A stretch of DNA of 42,609 nt from assembly GCA_964568815.1 (NCBI GenBank), contig CAZMRY010000002.1, positions 1-42,609 of the forward strand, written 5' to 3'. This DNA is from an uncultured Eubacteriales bacterium. Its GTDB lineage: Bacteria; Bacillota; Clostridia; RGIG6154. The translations under genes and the position numbers were made by a program. The notes below the pieces were generated by a model that was given only the letters and a program-made list of their open reading frames with translations, was not told the origin of the DNA and made no database searches. This document shows, one piece after another, positions 1 through 42,609 of the stretch (positions within the stretch are counted from its first letter, which is position 1; each line of letters starts with the position of its first letter).

Positions 1-58
1 TGATTCCGCTATAGGTTCAGCCGTTTTTTTATGGGAATTAATTTACATCCCCTTAATT

Positions 59-175
59 TAACGGGCTGATGTGGGCATCAGCCCCTACGATGGGATAAGA
101 TTTAATTTCTATATTGTAGGGGACATTCACGAATGTCCCGAAAACGGGCGAGCACAGAGGCATCGCCCCTACAGA
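59..175 (-). repeat. GC-rich hairpin repeat cluster: two GTAGGGGC-N14/15-GCCCGTT units (read on - strand, 172->143 and 88->59) plus a GGGACATT/AATGTCCC hairpin (120-139)
   Basis: Stems GGGCTGATG/CATCAGCCC (63-71/76-84), GGGACATT/AATGTCCC and GGGCGA/TCGCCC (146-151/163-168). TGTAGGGG (115-122) is complementary to CCCCTACA (166-173). GC-rich island in an AT-rich intergenic region. Confidence 0.6.
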
Positions 176-202
176 ATAACAAAATGCCTTACGACTCGAT
201 AT

Positions 203-218
203 GTTTCCTTGAGGAAAC
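203..218 (-). terminator. Hairpin GTTTCC-TTGA-GGAAAC just downstream of the thioesterase stop; possible weak terminator, or a member of the CCTTGAGG hairpin family
   Basis: 6-bp stem with a 4-nt loop, 12 nt beyond the stop at 230. No clear U-tract on the - strand. Confidence 0.3.
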
Positions 219-229
219 AAGAATAACTC

Positions 230-988
230 CTAACTTCTCACTTCTAACTTCTGTTTCTTTTCCACCACTGCCGTAAAAATTGTTTTATTAGTATCAACAT
301 TTTTTGCAAGAAGCCTAAAAGTGTTTTCGCTTTCTGATGTAAAAACCTCAAACTTACCGTCACATACGATTTCTGCAACATATCTTATTGTAATTTTTAA
401 ATCTTTTAAACTTATTTTATATCGGTCAGGCAGATAGTCGTACACTATGTCTGCATAAAATGTATTATTCATATGATTATTCCTGTCAATGTGTGAATAA
501 TAAACCTTCCTTGTATCGGTATGTTCCATATTTTCTTCATTGAAATTCATATCGGGACTGCTTATTTCAAATATATCTGAATTGTCAACAGGTATACCGC
601 CAAGCTCGTCAAGACAAGTCGGTCTTAATATTCTTCTTTTTTCAATGTTTATTATAACCCATTCAGAACAGCAGCGTGCAACAATATTACCGTCTTTTTC
701 AATTTCGTAGTCTCTTAAAAATGACGCACCTCTGCAACCGCGAGGTTTTGTAATAATTTTTATATCATCATATACTTTAATATCTTCAAATATCTGTAGT
801 GTCATTTTTGTTAACACAAAAGCTATATTATGATATTTTAAGACATCAAAAGTCATTCCTGTGTTATCACAATCATCACAAGCAGCTTTTTGAAAAAGCT
901 TGAATAATGCTGAAATTCGCACATCTGAATTTGGTTGAACATCATATGTTTCTATTCTGGTGTTAAATGATATTGACATGGTATCCAT
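230..988 (-). CDS. acyl-ACP thioesterase family protein
   Basis: 252 aa. Size and double hot-dog pattern (N-half YDVQPN..., C-half YYSHIDRNNHMNN) are typical of bacterial FatA/B-like acyl-ACP thioesterases. Confidence 0.8.
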   Translation of the reverse strand: MDTMSISFNTRIETYDVQPNSDVRISALFKLFQKAACDDCDNTGMTFDVLKYHNIAFVLTKMTLQIFEDIKVYDDIKIITKPRGCRGASFLRDYEIEKDGNIVARCCSEWVIINIEKRRILRPTCLDELGGIPVDNSDIFEISSPDMNFNEENMEHTDTRKVYYSHIDRNNHMNNTFYADIVYDYLPDRYKISLKDLKITIRYVAEIVCDGKFEVFTSESENTFRLLAKNVDTNKTIFTAVVEKKQKLEVRS

Positions 989-1072
989 CTCCTTAATTCC
1001 TACATTTTAGCATAAATGTAATTAACACGCAAGAATAAATTATCAATAATGTAGATTTTTAATCAAATTGTG

Positions 1073-1101
1073 TTGAAATTGTCAGTTTCGTGTGATATAA
1101 T
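1073..1101 (+). promoter_or_regulatory. sigma-A type promoter TTGAAA-17-TATAAT with extended -10 (TGA)
   Basis: TTGAAA at 1073-1078, 17-nt spacer, TATAAT at 1096-1101. GGGGAGGTG RBS at 1117-1125 precedes the TTG start at 1133. Confidence 0.65.
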
Positions 1102-1132
1102 ATCTATATTTAATGTGGGGAGGTGTTTGTAA

Positions 1133-1909
1133 TTGAAAATTAAACTAATCATTATTTCAATTTTAATTACTATATCAGTAAATGTCAGTGTTTTTGCAGA
1201 TAGTTCAATTACAGTGCCTTCACTGATGTATCACAATATAAATGATATATATGATGCGAAAAATTCCAGTGTTGAAATCTCGGGAGATATGTTCAGAGAA
1301 CATATGAGCAGATTGAAAAAAGAAGGATATACAGCAATATTTTTTGATGAATACCTGGCTGCAGTCAATGGGACAAGCAAACTTCCTGAAAAACCAATTC
1401 TCATTACTTTTGATGATGGTTATCTTAATAATTATACTGTAGGATTTCCTATATTAAAAGATACAGGAATGAAAGCAACCATATTTATTGTAACGGGCAG
1501 AATGGGGCTTCAGGGTGCAGTAACTTATCCTCACTTTACATGGCAGCAGGCTAAAGAAATGGTTAACTCTGGAATTGTTGATATTCAGAGTCACACTCAA
1601 TATCATAGTCATTTGCCAATTGTATCTTATTCAAATCTTCTTTTGGAATTAAGAAAATCTAAATTCGTTATTGAGAAAAATCTGAATAAAAAAGTTAATA
1701 TCCTTGCTTATCCTTACGGAGAATGGAATGATATTGTTATTAATACTGCAAAAAAAGCAGGGTATGAAGCTTGTGTCCTTGCGGATCCTGTAGATCCTGG
1801 CGTAAACAGGCTTAATGAAAATACTTATCTGATGAAAAGAATAACAGTTTATGGTCACATAACAGGTGATGAACTTATTGATGAAATCAGGAAAAATGAA
1901 AGCAGGTAA
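1133..1909 (+). CDS. polysaccharide deacetylase (NodB homology domain), secreted or membrane-anchored
   Basis: N-terminal signal/anchor. ITFDDGY motif and downstream His motifs (SHTQYH). TTG start backed by a strong RBS. Confidence 0.88.
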   Translation: MKIKLIIISILITISVNVSVFADSSITVPSLMYHNINDIYDAKNSSVEISGDMFREHMSRLKKEGYTAIFFDEYLAAVNGTSKLPEKPILITFDDGYLNNYTVGFPILKDTGMKATIFIVTGRMGLQGAVTYPHFTWQQAKEMVNSGIVDIQSHTQYHSHLPIVSYSNLLLELRKSKFVIEKNLNKKVNILAYPYGEWNDIVINTAKKAGYEACVLADPVDPGVNRLNENTYLMKRITVYGHITGDELIDEIRKNESR

Positions 1910-1912
1910 AAT

Positions 1913-2638
1913 ATGAAAACAGATATATTTGGTGTATTATTTGATAATTATACTATCAATGAAGCTATTGATAAAGCAATTAAGTCTCTGGATAACGATA
2001 AGCCATTTATTATTGCTACCCCTAATCCGGAAATTGTAAATTTAGCAAGAAACGACAAAGAGTACAAACAAATTCTTAATACAAGTGATATTGTAACTCC
2101 TGATGGTATTGGCATTGTCTATGCTTCAAAAATTGTCAAAGGAAATATTAAAGAAAGAGCAGCAGGGTTTGATATTGTCTGTGGTATAATTGAAGAACTG
2201 GACAAAAGAGCAGGAAGTGTTTTCTTGTTTGGAAGTAAACCAGATGTTGCGGAAACAGCTGCTGAAAAACTTAAAGAAAAATATAATAATCTTACTATTT
2301 CAGGGTGTAGAAACGGTTATTTTGATGACGACAGTGAAATCATAAAAGAAATTCAGGAAAGCAAACCTGATTTGTTGCTTGTCTGTCTTGGTGCACCTAA
2401 ACAGGAAAAGTGGATTTATAAAAATAAAGACCTTCTTAATGCAAAAATTCTTGTTGGTGCAGGTGGTACCCTTGATGTTTTGGCAGGAAATGTAAAACGA
2501 GCACCTGAAATTTATATTAAATTTGGACTTGAATGGTTTTACAGACTTATTAAAGAACCAAAAAGAATTGGTCGTATGATAAAATTACCAGTGTTTTTAT
2601 TAGATGTAATTGTTAAGAAAGGGAAGGATAAAGAATGA
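1913..2638 (+). CDS. tagA: WecB/TagA/CpsF family glycosyltransferase (N-acetylmannosaminyltransferase-like)
   Basis: [22 protein letters not shown] and [12 protein letters not shown] motifs are typical of TagA/WecG. Confidence 0.85.
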
Positions 2639-3393
2639 AAGTTAAATTGATAAGATATACACAGGATTTAGAAAAGTTAATTGCAGCAAGTGCAAAGCTT
2701 TGTTATTCATCTGCAACTGTTGACGACATTTTTGACAATTTGAATGATGAAAATACTGAAAAATTTCTTAATATGCTTATGGGTATGGGTCATGAAAGTC
2801 CTGTTGAACATGCAACATTTACATTTGCAATTGAAGGTGTAAGCAGAAGCTTACTTGCACAGCTTACAAGACATAGAATTGCAAGTTTCACTGTTAAATC
2901 ACAAAGATATGTAAAAGAAGGACAGTTTGAATTTGTAACACCTCCTGAAATCAAGGCTATTCCTGAAGCTGAAGAAAAATACATAAAATCTATGAATGAT
3001 GCCCAGAAATACTATAATGAGCTTGCTGACATTTTATTTGCAAAGCACTATGATACTTTTATTAACGATGGTCTTGATGAAAAAACTGCAAGAAATAAAG
3101 CTGAGAAGAAAGCTATTGAAGACGCAAGATATGTACTTCCAAATTCTTGTGCAACTCAGCTTATCATGACATTTAATTCAAGAAGTTTATTTAATTTCTT
3201 TGAACACAGATGCTGTGAAAGAGCACAGTGGGAAATTAGAGATATGGCAAATGAGATGTTGAGACAAGTAAAAGAAGTTGCTCCTGTTTTGTTTAAAAAA
3301 TCAGGTCCTTCATGCCTTAAAGGTCCTTGTCCGGAGGGGAAAATGACTTGCGGAAAGATGCTTGAAAAGAGAAAATTATATTTGGGAGAATAA
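2635..3393 (+). CDS. thyX: FAD-dependent thymidylate synthase
   Basis: ThyX signature [14 protein letters not shown]. 4-nt overlap with the upstream gene. Confidence 0.95.
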
Positions 3394-3400
3394 GAGTGTT

Positions 3401-4117
3401 ATGAAAGGTAAACTTATTGTTGTTGAAGGTTTAGACTCCAGTGGTAAAGCAACACAAACTAAATTAATAGCTAAAAAACTTGAGGAAATGAATTATAAAG
3501 TTAAGCTTATTACATTTCCTGATTATGAAAGTGATTCTTCGGCTTTGGTTAAAATGTATTTAAACGGTGAATTGTCTGATAAGGCTGATGACATCAATGC
3601 ATATGCAGCATCTTCTTTCTATGCTGTAGACAGATATGCATCATATAAGAGAAACTGGGAAAAGTTTTATTTAGATGGTGGTATTGTTATTGCTGACAGA
3701 TACACTACATCTAATATGATTCATCAGGCTTCTAAGATTGAAGGCACAAGAATTAAAAATCTTTATCTTGACTGGCTTACTGACTATGAGTATAAACTAT
3801 TAAAACTGCCGACGCCCAATAAAGTTATTTTCCTTGATATGCCTCCTGAATATGCTAATGAACTTATGAGAGAAAGAGCAAATAAGTTTACAGGTGAAAA
3901 AGATAAAGATATTCATGAGAGAGATAAAGATTATCTTGAGAAGACATATGAAAACGCACTATATATTGCAAAAAAATATGACTGGAACGAAGTTTTTTGT
4001 GTAGAAGATGGACAAATAAGAACGATAGATGATATTAATGATGAACTTATGAATTTGATTTGTAATGATGTTTTACATAGAAAATATAAAAAGAACAACG
4101 AGGTTAAAAATGATTAA
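3401..4117 (+). CDS. tmk: dTMP (thymidylate) kinase family protein
   Basis: P-loop VVEGLDSSGKATQ and a DRY motif (IADRYTTS). ATG at 3401 follows GGGAG at 3384-3388; the TTG at 3362 in the track overlaps thyX and is less likely. Confidence 0.85.
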   Translation: MKGKLIVVEGLDSSGKATQTKLIAKKLEEMNYKVKLITFPDYESDSSALVKMYLNGELSDKADDINAYAASSFYAVDRYASYKRNWEKFYLDGGIVIADRYTTSNMIHQASKIEGTRIKNLYLDWLTDYEYKLLKLPTPNKVIFLDMPPEYANELMRERANKFTGEKDKDIHERDKDYLEKTYENALYIAKKYDWNEVFCVEDGQIRTIDDINDELMNLICNDVLHRKYKKNNEVKND

Positions 4118-4643
4118 TATATTATTTGCAAATGGTTTTGAAGAAGTAGAGGCATTAACAGTTGTTGATATGGCTCGCAGAGCAAAAATTGAAGTTGAAA
4201 TGATTTCACTTAATGATGATTTGTATGTTACAGGCAGCCATAATATTATCGTTAAATGTGATAAATTATTAAAAGATGCAGTATTGCTTGATGGTATAGT
4301 ACTTCCTGGTGGAATTCCCGGCGTACCAAATATTGAAAGTAATAAAGACGCTGTTGAGTTAATTAAAAAGCACTACTCAGAAGGAAAGCTCGTAGCGGCT
4401 ATTTGTGCTGCACCAACACTTCTTGGACGAGCAGGAATTCTTTCAGATAAAAAAGCAGTATGCTATCCTGATATGATGGAACAACTTATTTGTAAAGAAA
4501 AAATGAATGTGAAATCTGTTAAAGATAAAAATATAATTACATCTCAAAGTGCAGGAACTGCGATGGATTTTGCATTTGAAATTATAAAATATTTAAAGGA
4601 TGAAAACACAGCAGAAAATGTTAAAAAATCAATCTATTATTAA
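4110..4643 (+). CDS. DJ-1/PfpI (ThiJ) family protein
   Basis: MINILFANGFEEVEAL N-terminus and nucleophile-elbow AAICAAP. ATG at 4110 after GAGG; 8-nt overlap with tmk. Confidence 0.85.
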   Translation: MINILFANGFEEVEALTVVDMARRAKIEVEMISLNDDLYVTGSHNIIVKCDKLLKDAVLLDGIVLPGGIPGVPNIESNKDAVELIKKHYSEGKLVAAICAAPTLLGRAGILSDKKAVCYPDMMEQLICKEKMNVKSVKDKNIITSQSAGTAMDFAFEIIKYLKDENTAENVKKSIYY

Positions 4644-5622
4644 ATTAATAATTCTTGTTGCAGTTGTATTGTTAGTGGCTCTTTCCTGTGAAATATTTGG
4701 AGTATTTAAGTCTGACGATGCGATAACTGTTAATATTAACGATGGCAGCAGTTTGAATGAAATTATTGATGTTCTTGAAGAAAACGACATCATCTCTTCC
4801 AAACTGATGTTTAAAATAGCTGCATACAAGCATAATAATCAATTTAAAGCAGGTGAACATACAATAACAAGCAGAAACTATTTCAGTATAATACAAGAAT
4901 TTAAGAGTGTTCCTTATTCTGCAGGTATAACCGTTACAATTCCAGAAGGCTATGAACAAAGAGAAATTGCAATGCTCCTGGAAGAAAAAGGACTTTGTAC
5001 AGTTGAAGAGTTTAATAATTCAGCTACTATTGACAATTTCTCTGAGTATTGGTTTTTAAAAGGAATTAAGGTTAGAAATTATCAGCTCGAAGGTTATTTG
5101 TTTCCTGACACATACAATTTTTCTAAGAGTGAAGGCGTTCGCAGCATAATTAACAGAATGTTGTCTAATTTTGACAGTAAAATCACTGAAGATATGAAAA
5201 ATCAAGCAAAGACACTTGGCAGAACTTTTGACGAAATTATTACTATGGCATCTATAGTTGAAAGAGAAGCTGCTGATGCTGATGAATATAAAACTGTTGC
5301 TGGTATTTTTTATAACAGATTGAATAAAAAGACAGAAGCATATGGGTATCTACAATCTTGTGCAACAGTTCAGTATATTCTTAGAGAAAGGAAAAATGTG
5401 CTGTCTATTGCAGACACAAAGATAGATTCACCATACAACACCTATAAATATCAGGGCCTTCCGATCGGACCTGTTGCATCTCCTGGACTTGAAACAATTA
5501 TGGCTGCTCTTTATCCCCAGGAAACCGACTATCTGTATTTTGTTGCTGATGGTAAAGGAAATCACTATTTTGCTAAAACTGTTGAAGAACACGAAATAAA
5601 CAAAAGAAAGGCCGGTTATTGA
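4600..5622 (+). CDS. mltG: endolytic murein transglycosylase MltG (YceG-like)
   Basis: N-terminal TM. IPEGY, catalytic ASIVEREA and YNTYKYQGLPIGPVASPG motifs. Confidence 0.9.
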   Translation: MKTQQKMLKNQSIIKLIILVAVVLLVALSCEIFGVFKSDDAITVNINDGSSLNEIIDVLEENDIISSKLMFKIAAYKHNNQFKAGEHTITSRNYFSIIQEFKSVPYSAGITVTIPEGYEQREIAMLLEEKGLCTVEEFNNSATIDNFSEYWFLKGIKVRNYQLEGYLFPDTYNFSKSEGVRSIINRMLSNFDSKITEDMKNQAKTLGRTFDEIITMASIVEREAADADEYKTVAGIFYNRLNKKTEAYGYLQSCATVQYILRERKNVLSIADTKIDSPYNTYKYQGLPIGPVASPGLETIMAALYPQETDYLYFVADGKGNHYFAKTVEEHEINKRKAGY

Positions 5623-5623
5623 T

Positions 5624-6289
5624 TTGGCTGGAGAAAAAATTAATCTTGATTATATAACTGAATATCTCCATAAACTCATTCCTGAAAGCAGTACGGAACT
5701 AAAAAAATTAGAAGATTACGCGGAGAAAAATGCTGTTCCTATAATCCACAGAGAAGTTAAAGCTCTGATTGAAGTTCTTTGCTTGCTTAAAAAGCCAAAA
5801 AAAATTCTTGAAATTGGTACTGCAATCGGTTATTCGGCAAGCGTTATGGCTTTTTCGTCTCCTGAAGATGTGAAAATTACATCCATAGAACGCGAACCTG
5901 AAATGACAGAGCTTGCACTTGAAAATATTAAAAAGCTTAATCTGGAAGAGAAAATTCGCGTTATAGAGGGTGATGCACTTGAAGTATTACCACTTCTTTC
6001 AAGCAAATATGATTTGATATTTATGGATGCTGCAAAAGGCTATTATAATGAATTTTTTGATAGTGTTATCACATTACTTAATGATGGTGGTTTACTTATA
6101 TGTGATAATGTTTTATACAAAGGTATGACAGCAACTGATGAGCTTGTAAAAAGAAGACAAAAAACAATCGTTGGAAGAATGCGCGAATATCTTGAGATGT
6201 TATGTAATCACAGTAAACTTACCACTTCTGTTATTCCCATAGGGGATGGAGTTACTGTTTCATATTATTATGAGGAGGGGGAAAAGTGA
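5624..6289 (+). CDS. class I SAM-dependent O-methyltransferase, YrrM/TrmR-like
   Basis: SAM motif ILEIGTAIGYS and FMDAAK. Same position as B. subtilis yrrM between mltG and U32 peptidase genes. The TTG start is uncertain. Confidence 0.78.
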   Translation: MAGEKINLDYITEYLHKLIPESSTELKKLEDYAEKNAVPIIHREVKALIEVLCLLKKPKKILEIGTAIGYSASVMAFSSPEDVKITSIEREPEMTELALENIKKLNLEEKIRVIEGDALEVLPLLSSKYDLIFMDAAKGYYNEFFDSVITLLNDGGLLICDNVLYKGMTATDELVKRRQKTIVGRMREYLEMLCNHSKLTTSVIPIGDGVTVSYYYEEGEK

Positions 6290-7503
6290 AAAAACCAGAA
6301 TTGCTTGCACCTGCTGGAAGCCTTATAAAACTTAAATATGCTCTTGTATATGGTGCAGATGCGGTTTATATTGGAGGAGAATCTTTTTCACTTCGTGTAG
6401 CAGCGGAGAATTTTACAATTGATGAAATCAAAGAAGGAATTGAATTTGCGCATAGTCTTGATAAAAAAGTTTATATTACTGCAAATATAATTCCGCACAA
6501 CAAAGATTTAGAGGGCTTTTGTGAGTATGTTAAAGAAGTTTATGAGCTTGGTGCAGATGCTATAATCGTCAGTGATTTAGGCTTGTTTGATCTTGTTAAA
6601 TCTGTTACACCTGATTTTGAAGTTCATATAAGTACGCAAGCAAATAATACAAATTATGCCAGTGCCAATATGTGGTACAAGCTTGGTGCAAAAAGAGTTA
6701 TACTTGCAAGAGAGCTTTCTTTAGCTGAGATTAAAGAAATAAGAAATTCAATTCCTGAAGATATGGATATAGAATGCTTTATACACGGTGCTATGTGTAT
6801 ATCATATTCAGGAAGATGCCTTATGTCCAATTATCTTACAAACAGAGACAGTAATATGGGAGCCTGTTCTCATCCATGCAGATGGAAATATTATCTTATG
6901 GAAGAAAAACGGCCAGGCGAATATTTCCCTGTTTTTGAAAATGAAAGAGGAACCTTTATTTATAACTCTAAAGACCTTTGTATGATTGAGCATATACCGG
7001 AACTAATTGAAGCCGGAGTGAGCAGTTTTAAAATTGAAGGCAGAGTTAAAAGTGAATATTATGTAGCTACTATTACAAAGGCATACAGAGATGCAATAGA
7101 TGCATATTTCGATGGCAAGCCTTTTGATTCAAAATTATCTCAAGAGCTTACAAAAGTCAGTCACAGAGAGTATACTAAAGGCTTTTTCTTTGGTAAGCCT
7201 GACGAAAACCAGCAGCTTTATACAACTAATTCTTATGTAAGGGATTTTGACCTTGTAGGTGTTGTAGATGGTTATGATGAAGAAAGAAAAATGCTTGTTG
7301 TAACACAAAGAAATAAATTCTTCACAGGAGACGAGCTCGAAATACTTATACCAGGTGAGGATTACAGAACAATTAAAGTAAATAAAATGTATGATGAAAA
7401 TTTTAATGAGATTGACTCTTGTCCTCACGCAACAATGAGACTTTATATTCCATGTGAGTTTAAATGTCCTGAGTATTCAATTTTGAGGAAAGCAAAAGAA
7501 TAA
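6286..7503 (+). CDS. peptidase U32 family protein (TrhP/YrrO-like, tRNA U34 hydroxylation-associated)
   Basis: ELLAPAG N-terminus and conserved Cys cluster (CISYSGRC...CSHPCRW). Synteny with mltG and the methyltransferase. Confidence 0.85.
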   Translation: MKKPELLAPAGSLIKLKYALVYGADAVYIGGESFSLRVAAENFTIDEIKEGIEFAHSLDKKVYITANIIPHNKDLEGFCEYVKEVYELGADAIIVSDLGLFDLVKSVTPDFEVHISTQANNTNYASANMWYKLGAKRVILARELSLAEIKEIRNSIPEDMDIECFIHGAMCISYSGRCLMSNYLTNRDSNMGACSHPCRWKYYLMEEKRPGEYFPVFENERGTFIYNSKDLCMIEHIPELIEAGVSSFKIEGRVKSEYYVATITKAYRDAIDAYFDGKPFDSKLSQELTKVSHREYTKGFFFGKPDENQQLYTTNSYVRDFDLVGVVDGYDEERKMLVVTQRNKFFTGDELEILIPGEDYRTIKVNKMYDENFNEIDSCPHATMRLYIPCEFKCPEYSILRKAKE

Positions 7504-7540
7504 AACTTTATATTTGAGCCATCATATTTATGGTGATTAA

Positions 7541-9175
7541 ATGTCAGAAAGAGTTTTTGGAATCAGAACTATTCTTGTTTTTACAGTTATGATTATAGTA
7601 GCAAGAACATATTACCTGATGGTTATATGTCATGATGAGTTAAAACAGAAAACTGATAAGCAAAATACGGTTAATATTTCTGTTTCTGATAAAAGAAATG
7701 ACTTTTTAGACAGACATAACAGACACATTACCGGTCTTGAAAAAAAGGGGTACATTGCAATATTCTCTTCAAATGACGAGATTATTGATAAAATGAACAG
7801 TGAACTTTTAGAATGTTATACAACTGAAACTGCAGAAGAAATATATGAAAGACTTAATTTGCAGAAAAAAACATATGTTCAGACTAATATTGATTTTAAT
7901 AAATATGAACTTGAGGATATCAGATATATCAAACCATTTTATGCAACAACAAGATATTTAAATGATTATCCTGCAGCGTCGTTAATTGGTTATGTGTCTG
8001 ATGGAAAAGGTGTATACGGGCTTGAAAAAGTATATGATGAATTACTAACAAACAACGATAGTCAGGCGTATGTAAAAACTGATGCATTCAGAAATGTGAT
8101 AGGCGATATTAATCTGGTTTCAAACAGCGAAAGTTCCTTTAAAATTAAACTTACTCTTGATTTGGATTATCAGAGAATACTGGATAAAGCACTTGAAAAT
8201 TCAGGACTGAAATGTTCAGCAGTTCTTATTGATGTAAATAACTTTGATGTTTTAGCAATGGGATCTTATCCAAGTTTTAAGCAAGATAGTATTGCTCTGT
8301 ATCTAAATAATTCTGGCGGTATACTTCAAAACAAAAGTATGCTTGCATATGATATGGGTTCTATTTTTAAAATAGTTGTTGTCGCTGCTGCACTTGAAAA
8401 CAATCTGCTTGATATTAACAAACTATATTATTGCAACGGAATAATTAATGTTTCCGGAAAACAGTTTGAGTGTCACAATGCTTATGGCCATGGAAAACAA
8501 ACATTATATGAAGCTTTTAAAAATTCCTGTAATTGTGCATTTATAGAACTTGGTCGAATAGTGGGATATAAAAATATAATTGATATGGCAAGAAAATTCA
8601 GACTTGGCGAGAAAAGGCTTCTTCCAATTGAGCTTGAGCAACAAAAAGGAAGCTTGCCTGACGAAAATAATTATTATCTTGCAGACCTGGCTAACTTATC
8701 AATAGGTCAGGGACAACTTTCCGGTACAGTTCTTGACGGAGCGTCAATCAGTGCAGTAATTGCGAGCGGAGGTTATATTTGTAATACAAATTCTGTAGAA
8801 TGTGTTACAGATAGCTATGGACAAATTATTAAAGAATTAAAGATAGCGGATAAAGAGAGAATTATATCAGAAGATACAGCACAGAAGATAAAAGAGATGA
8901 TGATTCTGACCAATGAAAGCGGAACCGGAACAACAGCCAGGCTTGAAAATTCAGGCTCAGGTGGAAAAACAGGCAGTGCCCAAACCGGTTGGTATGTAGA
9001 TGGTGAAAATTATCAACACGGCTGGTTTACAGGATTTTTTCCATCAGACAGCCCAAGGTTTGCACTTTGTGTATTTGTAGAAAATGGAAAATCAGGAAGT
9101 GAAACAGCTGCTCCTGTTTTTAAAGAAATTGGTGATAAGATTTTAAGAAAGGAAAATTATGAGTATTCAGATTGA
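7541..9175 (+). CDS. class B penicillin-binding protein (transpeptidase, FtsI/SpoVD-like, no PASTA domain visible)
   Basis: N-terminal TM. SIFK (SxxK), SCN (SxN) and KTGSA (KTG) motifs. Confidence 0.85.
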   Translation: MSERVFGIRTILVFTVMIIVARTYYLMVICHDELKQKTDKQNTVNISVSDKRNDFLDRHNRHITGLEKKGYIAIFSSNDEIIDKMNSELLECYTTETAEEIYERLNLQKKTYVQTNIDFNKYELEDIRYIKPFYATTRYLNDYPAASLIGYVSDGKGVYGLEKVYDELLTNNDSQAYVKTDAFRNVIGDINLVSNSESSFKIKLTLDLDYQRILDKALENSGLKCSAVLIDVNNFDVLAMGSYPSFKQDSIALYLNNSGGILQNKSMLAYDMGSIFKIVVVAAALENNLLDINKLYYCNGIINVSGKQFECHNAYGHGKQTLYEAFKNSCNCAFIELGRIVGYKNIIDMARKFRLGEKRLLPIELEQQKGSLPDENNYYLADLANLSIGQGQLSGTVLDGASISAVIASGGYICNTNSVECVTDSYGQIIKELKIADKERIISEDTAQKIKEMMILTNESGTGTTARLENSGSGGKTGSAQTGWYVDGENYQHGWFTGFFPSDSPRFALCVFVENGKSGSETAAPVFKEIGDKILRKENYEYSD

Positions 9176-9947
9176 TGTTAAATATATTAAAAATATAGTT
9201 GTCAAGGTTGGTACATCAACCTTGACATACTCAAACGGAAAGCTCAATTTAGACAGAATTGATAAGCTTTGTTTTGTGCTTTCTGATTTAAGAAACAGAG
9301 GAATTGATGTCACTTTGGTATCATCAGGTGCTATTGGAGTTGGCGTTGCAAAACTTGGACTTGCTGAAAGACCTAAAGATACAATGGGTAAGCAGGCAGC
9401 TGCAGCTGTTGGTCAGTGTGAGCTTATGTTTTTATATGATAAATTATTTTCACAGTATGGATGTAAAACTGCACAGGTTTTGCTAACAAAAGATGTTGTA
9501 ATTGATGAAAAGAGACGTGAAAATGCTCACAATACTTTTAAAACTCTTTTAAAACTTGGAGTAATTCCCATAGTTAACGAAAATGATGCTGTTTCCGTTG
9601 AAGAAATTGAGTTTGGTGATAATGATACTTTGTCTGCTATGGTTGCATCAATAGTTGATGCGCAGATGCTTATTATTATGTCAGATATTAATGGTTTGTA
9701 TGATTCAGACCCTAGAAACAATCCAAATGCAAAGATTATACATAAAGTTGAAAAAATAGATGAGAAAATTAAAGCTTCTGCATCAGGTGCAGGAACAAAG
9801 AGGGGAACAGGCGGAATGATTACTAAAATTCTTGCCGCAGAAATTGCAGAAGAAAATAATGTGAAAACTGTGATTTGCAATGGAGAAAATCCTAAGATTG
9901 TTGAAGAAATTATGTCAGGTAAAATTGACGGTACTATATTTATGTAA
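9159..9947 (+). CDS. proB: glutamate 5-kinase (short form without PUA domain)
   Basis: VVKVGTSTLT N-terminus, NENDAV and GTGGM motifs; 262 aa. 17-nt overlap with the PBP gene. Confidence 0.9.
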   Translation: MSIQIDVKYIKNIVVKVGTSTLTYSNGKLNLDRIDKLCFVLSDLRNRGIDVTLVSSGAIGVGVAKLGLAERPKDTMGKQAAAAVGQCELMFLYDKLFSQYGCKTAQVLLTKDVVIDEKRRENAHNTFKTLLKLGVIPIVNENDAVSVEEIEFGDNDTLSAMVASIVDAQMLIIMSDINGLYDSDPRNNPNAKIIHKVEKIDEKIKASASGAGTKRGTGGMITKILAAEIAEENNVKTVICNGENPKIVEEIMSGKIDGTIFM

Positions 9948-9959
9948 AGGAATTTAAAA

Positions 9960-11198
9960 ATGGTTAAAAGTATTGCTTTAAAGGCAAAAGAAGCTTCAAT
10001 GCAACTTTCATGTCTTGGAACTGATGTGAAAAATAAAATACTTATAAAATTTGCAGACTGTTTGATTTCAGACTGTCAGATGATTATAAATGCAAACAAA
10101 GCTGATGTAAAATCAGCTGAAACAAAAGGTATGAAATCTTCACTTATAGACAGACTTAAGCTTAACGAAGAAAGAATTAAGTCAATATCCGATGCTGTAA
10201 GAAAGATTGCAGATTTAAGCGACCCTGTTGGTGAAGCTGAAAGCTTTGTAAGACCAAACGGACTTAAAATTATAAAAAAACGAGTTCCTTTAGGTGTTGT
10301 TGGCGTTATATACGAAGCTAGACCAAATGTTACTGCTGATGTTACTGCAATTTGTATTAAAACAGGTAATGCAGTTGTTCTTAAAGGTGGAAGTGATGCA
10401 ATAAATTCAAATAAAGCAATTGTTGCATCAATGAAAAAAGCTCTTAAAAATGTTGGTGTTTCTGAAGATATTGTTATGCTAATTGAATCAACCGACAGAG
10501 AAAGCACAAACGAAATGCTGAAACTTAACGGGATAATCGATGTTTTAATTCCAAGAGGTGGAAGTGGACTCATAAAAAATGTTGTTGAAAATGCTACAAT
10601 TCCTGTTATAGAAACAGGTACAGGAAATTGTCATATATATATAGACGAATTTGCTGACATCGATAAGGCGGCAAAAATAATATTAAATGCAAAAACACAA
10701 AGAACAGGCGTTTGTAACGCAGCTGAATCACTTGTTATACATAAAAACATTGCAAATTTATTTTTACCGATTATTTTAAAAGAATTAAATAATTCAGGTG
10801 TTGAGATTTATGGATGCCCTGAAACTGTAAAGTATGCTGACTTTGTTAAAAAAGCTGCTGATGAAGATTATTATACTGAATATCTTGATATGAAGATTTC
10901 TGTCATAGTTATAAACAATTTTGATGATGCAGTTAAGCATATTAACGAACATAGCACAGGACATTCTGAGGCTATTATTACAGAAAACTATAACAATGCT
11001 ATGAGGTTTACTGAAAAAATTGATTCAGCTGCTGTGTATGTTAATGCATCAACAAGATTTACCGACGGTGGGGAATTTGGTTTTGGTGCAGAAATTGGAA
11101 TAAGCACTCAAAAGCTTCATGCAAGAGGACCGATGGGTTTAAAAGAAATGACAACATACAAATATATTATTTTAGGAAATGGAGAAATCAGAGAATGA
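9960..11198 (+). CDS. proA: glutamate-5-semialdehyde dehydrogenase
   Basis: 412 aa. VIYEARPNV, catalytic Cys region GVCNAAESL and STRFTDGGEFG. Confidence 0.95.
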   Translation: MVKSIALKAKEASMQLSCLGTDVKNKILIKFADCLISDCQMIINANKADVKSAETKGMKSSLIDRLKLNEERIKSISDAVRKIADLSDPVGEAESFVRPNGLKIIKKRVPLGVVGVIYEARPNVTADVTAICIKTGNAVVLKGGSDAINSNKAIVASMKKALKNVGVSEDIVMLIESTDRESTNEMLKLNGIIDVLIPRGGSGLIKNVVENATIPVIETGTGNCHIYIDEFADIDKAAKIILNAKTQRTGVCNAAESLVIHKNIANLFLPIILKELNNSGVEIYGCPETVKYADFVKKAADEDYYTEYLDMKISVIVINNFDDAVKHINEHSTGHSEAIITENYNNAMRFTEKIDSAAVYVNASTRFTDGGEFGFGAEIGISTQKLHARGPMGLKEMTTYKYIILGNGEIRE

Positions 11199-12451
11199 TA
11201 TATGTTCTACTTGGCTTAATTGTTGTTCTTTTAATTTTAAATATTATACAACTTACAAATTCATCATCAAAAGATAGTGATATGGAAAAAACACTTAAAT
11301 TGTTTTCCGATACCCTTGCTTCAGGGCAAAAACAGGTTGGGGAAGTACAAAGCGAAAGACTATCAGAGTTATCAGCACAGCTTTCTAAAAATCAGGAAAC
11401 TCTACATAAAACCTTGACAGAAATGTTAAAAAGTTATGATGAAAGACTTGTAGCTATAACTAAACATAATGATGAACAGCTTGAAAAAATCAGAAATACT
11501 ATGGAAGTAAAAATAAAATCACTTCAGGATGACAATAATAAAAAACTTGATGAGATGAGAGGAATTGTTGATACAAAACTTCAGGAAACTCTCAATGAAA
11601 GAATATCTAAGTCTTTCAGTATTGTTTCCGAAAGACTTGAACAAGTATACAAGGGTCTTGGTGAAATGCAAAGCCTTGCAACAGGCGTGGGCGATTTAAA
11701 AAGAACACTTACCAATGTTAAAACAAGAGGTATTTTAGGAGAAGTACAGCTTGGAAATATCCTTTCCGATATTCTTGCGGATGACCAATATGATGTTAAT
11801 GTAAATGTTAATCCTGAAAGCAGTACTGTCGTAGAATTTGCTGTTAAGTTTCCAGGGGGTAATGGTGATAAGATTTATTTGCCTATAGATGCGAAATTTC
11901 CTCTTGATGCGTACAATTCATTACTTGCAGCACAAGACAGCGGAGATGCAAATTCTATTGCTGCTGCAGGACGAGAATTTGAAAGCCGTATTAAAAAATC
12001 AGCTAAAGATATATCAACAAAATATATTTGTCCACCATATACAACTGATTTTGCATTAATGTTTTTGCCAACAGAAAGTATTTATTCTGAGGCGTTAAGA
12101 AGAGATTTAGCTGAATATACCCAAAACACATTAAATGTTGTTATTGTTGGTCCAACAAATATGGCTGCATTATTAAATAGTCTCAGAATGGGCTTTAAAA
12201 CACTTGCTATTCAAAAAAAATCAGGAGAAGTATGGAATGTACTTGGTGCAGTAAAAACTGAGTTCGGGAAATTTGCGGATGCACTGGAAAAAGCACAAAG
12301 CAAAATTGAAGGAGCAGGCGAAGAACTCAATAAGCTTGTTGGAACAAGAACAAGAATGATGATGAAAAAACTTGAATCTGTTACTGAACTTACAGATTCA
12401 GAAACCGATAAAATACTTGGCACTCCGGAGGATGAAGATGGAACTTTTTGA
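11195..12451 (+). CDS. rmuC: DNA recombination protein RmuC
   Basis: N-terminal TM, long coiled coil and a C-terminal RmuC nuclease-like region (LPIDAKFPL, MFLPTES). Confidence 0.88.
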   Translation: MIYVLLGLIVVLLILNIIQLTNSSSKDSDMEKTLKLFSDTLASGQKQVGEVQSERLSELSAQLSKNQETLHKTLTEMLKSYDERLVAITKHNDEQLEKIRNTMEVKIKSLQDDNNKKLDEMRGIVDTKLQETLNERISKSFSIVSERLEQVYKGLGEMQSLATGVGDLKRTLTNVKTRGILGEVQLGNILSDILADDQYDVNVNVNPESSTVVEFAVKFPGGNGDKIYLPIDAKFPLDAYNSLLAAQDSGDANSIAAAGREFESRIKKSAKDISTKYICPPYTTDFALMFLPTESIYSEALRRDLAEYTQNTLNVVIVGPTNMAALLNSLRMGFKTLAIQKKSGEVWNVLGAVKTEFGKFADALEKAQSKIEGAGEELNKLVGTRTRMMMKKLESVTELTDSETDKILGTPEDEDGTF

Positions 12452-12974
12452 AGAACTTATAAACAGTGATTATAAGTATAAAGGCAGAATTATTAATCTC
12501 AGAGAGGATGATGTAAGACTCCCTGATGGGCAATCGGCAAAAAGAGAAGTAATTGAACATCCTGGTGGTGTATCAATTCTTGCTATAACAGATGATAATA
12601 AAATACTGATGGTTGAGCAATTCAGAGCAGGTCCAAGAGTTGTAACTTTAGAGGTTCCTGCAGGAAAGCTTGAATATGGAGAAGACCCAAGAATATGCGG
12701 ACTAAGAGAACTTACTGAAGAAACAGGATATAAGGCAAATACTTTTGAGTTAGTTGGAAGTTTTTATCTTACACCGGGATATACAGATGAATTAATTTAT
12801 ATATATCTTGCAAAGGACTTGATTTTTGATAAAGTGAATCCTGATCAAGATGAATTTCTTAATATCAAATCTTATGATTACGATGAATTATTGCAAATGG
12901 TAAAAAACAACGAGATTAAAGATGCAAAAACAGTTATTTCTATACTTTTTGCAAGAGAATATATTTTGAGGTGA
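12432..12974 (+). CDS. NUDIX hydrolase (ADP-ribose pyrophosphatase-like)
   Basis: Nudix box GKLEYGEDPRICGLRELTEETGY. Start is ATG 12432 or 12438 after GGAG; the earlier track start overlaps rmuC. Confidence 0.85.
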   Translation: MKMELFEELINSDYKYKGRIINLREDDVRLPDGQSAKREVIEHPGGVSILAITDDNKILMVEQFRAGPRVVTLEVPAGKLEYGEDPRICGLRELTEETGYKANTFELVGSFYLTPGYTDELIYIYLAKDLIFDKVNPDQDEFLNIKSYDYDELLQMVKNNEIKDAKTVISILFAREYILR

Positions 12975-12978
12975 AAAT

Positions 12979-13344
12979 ATGGAAAATAGTAATAAAACAG
13001 TTATAAGACTTCTCGGGATTGATTACCCTGTAGCTTATAATGACTCAGAAGAAAGAGTTCAACAGATTGGTTTTTATGTTGATAAACAATTTAATGAAGT
13101 TAAGCTCAGAAATTCAAAACTCAGCACAACTATGATTGCAACACTTGCCGCAATTAATATTGCTGATGACTTATTTAAACAGAGAGAAGAAAATGCAAAT
13201 CTTATAAGTCAGACATCTGAATATATTAAAAGATGCGAAAAGCATGACAAAGAAACAAGAGAATTGCAGGCAAAAATTGATGAACAGGCTAATGAAATTC
13301 AGAGGCTTAAAATCGAAATTGCAAAGATAGAAATGAGAAGATAA
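12979..13344 (+). CDS. zapA: cell division protein ZapA
   Basis: 121 aa. N-terminal ZapA fold pattern (LLGIDYPV...) plus a C-terminal coiled coil. Confidence 0.78.
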   Translation: MENSNKTVIRLLGIDYPVAYNDSEERVQQIGFYVDKQFNEVKLRNSKLSTTMIATLAAINIADDLFKQREENANLISQTSEYIKRCEKHDKETRELQAKIDEQANEIQRLKIEIAKIEMRR

Positions 13345-13347
13345 ATT

Positions 13348-13797
13348 ATGAAAATCGATATAAAATTCGTCCCTTCCAAAGGCGGAAAAATTGTAAATAA
13401 ACCATTTTATGCTACACAAGGTAGTGCAGGTATTGATTTATCTGCTTGCCTTGATGAACCTGTTTTAATACCAAAAGGTGAAATAAGATTTATTCCAACA
13501 GGAATTGCCATTGCACTTCCATCTAATGAATATGTGGCGTATATATACGCCAGAAGCGGACTTTCATGTAAAAACGGAATAGCTCTTGCAAATTCTGTAG
13601 GAGTTATAGATAGTGATTACAGAGGCGAAATCAAATGTGCTCTTATCAATCACGGTAAAGAAGATTTTATAATTAATCATGGAGATAGAATTGCACAACT
13701 TGTTGTCGCTCCTGTTTGCATTGCTGAAATTGTGGTCAAGGATTGTCTTGATAATACAGAAAGAGGTATAGGCGGATTTGGTTCTACAGGTATTTAA
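13348..13797 (+). CDS. dut: dUTP diphosphatase
   Basis: AGIDL, GVIDSDYRGE and GDRIAQL motifs with a C-terminal RG.GGFGSTG. Confidence 0.92.
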   Translation: MKIDIKFVPSKGGKIVNKPFYATQGSAGIDLSACLDEPVLIPKGEIRFIPTGIAIALPSNEYVAYIYARSGLSCKNGIALANSVGVIDSDYRGEIKCALINHGKEDFIINHGDRIAQLVVAPVCIAEIVVKDCLDNTERGIGGFGSTGI

Positions 13798-14146
13798 AAG
13801 ATTTAAATTCTGGGATATACTTATTATTTGTATAACTTTGGTATTGTCTTTGTCGATTTTTATTTCACTTCCAAAGAACAAAAGCGGCGTTATAGAAATT
13901 TCAGTTAATGGTGAAATATATGGCACGTATCCTATATTTGAAGATAAAACTATTGATGTACATACAAAATATGGAAATTTAACTGTTTGTGTAAAAAAAC
14001 AAAGAGTAAGCATTAAAAATTCGGATTGTAAAGATAAAGAATGTATGAATCAAAAGAACATAACAAAAAAAGGGCAGATGCTTATTTGTCTTCCTCTTAA
14101 AGTTATAGTACAAATTGGTGGTAATGAGTATGAATATGCGTACTAA
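13778..14146 (+). CDS. NusG domain II-containing small membrane protein
   Basis: N-terminal TM, then beta-rich region with C..K.C and ICLPLKV motifs. Usually paired with the following Gx transporter gene. TTG start. Confidence 0.65.
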   Translation: MVLQVFKRFKFWDILIICITLVLSLSIFISLPKNKSGVIEISVNGEIYGTYPIFEDKTIDVHTKYGNLTVCVKKQRVSIKNSDCKDKECMNQKNITKKGQMLICLPLKVIVQIGGNEYEYAY

Positions 14147-14621
14147 AAGAATAACCAAAATGGCTACGCTTGTTGCTATTGGTATTATTTTAGGATATAT
14201 TGAAAGCTTGATTAATATTATACCTATAAGCGGTGTCAAAATCGGATTATCAAATGCTGTTATATTGTATTGTATATACAATAATTGTTCGTATGTTGAT
14301 ACGCTTTTGGTGGTAGCGTTAAAAAGTGTTTTAAACGGACTGTTATTTAATGGTATTATGAGCATTATATATTCATTATCAGCCGCACTTGTATCATTGT
14401 TTTGTATGTATTATGCTTACAAAAACATCAAGAGCATAAGCATATATGGTATCAGTATGTTAGGAAGTTGCTCTTTTAATATTGTTCAGTTTTTAGTAGC
14501 TTCAATATTGCTTAACAGTTTTACAATTATGATGAACTTATGGTATGTGTTGCCAATCTCTTTGATTACTGGGTTGCTGCTTGGTGAAGTTTTTAGGATT
14601 ATATTTTTAAAGGATAGTTGA
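14130..14621 (+). CDS. Gx transporter family protein (heptaprenyl diphosphate synthase component I-like membrane protein)
   Basis: Polytopic membrane protein with IESLINIIPISGVKIGLSNAV motif. Start chosen after GGTGGT; 14115-14136 are alternatives. Confidence 0.68.
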   Translation: MNMRTKRITKMATLVAIGIILGYIESLINIIPISGVKIGLSNAVILYCIYNNCSYVDTLLVVALKSVLNGLLFNGIMSIIYSLSAALVSLFCMYYAYKNIKSISIYGISMLGSCSFNIVQFLVASILLNSFTIMMNLWYVLPISLITGLLLGEVFRIIFLKDS

Positions 14622-14622
14622 T

Positions 14623-15444
14623 ATGAACAAAGGAATTAAATTTACAATTATTGCAGTATTACTGATTACTGTGATATTAATATCTATATTTACACCTTTT
14701 TTAAATAAAATTGGTGGCCTGTTAAGTTATTGTTTTACTCCCATACAAAGCGGAGTAACTGTTGCACTCAATAGCACAAGTGAATTTTTCAGCAGTTTTG
14801 GTAAAAATGCTTATTTAACAGAGCAGAATAAACTTTTACAAGAAGAAATAGATAAATTAAAAACAGAAAATGCAGAAGCTGTTCGCATTAAGAATGAAAA
14901 TGATTCTTTAAAAGAACTTCTTAATATCAAAAATAATAAGTACAAAGAAAATGCAGAAGCGGCTATTGTTATTGCAAAAGAAGCAGGTAATTGGTTTAAT
15001 GTATTTACTGTTAATAAAGGTGAAAGTAAAAATATTAACGAAAATTGTACTGTAATTAATAATAAGGGTTTAATAGGAAGAGTAACTAATTCAACTTCAA
15101 ATTCTGCTAATGTTATTACTATTCTTGACCCTAATCATTCGGTAAGCGGAATGATTAGCAGAACAGGGGATTTAGTTCAGATTGATGGCAACTTTGCACT
15201 AATGAAAGATGGATTGTGTAAAATGACCGTTATTACTGAAAATGCTGATATAATGATTGGTGATACAGTTGAAACCTCAGGTGTTGGCGGTATATATCCC
15301 AGAGGAATAATGATAGGTATAGTTAAGGAATTTAAAAATAATGAAGAAGGTACAGGACAGTATGCTATATTAGAACCGTATGTTGATTTTCAGCATATTT
15401 ACGAAGTTTTGATATTATTACCTGATCATGAGGTGAGTGAGTAG
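14623..15444 (+). CDS. mreC: rod shape-determining protein MreC
   Basis: TM, coiled coil and C-terminal beta domains (GLIGRV, SGVGGIYPRG..IG). Confidence 0.9.
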   Translation: MNKGIKFTIIAVLLITVILISIFTPFLNKIGGLLSYCFTPIQSGVTVALNSTSEFFSSFGKNAYLTEQNKLLQEEIDKLKTENAEAVRIKNENDSLKELLNIKNNKYKENAEAAIVIAKEAGNWFNVFTVNKGESKNINENCTVINNKGLIGRVTNSTSNSANVITILDPNHSVSGMISRTGDLVQIDGNFALMKDGLCKMTVITENADIMIGDTVETSGVGGIYPRGIMIGIVKEFKNNEEGTGQYAILEPYVDFQHIYEVLILLPDHEVSE

Positions 15445-15935
15445 TGAAAAAATATATGAACATCATCATTACACTATTACTTATTTTATTGCAGGTAACA
15501 ATATTAAACAGAATTAAGATATTTGGAATAAATTATAATATGGCACTTGTGAGTGTAATTATTGTTTCGGCTTTAAGTGAAAATAAAATCGCAATTATAA
15601 ACTCAATAATAGCAGGAATATTATATGATATTTTTGCTTGTTATAATGTGGGTTGGCATTTAGTTATGTTTTTAATAATTACTGTTTTTATGAGCTTAAT
15701 GGTAAAATATATGTATCAGGGAAGTATGATTACAGTAGCGATTTTAACTGCTATTTTTACAATTATAACTGAGCTGATTTTATACAACTTTGGATATGCT
15801 GCACCTCAAAATTGCGGATCTTTTGCATTTTTGAGATTCATTTTACCACAAACAATTATTAACACATTACTTTCAGTTATATTATTCCCATTGTTTAAAA
15901 AAATCAATAAAAGCAAGAATAAGTACAATTATTAG
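15444..15935 (+). CDS. mreD: rod shape-determining protein MreD
   Basis: 163-aa polytopic membrane protein directly after mreC (taGTG overlap, GAGGTGAG RBS). Confidence 0.75.
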   Translation: MKKYMNIIITLLLILLQVTILNRIKIFGINYNMALVSVIIVSALSENKIAIINSIIAGILYDIFACYNVGWHLVMFLIITVFMSLMVKYMYQGSMITVAILTAIFTIITELILYNFGYAAPQNCGSFAFLRFILPQTIINTLLSVILFPLFKKINKSKNKYNY

Positions 15936-15943
15936 GAGATTTT

Positions 15944-17947
15944 ATGCATTACAATAGACAATCAAGACTGTTATTTTTAATGTTAATATTTATAATTATG
16001 TTTATTTGCTGTGCAATAAAACTTTTCAATCTTCAGGTTGTTAATGGCGAAGAACTCAGAAAAGTTTCAGAAGATAAACTCTATATGTCTATGTCTATAA
16101 AAGCTCCAAGAGGAGATATTGTTGACAGATATGGTAAAAAACTTGCCACAAGTAAGATAGGTTATTCTCTGCAATTAGAAAAAACATCTGCCACAAGAAA
16201 AGAATTCGCAGAAGTTGTATATCATCTTATTAAATTATTGGGAAATGAACTGGAAATCACAGATCAGTTACCAATAACTATGGAAAAACCCTTTGAATTT
16301 ACTATAGAAAACGCAAAACAAAAAGAATGGAAGAAAAAATACGGTCTTGATGAAAATTTAACCGCAGAAGAAACTGTTTTAAAGCTTGCTGATATCTATG
16401 ACGTAAATGAATATTATACAAACGAGGAAAAAAGAAGGGTATGCGGATTTATTTTTGATACTAAGCTTCGTGGGTTCAGTATATACAATCCATATACTGT
16501 TGCGGAAGATGTGTCCGCAGGTATAGTTGCTATTGTGAAAGAAAACAGTGATATATTAGATGGAGTAAAAATTGTTGAATCAAGCGTAAGAGTATATCCT
16601 AATGGAACCTTTGCAGCCCATACACTAGGCTCTGTTGGTGTAATATATCAGGAAGAATATGAAAAACTCAAAGATAAAAACTACAGCATGGATGCAATAA
16701 TCGGAAAACAAGGTGTTGAATTTGCTTTTGAAGATTATCTCAAAGGTACTGACGGAATTAAAGGATTTGAGCAGACACTTGATGGTTTAAGTGATGTAGT
16801 TACATCTACTCCTGCTAAAAAAGGAGATAATGTATATCTTACAATTGATTATAATATCCAGTATGCAATGGAAAAAGCTTTAGAGCAAACTATAAAAAAT
16901 ATACAACAAAGTGTTAGTGACTGTGACGCAGGAAGTGCTGTTTGTATAGATGTAACATCTGGGGAAATACTTGGTATAGCATCTTATCCATCATACATTC
17001 CTTCTGAATATAATAAAAAATATAATGAACTCATTAAAAATCCTGCAAATCCTGTTTGGAACAGAGCAATAGGCGGAGCCTATGAGCCAGGTTCAACCTT
17101 TAAGATGCTCACAGGTATAGCAGCACTTGAAGAGGGTGTGATTGAGCCATATGCTACAATACTTGATGAAGGTGTATATAAATATTATAACGACTACAGA
17201 CCACAGTGCATGGAATGGAAATATGGCAGAACGCACGGATATGTAGATATGGCGAAAGCACTGGAAAAATCTTGCAATTATTATTTCTTTGATATTGGCA
17301 GAAGACTTGGAATAGATAAATTAATTGAATATGAAAAGAAATTTGGGTTTGGTACAAAAACAGGTATTGAAATAGGTGGTGAAGTTTCAGGAGTAATAGC
17401 TTCACCTGAATATCGTAAAAAAATGGGTGGCACATGGAATCCCGGTGATGTTCTTCAGGCATCTATTGGGCAGTCTGATAATCTTATCACGCCAATTCAG
17501 CTTGCAAATTATGTAGCAACAATAGCAAATGGCGGAACACTTTATCAACCTCATCTGCTTAAATATGTTAAAGATTCAGAAACCGGTGATGTTATAAAAG
17601 AACAGAAACCTGTTGTTAAGAGTGAAATTAAACTTAAACCTGAAACTGTTGATGTGATAAAAAAAGGTATGAGGAGAGTTGCGGATGAAGGTACAGCAAG
17701 TTCAGTATTTTCAGACTTTTTTATCGAGGTTGCAGGAAAAACAGGAACAGCAGAAGTAAGCCGAGGTTCAAATAATGGTATATTTGTTGCTTTTGCACCT
17801 TATGATAATCCTAAAATAGCAATTGCTGTTGTTATAGAACATGGTACAGGCGGTTATCTTGCTGCACCTGTTGCAAAGGCTGTTTTTGAAGAATACTTTG
17901 GCGAAAAAGTCATTGATGATATTTATGAAGTTAAAAAACTAAAATAA
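15944..17947 (+). CDS. mrdA: penicillin-binding protein 2 (elongasome class B PBP)
   Basis: STFK, SCN and KTGTA motifs; N-terminal TM; positioned after mreCD. Confidence 0.9.
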   Translation: MHYNRQSRLLFLMLIFIIMFICCAIKLFNLQVVNGEELRKVSEDKLYMSMSIKAPRGDIVDRYGKKLATSKIGYSLQLEKTSATRKEFAEVVYHLIKLLGNELEITDQLPITMEKPFEFTIENAKQKEWKKKYGLDENLTAEETVLKLADIYDVNEYYTNEEKRRVCGFIFDTKLRGFSIYNPYTVAEDVSAGIVAIVKENSDILDGVKIVESSVRVYPNGTFAAHTLGSVGVIYQEEYEKLKDKNYSMDAIIGKQGVEFAFEDYLKGTDGIKGFEQTLDGLSDVVTSTPAKKGDNVYLTIDYNIQYAMEKALEQTIKNIQQSVSDCDAGSAVCIDVTSGEILGIASYPSYIPSEYNKKYNELIKNPANPVWNRAIGGAYEPGSTFKMLTGIAALEEGVIEPYATILDEGVYKYYNDYRPQCMEWKYGRTHGYVDMAKALEKSCNYYFFDIGRRLGIDKLIEYEKKFGFGTKTGIEIGGEVSGVIASPEYRKKMGGTWNPGDVLQASIGQSDNLITPIQLANYVATIANGGTLYQPHLLKYVKDSETGDVIKEQKPVVKSEIKLKPETVDVIKKGMRRVADEGTASSVFSDFFIEVAGKTGTAEVSRGSNNGIFVAFAPYDNPKIAIAVVIEHGTGGYLAAPVAKAVFEEYFGEKVIDDIYEVKKLK

Positions 17948-17958
17948 TGGAGATAAAT

Positions 17959-18732
17959 ATGGGTAAATCTATTTTGATAGCATCAGGAAAAGGCGGTGTT
18001 GGTAAAACAACGCTTACAGCTAATCTTGGCATTGCTTTAGCAAACCTTGGTAAAGATGTTTTGCTGATTGATAATGATATGGGACTCAGAAATTTAGACC
18101 TTGCTTTAGGTGTAGAAAACAGCGTTTTCTATGATATTGCAGATGTGATCAGTGAAGATTGCAAGGTGAGAGAGGCTATAATTAAATTTGATAAATCTGA
18201 AAAGCTTTCTTTTATTGCAGCTTCACAGTTTAAAGATGATTTTCAGATTGATGAAAACAAATACAAGGCATTAATAACTAAACTTAAGGAAAAATATGAT
18301 TATATACTTATAGATTGTCCTGCAGGAATTGGTGTTAATCTTAATAATGCTGCGGCAGTTTGTGATATGGCGTTGGTAGTTGTAAATCCGGACCCGTATT
18401 CGTTGAGAGATGCAGATAAGTTAGCATCTTTGTTTGAAAAATATGACAATTTAAAAGATGTTCGTCTTGTTATAAACAGAATGAGAAAAGAACTTATTAA
18501 CAGTGGAATAATGCTTAATATAGACAGTATTATCGAGGCTCTTGGTATAAGACTTGCAGGAGTTATTATGGAAGATTCTAAAGTTATTGAGGCTTCTATT
18601 AAAGGAGAACCAATTATTACTAATCCTAAAGATAAAACCGCTAAAAGCTTTAATGCAATTGCACTCAGAATACTTGGTAATAATATCCCAATTACAGAAA
18701 TTAAAACTAAAAAGAGATTTCTTTTCTTTTAG
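17959..18732 (+). CDS. minD: septum site-determining ATPase MinD
   Basis: Deviant Walker A SGKGGVGKTT and C-terminal amphipathic tail KKRFLFF. ATG 17959 after GGAG aligns with MinD N-termini (the track start at 17947 is possible). Confidence 0.88.
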   Translation: MGKSILIASGKGGVGKTTLTANLGIALANLGKDVLLIDNDMGLRNLDLALGVENSVFYDIADVISEDCKVREAIIKFDKSEKLSFIAASQFKDDFQIDENKYKALITKLKEKYDYILIDCPAGIGVNLNNAAAVCDMALVVVNPDPYSLRDADKLASLFEKYDNLKDVRLVINRMRKELINSGIMLNIDSIIEALGIRLAGVIMEDSKVIEASIKGEPIITNPKDKTAKSFNAIALRILGNNIPITEIKTKKRFLFF

Positions 18733-18777
18733 CATATAAAGCTTATCTTTCTTATATAAATTACTGAGGTGATTTAT

Positions 18778-19032
18778 ATGAAACAGTATGCTTTTAAAAG
18801 AAAAGAGGAAGATAAAGTAAATTCTTTCTATGCCAAACTTTTAATTACAACTGTCATCTTTTGTGTTGTAACTATTATCTGTAACCTGAACCAGAATTTC
18901 AAAGAACCTATAAAAGAAATATTATACAGTTCATATGACTTTCAGCAAATCAAAATACAAACAGAATTTTATTTAGACAAATGCAAAGAATTTGTTATGG
19001 ACATTAAAAATTCGGTATATCGGGAGGAATAG
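18778..19032 (+). CDS. hypothetical single-pass membrane protein (occupies the spoIVFA position)
   Basis: 84 aa with one TM (LLITTVIFCVVTIICNL). ATG 8 nt after GAGG. No recognisable family. Confidence 0.5.
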   Translation: MKQYAFKRKEEDKVNSFYAKLLITTVIFCVVTIICNLNQNFKEPIKEILYSSYDFQQIKIQTEFYLDKCKEFVMDIKNSVYREE

Positions 19033-19061
19033 TTATAATTTCGTTTTCTCCTGTTATTGTT

Positions 19062-19790
19062 GTGGTTATAGTTTTTGCTGTTATTACAGAAAGCCTTGAC
19101 TATTATTTAATAGCATTAGTTTCGGCTGTTTTACACGAATCAGGACATCTTGCAGCCGCAAAATTACTTGGATATAATATTGAAAGGATTAGTGTTTTAC
19201 CTGTTGGAATCAATGGAAAAATCAAGGAAAATATACATAGTAAGGCTGACAACTTCATAATTGCAGTTGCAGGACCTCTTGTTAATCTTATATTGGTTAT
19301 GATTTCGTCAGTTTATAGTTCAATACATATTTGTTTGTGCAATCTATATATGATGATACTTAATTTTTTACCGATTCCACCGCTTGACGGAAGCAGAGTG
19401 TGCAATTCGTTTTTTGACAAAGAGATATATATAAATATTAGTCAATGTGTTGCATACTTTGTTATTGTGATGACGGTATTACTGGACTTCCTGAATAATA
19501 AAAAAATTAATGTGATGCTTATCTGGATTATTGTTTTCACATTGTTTTCAGGTCATAATGCAGAGAGGAAAGAAGAAAGAATTAAACCTGTTTTTATAAG
19601 TTCAAATGACAAGGTATATGAATTATTAAAATGCAAAAATAGTTTGTTTATAATATGTGAAAATGACAGTATACTTGGTTATTTAAAATACGATGATATA
19701 TATAATGCCGCAATTGATGGGTTATATTTCTTAAATACAAAAGAATTAATAGCAGAAAGGACTAAAAATGGATATCAGAGAATTAGATAA
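19062..19790 (+). CDS. spoIVFB: site-2 (M50) intramembrane metalloprotease, SpoIVFB-like
   Basis: HESGH zinc motif and NFLPIPPLDG motif in TM segments, with a C-terminal CBS-like region. Synteny after minD as in Bacillus. Start uncertain: GTG 19062, or ATA/ATT at 19035/19038 after GGAGG 19023-19027. Confidence 0.78.
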   Translation: MVIVFAVITESLDYYLIALVSAVLHESGHLAAAKLLGYNIERISVLPVGINGKIKENIHSKADNFIIAVAGPLVNLILVMISSVYSSIHICLCNLYMMILNFLPIPPLDGSRVCNSFFDKEIYINISQCVAYFVIVMTVLLDFLNNKKINVMLIWIIVFTLFSGHNAERKEERIKPVFISSNDKVYELLKCKNSLFIICENDSILGYLKYDDIYNAAIDGLYFLNTKELIAERTKNGYQRIR

Positions 19791-21609
19791 ATTCCTGCTT
19801 AGGGTACAAAAACCTGCCAGATACACAGGCGGGGAAACAAATGTAGTGGTAAAAGATTTTGAGAAAGCAAGTTGTAAAGTTGCATTTTGCTTTCCGGATA
19901 CTTATGAAATAGGTATGTCTCATATAGGTATGAAAATTCTCTATCACTTAATCAATGAAAGAGAAGATGCACTTTGTGAGCGTTTTTATGCTCCGTGGCC
20001 GGATATGGAAGAACAGCTCAAACTTCATAACATACCGCTTTTTTCTCTTGAAAATAAAAAGCCACTTAAAGAGTTTGACTTAATTGGTTTTACACTTCAG
20101 TATGAAATGTCATATACAAACATTTTAAATATGCTTGATATGTCGGGTATACCTCTAAGAAGTGAAAACAGAACAAATGAACCTTTTGTTTGTTTTGGCG
20201 GACCCTGCGCATATAACTGTGAGCCCATTGCTGACTTTGCTGACTTTGTTATGCTTGGTGAAGGTGAAGAACTTTTTGGTGAAGTTATAGAAGCATATAA
20301 TATCTGGAAAAAAAGCAACAAGTCAAGAAAGGAATTTCTCGAAAGTATTGCAAAACTTGAAGGTATATATGTACCATCTTTTTATGATGTCAAATATAAG
20401 GATGATGGAACAGTTGAAAGTATATTAACAAATAATGAGTTCGCTGCAGAAAAACCGAGAAAAAGAATAATTAAAGATATGGATAATGTATATTATCCTG
20501 AAAAACCTATCGTACCTTTTACTGAAATTGTACATGACAGAATTATGATGGAAATTTTCAGAGGTTGTACAAGAAGTTGCAGATTTTGTCAGGCAGGATA
20601 TATTTACAGACCTGTAAGAGAAAAATCTCCTGAAAAAATAGTATCTGCGTGTAAAAATCTTATCAGAAATACAGGTTATGATGAAATTACCCTTTCTTCC
20701 CTCAGCACAAGTGATTATTCATGCTTTAATGAGCTTGCAGATAAGCTTATTGAAATTACGGAAAAACAAAATGTAAGTCTTTCACTTCCATCACTGAGAG
20801 TTGATAATTTTTCTGTTGATTTAATGAAAAGAATACAGAAAGTCAGAAAAAGCGGACTCACATTTGCTCCGGAAGCAGGAAGTCAGAGACTTCGTGACAT
20901 CATAAACAAAAATGTTAAGGAAGAAGATTTGCTTAATACTTCAAAAATTGCATTTTCAAATGGCTGGAACACTATCAAGCTTTATTTTATGATTGGACTG
21001 CCACTTGAAATTGATGAAGATGTAACAGCCATTGCAGAGCTTGCTGAAAAGGTTGTAAATGTTTATCATGAAGCAGCTAAAGTGCTTGAAAGGAAAAGGG
21101 GAGTGAAAATTACTGTCAGCACTTCTACTTTTGTTCCAAAGCCGTTTACACCTTTCCAATGGGATGCACAGGACGAAATTGATAATGTAGTAAGAAAGCA
21201 AACACTTTTAAAAAAATCAATAACAAGAAAACAAATTTCTTATAACTGGCATGAAAGCAAACTCAGTTTTCTTGAAGCTGTATTTGCCCGTGGTGACAGA
21301 CGCCTTTCAAAAGTTATTGAACTTGCACATAAAAAGGGTTGTAAATTTGATAGCTGGAATGAACATTTTAAATATGAAAGCTGGCTTGAAGCTTTTGAAG
21401 AATGCGAAATTGATCCTAAATTTTACGCCAACAGAAAAAGAAGTTTTGACGAAGTTTTGCCCTGGTCACATATTGATGTTGGTGTAAGTGAAAAATATCT
21501 TGTGAAAGAGAGAATGAAGGCAGACAAAGGCGAGACCACTGATGATTGCAGAAATGGCTGTACAGGTTGTGGTGCTACTGTACTTGGAGGTGGATCATGT
21601 ATAAAATAA
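19768..21609 (+). CDS. TIGR03960-type B12-binding-domain radical SAM protein
   Basis: LRVQKPARYTGGE N-terminus and radical SAM cluster CTRSCRFCQAG; 613 aa. Confidence 0.88.
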   Translation: MDIRELDKFLLRVQKPARYTGGETNVVVKDFEKASCKVAFCFPDTYEIGMSHIGMKILYHLINEREDALCERFYAPWPDMEEQLKLHNIPLFSLENKKPLKEFDLIGFTLQYEMSYTNILNMLDMSGIPLRSENRTNEPFVCFGGPCAYNCEPIADFADFVMLGEGEELFGEVIEAYNIWKKSNKSRKEFLESIAKLEGIYVPSFYDVKYKDDGTVESILTNNEFAAEKPRKRIIKDMDNVYYPEKPIVPFTEIVHDRIMMEIFRGCTRSCRFCQAGYIYRPVREKSPEKIVSACKNLIRNTGYDEITLSSLSTSDYSCFNELADKLIEITEKQNVSLSLPSLRVDNFSVDLMKRIQKVRKSGLTFAPEAGSQRLRDIINKNVKEEDLLNTSKIAFSNGWNTIKLYFMIGLPLEIDEDVTAIAELAEKVVNVYHEAAKVLERKRGVKITVSTSTFVPKPFTPFQWDAQDEIDNVVRKQTLLKKSITRKQISYNWHESKLSFLEAVFARGDRRLSKVIELAHKKGCKFDSWNEHFKYESWLEAFEECEIDPKFYANRKRSFDEVLPWSHIDVGVSEKYLVKERMKADKGETTDDCRNGCTGCGATVLGGGSCIK

Positions 21610-22268
21610 GAATATGCTTTTCAAAAACCGGTTGCTCAAAATATGTATCACACCTTGATTTAATGAAAACACTTCAACGCACATTCAGAAGAGGCGGAAT
21701 TGATATAAGTTATTCTCAGGGTTTTAATCCGCATCCTATTATGTCAATAGCTCATCCATTACCGCTTGGCGTCGAAGGACTTTGTGAATATATGGATATT
21801 TCTGTAGACAGCAAACCTGATTATGAAGAACTCAAAATTAAAATGAATAACGCTCTGCCGCAGGATATAAGAGTTCATATTGTTACAGATGCTGAAAGAC
21901 CTTTAAATGAACTTGTAAGAGCTGAATATTCAGCTGATATTGTACTTAAAAATGAAATTTTAGATGTAAATACTAAAATCAACGATTTTCTGTCGAGAAA
22001 TGAAATTGTTGTTGAAAAGAAAACAAAAAGGGGATTAAGTGACACAGACATTAAGCCGATGATATTTGATGTAAAAATTCAAAAGGTTGATGGCTGTGAA
22101 CTCAAACTTAATTTTGTTCTTGCTAACGGAGAACCTGCAAATCTTAAAGCAACTACATTTTTTGATGCAATGGAAAAATATATTGATGGATTTGAAGTAG
22201 ATTATTTTTCTATAGTAAGAAATAATCTTTATGACAGCAAAATGCAAAAAATAGTTGTTGACAAATAA
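21597..22268 (+). CDS. TIGR03936 (DUF2344) radical SAM-associated protein
   Basis: RICFSKTG..KYVSHLDLMKTLQRTFRR and YSQGFNPHP motifs. ATG 21597 after GGAGGTGG overlaps the end of the upstream gene. Confidence 0.8.
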   Translation: MYKIRICFSKTGCSKYVSHLDLMKTLQRTFRRGGIDISYSQGFNPHPIMSIAHPLPLGVEGLCEYMDISVDSKPDYEELKIKMNNALPQDIRVHIVTDAERPLNELVRAEYSADIVLKNEILDVNTKINDFLSRNEIVVEKKTKRGLSDTDIKPMIFDVKIQKVDGCELKLNFVLANGEPANLKATTFFDAMEKYIDGFEVDYFSIVRNNLYDSKMQKIVVDK

Positions 22269-22286
22269 GGTCAAGTATGTTAATAT
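22258..22286 (+). promoter_or_regulatory. sigma-A promoter TTGACA-17-TAATAT driving the lysine riboswitch leader
   Basis: Consensus -35 at 22258-22263, 17-nt spacer, -10 at 22281-22286. Confidence 0.7.
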
Positions 22287-22305
22287 GTATAAAAATTAAT
22301 AATAA

Positions 22306-22470
22306 GGTAGAGGTCGCATTTAGCAATCAGTACTGTGTAAATATGGTTTCCGCAAAACTTCGTTATACAGGAAAGGTGCAGATGCCGAAGTCAGCTGAGG
22401 CGTAAAGCTGTACTGGCATGGCAAAATAATATTTGTCTTGTTGTCGCACTTTATTGTGCGGAGAGCTACA
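22306..22470 (+). promoter_or_regulatory. lysine riboswitch (L-box)
   Basis: GGTAGAGGTCGC...CAGTAC...GGAAAGGTGCAGATGCCGAAG...ACTGGCA...GTGCGGAGAGCTAC matches conserved L-box core elements. P1 pairs GTAG with CTAC. Lies upstream of dapA-lysA. Confidence 0.85.
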
Positions 22471-22493
22471 TATTTTGTTTATATTGTAAATTT

Positions 22494-22530
22494 ATGAGGC
22501 TTTCTGTTTATGTTAGCCTCTTATTTTTTT
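22494..22530 (+). terminator. riboswitch expression-platform intrinsic terminator
   Basis: GAGGCT (22496-22501) pairs with AGCCTC (22515-22520), followed by TTATTTTTTT. Confidence 0.7.
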
Positions 22531-22547
22531 AGAAAGGAAGATATTTT

Positions 22548-23435
22548 ATGAACACAAAAACAATTTTCAAAGGTGTCGCAACAGCACTTATCACTCCACT
22601 TGATGAAAACGGAGTTAACTATGAAAAATTAGGTAAATTAATAGATTGGCAGATTGAAGAAGGAATAAATGCTATTGTAATCTGTGGTACTACAGGAGAA
22701 GCATCAACACTTACTGATGAAGAACACAGAGCAGTTATTAAATATGCAGTAGAAAGAGCAAATAAAAGAATACCTATCATTGCAGGCACAGGAAGTAATG
22801 ATACAGACTATGCTGTTGATTTAACAAAATTTGCTTGTGAAGTTGGCGTTGATGGTGTCCTTGTTGTAACTCCATATTATAACAAAACCTCTCAGGCTGG
22901 ATTAGTTAAAATGTTTACAACAATAGCAGATAACAGCACAGTTCCTGTAATATTATATAATGTTCCTTCAAGAACAGGTGTTAATATTGAACCTGCTACA
23001 TATGAAAAACTTGCTCAGCATCCGATGATTTCAGGTATAAAAGAAGCAAGCGGAAACATATCTGCTTTAGCAAAGACAGCATCACTGCTTAAAGGTAAGC
23101 TTGATATCTATTCTGGTAATGATGATGAAATAGTTCCTATTATGTCTCTTGGCGGAGTTGGCGTAATTTCAGTTCTTTCTAATCTTATGCCAAAGAAGAC
23201 TGTTGAAATTTGTGACAGTTTCTTTAATGGCAACATTGAAAAAGCAAGAGATTTACAGCTTGAGCTTTTGCCACTTATAAATGCACTTTTCAGCGATGTT
23301 AATCCTATCCCTGTAAAAGCGGCTATGTCTCATATGGGATTTTGTGACAATTACTTAAGACTTCCTCTTGTTGAAATGGCAGATGATAAAGAAAAAATTC
23401 TTGTTGAACTTATGAAAGAACAGAATTTAATCTGA
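22548..23435 (+). CDS. dapA: 4-hydroxy-tetrahydrodipicolinate synthase
   Basis: ALITPL, GTTGE and Schiff-base Lys region GIKEASG; 295 aa. Confidence 0.95.
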   Translation: MNTKTIFKGVATALITPLDENGVNYEKLGKLIDWQIEEGINAIVICGTTGEASTLTDEEHRAVIKYAVERANKRIPIIAGTGSNDTDYAVDLTKFACEVGVDGVLVVTPYYNKTSQAGLVKMFTTIADNSTVPVILYNVPSRTGVNIEPATYEKLAQHPMISGIKEASGNISALAKTASLLKGKLDIYSGNDDEIVPIMSLGGVGVISVLSNLMPKKTVEICDSFFNGNIEKARDLQLELLPLINALFSDVNPIPVKAAMSHMGFCDNYLRLPLVEMADDKEKILVELMKEQNLI

Positions 23436-23449
23436 ATAAGAAAGGACTA

Positions 23450-24748
23450 ATGATGTATATTTTAGATAACTTATCCGTAAACGATAAAGGACATCTTACT
23501 TTCGCAGATATTGATGCAGTAAGTCTTGCAGAGAAGTACGGAACACCTCTTTATCTGATGGATGAAAACAAAATCAGAAGAAGATGCAGAGAATATATAG
23601 ATGCCTTAAGTAAATATTTTAGAAAAGCAAACCCTTTATATGCAAGTAAAGCAGCATCGTTTAAACGCATATATGAGATTGTAAATGAAGAAAAAATGTC
23701 TGTTGATGTAGTTTCCGCAGGCGAGCTTTTTACCGCTCTTAAAGCAGGATTTCCAATGGAAAATGTGTATTTTCACGGGAATAATAAAACAATTGACGAA
23801 ATAGAATTTGCTATTAAGAATAAAATAGGTTGTTTTATTGTTGATAATTCATATGAGCTACACAACATTGATGAAATAGCAAAGAAATATAATATAAAAC
23901 AAAAAATTCTTTTAAGAATTACACCTGGAATTGACCCTCATACATATGAAGCAGTTGCAACAGGTAAGGTTGATTGTAAGTTTGGTTCTGCAATAGAAAC
24001 AGGTCAGGCTCTTGAAATTGTAAAAGAAGCATTAAAATGCGAAAATGTAGTACTTCAGGGCTATCATTGTCATATAGGTTCAATGGTATTTGAACATAAA
24101 CCTTTCAGTGATTCAGCAAAAGTGATGCTTAAATTCATATCTGATGTCGCAAGAGAAACAGACTATACTGCCAAAATCCTTAACTTAGGCGGTGGTTTTG
24201 GTGTGAGATATGTTGAATCAGACCCTGAGCTTGATATTGACGAATGTATAAAGAAGCTTGCAGAAGTAATTAAAACGGAATGTGAAAATTTAGGTCTTGA
24301 TGAACCTGAAATATTAATGGAACCGGGAAGAAGTATTGTAGGTGACTGCGGTATAACATTATATACTGTTGGCTCTGTTAAAGAAATAACAGGTTATAAG
24401 AAGTATGTTGCTATAGATGGGGGAATGTCTGATAACCCAAGATATGCTCTCTATGGCTCTGAATATACAGCAGTTGTAGCAAATAAAGCTGATTGTGAAA
24501 GAAACTATTTATGCACAATAGCAGGTAAATGCTGTGAAAGCGGAGATTTAATTCAGGAAAATACTAAAATACAGAAACCTGAATCGGGCGATTATCTTGC
24601 AATTCTTTCAACAGGTGCATATAATTATTCAATGGCTTCAAACTACAATAAAATTCCAAGACCGCCTATTGTTATGGTTAAGGACAATAAAGATTATATT
24701 GCTGTTAAAAGAGAAACTTTTGAAGATTTAATCAAAAATGAGTTGTAA
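23450..24748 (+). CDS. lysA: diaminopimelate decarboxylase
   Basis: PLP Lys region YASKA; GGGFGV, EPGRSIVG and CESGD motifs. Confidence 0.93.
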   Translation: MMYILDNLSVNDKGHLTFADIDAVSLAEKYGTPLYLMDENKIRRRCREYIDALSKYFRKANPLYASKAASFKRIYEIVNEEKMSVDVVSAGELFTALKAGFPMENVYFHGNNKTIDEIEFAIKNKIGCFIVDNSYELHNIDEIAKKYNIKQKILLRITPGIDPHTYEAVATGKVDCKFGSAIETGQALEIVKEALKCENVVLQGYHCHIGSMVFEHKPFSDSAKVMLKFISDVARETDYTAKILNLGGGFGVRYVESDPELDIDECIKKLAEVIKTECENLGLDEPEILMEPGRSIVGDCGITLYTVGSVKEITGYKKYVAIDGGMSDNPRYALYGSEYTAVVANKADCERNYLCTIAGKCCESGDLIQENTKIQKPESGDYLAILSTGAYNYSMASNYNKIPRPPIVMVKDNKDYIAVKRETFEDLIKNEL

Positions 24749-24792
24749 TCTTCGTACTTTAGTGATATAATATATAAAACGGAGGGATGAAA

Positions 24793-26100
24793 ATGAGCAA
24801 TTACTTACATAAGGACATTGAAACAATGCCTAGAGAAGAAATTGAAAAGCTTCAAAGTGAAAGACTTGTTAAACAAGTTAAAAGAATGTATGATAATGTT
24901 GAACTTTTCAGAAACAGAATGAATGAAGCAGGTCTTGCACCTGATGATGTTAAAGGAATTGAAGATTTACATAAACTTCCTTTTTCATACAAACAGGATT
25001 TGCGTGATTATTATCCATACGGATTATTTGCAGTACCAACCAAGGATATTGTAAGAGTGCACGCATCAAGTGGAACAACAGGTAAAAAAATTGTTGTAGG
25101 CTATACTGAAAACGATTTGACTATGTGGGGCGACTGTGTTGCAAGAATGATGACAGCTATCGGACTTGGAAAAGATGATTTTGTTCAGGTTTCATATGGC
25201 TATGGTTTATTTACAGGCGGTCTTGGTGCACACGCAGGTGCTGAGGCTATCGGTGCGACAGTTATACCAACATCAAGCGGAAATACTCAGATGCAGGTGC
25301 AGACGATGGTTGACTTTGGAAGTACTGCTCTTTGCTGTACACCATCTTATGCTATGTATCTTGGCGAATATATTGCTGAAACAGGTAATAAAGACAATAT
25401 AAAACTTAAAGCTGGTATTTTCGGTGCTGAACCATGGACTGAAGATATGAGAGCAGCGATAGAAGAAAAACTTAACTGTAAAGCTTATGACATTTACGGT
25501 TTATCTGAAATTATGGGTCCGGGTGTTTCTTGTGAATGTGAATATCAGTGCGGTATGCATGTATGGGAAGACCATTTCATTCCTGAAATCATCGATCCTG
25601 ACACAGGTGAAGTATTGCCGGCAGGTGAAAGCGGAGAACTTGTATTTACTACAATCACAAAAGAAGGTTTCCCGCTTATCAGATACAGAACAAAAGATAT
25701 CTGTTCACTTAATTACGAAAAATGTAAGTGCGGCAGAACGCATGTTAGAATGAGAAAGCCTACCGGCAGAAGTGATGATATGCTTATTATCAGAGGTGTA
25801 AATGTATTCCCATCACAGATTGAAGAAGTTTTACTTAAGGTTGGCGAAGGAATTACTCCTAACTATCAGATTGTTGTTGACAGGGTTAACAACACAGATA
25901 CTCTTGATGTTTATGTTGAGATGACAGAAGAATTATTCTCTGATGAAATCAAAGGTATTGAAAAGATAGAAAAGAAAATAACAGAAGAACTTCGTTCAAT
26001 GCTTGGTATAGGTGCAAAAGTTCACCTTGTTAACCCTAAATCAATTGCACGAAGCGAAGGTAAGGCAAAAAGAGTTATAGATAACAGAAAGTTAAGTTAA
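24793..26100 (+). CDS. phenylacetate-CoA ligase family (PaaK-like) adenylate-forming enzyme
   Basis: SSGTTGK AMP-binding motif and PaaK-like length. ATG 24793 is better spaced from GGAGGG (24781-24786) than 24787. Confidence 0.85.
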   Translation: MSNYLHKDIETMPREEIEKLQSERLVKQVKRMYDNVELFRNRMNEAGLAPDDVKGIEDLHKLPFSYKQDLRDYYPYGLFAVPTKDIVRVHASSGTTGKKIVVGYTENDLTMWGDCVARMMTAIGLGKDDFVQVSYGYGLFTGGLGAHAGAEAIGATVIPTSSGNTQMQVQTMVDFGSTALCCTPSYAMYLGEYIAETGNKDNIKLKAGIFGAEPWTEDMRAAIEEKLNCKAYDIYGLSEIMGPGVSCECEYQCGMHVWEDHFIPEIIDPDTGEVLPAGESGELVFTTITKEGFPLIRYRTKDICSLNYEKCKCGRTHVRMRKPTGRSDDMLIIRGVNVFPSQIEEVLLKVGEGITPNYQIVVDRVNNTDTLDVYVEMTEELFSDEIKGIEKIEKKITEELRSMLGIGAKVHLVNPKSIARSEGKAKRVIDNRKLS

Positions 26101-26112
26101 GGAGGAGTTAAT

Positions 26113-26499
26113 ATGAAATTAAAACAGCTTTCAATTTTCCTTGAAAATAAGACAGGACGACTTGCTGCAGCTCTTGATTTGCTTGGAAAGAACAATATTA
26201 ATCTTAGTGCATTTTCTTTGGCAGACACAACAGAGTTTGGTATTGCCAGAATGATTGTTAATGACGAAGAGAAGGCTAAAAAAGTTTTCAGTGATGCAGG
26301 TATTGTTGTTAAAGTGGTAGAAGTTTTCGCTGCTCATGTTGAAGATGAACCTGGTGCTCTTGTAGAACTCCTTAAAAAGCTTTCTGATGGCGGTGTTGCT
26401 GTAGAATATATGTATGCTTTTTATGGTAAAGGTTCAGATGAAGCTTTAATGGTATTTAAAGTTGATGATATTGCTAAAGCAGAAGAAATAGTAAAATAA
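26113..26499 (+). CDS. ACT domain-containing (amino-acid-binding) protein
   Basis: Two short ACT-like repeats (LSIFLENKTGRL..., AHVEDEPGAL...). This is a common partner of PaaK-like ligases. Confidence 0.75.
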   Translation: MKLKQLSIFLENKTGRLAAALDLLGKNNINLSAFSLADTTEFGIARMIVNDEEKAKKVFSDAGIVVKVVEVFAAHVEDEPGALVELLKKLSDGGVAVEYMYAFYGKGSDEALMVFKVDDIAKAEEIVK

Positions 26500-26503
26500 T
26501 AGT

Positions 26504-26532
26504 AAAAACCGATACAATTCGTATCGGTTTTT
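26504..26532. terminator. bidirectional intrinsic terminator between the ACT gene and lexA
   Basis: AAAAA-CCGATAC-AATTC-GTATCGG-TTTTT. Confidence 0.8.
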
Positions 26533-27115
26533 AAAATTTTCTGATAAGTCCAATAACTGTGCCGAGTATTGTAAGATGTTCAGGATATATTGGTTCGTAT
26601 ATTGGATTTTCAGGCAATAAGTATACTGAATTTTGTGTTTTAATCAATCGTTTAACCGTTGCAGAATCATCAATTAATGCTACAACTATTGCGTTGTTTT
26701 CTGCATCACTTTGTTTTTTTACTATAACAATATCACCACTGTTAATTCCGGCATTTATCATTGAGTCACCTGAAACATTAAGCATAAACAAGTCATCGCC
26801 TGAACCAAAATGAGATGGCAGAGGATAATATTCTTCTATACTTTCGTACGCAAATATTGGATTTCCTGCAGTTATTGTGCCTATTAAGGGTACAGAACTA
26901 TAATTGATATCTTTAACAGGTTTTATAGTTCTTTGTTTATTTTTATCACTTTTAAGATAACCTTTTTCTCTTAAAAGTTTTAAATGCTGATATACAGTTG
27001 CAGGGGATTTTAATCCAGCTTCATTACAAATTTCACGAACTGTAGGAGAGTGACCGTTTTGTTCGATGTATTTAGTTATAATGTTAAGTATAATTTCCTG
27101 TTTCTTCGTCATCAT
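26531..27115 (-). CDS. lexA: LexA repressor
   Basis: N-terminal wHTH (SPTVREICNEAGLKSPATVYQHLKLL). Ala-Gly cleavage site TAGNP. Ser/Lys dyad motifs GDSM and VKRL. ATG 27115 lies 5 nt after AGGTGA. Confidence 0.92.
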   Translation of the reverse strand: MMTKKQEIILNIITKYIEQNGHSPTVREICNEAGLKSPATVYQHLKLLREKGYLKSDKNKQRTIKPVKDINYSSVPLIGTITAGNPIFAYESIEEYYPLPSHFGSGDDLFMLNVSGDSMINAGINSGDIVIVKKQSDAENNAIVVALIDDSATVKRLIKTQNSVYLLPENPIYEPIYPEHLTILGTVIGLIRKF

Positions 27116-27132
27116 AATTATCACCTGGTTAC

Positions 27133-27161
27133 ATTATATAATATAAATCGAAAATTTGCAA
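27133..27161 (-). promoter_or_regulatory. candidate lexA promoter TTGCAA-17-TATAAT (minus strand)
   Basis: Read on the - strand: TTGCAA (27161->27156), 17-nt spacer, TATAAT (27138->27133). It lies very close to the RBS, so the leader would be very short. Confidence 0.45.
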
Positions 27162-27167
27162 ATAAAG

Positions 27168-27196
27168 TTGAAAACAAGCGTAAATTATGTTATAAT
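27168..27196 (+). promoter_or_regulatory. sigma-A promoter TTGAAA-17-TATAAT for the hydrolase / HD / dehydrogenase / icd string
   Basis: TTGAAA 27168-27173, 17-nt spacer, TATAAT 27191-27196; AGGAGG RBS before ATG 27227. Confidence 0.65.
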
Positions 27197-27226
27197 ACAT
27201 AAAAAAAATTATAGGAGGCGACAAAT

Positions 27227-28048
27227 ATGTGTGATACATTTAAATTATGGGAAAACACTCCAGGTATGTGTGAAGAATTACCTGTTATTGAATATTATAA
27301 ACCTGATGTATTAAAAAGCGATGCAGCTGTTATTATTTTCCCTGGTGGAGGGTATTCCCACAGAGCAAAGCACGAAGGTGAAGGATATGCAAAATTTTTA
27401 AATGAACACGGAATATCTGCTTTTGTTGTTCAATACAGAGTTTCTCCTCACAGATTTCCGCTTGAACTTTTAGATGCCAGAAGAAGCATCAGATATGTAA
27501 GATATTATGCTGATAAGTTTGGAATAGATAAAAATAAAGTGTGCGTTATGGGTTCTTCTGCAGGCGGTCACTTAGCTGCTTTTGTTTCTACATACACACA
27601 GCCTATAAATTTTGAAGATGTTGACGAGATTGATAAAGAGAATTTTATTCCTGATAAACAAATACTTTGTTATCCGGTAATTTTACTTGGAAACAAAAAT
27701 ATTGCTAATGTTCCGTCTGGAAAAAATCTTCTTGGAGAAAATTATCCTGATTTATGGGAAGAGTGTTCTCCTAATCTTATTGCAAATGAATTAACACCTG
27801 ATGCATTCATTTGGCACACATTTGAAGATGGGGCGGTTAATGTAATTAACAGTCTTGAATATGCTAAAAAGCTCAGAGAACTTAATAAAAAGGCTGAAAT
27901 ACATATTTTCCCTGAGGGACCGCACGGTTTAGGACTTTCAACTCAAAACCCTGATTTAGATGAACGAGCAAATGTAACGAGAGCTCATATTTCTCAGTGG
28001 TCAGGTCTGTTGATCAACTGGTTTAAATATATTAATTATTTGAAATAG
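27227..28048 (+). CDS. alpha/beta hydrolase (esterase/lipase, Aes-like)
   Basis: Oxyanion-type FPGGGY and nucleophile elbow GSSAGGH; C-terminal His region (PEGPHG). Confidence 0.8.
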   Translation: MCDTFKLWENTPGMCEELPVIEYYKPDVLKSDAAVIIFPGGGYSHRAKHEGEGYAKFLNEHGISAFVVQYRVSPHRFPLELLDARRSIRYVRYYADKFGIDKNKVCVMGSSAGGHLAAFVSTYTQPINFEDVDEIDKENFIPDKQILCYPVILLGNKNIANVPSGKNLLGENYPDLWEECSPNLIANELTPDAFIWHTFEDGAVNVINSLEYAKKLRELNKKAEIHIFPEGPHGLGLSTQNPDLDERANVTRAHISQWSGLLINWFKYINYLK

Positions 28049-28057
28049 AGGTGTTTT

Positions 28058-29257
28058 ATGTTAAAACCATCATTAATTGAACTTATACATAAGGGAACGC
28101 TTATTCAAAGATGGAATGACCATATCCGTCCTTTTACAGGTTTTACTGAAATTGATAAGCAGGCACATAAAATTTTCTACGCATATGTACTGGCTAAATC
28201 AAATGAGGATTGCGGTGGAGAGGTGGATATGTGTAAACTCATTGAAGGTCTTATTTTTGAGTATATACACAGAATTATTCTTACGGATATAAAACCACCT
28301 ATATACCATAAACTCATTGCTGAAAAGGGAAATGAAATCAACAAATGGGTTATTGAGCAGACAATTGGTGAAATGCAGGATATTAACGAAGATTTTGCTC
28401 AGCGTATGGTTATGTACTTTTCTGATGATAATTACAGTAAACAGGAAAAAATAATTATCAAATTTGCTCATTATCTTGCAACAAGATGGGAATTTGATGT
28501 TATATATCCTTTTAATAAAACGATGTATAACATCGAAAATACAAAAACTGAGGTTGAAAATTCTCTTTCAAACTGTCCGTGGTTTCCAGGCAAGCAGGAG
28601 ATATACCAGAACCCCAAAATTTTAAATTTTGTTAACCTTATTGGAAGACTGAGATTTCAGCAGAGATGGACTGCAACAGCGAGAATTCCACAAACATCAG
28701 TTATAGGTCACACTCTTGTGGTAGCTTTTCTTTCATATTTCTTTAGTGTAAGCAAAGGTTATAGCAAAAAAAGGTGCGAAAATAACTTTTTTGGCGGATT
28801 ATTTCACGATTTACCTGAAGTTCTTACACGCGACATAATTTCTCCTGTTAAACGAGGAATTGAAGGTCTTGATGAGTTGATAAAGGGTATTGAAGTTTCA
28901 CAGCTGGAGGAAATTGTTTATCCACTTATACCTGCTCACTGGAGTACAGATATTGACTATTATACTGATGATGAATTTGATTCTAAAATTAAAGTAGAAG
29001 ATAAAATAATCAAAGTCACCACTGAAGAAATTACAAAAAAATATGATGAGGATAAATTCTGTCCTATTGATGGACAGATAATAAGAATTTGCGATCATAT
29101 TTCTGCATATCTTGAAGCTTATCTTTCAGTAATGAATGGTGTTGAAGCTGATTCTCTTAAACATTCTATGCAAACACTTTATCAGATATATGAAAACAAA
29201 GTTCTTGACGGAATCGATTTCAGTAAGTACTTTGAATTCTTTTTTCCACACAGATAA
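28058..29257 (+). CDS. HD domain-containing phosphohydrolase (tandem YfbR-like modules, first one degenerate)
   Basis: C-half: RW...IGHTLVVAF...FHDLPEVLTRDIISPV. N-half parallels it: RW...QAHKIFYAY...IHRIILTDIKPPI, with HD replaced by HR. Confidence 0.7.
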   Translation: MLKPSLIELIHKGTLIQRWNDHIRPFTGFTEIDKQAHKIFYAYVLAKSNEDCGGEVDMCKLIEGLIFEYIHRIILTDIKPPIYHKLIAEKGNEINKWVIEQTIGEMQDINEDFAQRMVMYFSDDNYSKQEKIIIKFAHYLATRWEFDVIYPFNKTMYNIENTKTEVENSLSNCPWFPGKQEIYQNPKILNFVNLIGRLRFQQRWTATARIPQTSVIGHTLVVAFLSYFFSVSKGYSKKRCENNFFGGLFHDLPEVLTRDIISPVKRGIEGLDELIKGIEVSQLEEIVYPLIPAHWSTDIDYYTDDEFDSKIKVEDKIIKVTTEEITKKYDEDKFCPIDGQIIRICDHISAYLEAYLSVMNGVEADSLKHSMQTLYQIYENKVLDGIDFSKYFEFFFPHR

Positions 29258-29269
29258 CAGGAGTTAAAT

Positions 29270-30217
29270 ATGAAAATTACAATTTTAGACAGAAACACAG
29301 TTACAATAGGAGATATTGATTTTTCACCGCTTGATAATCTTGGTGATGTTGTATACTATGATGCAGCAGAACATTCTGAAGTTGCAGAACTCATTGGAAA
29401 TTCTGATGCTGTTATTTGCAACAAAGCAAAAATAACTGCTGATGTTATTGATAAATGTCCAAACCTAAAATATATCGGCTTATTTGCAACAGGGTATAAT
29501 AATATTGACATAGAATATGCAGCAAAAAAAGGCATTGTTGTTTGTAATGCACCGGGGTATTCAAGAGATTCAGTAGTTCAGCATGTTTTCGCATTGTTAT
29601 TTCAGATAGCAGGCAGTATTAACAGATATGACACTTTCGTAAAAGATGGAAACTGGACCTTAAGTCCGCTGTTTTCATGTTTTCCTTTTCCAATAATTGA
29701 ACTTGCAGGCAAAACTATGGGTATTATTGGCTATGGTGATATTGGTAAGAAGGTTGCCACGGTTGCAAAGGCACTTGGTATGAATGTAGTAATATCAACC
29801 AGAAGAAAACCTGACTACTGCGAATTTGAAGTTTTATCAAAAGAAGAGCTGTTTGCTGTTGCTGATGTTATAAGTCTTAACTGCCCGCTTACTAAAGATA
29901 CCGAAAAGATGATAAATAAACAAACATTATCTCTTATGAAGAAGAATGCAATTTTAATTAATACATCAAGAGGTGGTGTGATAGATGAAAACGCACTTTG
30001 TGAGGCATTAAACAATGAAACTATTTTTGCAGCAGGACTTGATGTTTTAACAGAAGAACCGATGAGTAAAGATTGTCCTTTAATAAATGCCAAAAATTGC
30101 ATTATAACACCTCATACTGCATGGGCGTCAGCAGAGGCAAGGAAACGACTCGTTCTTCTTGTGGCTGAAAATCTTAATTCATTTATAAAAGGAAAAATAA
30201 TAAATAAAGTAAATTAA
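29270..30217 (+). CDS. D-isomer-specific 2-hydroxyacid dehydrogenase (glycerate/hydroxypyruvate reductase-like)
   Basis: NAD motif [19 protein letters not shown] and catalytic His region ITPHTAW. Confidence 0.85.
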
Positions 30218-30237
30218 TCAGAGAAAGGATTATTAAA

Positions 30238-31452
30238 ATGAGCGGTAAAATTAAAATGACAACTCCATTAGTTGAAATGGATGGAGACGAAATGACCAGA
30301 ATTATATGGAGGATGATTAAGGATATAATATTAATTCCTCATATTGATTTAAAAACTGAATACTATGATTTAGGACTTGTCCACAGAAATGAAACTGATG
30401 ATAAAGTTACATTTGAAAGTGCTGAGGCTACTAAAAAATATGGTGTTGCAGTAAAATGTGCTACAATCACACCAAATGCTGCAAGAATGCCTGAGTACAA
30501 TCTTAAAGAAATGTGGAAATCACCAAATGGCACTATAAGGGCTATTCTTGATGGAACAGTTTTCAGAACACCTATTCTGGTGAAAGGTATTACTCCTTAT
30601 ATCCCTACATGGACAAAACCAATTACTATTGCCCGTCATGCTTATGGCGATGTATATAAAAATGTTGAGATGAAGGTGGAAAGAGGTTCTAAGGCTGAGC
30701 TTGTTTGTACTGACAAAAATGGTAATGTTTCAAAAGAATTAATATATGATTTTTCAGACTCAGACGGTATAATTCAGGGACTTCACAATAAAGAAACTTC
30801 AATTGCAAGTTTCGCAAGAGCATGTTTTAACTTTGCTATTGATACAAAACAGGATTTGTGGTTTGCAACCAAAGATACTATTTCTAAAAAGTATGACCAT
30901 ACTTTTAAAGATATATTTGCTGAAATCTTTGAAAATGAGTATAAAGCAAAGTTTGATGAACTTGGTATAGAATATTTCTATACTTTGATAGACGATGCTG
31001 TGGCGAGAGTTGTTCGTTCAAATGGCGGATATATCTGGGCTTGTAAAAATTATGATGGTGATGTTATGTCAGATATGGTAGCAACAGCTTACGGTTCACT
31101 TGCTATGATGACATCAGTTCTTGTTTCACCTGACGGTGTATATGAATATGAAGCTGCACATGGAACTGTTCAGAGACATTACTATAAGCACCTTAAAGGT
31201 GAAAAAACCTCAACCAACTCTGTTGCTACTCTTTTTGCATGGACAGGCGCTTTAAGAAAAAGGGGAGAGCTTGATAATCTTCCTGAGCTTATGAAGTTTG
31301 CTGATGATTTAGAAAAAGCAACCATTATGACAATAGAAAACGGTATTATGACAGGAGACCTTGCAGCACTTTCAACACTTGAAAACAAGCAGGTTGTTGA
31401 TACTGAAACTTTCCTTGTTGAGGTTAATAATACTCTTGAAAGTATTATGTAA
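30238..31452 (+). CDS. icd: NADP-dependent isocitrate dehydrogenase (eukaryote-like homodimeric type)
   Basis: [14 protein letters not shown]-terminus, CATITP and NYDGDVMSD motifs; about 400 aa. Confidence 0.92.
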
Positions 31453-31458
31453 TGAAAA

Positions 31459-31533
31459 AGCAGTAAGCATTTGCCGAGTGTCATAAAGAACACTCGGCAT
31501 CGATATAAATACTTTCTCTTTAAGCTTACTGCT
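31459..31533. terminator. nested palindrome between convergent icd and rqcH (probable bidirectional terminator)
   Basis: Inner 10-bp stem TGCCGAGTGT/ACACTCGGCA (31472-81/31490-99). Outer 10-bp stem AGCAGTAAGC/GCTTACTGCT (31459-68/31524-33). A T-run follows on the - strand only. Confidence 0.55.
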
Positions 31534-31535
31534 AT

Positions 31536-33212
31536 TTAAAATGTTACATATGTTGTATTGTAGTAATCATATATTACCATACCTGGCTTTGCACCTGATG
31601 GTTTTTTAACATTCTTTACTTCTGTGAAATCAACAGGCGTTTTTGCACCTGATTTAGCTTTTGAATTTGCCGCTGCAAGCTTTGCAGCTTCAATTATTAT
31701 TTTATCAGGTATTTCTTCATCTTGCTTTTTTACAATGATAACATGCGAACCGGGAATATTTTTTGTGTGAAGCCACATATCGTGGCTTCTTGCTATTTTT
31801 AGAGTAAGGTAATCATTTTGTCTGTTATTTTTACCAACATATACACGATATCCATCAATTTCAAATTCTTTTGGCTTGAAAGCTTCTGATTTTTGTTTCT
31901 TTTTCTTTTTGTTATCTGTGGCTGTTATATAGCCTTCTGTTGTAAATTCTTCTTTAATTTCAAGAATTTCCTGTATTGTTTCTGCTCTTGTTAACGCATC
32001 TGCAACAGATTCAAGATAGTTAAGTTCTTTTTCTGTAATTTTGATCTGTATTTCAGATTGGGCTTCTGTTGTTTTTGCTTTATTATATTTTTGAAAATAC
32101 TTCTGTGCATTCTGTGATGGCGATAATTCAGGTGAAAGTTTAATAGTAATTTCAGGATAATTTTTATCAAAATAGTTTAATACTTTTACTTCCGAGACAC
32201 CTTCTTTAATTTGATAAATATTTGCTGTTATAAGCTCGCCATATTGCTTGAAATTTTCTCTGTTTGCGGAATCTAGAAGCTGTTGCCTGAAAATTTTCAG
32301 TTTTTTATTACATCTGTCTATGTTGTTTGACAGAAGTTTTTCCAACTGATATGAAAAATTATTTAATTTCTGTTTGGTTGCTTTTTCAAAGTAATATTTC
32401 TCTATTGCTTCAGAAATTGTTTCAGTATATATAACATTGAGTTTTCCTTCATATTGCTTAATTTCTGTAGCTGAAAAATCTAGTGGTGAGGAGTCTGAAT
32501 TGTATATTACGCAAGGTTTGAAATTGTTTTTTCTTATATCATCAAAAACTGATGTCAGAGCATTGTTATAATTTGTTTTTTCTGCAATGTAACAGATTTC
32601 CCGTGCTGTTATTTTACCAATTCCATATATTTTAGATAAAATGTCATTTTCAGGATTGTCTGGATTTATAGATATATGATTTAAATCGCTCTCCAAAGGA
32701 TTAAGTTTGTCCTGCTTTTGAGGAAATGTGTATGTCAACATTGGAAGTATCTGTCTTACTGTGCTGGTCGAAATATCAATTCGCTTTATACTGTCTATTA
32801 CTTTGTTTTCGCTGTCTATAAGTATAATGTTACTGTATTTTCCCATAAGCTCAATAATAAGCTTTTTAGTTGTCAGATCTGCAAGTTCATCATAACCCTG
32901 CAATTCAAAAATTATAATTCGTTCAAAATCGTACTGGGATACTGAAATAATTTTATATGATAAAAGATGTTTTCTCAATAGCATACAAAACATAGGTGCA
33001 ACTTCCGGATTGTCAAATTTATTGTTTGTAAGATATATTCTTGGGAAATTTGGATTAGCACTTATGTGAAGCTTTGTATTTCCTTTTAATGTGCGAAGAG
33101 AAATGATGATTTCATCTTTTTGAGGTTGATGTATTTTATCAATTTTAGCATTTATTAATATTTCTTTTGCCTCGTTAACAAAACATTTAACTACAGATGC
33201 ATCAAAAGCCAT
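31536..33212 (-). CDS. rqcH: ribosome quality control protein RqcH (NFACT / fibronectin-binding protein A family)
   Basis: NFACT-N N-terminus (MAFDASVV...), coiled-coil middle and C-terminal NFACT-R (WLHTKNIPGSHVII). Confidence 0.88.
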   Translation of the reverse strand: MAFDASVVKCFVNEAKEILINAKIDKIHQPQKDEIIISLRTLKGNTKLHISANPNFPRIYLTNNKFDNPEVAPMFCMLLRKHLLSYKIISVSQYDFERIIIFELQGYDELADLTTKKLIIELMGKYSNIILIDSENKVIDSIKRIDISTSTVRQILPMLTYTFPQKQDKLNPLESDLNHISINPDNPENDILSKIYGIGKITAREICYIAEKTNYNNALTSVFDDIRKNNFKPCVIYNSDSSPLDFSATEIKQYEGKLNVIYTETISEAIEKYYFEKATKQKLNNFSYQLEKLLSNNIDRCNKKLKIFRQQLLDSANRENFKQYGELITANIYQIKEGVSEVKVLNYFDKNYPEITIKLSPELSPSQNAQKYFQKYNKAKTTEAQSEIQIKITEKELNYLESVADALTRAETIQEILEIKEEFTTEGYITATDNKKKKKQKSEAFKPKEFEIDGYRVYVGKNNRQNDYLTLKIARSHDMWLHTKNIPGSHVIIVKKQDEEIPDKIIIEAAKLAAANSKAKSGAKTPVDFTEVKNVKKPSGAKPGMVIYDYYNTTYVTF

Positions 33213-33299
33213 AATTTACTCCTTGAATTTTTTGTTTAGTATATCATTATCGTTAAATTTTGTAAAGTGAAAATATATATGAAAAAGATTAAAAATATA

Positions 33300-33327
33300 T
33301 TGAAAAATTCTAAATTTGTGATATACT
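33300..33327 (+). promoter_or_regulatory. sigma-A promoter TTGAAA-16-TATACT with extended -10 TG
   Basis: TTGAAA 33300-33305 and TGATATACT 33319-33327. GGGGAG RBS before ATG 33361. Confidence 0.6.
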
Positions 33328-33360
33328 AATAGTATTGTTAATAGAGTGGGGAGATATTTT

Positions 33361-33546
33361 ATGAAAAGCGATACAGTATTATGCAGATGCTTCGGTATAA
33401 CATACGGAGAAATTGAAAAAGCTGTTAAAGACGGCGCGTCTACATATGATGAAGTCAGCGAAGCAACTCAGTGTGGTCAGGGCTGTGGCAGATGTGCTGC
33501 TGATATTGCCAAAATAGTAAAAGCTATACTCAAGGAGGCACAGTAA
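33361..33546 (+). CDS. BFD-like [2Fe-2S]-binding domain protein
   Basis: CRC...C..GCGRC cysteine pattern in 61 aa. Confidence 0.75.
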   Translation: MKSDTVLCRCFGITYGEIEKAVKDGASTYDEVSEATQCGQGCGRCAADIAKIVKAILKEAQ

Positions 33547-33547
33547 T

Positions 33548-34258
33548 ATGGAACAATGGAATGGGTTTGAAATTGACAAATTTTTATTTGAAGAACACAA
33601 TGCAGTAGTTGTTAAACCTAATGTAAAGCCAAACGGCAGATGGTTATATAAAACAGAATATTTTGGTGCTTTTCCTGATTTTGAGATAGCTATGCTTAGT
33701 AAAGGTTATCATCTTTGTTATGTTGCCACAAAAACAAGATGGGCAACTGATGAAGATATTGAAATTATGTATTCGTTCACTAAATTCGTTTCAGAAAAAT
33801 ATAACCTTGCTGAAAAATGTATTCCTGTTGGTATGAGCTGCGGTGGTCTTAAGGCTACTAAATTTGCAGAGTATCATCCTGAAAAAATAGCTGTTATGTA
33901 TATCGATGCTCCTGTTTTAAACATACTCAGTATGGCACTCGGTACTACAAACATAAACACATGGCAGGAACTGGTTAATGCATATGGCTTTTCTAAATCT
34001 ACCGTACTTAATTTCAGAGAAAGCCCAATAGATAAAATGAATGTCTTGCTTGAAAATAATATTCCTGTTATTATGGTTTATGGTGACGCAGACGAAACAG
34101 TTTGCTATTCAGAAAACGGAAAAGTTCTTGAAGAATATTATTTAAAAAACAATGGTAATATTAAAGTTATTTCAAAATCTATGTGCAATCATCATCCGCA
34201 TGGACTTGAAGATACAAGTATTATCGAAAAATTTATTGAAGACAATTATAAGGAGTAA
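33548..34258 (+). CDS. alpha/beta hydrolase fold protein, function unknown
   Basis: GMSCGG nucleophile-elbow-like motif, late DADE and HH/PHG motifs; 236 aa. Confidence 0.6.
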   Translation: MEQWNGFEIDKFLFEEHNAVVVKPNVKPNGRWLYKTEYFGAFPDFEIAMLSKGYHLCYVATKTRWATDEDIEIMYSFTKFVSEKYNLAEKCIPVGMSCGGLKATKFAEYHPEKIAVMYIDAPVLNILSMALGTTNINTWQELVNAYGFSKSTVLNFRESPIDKMNVLLENNIPVIMVYGDADETVCYSENGKVLEEYYLKNNGNIKVISKSMCNHHPHGLEDTSIIEKFIEDNYKE

Positions 34259-34261
34259 GTT

Positions 34262-35449
34262 ATGGAAATGAAAGATAAGGCTCTTGCTGAGCATTATAAC
34301 TGGAAAGGGAAAATAGAGGTAAAGTCTAAGATTGCTGTTAAAGACAGTGAAGCTTTATCCCTTGCATATACACCCGGAGTTGCAAGTGCGTGTCTTGAAA
34401 TTAAAGATGATATTGAAAAGTCATACCAGCTTACAAGAAGATGGAATCTTGTTGCTGTTGTAACAGATGGAACAGCGGTACTTGGTCTTGGTGACATTGG
34501 TCCTGAAGCAGGAATGCCTGTTATGGAAGGCAAATGCGTTCTTTTTAAAGAATTTGCTGATGTAGATGCTTTTCCTTTGTGCATAAAATCAAAAGATGTA
34601 GATGAGATTGTAAAAACTGTTTATAATATTTCTGGCAGTTTTGGCGGAATTAATCTTGAAGATATTGCCGCTCCAAAGTGCTTTGAAATTGAAAAAAGAC
34701 TTAAAGAAATATGTGATATTCCTGTTTTCCACGATGACCAGCACGGAACTGCAATCGTTGTTGCTGCGGCACTCATAAATGGATTAAAGGTTGTTAATAA
34801 AGAGATTGATAAAGTTAAAGTTGTAATCAACGGTGCAGGCTCTGCAGGAATTGCCATAGGAAAACACCTTTTAAATCTTGGTGTTAAAAATCTTATAATG
34901 TGCGATAAATTTGGTATAATATGTGAAGGTATGGAAGGGCTTAATCCTGCACATGAAGAAATAAGCAAGATTACAAACAAAGACAAAAAATCAGGCTCTT
35001 TAATAGATGCAATAAGTGGTGCAGATGTGTTTATCGGCGTTTCAGCACCAAATATTGTTTCTGAAGAAATGATTAAGTCTATGAATAAAGATGCAATTGT
35101 TTTCCCAATGGCAAACCCTGTGCCTGAAATTATGCCTGATATTGCAATGAAAGCTGGTGCAAAAGTGGTAGGTACCGGCAGATCTGATTTTAATAATCAG
35201 ATAAATAATGTTTTAGCTTTTCCAGGTATTTTCAGAGGTGCACTTGATGTAAGAGCAAGTGAAATAAATGAAGAAATGAAAGTTGCAGCATCTTTAGCTA
35301 TTGCATCGCTTGTTTCAGATGAAGAGCTGAATGAAAATTATATTTTACCTAAAGCTTTTGATGAAAGAATAGGGAAGACTGTTGCAAATGCTGTAGCAGA
35401 TGCAGCAATTAAAACAAATGTAGCAAGAATTAAATTAAACGGAGAGTGA
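34262..35449 (+). CDS. NAD(P)-dependent malic enzyme (short, oxaloacetate-decarboxylating type)
   Basis: [31 protein letters not shown] and GAGSAG motifs. Confidence 0.92.
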
Positions 35450-35454
35450 GTTTT

Positions 35455-36942
35455 TTGAGTTACAAAGTTGGCTTTGATAATGAAAAATACATAAAAATGC
35501 AATCTGAGCATATTGCTGAAAGAATTAATTCTTTTGGTGATAAGCTTTATCTTGAACTTGGCGGGAAATTATTTGATGATTTTCATGCATCAAGAGTTTT
35601 ACCAGGGTTTATGCCTGACAGTAAAATCAAAATGCTCACCAGTCTTAAAGACAAACTTGAAATTGTTATAGCAATAAGTGCTATTGATATCGTTAAAAAC
35701 AAAATCAGAGGCGATTATAATATAACTTATGACCTTGACACATTAAGACTTATAGATGCATTCAGATCTATTGGTTTTCTTGTCGGAAGTGTTGTAATTA
35801 CACAATATGGCGGTGAACCTGCAGTAAAGACCTTTAAAAACAGACTTGAAAAACTCGGTATAAATGTATATCTTCATTATCCGATTGAGGGTTACCCTGC
35901 TAACCTTGAGCTTATTGTAAGTGATGATGGATTTGGTAAAAACGATTATATAGAAACAACAAGGCCATTAGTTGTTGTTACTGCACCAGGTCCCGGAAGT
36001 GGTAAAATGGCAACTTGTCTGTCACAGCTTTATCACGAGCATAAACGAGGCATAAAAGCCGGCTATGCAAAATTTGAAACATTCCCCATATGGAATATCC
36101 CTCTCAAGCATCCTGTAAATCTTGCATATGAGGCCGCAACAGCTGATTTAAACGATCTTAATCTTATTGATCCGTTTCATTTGGAAGCGTATAATATTTC
36201 AGCAGTAAACTATAACAGAGATATTGAGGTTTTCCCTGTTCTTAATGCTATTTTTGAAAAAATTCTCGGTGAAAGCCCTTATAAATCGCCTACAGATATG
36301 GGTGTAAATATGGTTGGAAATTGCATATTTGATGATGACGCAGTGTGTGATGCTGCCAAAGATGAAATTATCAGAAGATATTATCAGACAATGTGCGACA
36401 ATGTTAAAGGCACAGTTGAAAAGAGTGCAGTTTATAAAACTGAGCTTATTATGAAACAGGCAGGTATTTCAACACAGGACAGAAGGGTTGTTGAAAAAGC
36501 ATTAGAAAGAGCGGAGCTTTCTGAAGGTCCTGCAGTAGCTATAGAGCTTACAAATGGTAAAATTGTAACAGGAAAAACATCTTCGCTTCTTGGTGCATCA
36601 TCAGCTGCTTTGCTAAACGCTCTTAAATGTCTTGCAGATATTGATGACGATGTTAAGCTTATTGCACCTGAAATTATAGAACCTGTTCAGGATTTAAAGG
36701 TAAATCATCTTGGAAACAGAAACCCAAGACTTCATACTGATGAAACATTAACTGCATTATCAATATCAGCAACAATGGATGAAAATGCTAAAAAAGCATT
36801 GTCAAAAATTGACGATTTAAAATATTCACAGGTTCATTCTACTGTAATTTTGTCTGAAATTGACAGGCAGATTTTTAAAAAATTGCATATGGATTTGACT
36901 CAGGAACCTGTTTATCAGTCTAAAAAACTGTATCACAGATAA
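35455..36942 (+). CDS. DUF1846 / UPF0371 family protein
   Basis: N-terminus VGFDNEKYIKMQSEHI and length of about 495 aa are typical of UPF0371. TTG 35455 lies 8 nt after GGAGAG; GTG 35446 is an alternative. Confidence 0.75.
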   Translation: MSYKVGFDNEKYIKMQSEHIAERINSFGDKLYLELGGKLFDDFHASRVLPGFMPDSKIKMLTSLKDKLEIVIAISAIDIVKNKIRGDYNITYDLDTLRLIDAFRSIGFLVGSVVITQYGGEPAVKTFKNRLEKLGINVYLHYPIEGYPANLELIVSDDGFGKNDYIETTRPLVVVTAPGPGSGKMATCLSQLYHEHKRGIKAGYAKFETFPIWNIPLKHPVNLAYEAATADLNDLNLIDPFHLEAYNISAVNYNRDIEVFPVLNAIFEKILGESPYKSPTDMGVNMVGNCIFDDDAVCDAAKDEIIRRYYQTMCDNVKGTVEKSAVYKTELIMKQAGISTQDRRVVEKALERAELSEGPAVAIELTNGKIVTGKTSSLLGASSAALLNALKCLADIDDDVKLIAPEIIEPVQDLKVNHLGNRNPRLHTDETLTALSISATMDENAKKALSKIDDLKYSQVHSTVILSEIDRQIFKKLHMDLTQEPVYQSKKLYHR

Positions 36943-36961
36943 CAAAGGAGAATGATATATT

Positions 36962-38242
36962 ATGAAAAATTGGAAAATTGACACTAAATGCCTTCAGTCA
37001 GGTTATGCACCGGGAAATGGTGAACCAAGACAGATACCAATAATACAAAGTACAACATTTAAATATGCAACAAGTGAAGAAATGGGTAAACTATTTGACC
37101 TTGAAGCATCAGGATATTTCTATTCAAGACTTCAGAACCCAACAAATGATTATGTTGCAGCAAGAATATGCGAACTTGAAGGCGGTACTGCTGCAATGCT
37201 TACAGCTTCAGGTCAGGCTGCATCTTTCTACAGCATATTTAATATAGCAGAATGTGGCAGCCATATTGTATGTTCATCAAGTATTTATGGTGGTACATTT
37301 AATCTTTTCTCTGTTACAATGAAAAAAATGGGAATTGAATTCACTTTTGTTAATCCTGATTGCAGCGATGAAGAATTAAATGCTGCTTTCAAAGAAAATA
37401 CTAAGGCTGTATTTGGTGAAACAATTGCAAACCCATCACTTGTTGTTCTTGATATTGAAAGATTTGCAAAAGCTGCTCATTCACATGGTGTACCACTTAT
37501 TGTTGATAATACATTTGCGACACCTGTAAACTGCAGACCTTTTGAATTTGGTGCAGATATTGTTATTCATTCTACAACAAAATATATGGATGGTCACGCA
37601 TCGGCAGTTGGTGGTTGCATTGTTGATTCAGGTAAATTTGACTGGACAAAATATCCTGAAAAATTCCCTGGTCTTTGCACACCTGACGAAAGTTATCACG
37701 GAATAACATATACAGAAAGATTCGGAATAGAGGGCGCATACATAACAAAGGCTACTACACAGCTTATGAGAGATTTAGGCTCAATTCAGTCACCATTCAG
37801 TGCTTATCTTTTAAATCTTGGACTTGAAAGCTTACCGCTTAGAATGAAAAAACACTGTGAAAATGCAGAAACTGTTGCAAAATATCTTGCAAATAATGAT
37901 AAAATAGCTTGGGTAAATTATTGCTCACTTGAAGGCAACAAATATTATGAACTTGCTCAAAAATATCTTAAAAACGGTTCTTGTGGTGTAATCAGCTTCG
38001 GCATTAAAGGTGGCAGACAAGCAGCAGAAAAATTTATGAAAAATTTAAAACTTGCATCTATAGAAACTCATGTAGCAGATTCTAAAACATGCTGCCTGCA
38101 TCCTGCAAGCACAACTCATCGTCAGTTAAGTGATGCAGAACTTGAAGCTTGTGGCGTATCTCCTGACCTTATTAGATTTTCTTGCGGCCTTGAAAATGCA
38201 GAAGATATTATTGCTGATATTGATCAGGCTTTAAACATATAA
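36962..38242 (+). CDS. metY: O-acetylhomoserine aminocarboxypropyltransferase / sulfhydrylase
   Basis: PLP-Lys motif HSTTKYMDGH and Cys/Met-metabolism PLP enzyme pattern; 426 aa. Confidence 0.92.
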   Translation: MKNWKIDTKCLQSGYAPGNGEPRQIPIIQSTTFKYATSEEMGKLFDLEASGYFYSRLQNPTNDYVAARICELEGGTAAMLTASGQAASFYSIFNIAECGSHIVCSSSIYGGTFNLFSVTMKKMGIEFTFVNPDCSDEELNAAFKENTKAVFGETIANPSLVVLDIERFAKAAHSHGVPLIVDNTFATPVNCRPFEFGADIVIHSTTKYMDGHASAVGGCIVDSGKFDWTKYPEKFPGLCTPDESYHGITYTERFGIEGAYITKATTQLMRDLGSIQSPFSAYLLNLGLESLPLRMKKHCENAETVAKYLANNDKIAWVNYCSLEGNKYYELAQKYLKNGSCGVISFGIKGGRQAAEKFMKNLKLASIETHVADSKTCCLHPASTTHRQLSDAELEACGVSPDLIRFSCGLENAEDIIADIDQALNI

Positions 38243-38259
38243 CTTTGGAGGTAAATTAA

Positions 38260-39186
38260 ATGCCTATAAAAATACCTAATACTTTGCCTGCTGTTCAAGT
38301 TCTTAACAACGAAAATATTTTTGTTATGACAGACACAAGGGCACAGTCTCAGGATATCAGACCCCTTAAAATTGTAGTTTTAAACTTAATGCCTCTTAAA
38401 ATAGAGACAGAGACACAACTTGCAAGACTTTTGGGAAATACTCCGCTTCAGATTGAAATGGAGCTTATCAGAACCAAGACATATAAGTCTAAAAATGTTT
38501 CTCAGGAGCATCTTATAGCTTTTTATAAGACCTTTGATGAAATTAAGGATAAATATTTTGATGGTATGATTATAACAGGTGCACCTGTAGAAAATATGGA
38601 GTTTGAAGAAGTTGAATACTGGTCGGAATTATGCGAAATAATGGAATGGACAAAAAGCCATGTTCACAGTACTTTCCATATTTGCTGGGGTGCACAGGCT
38701 GGTCTTTACTATCATTTTGGTATTAAGAAACATCAGATGGAAAGAAAGCTTTCAGGTGTATTCCCACATATTGCCGACCATAAAACTTCGATACTTTTCA
38801 GAGGTTTTGACGATGTGTTTATGGTTCCGCATTCAAGACATACAACTGTTTTACGCGAAGATATAGAAAAAGAACCCAAGCTTAAAATTCTGTCTTCTTC
38901 AGAAGAAGCGGGAGTGTTTGCTGTTTCAACCAAAAACGGTCGACAGATATTCATTACAGGTCATGCTGAATACGATACTGATACTCTTAAAAACGAGTAT
39001 CTGAGAGATTTGAAAGCAGGACTTGATAATGTTGATATGCCCAAAAATTATTTTCCTGATGACGATATTACAAAGCAACCGGTTTCTACATGGCGTTCAC
39101 ATGCACACCTTTTGTATTCAAACTGGTTAAACTATTTTGTATATCAGACAACACCATATAATGTTGAAGACATAAAGAAGGATTGA
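38260..39186 (+). CDS. metA: homoserine O-acyltransferase (MetA family)
   Basis: MPIKIP N-terminus, LNLMP and catalytic Cys region HICWGAQA; 308 aa. Confidence 0.92.
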
Positions 39187-39188
39187 AA

Positions 39189-39992
39189 ATGAAAAAAATA
39201 ATCGATGCACATTGTCATATATATCCAGATAAAATAGCGCTTAAAGCATCAACTGCAACCGGAAGCTTCTATGATATCCCTTGTAAATGCGACGGAAAGG
39301 TAAGCACGATGCTTGAAGAAGGAGAGAAAGCAGGAGTTACGCATTATATAATTCAATCTGTTGCAACAACACCTGCTCAGGTTCCCAGTATTAATAAATT
39401 TATTGCAGATGAAGTTAATAAAGCTGACGGAATTATGACCGGACTCGGTACAATGCATCCAGATTGTGAAGATAAAGAAAAAGAAATAAAAAACATTATT
39501 TCTCTTGGTCTTAAAGGTGTAAAACTTCATCCCGATATCCAGGGCTTTAAGATTGATGATTACCGTATGCTTAAAATATATGAGCTGTGTGAAAAATACA
39601 ACCTCGTTATACTAATGCACACAGGTGACATACGATATGACTATTCAAATTCAAACAGAATGTTGCCAATAATTGAGATATATAAAAATCTTAAAGTAAT
39701 CGGAGCACACTTAGGCGGATGGTCAATATGGGAAGAAGCATCAGAAAAATTAGCACATCATGATAATTTTTTTGTTGATTGTTCTTCCTCTCTTTATGCG
39801 TTGACACCTGAAAAAGCATCTGAAATCATTAAAAAGTATGGTGCAGATAAGGTTTTGTTCGGTACAGATTACCCTATGTGGACACCGACAGAGGAGTTGG
39901 AACGATTTAATAAGCTTGACCTTACTGACATGGAAAGGGAACATATACTGCATATTAATGCAGAAAATTTATTTGATATTAAGGAGCCTTAA
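39189..39992 (+). CDS. amidohydrolase-family TIM-barrel metal-dependent hydrolase
   Basis: IDAHCHIYP metal-binding N-terminus, HTG and FGTDYP motifs. ATG 39189 follows AAGAAGGA. Confidence 0.78.
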   Translation: MKKIIDAHCHIYPDKIALKASTATGSFYDIPCKCDGKVSTMLEEGEKAGVTHYIIQSVATTPAQVPSINKFIADEVNKADGIMTGLGTMHPDCEDKEKEIKNIISLGLKGVKLHPDIQGFKIDDYRMLKIYELCEKYNLVILMHTGDIRYDYSNSNRMLPIIEIYKNLKVIGAHLGGWSIWEEASEKLAHHDNFFVDCSSSLYALTPEKASEIIKKYGADKVLFGTDYPMWTPTEELERFNKLDLTDMEREHILHINAENLFDIKEP

Positions 39993-40006
39993 ATGGCTCT
40001 TTTTTT
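39983..40006 (+). terminator. intrinsic terminator after the amidohydrolase gene
   Basis: GAGCC-TTAAAT-GGCTC followed by TTTTTTT. The stem is short. Confidence 0.55.
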
Positions 40007-40050
40007 ATGGACTGGCAAAAATATACATTTTTTTCATATAAAGTTATGAG

Positions 40051-40755
40051 GTGTTTATTTTGTTTGAATTCATAAGTATTTTTACACAACAGATATTCTT
40101 TTTAATTTCGTACGTTTCCTCAGGGAATTCTTTTCCTAAACCATTAACAACCGAAGAAGAACTATATTATCTTAAAAAATGTAAAAATGGTGATATAGAT
40201 GCAAGAAATATACTTGTAGAGAAGAATATGAGGTTGGTTGCTCACATAGCCAAAAAATATGGAACAAGTTCACTTGAGTATGAAGATATGCTTTCTATAG
40301 GTGCAATAGGTCTTATAAAAGCTATAAATACTTTTGATTTTGAAAAAGGAAACAAACTTGGCACATATGCTTCAAGATGCATCGACAACGAAATATTGAT
40401 GGTAATAAGAAATATTAAAAAGTCTGCTAATGATGTTTCCCTTGATGAACCAATAGGAAAGGATAAAGAGGGGAATGAAATAACATTTATTGATATAATA
40501 ACCTCCGATGATGAAGATGTAGTTGAAAATGTCACAAAAAAAGGTTATATTAAAAAATTATATGATATTATTGATGATGTATTAAGTGAGCGTGAAAAAA
40601 TGATAATAGTATATCGATTTGGTTTATATGATACAGATACAATGACTCAGCAAGAGTTGGCTGATGAGCTCAATATATCAAGGTCATATATTTCCAGGAT
40701 AGAAAAGAAGGCACTTAACAAATTAAGAAAAGCCCTTAAAATATCGTACCTATAA
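40051..40755 (+). CDS. sigK: RNA polymerase sporulation sigma factor SigK, as uninterrupted pro-sigma-K
   Basis: FFLIS/YVSSGNSFPKPLT matches the B. subtilis pro-sigma-K processing region (FLVS/YVKNNAFPQPLS). ARNILVEKNMRLVAHIAKKY, DEPIGKDKEGNEI and ISRSYISRIEKKAL are also present. GTG 40051 gives a 20-aa pro-peptide; TTG 40060 is an alternative. Confidence 0.92.
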   Translation: MFILFEFISIFTQQIFFLISYVSSGNSFPKPLTTEEELYYLKKCKNGDIDARNILVEKNMRLVAHIAKKYGTSSLEYEDMLSIGAIGLIKAINTFDFEKGNKLGTYASRCIDNEILMVIRNIKKSANDVSLDEPIGKDKEGNEITFIDIITSDDEDVVENVTKKGYIKKLYDIIDDVLSEREKMIIVYRFGLYDTDTMTQQELADELNISRSYISRIEKKALNKLRKALKISYL

Positions 40756-40759
40756 CCCG

Positions 40760-40804
40760 ATTTTCTGTGAAACGAACTTTTGGTTGAGATTTCGCAGAGA
40801 AATT
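40760..40804 (+). repeat. left arm of the 45-nt imperfect inverted repeat (partner 42498-42543)
   Basis: ATTTTCTGTGAAACGAACTTTTGGTTGAGATTTCGCAGAGAAATT compared with the reverse complement of the right arm, ATTTTCTATGGAATAATTTTTTCATTGAGATTTCGCAGGAAAAATT. 35/45 identical, with a perfect 14-mer TTGAGATTTCGCAG (40784-40797). Confidence 0.7.
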
Positions 40805-40868
40805 GAATTGTATTGAGCTAATATGTCCATTTTTTATGTATAGTTTATGGTGTAGCAAAGTTCCGCAT

Positions 40869-40992
40869 ATTATAAACAATATTAGAGGTTTTATAAAATC
40901 TGCCAAAAGTTTTATAAAATCTCTTTTTGCTTTTATAAAGAGATGCAGAAGGTTTATAAAAACTGTGGAGAATGTTAATTTTACTTATAAAA
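40869..40992. repeat. phased array of the palindromic motif TTTATAAA (iteron-like)
   Basis: TATAAA cores start at 40871, 40892, 40913, 40934 and 40955 (exactly 21 bp apart) and at 40986 (+31). Copies 2 and 3 share GTTTTATAAAATCT. Confidence 0.75.
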
Positions 40993-41112
40993 GGCTTCTC
41001 CTTGAGGAGAGGCTCCGCCGTAGGCGGTGGTGAGGTGTAGCCGCTTGCGGCGTTTGTTTTTCCACCTCATCTGAGTTGCTACGCAACCCACCTTCCCCTC
41101 AAGGGGAAGGCT
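40993..41112. repeat. GC-rich palindromic MITE/REP-like element with six hairpins and inverted terminal CCTTGAGG hairpins
   Basis: Hairpins: CTTCTCC-TTGA-GGAGAGG (40995-41012); CCGCC-GTA-GGCGG (41015-27); GGTGAGGTG/CACCTCATC (41029-37/41063-71) enclosing GCCG-CTTG-CGGC (41040-51); GTTGC-TAC-GCAAC (41075-87); CCTTCCCC-TCAA-GGGGAAGG (41091-41110). Confidence 0.7.
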
Positions 41113-41308
41113 TTGGATAATCTACCTCAAAAGTGTCATTTATAAGTATCGGAAAAATACCGAAGATTTTTCAACCGCACTTCTTTTATGATTTTACCTC
41201 ATAAAAAGTAAGTTTTTTAAAAATTAATAAGGCAAAAAGAAAAAGTGTTGGTTTTTTAAAAACACTTTTACAAATTAGTACAAAATTGTATATATTTATA
41301 AAAATCTA

Positions 41309-41337
41309 TTGACAAGAACAAATTTGTGTGTTATACT
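41309..41337 (+). promoter_or_regulatory. strong sigma-A promoter TTGACA-17-TATACT with extended -10 (TGT)
   Basis: TTGACA 41309-41314, 17-nt spacer, TGTTATACT 41329-41337. GAGGTGA RBS 41345-41351 precedes ATG 41357. Confidence 0.7.
41318..41327. promoter_or_regulatory. perfect 10-bp palindrome ACAAATTTGT inside the promoter spacer (candidate operator)
   Basis: Self-complementary 10-mer located between the -35 and -10 elements. Confidence 0.5.
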
Positions 41338-41356
41338 CTGTTTAGAGGTGAAAACA

Positions 41357-42058
41357 ATGGAAGTAAAAATTTCAATGGAAGAAAACCTGTACAAAAGCTT
41401 ACAAATGGCATTACAAATCAACAATGAGACGCTTGAAAAAGTGGCTGATAGTATATTTAGAAACTACATATCAAAAACATTTTCAAAAGCCGCAACTGCT
41501 ATTGAGTCTGGAAACACAAAAAGTCAGTTACAAAATGAAGACCCTAACTACGGGAAGGCAATTTATAGAATTCCTAAATGGGCAAAAAAGCATAGTCAAA
41601 TCAATCATAAAATCATTCGGGCTTTTCTAAAACTTGCTCAAAATGGTGTAGTTGCATATGAAGATTTATTGAGAGAATGTACCAATCCCGATTCGGATGT
41701 TTTTGTACCAACATTTTCTTCAAATTTTGCACAAATGAAGTTTGACGGCGATAAATCTCACGGCAAGGTTTTTGTTGTTGATAATAGCAACATTGTAACT
41801 ATATGGGAATATGTAGAAGATACTGTATTTAAGTATAAGGAGGATTTTTTGAGTATGAGACCGACAGATATTGGCTATATTAACCGAAACAACCAACAAA
41901 ACATATCTAAAACAGATTGTGATGGAAACGACTACATGCAAAAATTATATATTATGCGTTGTATGGATTGTGGCGAAGAATATCCCTCTAACGGCAGCAA
42001 TATTTATGAAAAAAAGTGCCCTAAATGTCAAGGTGGTGCTGATATGGATACGAATTAA
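41357..42058 (+). CDS. hypothetical DNA-binding-type protein: N-terminal RHH-like segment, central helical (possibly winged-helix) region, C-terminal CxxC-N16-CxxC zinc ribbon
   Basis: 233 aa. MEVKISMEENLYKSLQMALQ... fits a strand-helix-helix pattern. CMDCGEEY...KCPKCQGG forms a zinc ribbon. Good RBS and promoter. No family recognised. Confidence 0.6.
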   Translation: MEVKISMEENLYKSLQMALQINNETLEKVADSIFRNYISKTFSKAATAIESGNTKSQLQNEDPNYGKAIYRIPKWAKKHSQINHKIIRAFLKLAQNGVVAYEDLLRECTNPDSDVFVPTFSSNFAQMKFDGDKSHGKVFVVDNSNIVTIWEYVEDTVFKYKEDFLSMRPTDIGYINRNNQQNISKTDCDGNDYMQKLYIMRCMDCGEEYPSNGSNIYEKKCPKCQGGADMDTN

Positions 42059-42059
42059 A

Positions 42060-42458
42060 ATGGTTGGTATAATTTGGATATTTATAGTTTACATTGCAGG
42101 CAAAATTCTTAAACTAATGTTTTATGGTGCTATAACGGCAATAACATTATATATTCTATACCATTTATATCACTTTTTGAAATGTAAATATGTTTTTTCT
42201 AATTTGGAAAAAGTTAAAAGAGTAGAGATATCTAAACCCATTCAGTTATATAAGGTTGTAAATGAAATGACTGGTTTTTCTATCGGCTACCATTATACAG
42301 AACATTATAAAACAAGAAAAATACCAGATTGTAAGCTTTATAAAATTAAAGTAATTTTCAAAAATGATAATACAATGAATATTCAATTCAAAGACAATTC
42401 GCAATTTTACACAGAAATGATAAAAGCTGAAGGATTGTACAATAATCTTCGGGGCTGA
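42060..42458 (+). CDS. hypothetical small membrane protein (2 predicted TM helices plus a ~90-aa soluble beta-rich C-domain)
   Basis: 132 aa. ATG lies 1 nt after the upstream TAA, suggesting translational coupling. IIWIFIVYIAGKILKLMFYGAITAITLYILYHLYHFL is hydrophobic. No family recognised. Confidence 0.55.
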   Translation: MVGIIWIFIVYIAGKILKLMFYGAITAITLYILYHLYHFLKCKYVFSNLEKVKRVEISKPIQLYKVVNEMTGFSIGYHYTEHYKTRKIPDCKLYKIKVIFKNDNTMNIQFKDNSQFYTEMIKAEGLYNNLRG

Positions 42459-42476
42459 AATAGCCCCGATTTTTTG
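42450..42476 (+). terminator. intrinsic terminator of the two-gene operon
   Basis: CGGGGCT-GAAAT-AGCCCCG followed by ATTTTTTG. The stop codon lies inside the hairpin. Confidence 0.8.
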
Positions 42477-42497
42477 TGTTTACACTTTTGTTGTTTT

Positions 42498-42543
42498 AAT
42501 TTTTCCTGCGAAATCTCAATGAAAAAATTATTCCATAGAAAAT
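42498..42543 (-). repeat. right arm of the imperfect inverted repeat (partner 40760-40804)
   Basis: Contains CTGCGAAATCTCAA (42506-42519), the exact reverse complement of 40784-40797. Overall 35/45 identity to the left arm. Confidence 0.7.
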
Positions 42544-42569
42544 TAAGTTATAAGATATCGTAAAATGTA

Positions 42570-42598
42570 TTGACTTAGAATTTCCATCGTGGTAAAAT
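42570..42598 (+). promoter_or_regulatory. outward-facing sigma-A promoter TTGACT-17-TAAAAT (extended -10 TGG) at the window edge
   Basis: TTGACT 42570-42575, 17-nt spacer, TGGTAAAAT 42590-42598. Its target gene lies beyond the window. Confidence 0.55.
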
Positions 42599-42609
42599 AA
42601 TTAAAATTA

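What the first reader, a model, noticed from the sequence alone, without database searches (positions are those of the whole stretch)
40756..42543. About 1.8 kb inverted-repeat-bounded accessory cassette sitting directly 3' of an intact sigK
The rest of the window is conserved, tightly packed housekeeping. This segment is different. It begins 1-5 nt after the sigK stop codon. It is bracketed by a 45/46-nt imperfect inverted repeat, 40760-40804 versus 42498-42543 (35/45 identical, perfect 14-mer TTGAGATTTCGCAG / CTGCGAAATCTCAA). It contains about 600 bp of non-coding DNA carrying three different repeat systems, then its own consensus promoter, two ORFs with no family I can recognise, and its own terminator. 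In B. subtilis and C. difficile, sigK is the classic landing site of skin-type elements. Here the gene is uninterrupted but the foreign-looking DNA abuts it. No integrase or transposase lies inside the cassette. It would therefore be non-autonomous (mobilised in trans), a decayed remnant, or served by a recombinase beyond the right edge of the window. Inversion of the whole segment through the IRs is also conceivable.
Basis: partly seen in the sequence, partly recalled or inferred. Interest (0 to 1): 0.8.

Follow-up and report, generated by a model that had tools for sequence, protein, structure and literature searches.

The report
Transposase-less IS1595-type cassette beside sigK
The 1.8 kb segment after sigK is a real transposon insertion: a copy of an IS1595-family insertion sequence that has lost its transposase gene but still carries two passenger genes, which is a known kind of mobile element and not a skin-like sporulation element.

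Summary
The inverted repeat is real. Its score exceeds all 200 shuffles and it is the best inverted repeat in the window. It marks the ends of an 1806-bp element, 40749-42554. The element has 59-nt imperfect terminal inverted repeats (CCTATAAC.../CTTATAAC...) and a perfect 8-bp target duplication, ATATCGTA.

Two related genomes with the same gene order have sigK followed about 67 bp later by rnhA, so they are empty sites. The insertion split the sigK stop codon. SigK now ends ...ISYL* on a stop codon supplied by the element.

Elements with the same ends lie at unrelated loci in other Clostridia, each with its own perfect 8-bp duplication. Longer relatives (3.1-3.7 kb) also carry a 544-546-aa gene; the L052 copy, the one scored, passes NCBI's IS1595-family transposase cut-offs. 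In the short form a 186-bp GC-rich structured repeat replaces that gene. Two short copies are 99% identical at unrelated sites, so the short form has moved recently.

ORF1 and ORF2 are under purifying selection (dN/dS about 0.15) and their function is unknown.

Verdict: a mobile-insertion-cassette-type derivative of a cargo-carrying IS1595-family element. It is a new member of a known kind and of modest interest. The skin-like and inversion readings are not supported.

The parts
40060..40755 (+). sigK (context). It is intact. The last 7 nt (40749-40755, C|CTA|TAA) come from the element, so SigK ends ...KISYL*. The reconstructed ancestral end is ...KIS*, and relatives end ...KI*.
   Evidence: Sigma70_r2/r4 domains. 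(exact 231-aa product on Logan contig L003). Junction reading.
40741..40748 (.). Left copy of the 8-bp target-site duplication, ATATCGTA.
   Evidence: It is identical to 42555-42562. Joining the flanks gives ...AAAATATCGTAAAATGTATTGACTTA, which is colinear with the empty sites in L004 and L005.
40749..42554 (+). The whole element, 1806 bp. It is the short, transposase-less form of an IS1595-family element that carries passenger genes.
   Evidence: It aligns end to end at 86% with the 1800-bp elements in L053 and L054. It aligns with both ends and the cargo half of the 3665-bp element in L052. Flanks diverge exactly at CCTATAAC.
40749..40807 (+). Left terminal inverted repeat, starting CCTATAACCCGATTTTCTGTG and containing TTGAGATTTCGCAG.
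   Evidence: It is conserved at the left ends of the L051, L052, L053, L054 and L233 elements.
40870..40965 (.). Left subterminal iterons of the form (G)TTTTATAAAA(T/A)CT, at 21- and 42-bp spacing. The region also holds a minus-strand promoter-like site, TTGGCA-16-TAATAT (40906 to 40879), pointing out of the left end.
   Evidence: The block is nearly invariant across five elements whose transposases differ by up to 23%. Function is inferred: transposase binding or control of the transposase gene.
40940..41125 (.). A 186-bp filler that replaces about 2.05 kb of the full-length element (the transposase gene plus about 400 bp upstream of it). Its core, 40990-41115, is a 58% GC nested-palindrome repeat.
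   Evidence: deletion mapping. (GC content). (four-way junction, -63.2 kcal/mol, z = -5.0). (dispersed repeat family). (no Rfam family).
41309..41337 (+). Promoter of the passenger operon, TTGACA-17-TATACT with a TG extension. The 10-bp palindrome ACAAATTTGT (41318-41327) lies between the two hexamers.
   Evidence: the same palindrome occurs twice, 38 bp apart, upstream of ORF1 homologues, including non-IS copies at about 52% protein identity.
41357..42058 (+). ORF1, 233 aa. Passenger gene with a helical N-terminal part and a C-terminal CxxC...CxxC zinc ribbon. No known family.
   Evidence: no family. (81 homologues). (dN/dS 0.14). (AlphaFold2 pLDDT 89.8). (no significant structural or sequence match to solved or viral structures).
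42060..42458 (+). ORF2, 132 aa. Passenger gene with a hydrophobic N-terminal helix. Its start lies 1 nt after the ORF1 stop codon. Found only in this element family.
   Evidence: only two homologue clusters, 91% identical. (dN/dS 0.14-0.17). (low-confidence model, pLDDT 55).
42449..42478 (+). Intrinsic terminator of the passenger operon.
   Evidence: 9-bp stem with 6 G-C pairs, followed by a T-run.
42496..42554 (-). Right terminal inverted repeat. Read inward it starts CTTATAACTTAATTTTCTATGG and contains TTGAGATTTCGCAG.
   Evidence: It is conserved at the right ends of the L051-L056 and L233 elements.
42555..42562 (.). Right copy of the 8-bp target-site duplication, ATATCGTA.
42570..42598 (+). 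Promoter-like site of rnhA (context), TTGACT-17-TAAAAT. It is untouched by the insertion. rnhA starts about 20 nt beyond the window end.
   Evidence: (L001 extends the window). The same promoter sequence follows sigK directly in L004 and L005.

Best explanation
Window 40749-42554 is a non-autonomous transposable element. It is a deletion derivative of an IS1595-family insertion sequence that carries passenger genes.

**Insertion.** It entered by DDE-type transposition into the last bases of sigK. The target was cut with an 8-bp stagger, and repair duplicated ATATCGTA. The ancestral sigK stop codon was split, and the element's first bases supply a new stop two codons later.

**Structure.** The element keeps what a transposase needs in cis: about 59-nt terminal inverted repeats and conserved left subterminal iterons. 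It also keeps a two-gene passenger operon with its own promoter and terminator. The transposase gene has been replaced by a 186-bp GC-rich structured repeat.

**Mobility.** Further movement needs the 544-546-aa zinc-finger DDE transposase that full-length relatives encode, supplied in trans.

**Shown:** insertion relative to empty sites; inverted repeats; target duplication; homology of both ends to transposase-bearing elements; recent movement of the short form in other genomes.

**Inferred:** mobilisation in trans; whether a helper copy exists in this genome; ORF1 acting as an autorepressor at the ACAAATTTGT palindrome; what the cargo does.
For: 1. **Empty sites.** L004 and L005 (SigK 78-79% identical, same order metA-amidohydrolase-sigK-rnhA-GH28-GH28) have about 67 bp between sigK and rnhA. 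The window has about 1.87 kb.
2. **Target duplication.** A perfect 8-bp duplication, ATATCGTA, flanks the repeats. Removing the element and one duplicate copy rebuilds a site colinear with the relatives.
3. **Same ends at other loci, each with its own duplication:**
   - L051: TAAAATGT
   - L052: ATAAAATA
   - L053: AGTCTGTC
   - L233: AAAATAAA

   Flank homology stops exactly at CCTATAAC.
4. **Transposase in the long forms.** The 3.1-3.7-kb relatives carry a 544-546-aa gene. The L052 copy, the one scored, gives NCBIfam NF033547 'IS1595 family transposase' at 79.7 bits (cut-off 75) and NF050000 zinc domain at 34.5 bits (cut-off 28). It is 25% identical to the ISBwe1 transposase (E = 1e-22), with aligned CxxC...CxxC, VDETYF, SDDYDAY and NIDSFHIQLKR motifs. 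It matches annotated IS1595 transposases on plasmids.
5. **Family-typical duplication length.** 8-bp duplications are reported for the IS1595 family (PMC12561309, PMC10045372).
6. **One origin for the short form.** The window, L053 and L054 share the same deletion and filler junction.
7. **Recent movement of the short form.** L053 and L054 are 99.1% identical with unrelated flanks. They are 97-98% identical to full-length copies over the shared parts.
8. **No transposase in the window**.
9. **Real passenger genes.** dN/dS is 0.14-0.17 at dS 0.44-0.61.
Against: - No helper transposase or second copy could be looked for in this genome, because only this contig is available. Current mobility here is unproven.
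- The window's right terminus reads CTTATAAC, whereas all other ends seen read CCTATAAC or, at the L051 left end, CCTTTAAC. This may weaken transposase recognition.
- One relative, L054, lacks a matching duplication. It may be a chimeric assembly or the product of recombination between copies.
- The reconstructed empty-site 26-mer was not found in JGI metagenomes, so no same-species empty allele was seen.
- Pfam's own IS1595 models hit the transposase only weakly.
Confidence: 0.88

Rival explanations
1. It is the same element, but a stranded fossil. It arrived by transposition or horizontal transfer, this genome has no cognate transposase, and the cassette is now fixed accessory DNA kept for its two genes.
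For: There is no transposase in the 42.6-kb window. The right terminus has a C-to-T change at position 2 and another change in the TCTGTGG box relative to other copies. The same insertion occurs in Logan contigs from two samples (L001-L003). No empty allele was found.
Against: The duplication is still perfect, and both ORFs, the promoter and the terminator are intact. Short-form copies elsewhere have clearly moved recently. Absence from a single contig says little about the rest of the genome.
Confidence: 0.35
2. It is a skin-like or other site-specific integrative element that targets the 3' end of sigK, served by a serine or tyrosine recombinase outside the window.
For: It adjoins sigK, the classical skin target. 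A 14-nt near-repeat, CCCGATTTT(C/T)TGTG, occurs at 40756 and 42465.
Against: No recombinase lies within about 3.2 kb to the right, and there is none in the syntenic relatives. Homologous elements sit at unrelated loci with different 8-bp duplications rather than a shared att core. Full-length relatives encode a DDE transposase, not a recombinase. The 14-nt repeat is explained as part of the left inverted repeat on one side and the terminator tail on the other.
Confidence: 0.02
3. It is an invertible DNA switch: the two repeat arms are recombination sites for an invertase that flips the 1.7-kb segment.
For: It has long inverted repeats with a perfectly conserved 14-mer core.
Against: There is no invertase gene nearby. 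The orientation is the same in all independent contigs of this locus. In every copy the left-type and right-type ends keep the same relation to the cargo. The target duplications indicate transposition.
Confidence: 0.02
4. ORF1, a zinc-ribbon DNA-binding protein, is itself a new kind of transposase or recombinase, so the 1.8-kb unit is autonomous.
For: ORF1 has no known family. It has a zinc ribbon and a confident, unmatched predicted fold. It travels with the repeats in both short and long forms.
Against: L233 has the same ends and an 8-bp duplication but no ORF1 or ORF2. It carries different cargo alongside the IS1595-type transposase. ORF1 homologues occur without detectable inverted repeats at L226 and L232, and in chromosomal and mobile-element contexts at L238-L241 where repeats were not searched. 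No catalytic motif was seen.
Confidence: 0.03
5. The inverted repeat is a chance or regulatory similarity, and the region is simply lineage-specific DNA.
For: A 14-mer inverted repeat within 2 kb is not rare in a 33% GC sequence. A match of 2 or more occurred in 9 of 100 shuffles when up to 2 mismatches were allowed.
Against: The extended repeat beats all 200 shuffles. The ends are conserved at other loci, with target duplications.
Confidence: 0.01

Closest known systems
Mobile insertion cassettes (MICs), such as MIC231 of Bacillus cereus, derived from IS231. Concept as summarised in PMC3129680, citing De Palmenaer et al. 2004.
   Same: IS-type terminal inverted repeats flank passenger genes. 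There is no transposase gene. The target duplication is that of the parent IS. The element depends on a related intact IS for movement.
   Different: The parent is an IS1595-family element (8-bp duplication), not IS231 of the IS4 family. The cargo is already present in the autonomous parent, so this is a deletion derivative of a cargo-carrying IS. Mobilisation in trans is not shown experimentally here.
IS1595-family 'transporter' insertion sequences with passenger genes (Siguier, Gagnevin and Chandler 2009, cited in PMC3129680 and PMC12561309). From memory, the ISPna2+, ISNwi1+ and ISNha5 subgroups.
   Same: The full-length relatives (L051, L052, L233) have an N-terminal zinc-finger DDE transposase, terminal inverted repeats, 8-bp duplications, extra non-transposition genes, and sizes of 3.1-3.7 kb.
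   Different: The window copy has no transposase. The transposase clade is unusually long (540-586 aa against 342 aa for the ISBwe1 transposase compared here), with a roughly 60-aa insertion in the catalytic core and a roughly 150-aa C-terminal extension. It is mostly unannotated in public data. The ends, CCTATAAC, could not be matched to a named ISfinder subgroup with the tools available.
MITEs (miniature inverted-repeat transposable elements)
   Same: Non-autonomous, bounded by inverted repeats, flanked by target duplications, and multiplied by a transposase supplied in trans.
   Different: The element is 1.8 kb and carries two expressed-looking genes under purifying selection. MITEs are short and non-coding.
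skin elements of Bacillus subtilis and Clostridioides difficile
   Same: Only the neighbourhood: foreign DNA at sigK.
   Different: skin elements interrupt the sigK reading frame, are roughly 15-48 kb prophage-like elements, and encode a serine recombinase that excises them during sporulation (my own knowledge). Here sigK is intact, the element is 1.8 kb, has inverted repeats and a target duplication, and has no recombinase.

Membership tests
IS1595-family insertion sequence (autonomous) | Encodes a DDE-type transposase with an N-terminal zinc-finger domain (IS1595/ISXO2 type). | tested here: not met
   No transposase-like sequence is present in the window (tblastn). The feature is met only in the full-length relatives L051, L052 and L233. 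The L052 copy, the one scored, gives NF033547 at 79.7 bits against a cut-off of 75 and NF050000 at 34.5 against 28.
IS1595-family insertion sequence (autonomous) | 8-bp (7-9 bp) target-site duplication. | tested here: met
   ATATCGTA lies on both sides. Four relatives have perfect 8-bp duplications. The family value comes from PMC12561309 and PMC10045372.
IS1595-family insertion sequence (autonomous) | Terminal inverted repeats. | tested here: met
   43 of 59 identical, above all 200 shuffles.
IS1595-family insertion sequence (autonomous) | Terminal sequence matching a named ISfinder subgroup. | not testable with these tools
   ISfinder is not available. The ends CCTATAAC and CTTATAAC are recorded for comparison.
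Mobile insertion cassette (non-autonomous IS derivative with cargo) | Ends homologous to those of an autonomous IS. | tested here: met
   Both ends align with those of the transposase-bearing L051, L052 and L233 elements.
Mobile insertion cassette (non-autonomous IS derivative with cargo) | No transposase gene, but one or more passenger genes between the ends. | tested here: met
   (no transposase). ORF1 and ORF2 are intact with dN/dS of about 0.15.
Mobile insertion cassette (non-autonomous IS derivative with cargo) | Flanked by the target duplication of the parent IS, and absent from an orthologous empty site. | tested here: met
Mobile insertion cassette (non-autonomous IS derivative with cargo) | Mobilised in trans by the cognate transposase. 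| not testable with these tools
   Indirect evidence only. The short copies in L053 and L054 are 99.1% identical at unrelated loci, and 97-98% identical to full-length copies over shared parts.
skin-type sigK intervening element | Interrupts the sigK coding sequence so that excision is needed to rebuild the gene. | tested here: not met
   sigK is a continuous ORF of 231 or 234 codons, depending on the start codon used, with regions 2 and 4 intact. Only the stop codon was replaced.
skin-type sigK intervening element | Carries a large serine recombinase (SpoIVCA type). | tested here: not met
   There is none in the element or within about 3.2 kb downstream.
MITE | Short (a few hundred bp) and non-coding. 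| tested here: not met
   The element is 1806 bp with two genes under selection.
Invertible promoter or gene switch | A nearby invertase, and both orientations present in the population. | tested here: inconclusive
   No invertase gene was seen. All three contigs of this locus have the same orientation. Raw reads were not available.

The most novel reading that the evidence does not exclude
Two readings remain open, and they can both be true.

1. **New accessory module.** ORF1 may be a self-repressing DNA-binding protein that binds ACAAATTTGT. It would pair with interchangeable downstream effectors: the ORF2 membrane protein here, and a 556-aa RNase_T/zinc-finger protein on another mobile element. 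That module has been captured by an IS1595 transposon and now spreads through gut Clostridia as a cassette without a transposase. Candidate roles are addiction, exclusion or defence.
2. **New structured repeat.** The GC-rich nested-palindrome repeat sitting exactly where the transposase gene was lost may belong to an undescribed class of structured mobile repeat, and may have caused that loss.
Probability: 0.2. Interest if true: 0.55.

Novelty: new member of a known kind. Interest (0 to 1): 0.3.

Why it matters
- **Annotation.** The foreign-looking DNA next to sigK is a transposon insertion and has nothing to do with developmental sigK rearrangement. That prevents a mis-annotation.
- **An unannotated clade.** The long-transposase IS1595 clade in gut and rumen Clostridia is almost entirely unannotated in public data. 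It shuttles small gene cassettes between genomes, sometimes without carrying its own transposase.
- **A lead for follow-up.** The two cargo genes are conserved under selection, have no known family, and ride on mobile elements. That makes them reasonable candidates for a small addiction or defence function.
- **Limit.** None of this changes current understanding of transposition.

Tried and rejected
- **Family searches on ORF1 and ORF2.** Pfam, PADLOC, PHROGs and NCBIfam gave nothing above noise.
- **ORF1 structure.** The AlphaFold2 model is confident (pLDDT 89.8). Foldseek against the PDB and BFVD gave no hit with E <= 0.001. There were only short local resemblances to AP2/HNH-type DNA-binding sheets and to a VapX antitoxin. 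A profile search of PDB sequences found nothing.
- **ORF2 structure.** The model is unreliable (pLDDT 55), so it was not searched.
- **Rfam.** Nothing at gathering or E-value thresholds for the non-coding 600 bp.
- **14-mer repeat core in IMG/VR.** The hits were non-specific and uninformative.
- **Reconstructed empty-site 26-mer in JGI metagenomes.** No hit.
- **Element DNA against annotated plasmids and phages.** No real match.
- **14-nt direct repeat CCCGATTTT(C/T)TGTG as an att or duplication site.** Rejected. It is not at the element boundary, and repeats of that length are expected by chance.
- **In-frame AAGGAGG-N9-ATG inside ORF1 (41856) as a separate start for the zinc ribbon.** Rejected. 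The Met is not conserved (Ile in L052), and AAGGAGGAT encodes the conserved K-E-D.
- **Helper transposase in the same sample.** Cluster membership gave no sample information. Look-ups of other transposases led to other samples.
- **Inverted repeats around distant ORF1 homologues (L226, L232).** None found.
Full report
**1. Observation**

The inverted repeat is present. The repeat finder reports arms 40751-40807 and 42496-42552, 57 nt, 74% complementary. The perfect 14-mer occurs only at 40784-40797 and 42506-42519 in the whole window.

An ungapped local inverted-repeat score of 19.5 compares with a mean of 12.5, sd 1.2 and maximum 17.5 in 200 first-order Markov shuffles of the 2-kb region. The best score in any other 2-kb slice of the window is 16.5. 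The repeat is therefore not a chance match.

The consensus promoter (41309-41337) and the terminator (42449-42478) are as described. The two ORFs, 41357-42058 (233 aa) and 42060-42458 (132 aa), have no Pfam, PADLOC, PHROGs or NCBIfam family.

**2. It is an insertion, and the true boundaries**

A Logan contig identical to the window (L001) extends it to the right. rnhA starts about 20 nt past the window end and is followed by two GH28 genes.

The two closest genomes found, L004 and L005, have SigK 78-79% identical and the same order metA-amidohydrolase-sigK-rnhA-GH28-GH28. In them the sigK stop is followed about 67 bp later by rnhA. The same rnhA promoter sequence, TTGACTTA..., lies just after the sigK stop in those genomes and at 42570 in the window.

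The junctions in the window read as follows:
- Left: ...cttaaaATATCGTA|CCTATAACCCG...
- Right: ...AAGTTATAAG|ATATCGTAaaatgtaTTGACTTA

The element is therefore 40749-42554, 1806 bp. Its terminal inverted repeats run to the very ends, with 43 of 59 positions identical. An 8-bp direct duplication, ATATCGTA, flanks it.

Removing the element and one copy of the duplication gives gcc ctt aaa ata tcg taa aatgtaTTGACTTA. This is colinear with the relatives. The ancestral stop codon was TA|A, so it was split by the insertion. SigK now reads ...I S Y L * using C-CTA-TAA from the element.

**3. The element family is mobile**

An ORF1 homologue 85% identical (P0002) is encoded with an identical protein sequence in at least four different genomic neighbourhoods. 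In those loci the same terminal sequences recur, and flank homology stops exactly at CCTATAAC.

Complete copies carry perfect and different 8-bp duplications:

| Locus | Duplication |
|---|---|
| L051 | TAAAATGT |
| L052 | ATAAAATA |
| L053 | AGTCTGTC |
| L233 | AAAATAAA |

L054 has no matching duplication. It may be a chimeric assembly.

The short elements in L053 and L054 are 99.1% identical over 1800 bp, and their flanks are unrelated. The transposase-less form has therefore moved recently.

**4. What moves it**

In L051 and L052 the element is 3.5-3.7 kb. Between the left end and the ORF1-ORF2 cargo it contains a 544-aa gene. L233 is a 3.1-kb relative with a 546-aa version of the gene. The evidence below is for the L052 protein:
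- It passes the curated cut-offs of NCBIfam NF033547 'IS1595 family transposase' (79.7 bits against 75, E = 2.7e-22) and of the IS1/IS1595 zinc-binding domain NF050000 (34.5 against 28).
- Its tblastn hits on plasmids are nearly all annotated as IS1595 transposases, among the 12 best listed.
- It aligns with the ISBwe1 transposase at 25% identity, E = 1e-22. The CxxC...CxxC finger and the VDETYF, SDDYDAY and NIDSFHIQLKR motifs are in register.
- Pfam's own models hit it only weakly.
- Most of its 117 relatives (540-586 aa) are unannotated.

8-bp duplications are the reported value for this family (PMC12561309, PMC10045372). No transposase-like sequence exists in the window.

**5. How the short form arose**

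Against L052, the window element matches at positions 1-191 and 378-1804. Positions 182-2232 of L052, which hold the transposase gene and about 400 bp upstream of it, are replaced by a 186-bp filler at window 40940-41125.

L053 and L054 have the same junction and the same filler, 91-92% identical. The short form therefore arose once. It has since diverged to 86% identity between the window and those copies, and it has kept transposing.

This matches the published concept of a mobile insertion cassette, derived here from a cargo-carrying ('transporter') IS (PMC3129680).

**6. The three repeat systems in the non-coding part**

*Left subterminal iterons.* The TTTATAAAA(T/A)CT iterons at 40870-40965 have 21- and 42-bp spacing. 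They are almost invariant across five elements whose transposases differ by up to 23%. I infer that they bind the transposase or control its gene. A minus-strand promoter-like site, TTGGCA-16-TAATAT (TTGACA in relatives), points out of the left end.

*GC-rich core of the filler.* The segment 40990-41115 is 58% GC in a 33% GC contig.
- It folds as a four-way junction (-63.2 kcal/mol, z = -5.0).
- It has no Rfam family.
- Its 3' module occurs as an exact 23-mer in 49 IMG/VR loci, with up to three copies per contig.
- Full-length copies with the same nested-palindrome layout but different hairpin sequences occur in unrelated contexts.

It belongs to a dispersed repeat family that is independent of this IS.

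*Palindrome in the ORF1 promoter.* ACAAATTTGT lies between the -35 and -10 hexamers. It recurs twice, 38 bp apart, upstream of ORF1 homologues, including non-IS copies at about 52% protein identity. This suggests autoregulation.

**7. The cargo**

ORF1 and ORF2 are under purifying selection, with dN/dS 0.14-0.17 at dS 0.44-0.61.

ORF1 has 81 homologues. Its N-terminal part of about 170 aa also occurs as a stand-alone protein. Its C-terminal zinc ribbon also occurs fused to DUF7160- and DUF7129-type proteins.

Homologues at about 50% identity occur in several contexts:
- At L226 and L232 no inverted repeats were found around the gene.
- In other chromosomal spots, such as L238, inverted repeats were not searched.
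- On another mobile element it sits next to a 556-aa RNase_T/zinc-finger protein.

L233 has the same IS ends and transposase but different cargo, a 160-aa lipoprotein-like gene. ORF1 and ORF2 are therefore passengers and not part of the transposition machinery.

ORF2 has homologues only inside this element family. The ORF1 model is confident but matches no solved or viral structure significantly. The ORF2 model is unreliable.

My best guess, at low confidence, is an autorepressor plus a small membrane effector, possibly an addiction or exclusion module.

**8. Rivals**

- **skin-like or site-specific element.** No recombinase is present. Targets differ between copies. The mobility enzyme is a DDE transposase. 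Rejected.
- **Invertible switch.** No invertase is present, and the orientation is the same in all contigs and copies. Unlikely.
- **ORF1 as a new transposase.** Contradicted by L233 and by ORF1 homologues that have no inverted repeats around them.
- **Stranded fossil in this genome.** Not excluded. Only this contig is available, the right terminus carries two changes in otherwise conserved positions, and no same-species empty allele was found.

**9. Comparison with known systems, and verdict**

The element works like a mobile insertion cassette or MITE: it is non-autonomous, bounded by inverted repeats, and served in trans. Its parent is an IS1595-family transporter IS.

It fails the membership test for an autonomous IS because it has no transposase. 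It also fails the tests for MITEs (too long, and coding) and for skin elements.

It is a new, unannotated member of known kinds. Its position next to sigK is incidental, although the insertion neatly replaced the sigK stop codon.

Interest is modest at 0.3. The more novel leads are the unknown cargo module and the GC-rich structured repeat.

Noticed in passing
window 40990-41115 (filler 40940-41125): A GC-rich (58%) nested-palindrome element that folds as a four-way junction (z = -5) and has no Rfam family. Its 3' module, CACCTCATCCG-hairpin-CCACCTTCCCCTCAAGGGGAAGG, is an exact 23-mer in 49 IMG/VR loci, with up to 3 copies per contig and mostly in short intergenic gaps. Full-length copies elsewhere keep the layout but swap the hairpin sequences. 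One example is GCCGCTTGCGGC in the window against GCCACTTGTGGC in L053/L054, a two-sided compensatory change. The repeat generates spurious ORFs containing 'PPSPQGEGF'. It sits exactly where the transposase gene was lost.
   Followed up: partly
window 40870-40965; minus-strand site 40906 to 40879: The left subterminal iterons TTTATAAAA(T/A)CT, at 21/42-bp spacing, are nearly invariant across five diverged elements. A promoter-like site, TTGGCA-16-TAATAT (TTGACA in L051/L052), points out of the left end. It could drive antisense transcription into the 3' end of sigK.
   Followed up: partly
window 41318-41327; L052, L053, L226 and L228 upstream of ORF1 homologues: The 10-bp palindrome ACAAATTTGT lies inside the ORF1 promoter. 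Two copies exactly 38 bp apart are conserved upstream of ORF1 homologues down to about 52% protein identity, including copies that are not in an IS. It is probably an operator for autoregulation.
   Followed up: partly
L233:4527-7584: A sister element with the same ends, the 8-bp duplication AAAATAAA and a transposase 77% identical. It carries different cargo, a 160-aa lipoprotein-like ORF, so the family swaps passenger genes.
   Followed up: partly
L052:4129-5763 and relatives P0084-P0199: A clade of 540-586-aa IS1595-type transposases. Relative to ISBwe1 they have a roughly 60-aa insertion between the second and third catalytic motifs and a roughly 150-aa C-terminal extension. Almost none carries a Pfam annotation or a name in public sources, and many sit on contigs of about 2 kb.
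   Followed up: partly
L001, L002, L055, L056 contig ends (about window 41089); L003 end (about window 40898): Independent Logan assemblies from four samples all break at the same base inside the GC-rich repeat, and the sigK contig breaks inside the iterons. This fits these sequences being multi-copy or difficult for assemblers in those metagenomes.
   Followed up: no
L239:4001-6666, L240, L241: An ORF1 homologue (53% identical) lies near a 556-aa RNase_T/DUF723/DUF4379 zinc-finger protein, directly upstream of it in L240 and L241. In L239 a 70-aa ORF separates the two, and the locus also holds TnpV, Mob_Pre and RadC genes. This suggests ORF1-type proteins pair with variable effectors on mobile elements.
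   Followed up: no
window 22300-22476 (+): A lysine riboswitch (Rfam RF00168, 89.7 bits). It is unrelated to the finding.
   Followed up: no
window 41357-42058, residues 163-228: The C-terminal zinc-ribbon domain of ORF1 matches unannotated DNA on a Roseomonas plasmid and in a Methylobacterium bullatum record of the plasmid collection (47-48% identity). It also occurs fused to DUF7160/DUF7129 proteins, so it is a widely shuffled small domain.
   Followed up: no

What the first reader, a model, noticed from the sequence alone, without database searches (positions are those of the whole stretch)
40869..40992. Palindromic TTTATAAA motif repeated five times at exactly 21-bp phase (plus a sixth at +31): iteron-like protein-binding array
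TATAAA cores start at 40871, 40892, 40913, 40934 and 40955, spaced 21 bp or two helical turns. Another starts at 40986, 31 bp or about three turns further on. All sites therefore lie on one face of the helix. Cores are conserved (GTTTTATAAAATCT appears twice) while the 11-13 nt between them vary, as expected for binding sites rather than a slipped duplication. Further copies occur at 41139-41146 and at 41294-41306 (ATTTATAAAAATCT), the latter abutting the -35 of the cassette promoter. The layout is phased direct repeats, then an AT-rich tract (about 41115-41308), then a promoter with a palindrome, then a DNA-binding protein gene. This mirrors iteron-type plasmid or phage replicons and partition or regulatory site arrays. 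One near-DnaA box (TGTGGAGAA, reverse complement TTCTCCACA, 40964-40972) lies inside the array. Alternative reading: in frame +3 the repeat encodes F-I-K heptads of a 76-aa cationic amphipathic ORF (40803-41033).
Basis: seen in the sequence. Interest (0 to 1): 0.65.

Follow-up and report, generated by a model that had tools for sequence, protein, structure and literature searches.

The report
Transposon left-end phased repeat array
The five evenly spaced TTTATAAA sites are real, but they are the shortened remnant of a long phased repeat array that sits between the left end and the transposase promoter of an IS1595-family jumping gene, here a transposase-less copy inserted into the stop codon of sigK, not a plasmid-type replication or partition site.

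Summary
TATAAA cores lie at 40871, 40892, 40913, 40934 and 40955 at an exact 21-bp phase, and this is the only such chain in the 1.73-Mb genome.

The context changes the reading. Window 40749-42554 (1806 bp) is an insertion that same-genus genomes lack. It has an 8-bp target duplication (ATATCGTA) and roughly 60-bp imperfect inverted ends.

Full-length relatives carry, in order:
- the left end
- 5-20 TTTTATAAA cores at 21/22 bp
- a sigma-70 promoter
- a 544-aa IS1595-family transposase
- a variable passenger module
- the right end

The window copy has lost the promoter and transposase. It keeps array units 1-4 plus the promoter-proximal unit.

The array follows the transposase and ends, not the 233-aa passenger protein. 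It is present with other passengers, in gene-less MITEs, and with transposases down to about 45% identity. It is absent next to homologues of the 233-aa gene outside the element.

- The 76-aa ORF, the sixth site, the promoter-adjacent "copy" and the DnaA-like box are not conserved.
- Most likely function: a one-face protein-binding platform acting as operator or enhancer for the transposon's left end. The binder is unproven.
- This is a new variant of a known kind, of moderate interest.

The parts
40051..40755 (+). sigK (sporulation sigma factor K). Its stop codon was hit by the insertion, so the reading frame now ends ...KISYL* using the first bases of the element.
   Evidence: NCBIfam SigK: NF004471 at 311.8 bits and TIGR02846 at 309.4 bits. 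Junction read.
40741..40748 (.). Left copy of the 8-bp target-site duplication, ATATCGTA.
   Evidence: Identical 8-mer on both flanks. The empty site is seen in same-genus genomes L012 and L013.
40749..40808 (+). Left inverted repeat (IRL, about 60 bp, imperfect). The tip is CCTATAAC and the inner block is TTGAGATTTCGCAG.
   Evidence: 76% match to the reverse complement of 42495-42552. 78-84% identical to the ends of copies in other genomes.
40868..40976 (.). The finding: five units of the TTTTATAAA array at 21-bp phase. Units 1-4 match the first four units of full-length copies. Unit 5 (TTTATAAAAACTGTGGAGAATG...) matches the last, promoter-proximal unit of full-length copies.
40986..41114 (.). 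GC-rich 125-nt structured repeat from a separate dispersed family. It occupies the place of the transposase promoter and gene. The 'sixth TATAAA' sits at its edge.
   Evidence: 15 BLAST hits in the own genome and many in relatives. Folding z-scores are -4.4 (+ strand) and -5.3 (- strand). No Rfam family matched.
41126..41270 (+). Conserved spacer that follows the transposase stop codon in full-length copies. It contains the hairpin AAAGTGTT...AACACTTT (41242-41268).
   Evidence: Aligns from the first bases after the transposase stop in L031 and L032. About 80% identical in G007, G026, G012 and G017.
41280..41337 (+). Passenger-module promoter. The -35 is TTGACA (41309-41314) and the -10 is TATACT (41332-41337). 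Palindromes are ACAAAATTGT at 41280-41289, a degenerate one at 41295-41308, and ACAAATTTGT at 41318-41327. These are probably the operators of the 233-aa protein.
   Evidence: Promoter scan scored 11 of 12 with a TG extension. The palindromes are conserved in sister copies and at the promoter of a 52%-identical homologue outside the element.
41357..42058 (+). Passenger gene 1: a 233-aa protein of unknown function with a C-terminal CxxC...CxxC zinc ribbon.
   Evidence: No Pfam or NCBIfam family above cut-off. 81 homologues found, many on 1-2-kb contigs. AF2 pLDDT is 86 with no PDB fold match at E<1.
42060..42458 (+). Passenger gene 2: a 132-aa protein with a hydrophobic N-terminus.
   Evidence: ORF list. 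No family matched. Co-occurs with gene 1 in L031-L035.
42449..42469 (+). Intrinsic terminator of the passenger operon.
   Evidence: 9-pair stem with 6 G-C pairs and a T run.
42495..42554 (-). Right inverted repeat (IRR). No TTTATAAA array lies inside this end.
42555..42562 (.). Right copy of the target-site duplication, ATATCGTA. It is followed by the promoter of the next host gene, which directly follows sigK in relatives.

Best explanation
**Shown**

The five phased TTTATAAA sites are what is left of the left-subterminal repeat array of an IS1595-family transposon.
- Window 40749-42554 is a non-autonomous, transposase-deleted copy. It inserted into the stop codon of sigK and made an 8-bp target duplication.
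- In autonomous relatives the order is: left inverted repeat; about 60 bp; 5 to about 20 palindromic TTTTATAAA(A) cores at a 21/22-bp (two-turn) period with free spacers; a sigma-70 promoter immediately after the last unit; the 544-aa transposase; a passenger module with its own promoter; the right inverted repeat.

**Inferred**
- The array is a cis-acting platform on which a dimeric protein binds the palindromic cores cooperatively along one face of the DNA.
- The binder is most likely the element's own transposase, with a host architectural protein second.
- The platform would link the left end to the transposase promoter. It would act as an operator, setting transposase expression, and/or as an enhancer, helping left-end complex assembly.
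- The nearest functional analogue is the operator/enhancer region near the left end of phage Mu.
- In the window copy the array has no promoter left to control. It can matter only for mobilisation in trans.
For: **The segment is an insertion.**
- Same-genus genomes join the sigK 3' end directly to window 42566 onward.
- Six of seven complete copies in different contexts have perfect 8-bp duplications of different sequence.

**The transposase belongs to the IS1595 family.**
- NF033547 (IS1595 family transposase) scores 79.5 bits against a 75-bit cut-off. The IS1/IS1595 zinc domain is also present.
- IS1595-family members are usually flanked by 8-bp target duplications (PMC8101967; PMC12561309).

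**Array layout.**
- The layout is seen in L031, L032, L053-L055 and L062.
- The array goes with the transposon backbone. It is present with three different passenger modules.
- It is present upstream of transposases at 77, 60, 53, 48, 45 and 44% identity, where the end sequences have diverged but the core has not.
- It is absent from IS1595 relatives at 24-35% identity.

**Retention in derivatives.**
- Two gene-less MITEs consist of left end, 8-14 units and right end, with target duplications.
- Transposase-less derivatives in four or more contexts also keep the array.

**Properties of a binding array.**
- Information is confined to about 10 bp.
- 85% of 246 steps are 21 or 22 bp.
- The last unit abuts the -35.
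Against: **No binding data exist and the binder is unidentified.**
- The array is on one end only. Classical transposase-binding subterminal repeats (Tn7, Mu) occur at both ends.
- Unit number varies from 5 to 20 among copies whose transposases are at least 95% identical.
- Two clades at 47% identity lack the array. It is therefore not essential for the chemistry.
- Arrays with the same core and phase occur in other Clostridia mobile elements that lack this transposase. This favours a host factor or a generic DNA property.
- The transposase model is only of moderate quality (pLDDT 70) and showed no identifiable extra DNA-binding fold.
Confidence: 0.55

Rival explanations
1. Host-factor platform. 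The cores are bound by a host nucleoid-associated or regulatory protein of these Clostridia, not by the transposase. The protein coats the A/T-rich array to silence or insulate the transposase promoter, or to bend the left end.
For: - Five-unit TTTTATAAAA arrays at 21-22 bp with free spacers also lie next to small serine-recombinase genes in integrase-bearing islands that have no IS1595 transposase (L103, L115, L135).
- The core is invariant while the inverted repeats diverge.
Against: - The own genome has no other phased chain and only 4 phased pairs, so there is no sign of a host regulon that uses such arrays.
- Within the IS1595 family the array is restricted to one transposase clade.
- No candidate host protein is known.
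Confidence: 0.25
2. No sequence-specific function. The array is a slippage-prone tandem repeat or a generic flexible, easily melted A/T spacer that hitch-hikes in the transposon.
For: - Copy number varies 5-20 among near-identical elements.
- Some clades lack the array.
- From established knowledge, T4A4-type tracts are not intrinsically curved (Hagerman 1986). No structural role is therefore evident.
Against: - The core and the 21/22-bp phase are kept across transposase divergence to about 45% identity, while the spacers are randomised.
- The first unit and the promoter-proximal unit keep fixed positions.
- The array is retained in MITEs.
Confidence: 0.12
3. The array is a set of iterons, or a partition or regulatory site, of a plasmid or phage replicon, bound by the 233-aa protein encoded downstream.
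For: - The 21-bp phasing resembles plasmid iterons.
- The pattern scan also retrieved true whole-unit iterons on small plasmids (L081, L131).
- An A/T-rich tract and a strong promoter lie nearby.
Against: - The segment is a transposon with inverted ends, a target duplication and an empty site in relatives.
- There is no Rep or Par family hit.
- The array persists with other passengers and without any gene.
- Homologues of the 233-aa gene elsewhere lack the array and instead keep ACAAATTTGT palindromes.
- The DnaA-like box is not conserved.
- Only about 10 bp of each unit is conserved.
Confidence: 0.03
4. Coding heptad repeat of a 76-aa cationic peptide (40803-41033).
For: The window copy has an open frame that reads F-I-K every 7 codons.
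Against: - In L033, L034, L031, L032 and L055 the homologous frame has stops at each unit.
- Steps of 22 and 12 bp break any frame.
- The full-length L032 array has 5-15 stops in each of the six frames.
- No family matched.
Confidence: 0.01

Closest known systems
IS1595-family insertion sequences and transposons with passenger genes (ISNwi1- and ISNha5-type groups; Siguier, Gagnevin & Chandler 2009, as cited in PMC8101967 and PMC12561309)
   Same: - N-terminal zinc ribbon plus an IS1595-type DDE domain in the transposase of the full-length copies.
- 8-bp target duplications.
- Terminal inverted repeats.
- Passenger genes inside the ends.
   Different: - The transposase is 544 aa, with a C-terminal extension of about 150-200 aa.
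- The inverted repeats are about 60 bp.
- A 100-430-bp array of phased TTTTATAAA cores lies between the left end and the transposase promoter. I found no description of such an array. ISfinder could not be queried.
- The window copy has no transposase.
Phage Mu operator/enhancer (IAS) region, and the subterminal transposase-binding repeats of Tn7 and Mu (recalled from established knowledge; not tested here)
   Same: - Multiple short sites lie inside one end, close to the promoter that drives the transposition genes.
- The region is proposed to serve in both regulation and complex assembly.
- The spacing is about two helical turns, as for the 22-bp TnsB sites.
   Different: - The array here is on the left end only.
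- The core is palindromic.
- There are up to 20 units.
- The binder is unknown.
- There is no sequence relation.
Plasmid iterons (R6K, P1, F and pSC101 types)
   Same: Direct arrays with 21-22-bp periodicity, all on one helix face.
   Different: - In iterons the whole 17-22-bp unit is conserved, a rep gene lies next to the array, and DnaA boxes and an unwinding element are present.
- Here only about 10 bp of each unit is conserved, there is no Rep, and the array lies inside a transposon.
MITEs (non-autonomous derivatives of insertion sequences)
   Same: - The window copy and its 86%-identical sisters lack a transposase yet occur in several contexts with target duplications.
- Shorter gene-less forms exist, made of the left end, the array and the right end.
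   Different: - The window copy is 1.8 kb.
- It still carries two expressed-looking passenger genes and a nested GC-rich repeat.

Membership tests
IS1595-family transposable element | Transposase with an N-terminal zinc ribbon and an IS1595-type DDE domain | tested here: met
   The 544-aa protein of the full-length copies (P0082) matches NF033547 at 79.5 bits against a 75-bit cut-off, and NF050000 at 32.5 bits against 28. Pfam DDE_Tnp_IS1595 and Zn_ribbon_IS1595 are hit only below their cut-offs. The window copy and the whole own genome have no transposase.
IS1595-family transposable element | 8-bp target-site duplication | tested here: met
   Perfect 8-bp duplications occur in the window (ATATCGTA) and in L031, L032, L033, L055 and L062. 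Only L034 lacks one. The family trait is cited from PMC8101967.
IS1595-family transposable element | Terminal inverted repeats, and an empty site in relatives | tested here: met
   The ends are about 60 bp and imperfect. Same-genus genomes G001 and G003 join sigK directly to window 42566 onward.
IS1595-family transposable element | Assignment to a named ISfinder subgroup or element | not testable with these tools
   ISfinder is not available here. The closest PDB fold hits are IS256-family ISCth4 transposase at E of about 0.1 only.
Iteron-type plasmid or phage replicon | Adjacent replication initiator gene | tested here: not met
   No Rep family was found in the 233-aa or 132-aa proteins. The array occurs without these genes.
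Iteron-type plasmid or phage replicon | Whole repeat unit (17-22 bp) conserved | tested here: not met
   Only positions -2 to +7 around TTATAA carry information. The spacers carry 0-0.4 bits. True iterons retrieved by the same scan have whole units conserved.
Iteron-type plasmid or phage replicon | Conserved DnaA box or unwinding element beside the array | tested here: not met
   TGTGGAGAA is not conserved in sister or full-length copies. The A/T-rich tract is the conserved spacer that follows the transposase gene.
Iteron-type plasmid or phage replicon | Autonomous replication or incompatibility | not testable with these tools
   This needs a bench test.
Partition centromere array (parC/parS type) | Adjacent ParA/ParM NTPase and centromere-binding adaptor | tested here: not met
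   No such family is present in the element.
Subterminal transposase-binding repeats (Tn7/Mu type) | Repeats present inside both ends | tested here: not met
   There is no TTTATAAA array inside the right end of the window copy or of L055.
Subterminal transposase-binding repeats (Tn7/Mu type) | Retained in non-autonomous derivatives that still move | tested here: met
   MITEs in L146 (487 bp, 14 units) and L148 (about 8 units) have target duplications. The 1.8-kb derivative occurs in four or more contexts.
Subterminal transposase-binding repeats (Tn7/Mu type) | Bound by the transposase | not testable with these tools
The AF2 model of the transposase has pLDDT 70 and is uninformative on this point.
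Protein-coding heptad repeat (76-aa ORF) | Reading frame conserved in related copies | tested here: not met
   The homologous frame has stops at each unit in five other copies. Full arrays have at least 5 stops in all six frames.

The most novel reading that the evidence does not exclude
The array may be a previously undescribed kind of cis-regulatory architecture for a bacterial insertion sequence. In this reading, a long one-face filament platform of up to 20 palindromic sites spaced two helical turns apart polymerises the transposase or a partner protein between the left end and its own promoter. That would couple transposase dosage, cis-preference and end recognition. The platform would also be portable, since similar arrays appear in unrelated Clostridia mobile elements.
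Probability: 0.25. Interest if true: 0.6.

Novelty: new variant of a known kind. Interest (0 to 1): 0.42.

Why it matters
- **Annotation.** What looked like a replication or partition locus next to sigK is a 1.8-kb non-autonomous IS1595-type transposon inserted in the sigK stop codon.
- **Mobile-DNA biology.** A whole clade of IS1595-family elements in gut Clostridia carries a conserved two-turn-phased array of up to 20 palindromic sites between the left end and the transposase promoter. The array is kept in MITEs. If it is an operator or enhancer, it would be an unusually long and regular one for an insertion sequence. It can be tested directly with mini-elements that carry different unit numbers.
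- **Horizontal spread.** The elements move between bacterial families: transposases 96% identical occur in three families. They also shuttle small passenger modules of unknown function.

Tried and rejected
- **Rfam scan of 40000-42609 at E up to 10:** chance-level hits only.
- **Tandem Repeats Finder:** does not report the array because the spacers differ.
- **Pfam, NCBIfam, PDB sequence search and an AF2 model with Foldseek for the 233-aa protein:** no family and no fold match at E<1. 'DNA-binding protein' is therefore not established beyond the conserved promoter palindromes.
- **AF2 model with Foldseek, and Pfam on the N- and C-terminal pieces of the transposase:** only weak DDE-transposase matches (ISCth4, E of about 0.1) and no recognisable extra DNA-binding domain.
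- **phmmer of the transposase and the 233-aa protein against ORFs of the serine-recombinase islands that carry similar arrays:** nothing found.
- **Literature searches:** IS1595 with 'subterminal', IS1595 with passenger genes, IS1595 subgroup names (ISPna2, IS1016) and TTTTATAAAA gave no description of such an array.
- **Ungapped column-conservation test on units 1-4 among close copies:** only weakly informative (p = 0.02), because a few copies have indels and the copies are closely related. The cross-clade logo is the stronger evidence.
- **Intrinsic curvature:** rejected from established knowledge that T4A4-type phasing is not curved. It was not computed.

Full report
**1. The observation**

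Reading 40500-42609 confirms TATAAA cores at 40871, 40892, 40913, 40934 and 40955, at an exact 21-bp phase. A further core lies at 40986.
- The repeat finder groups three 33-nt copies at spacings of 21 and 42 bp.
- Tandem Repeats Finder misses the array because the spacers differ.
- TTTATAAA is not enriched in the window overall: 9 found against 5.8 expected. The phasing, however, is far from chance.
- No shuffle out of 20,000 of the 601-bp intergenic region gave a chain longer than 2. In the whole 1.73-Mb genome (GC 36%) this is the only chain longer than 2.

**2. The context: an insertion**

The gene upstream (40051-40755) is sigK.

A DNA search of 40 related genomes gave two key results.
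- In two same-genus genomes the sigK 3' end is followed within a few bases by sequence matching window 42566-42602. Window 40749-42554 (1806 bp) is therefore an insertion.
- Pieces of the inserted segment, including the array, are 80-82% identical to DNA in genomes of other families.

The insertion is flanked by the direct repeat ATATCGTA (40741-48 and 42555-62). It ends in imperfect inverted repeats of about 60 bp. It hit the sigK stop codon, so the frame now ends KISYL* instead of KIS*.

The window is the whole contig. The genome holds one copy of the element and no matching transposase.

**3. What the element is**

The 233-aa protein has 81 homologues, many on 1-2-kb contigs. Its 85%-identical relative lies in at least four different neighbourhoods.

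Comparison with the window shows two forms:
- L033 and L034 are full-length sister copies of the 1.8-kb element, 86% identical.
- In L031 and L032 the same ends and passenger genes enclose an extra 544-aa gene.

That 544-aa protein matches the NCBIfam IS1595-family transposase model above its cut-off and has the IS1/IS1595 zinc domain. The Pfam models are hit only weakly.

Six of seven complete copies have perfect 8-bp target duplications of different sequence. This size is the one usual for the IS1595 family (PMC8101967; PMC12561309).

Transposases 96% identical occur in genomes of three different families.

**4. The array in full-length copies**

In L031, L032, L053-L055 and L062 the space between the left inverted repeat and the transposase gene is filled by 8-20 copies of TTTTATAA(A/T). 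The array is followed at once by TTGACAAT-N17-TATAAT, a ribosome-binding site and the ATG.
- Over 27 distinct arrays, 85% of 246 core-to-core steps are 21 or 22 bp. Another 6% are 42-44 bp, where one core has degenerated, and 7% are 12 bp, where an extra core is present.
- A logo of 108 distinct units shows information only in about 10 bp, TTTTATAAA(A). The spacers are essentially free.
- The window keeps units 1-4 and a fifth unit that matches the last, promoter-proximal unit of full-length copies (AAACTGTTAGAAATGCCGATTTGACA has become AAACTGTGGAGAATGTTAATTTTAC).
- The promoter and transposase gene are replaced in the window by a GC-rich 125-nt repeat belonging to a separate dispersed family.

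**5. What the array goes with**

The array persists with different passenger modules:
- a DUF4180 protein in G192;
- an unrelated 160-aa protein in L062.

It also persists in derivatives:
- L014 has no transposase and 11 units.
- L146 is a gene-less MITE of 487 bp with 14 units, and L148 is one with about 8 units. Both have target duplications.

It is found upstream of transposase homologues at several identities, while the inverted repeats diverge:

| Transposase identity | Locus | Units |
|---|---|---|
| 77% | L062 | 12 or more |
| 60% | L063 | 5, exact 21 bp |
| 53% | L065 | 9 |
| 48% | L191, L215 | 4 |
| 45% | L216 | 8 |
| 44% | L107 | 10 |

It is absent from two clades at 47% identity (L066, L124), from the 35% clade, and from all 24-33% IS1595 relatives sampled.

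Conversely, homologues of the 233-aa gene outside the element (L036, L046) have no array. L036 keeps ACAAATTTGT palindromes at its promoter. Three such palindromes are conserved at the passenger promoter of the element.

**6. Readings that fail**

- **The 76-aa ORF.** The homologous frame has a stop at each unit in five other copies. Steps of 22 and 12 bp break any frame. Full arrays have at least 5 stops in all frames.
- **Replicon or partition site.** There is no Rep or Par family. The DnaA-like 9-mer is not conserved. The 'AT-rich tract' is the conserved spacer that follows the transposase stop codon. True iterons retrieved by the same pattern scan have whole units conserved.
- **The sixth site (40986).** It is not conserved in sister copies.

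**7. Mechanism**

Shown:
- The array has a conserved palindromic core.
- It has a two-turn phase.
- It occupies a fixed place between the left end and the transposase promoter.
- It has been kept through deep divergence and in MITEs.

Inferred:
- It is a one-face platform for cooperative binding of a dimeric protein. It would act as operator and/or enhancer for the left end, in the manner of the Mu operator/enhancer region.
- I rate the transposase as the most likely binder. The array is restricted to one transposase clade, it is retained in MITEs, and the host genome has no other phased sites.
- A host architectural protein is a serious rival. Five-unit arrays of the same core and phase occur beside serine-recombinase genes in other Clostridia islands that lack this transposase.
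- Structure prediction of the transposase (pLDDT 70) and of the 233-aa protein (pLDDT 86) gave no decisive fold matches.

**8. Verdict**

- The 'protein-binding array' idea is plausible and is strengthened by conservation.
- The replicon or partition reading and the link to the 233-aa gene are rejected.
- The thing is an IS1595-family transposon derivative. Its phased array is, as far as my searches show, an undescribed feature of that clade: a new variant of a known kind.

Noticed in passing
window 40986-41114: A GC-rich 125-nt element in an A/T-rich genome. It folds into a long closed multi-stem structure on either strand (z = -4.4 and -5.3). The own genome has 15 BLAST hits to it, and relatives (G005, G013, G017 and others) have many more, often at contig ends. 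No Rfam family matched. It looks like a REP/MITE-like dispersed repeat nested in the transposon.
   Followed up: partly
window 40741-40760: The transposon inserted into the sigK stop codon. The target duplication ATATCGTA contains TA of the old TAA, and the element's tip supplies a new stop. SigK therefore gains two residues (YL). This differs from the classical skin-type interruption of sigK.
   Followed up: partly
window 41280-41327; L036 2920-2975: Three ACAAAWTTGT palindromes lie around the -35 and -10 of the passenger promoter. They are conserved in sister copies and at the promoter of a 52%-identical homologue in an unrelated context. They are probably the autoregulatory operators of the 233-aa protein.
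   Followed up: partly
window 41357-42058: The 233-aa passenger protein belongs to an uncharacterised family of about 80 members. It has a conserved C-terminal CxxC...CxxC zinc ribbon and a confident AF2 model (pLDDT 86), but no PDB fold match. Distant relatives carry DUF7160/DUF7129 zinc ribbons, and one carries a PD-(D/E)XK/HSDR_N domain.
   Followed up: partly
L103 5768-5851; L115 5821-5907; L135 7159-7245: Five-unit TTTTATAAAA arrays at 21-22 bp with free spacers lie just 3' of small serine-recombinase genes, in islands that also carry tyrosine integrases. These islands have no IS1595 transposase. The first unit in L103 shares TTATAAACAATAT with the first unit of the transposon array.
   Followed up: partly
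L053 (G298), L054 (G128), L055 (G192): Transposases 96% identical to each other occur in genomes assigned to three different families of the class. This indicates recent horizontal spread of the element.
   Followed up: no
L016 (G012:C89, reverse strand), about 230-330 nt inside the left end: In this variant the array (about 5 units) is followed by a promoter-like TATAAT. After that come a GC-rich leader (GGAGAAATCCGATAGGCAGTTCGGG...GGGGGTGATCGC) and a short hydrophobic ORF, in place of the transposase. The leader was not examined.
   Followed up: no
L034 283-2086: This is the one complete copy without a matching 8-bp duplication (ATTTTAGA against ATAAAAAA). It may reflect recombination between copies or a chimeric metagenome contig.
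   Followed up: no
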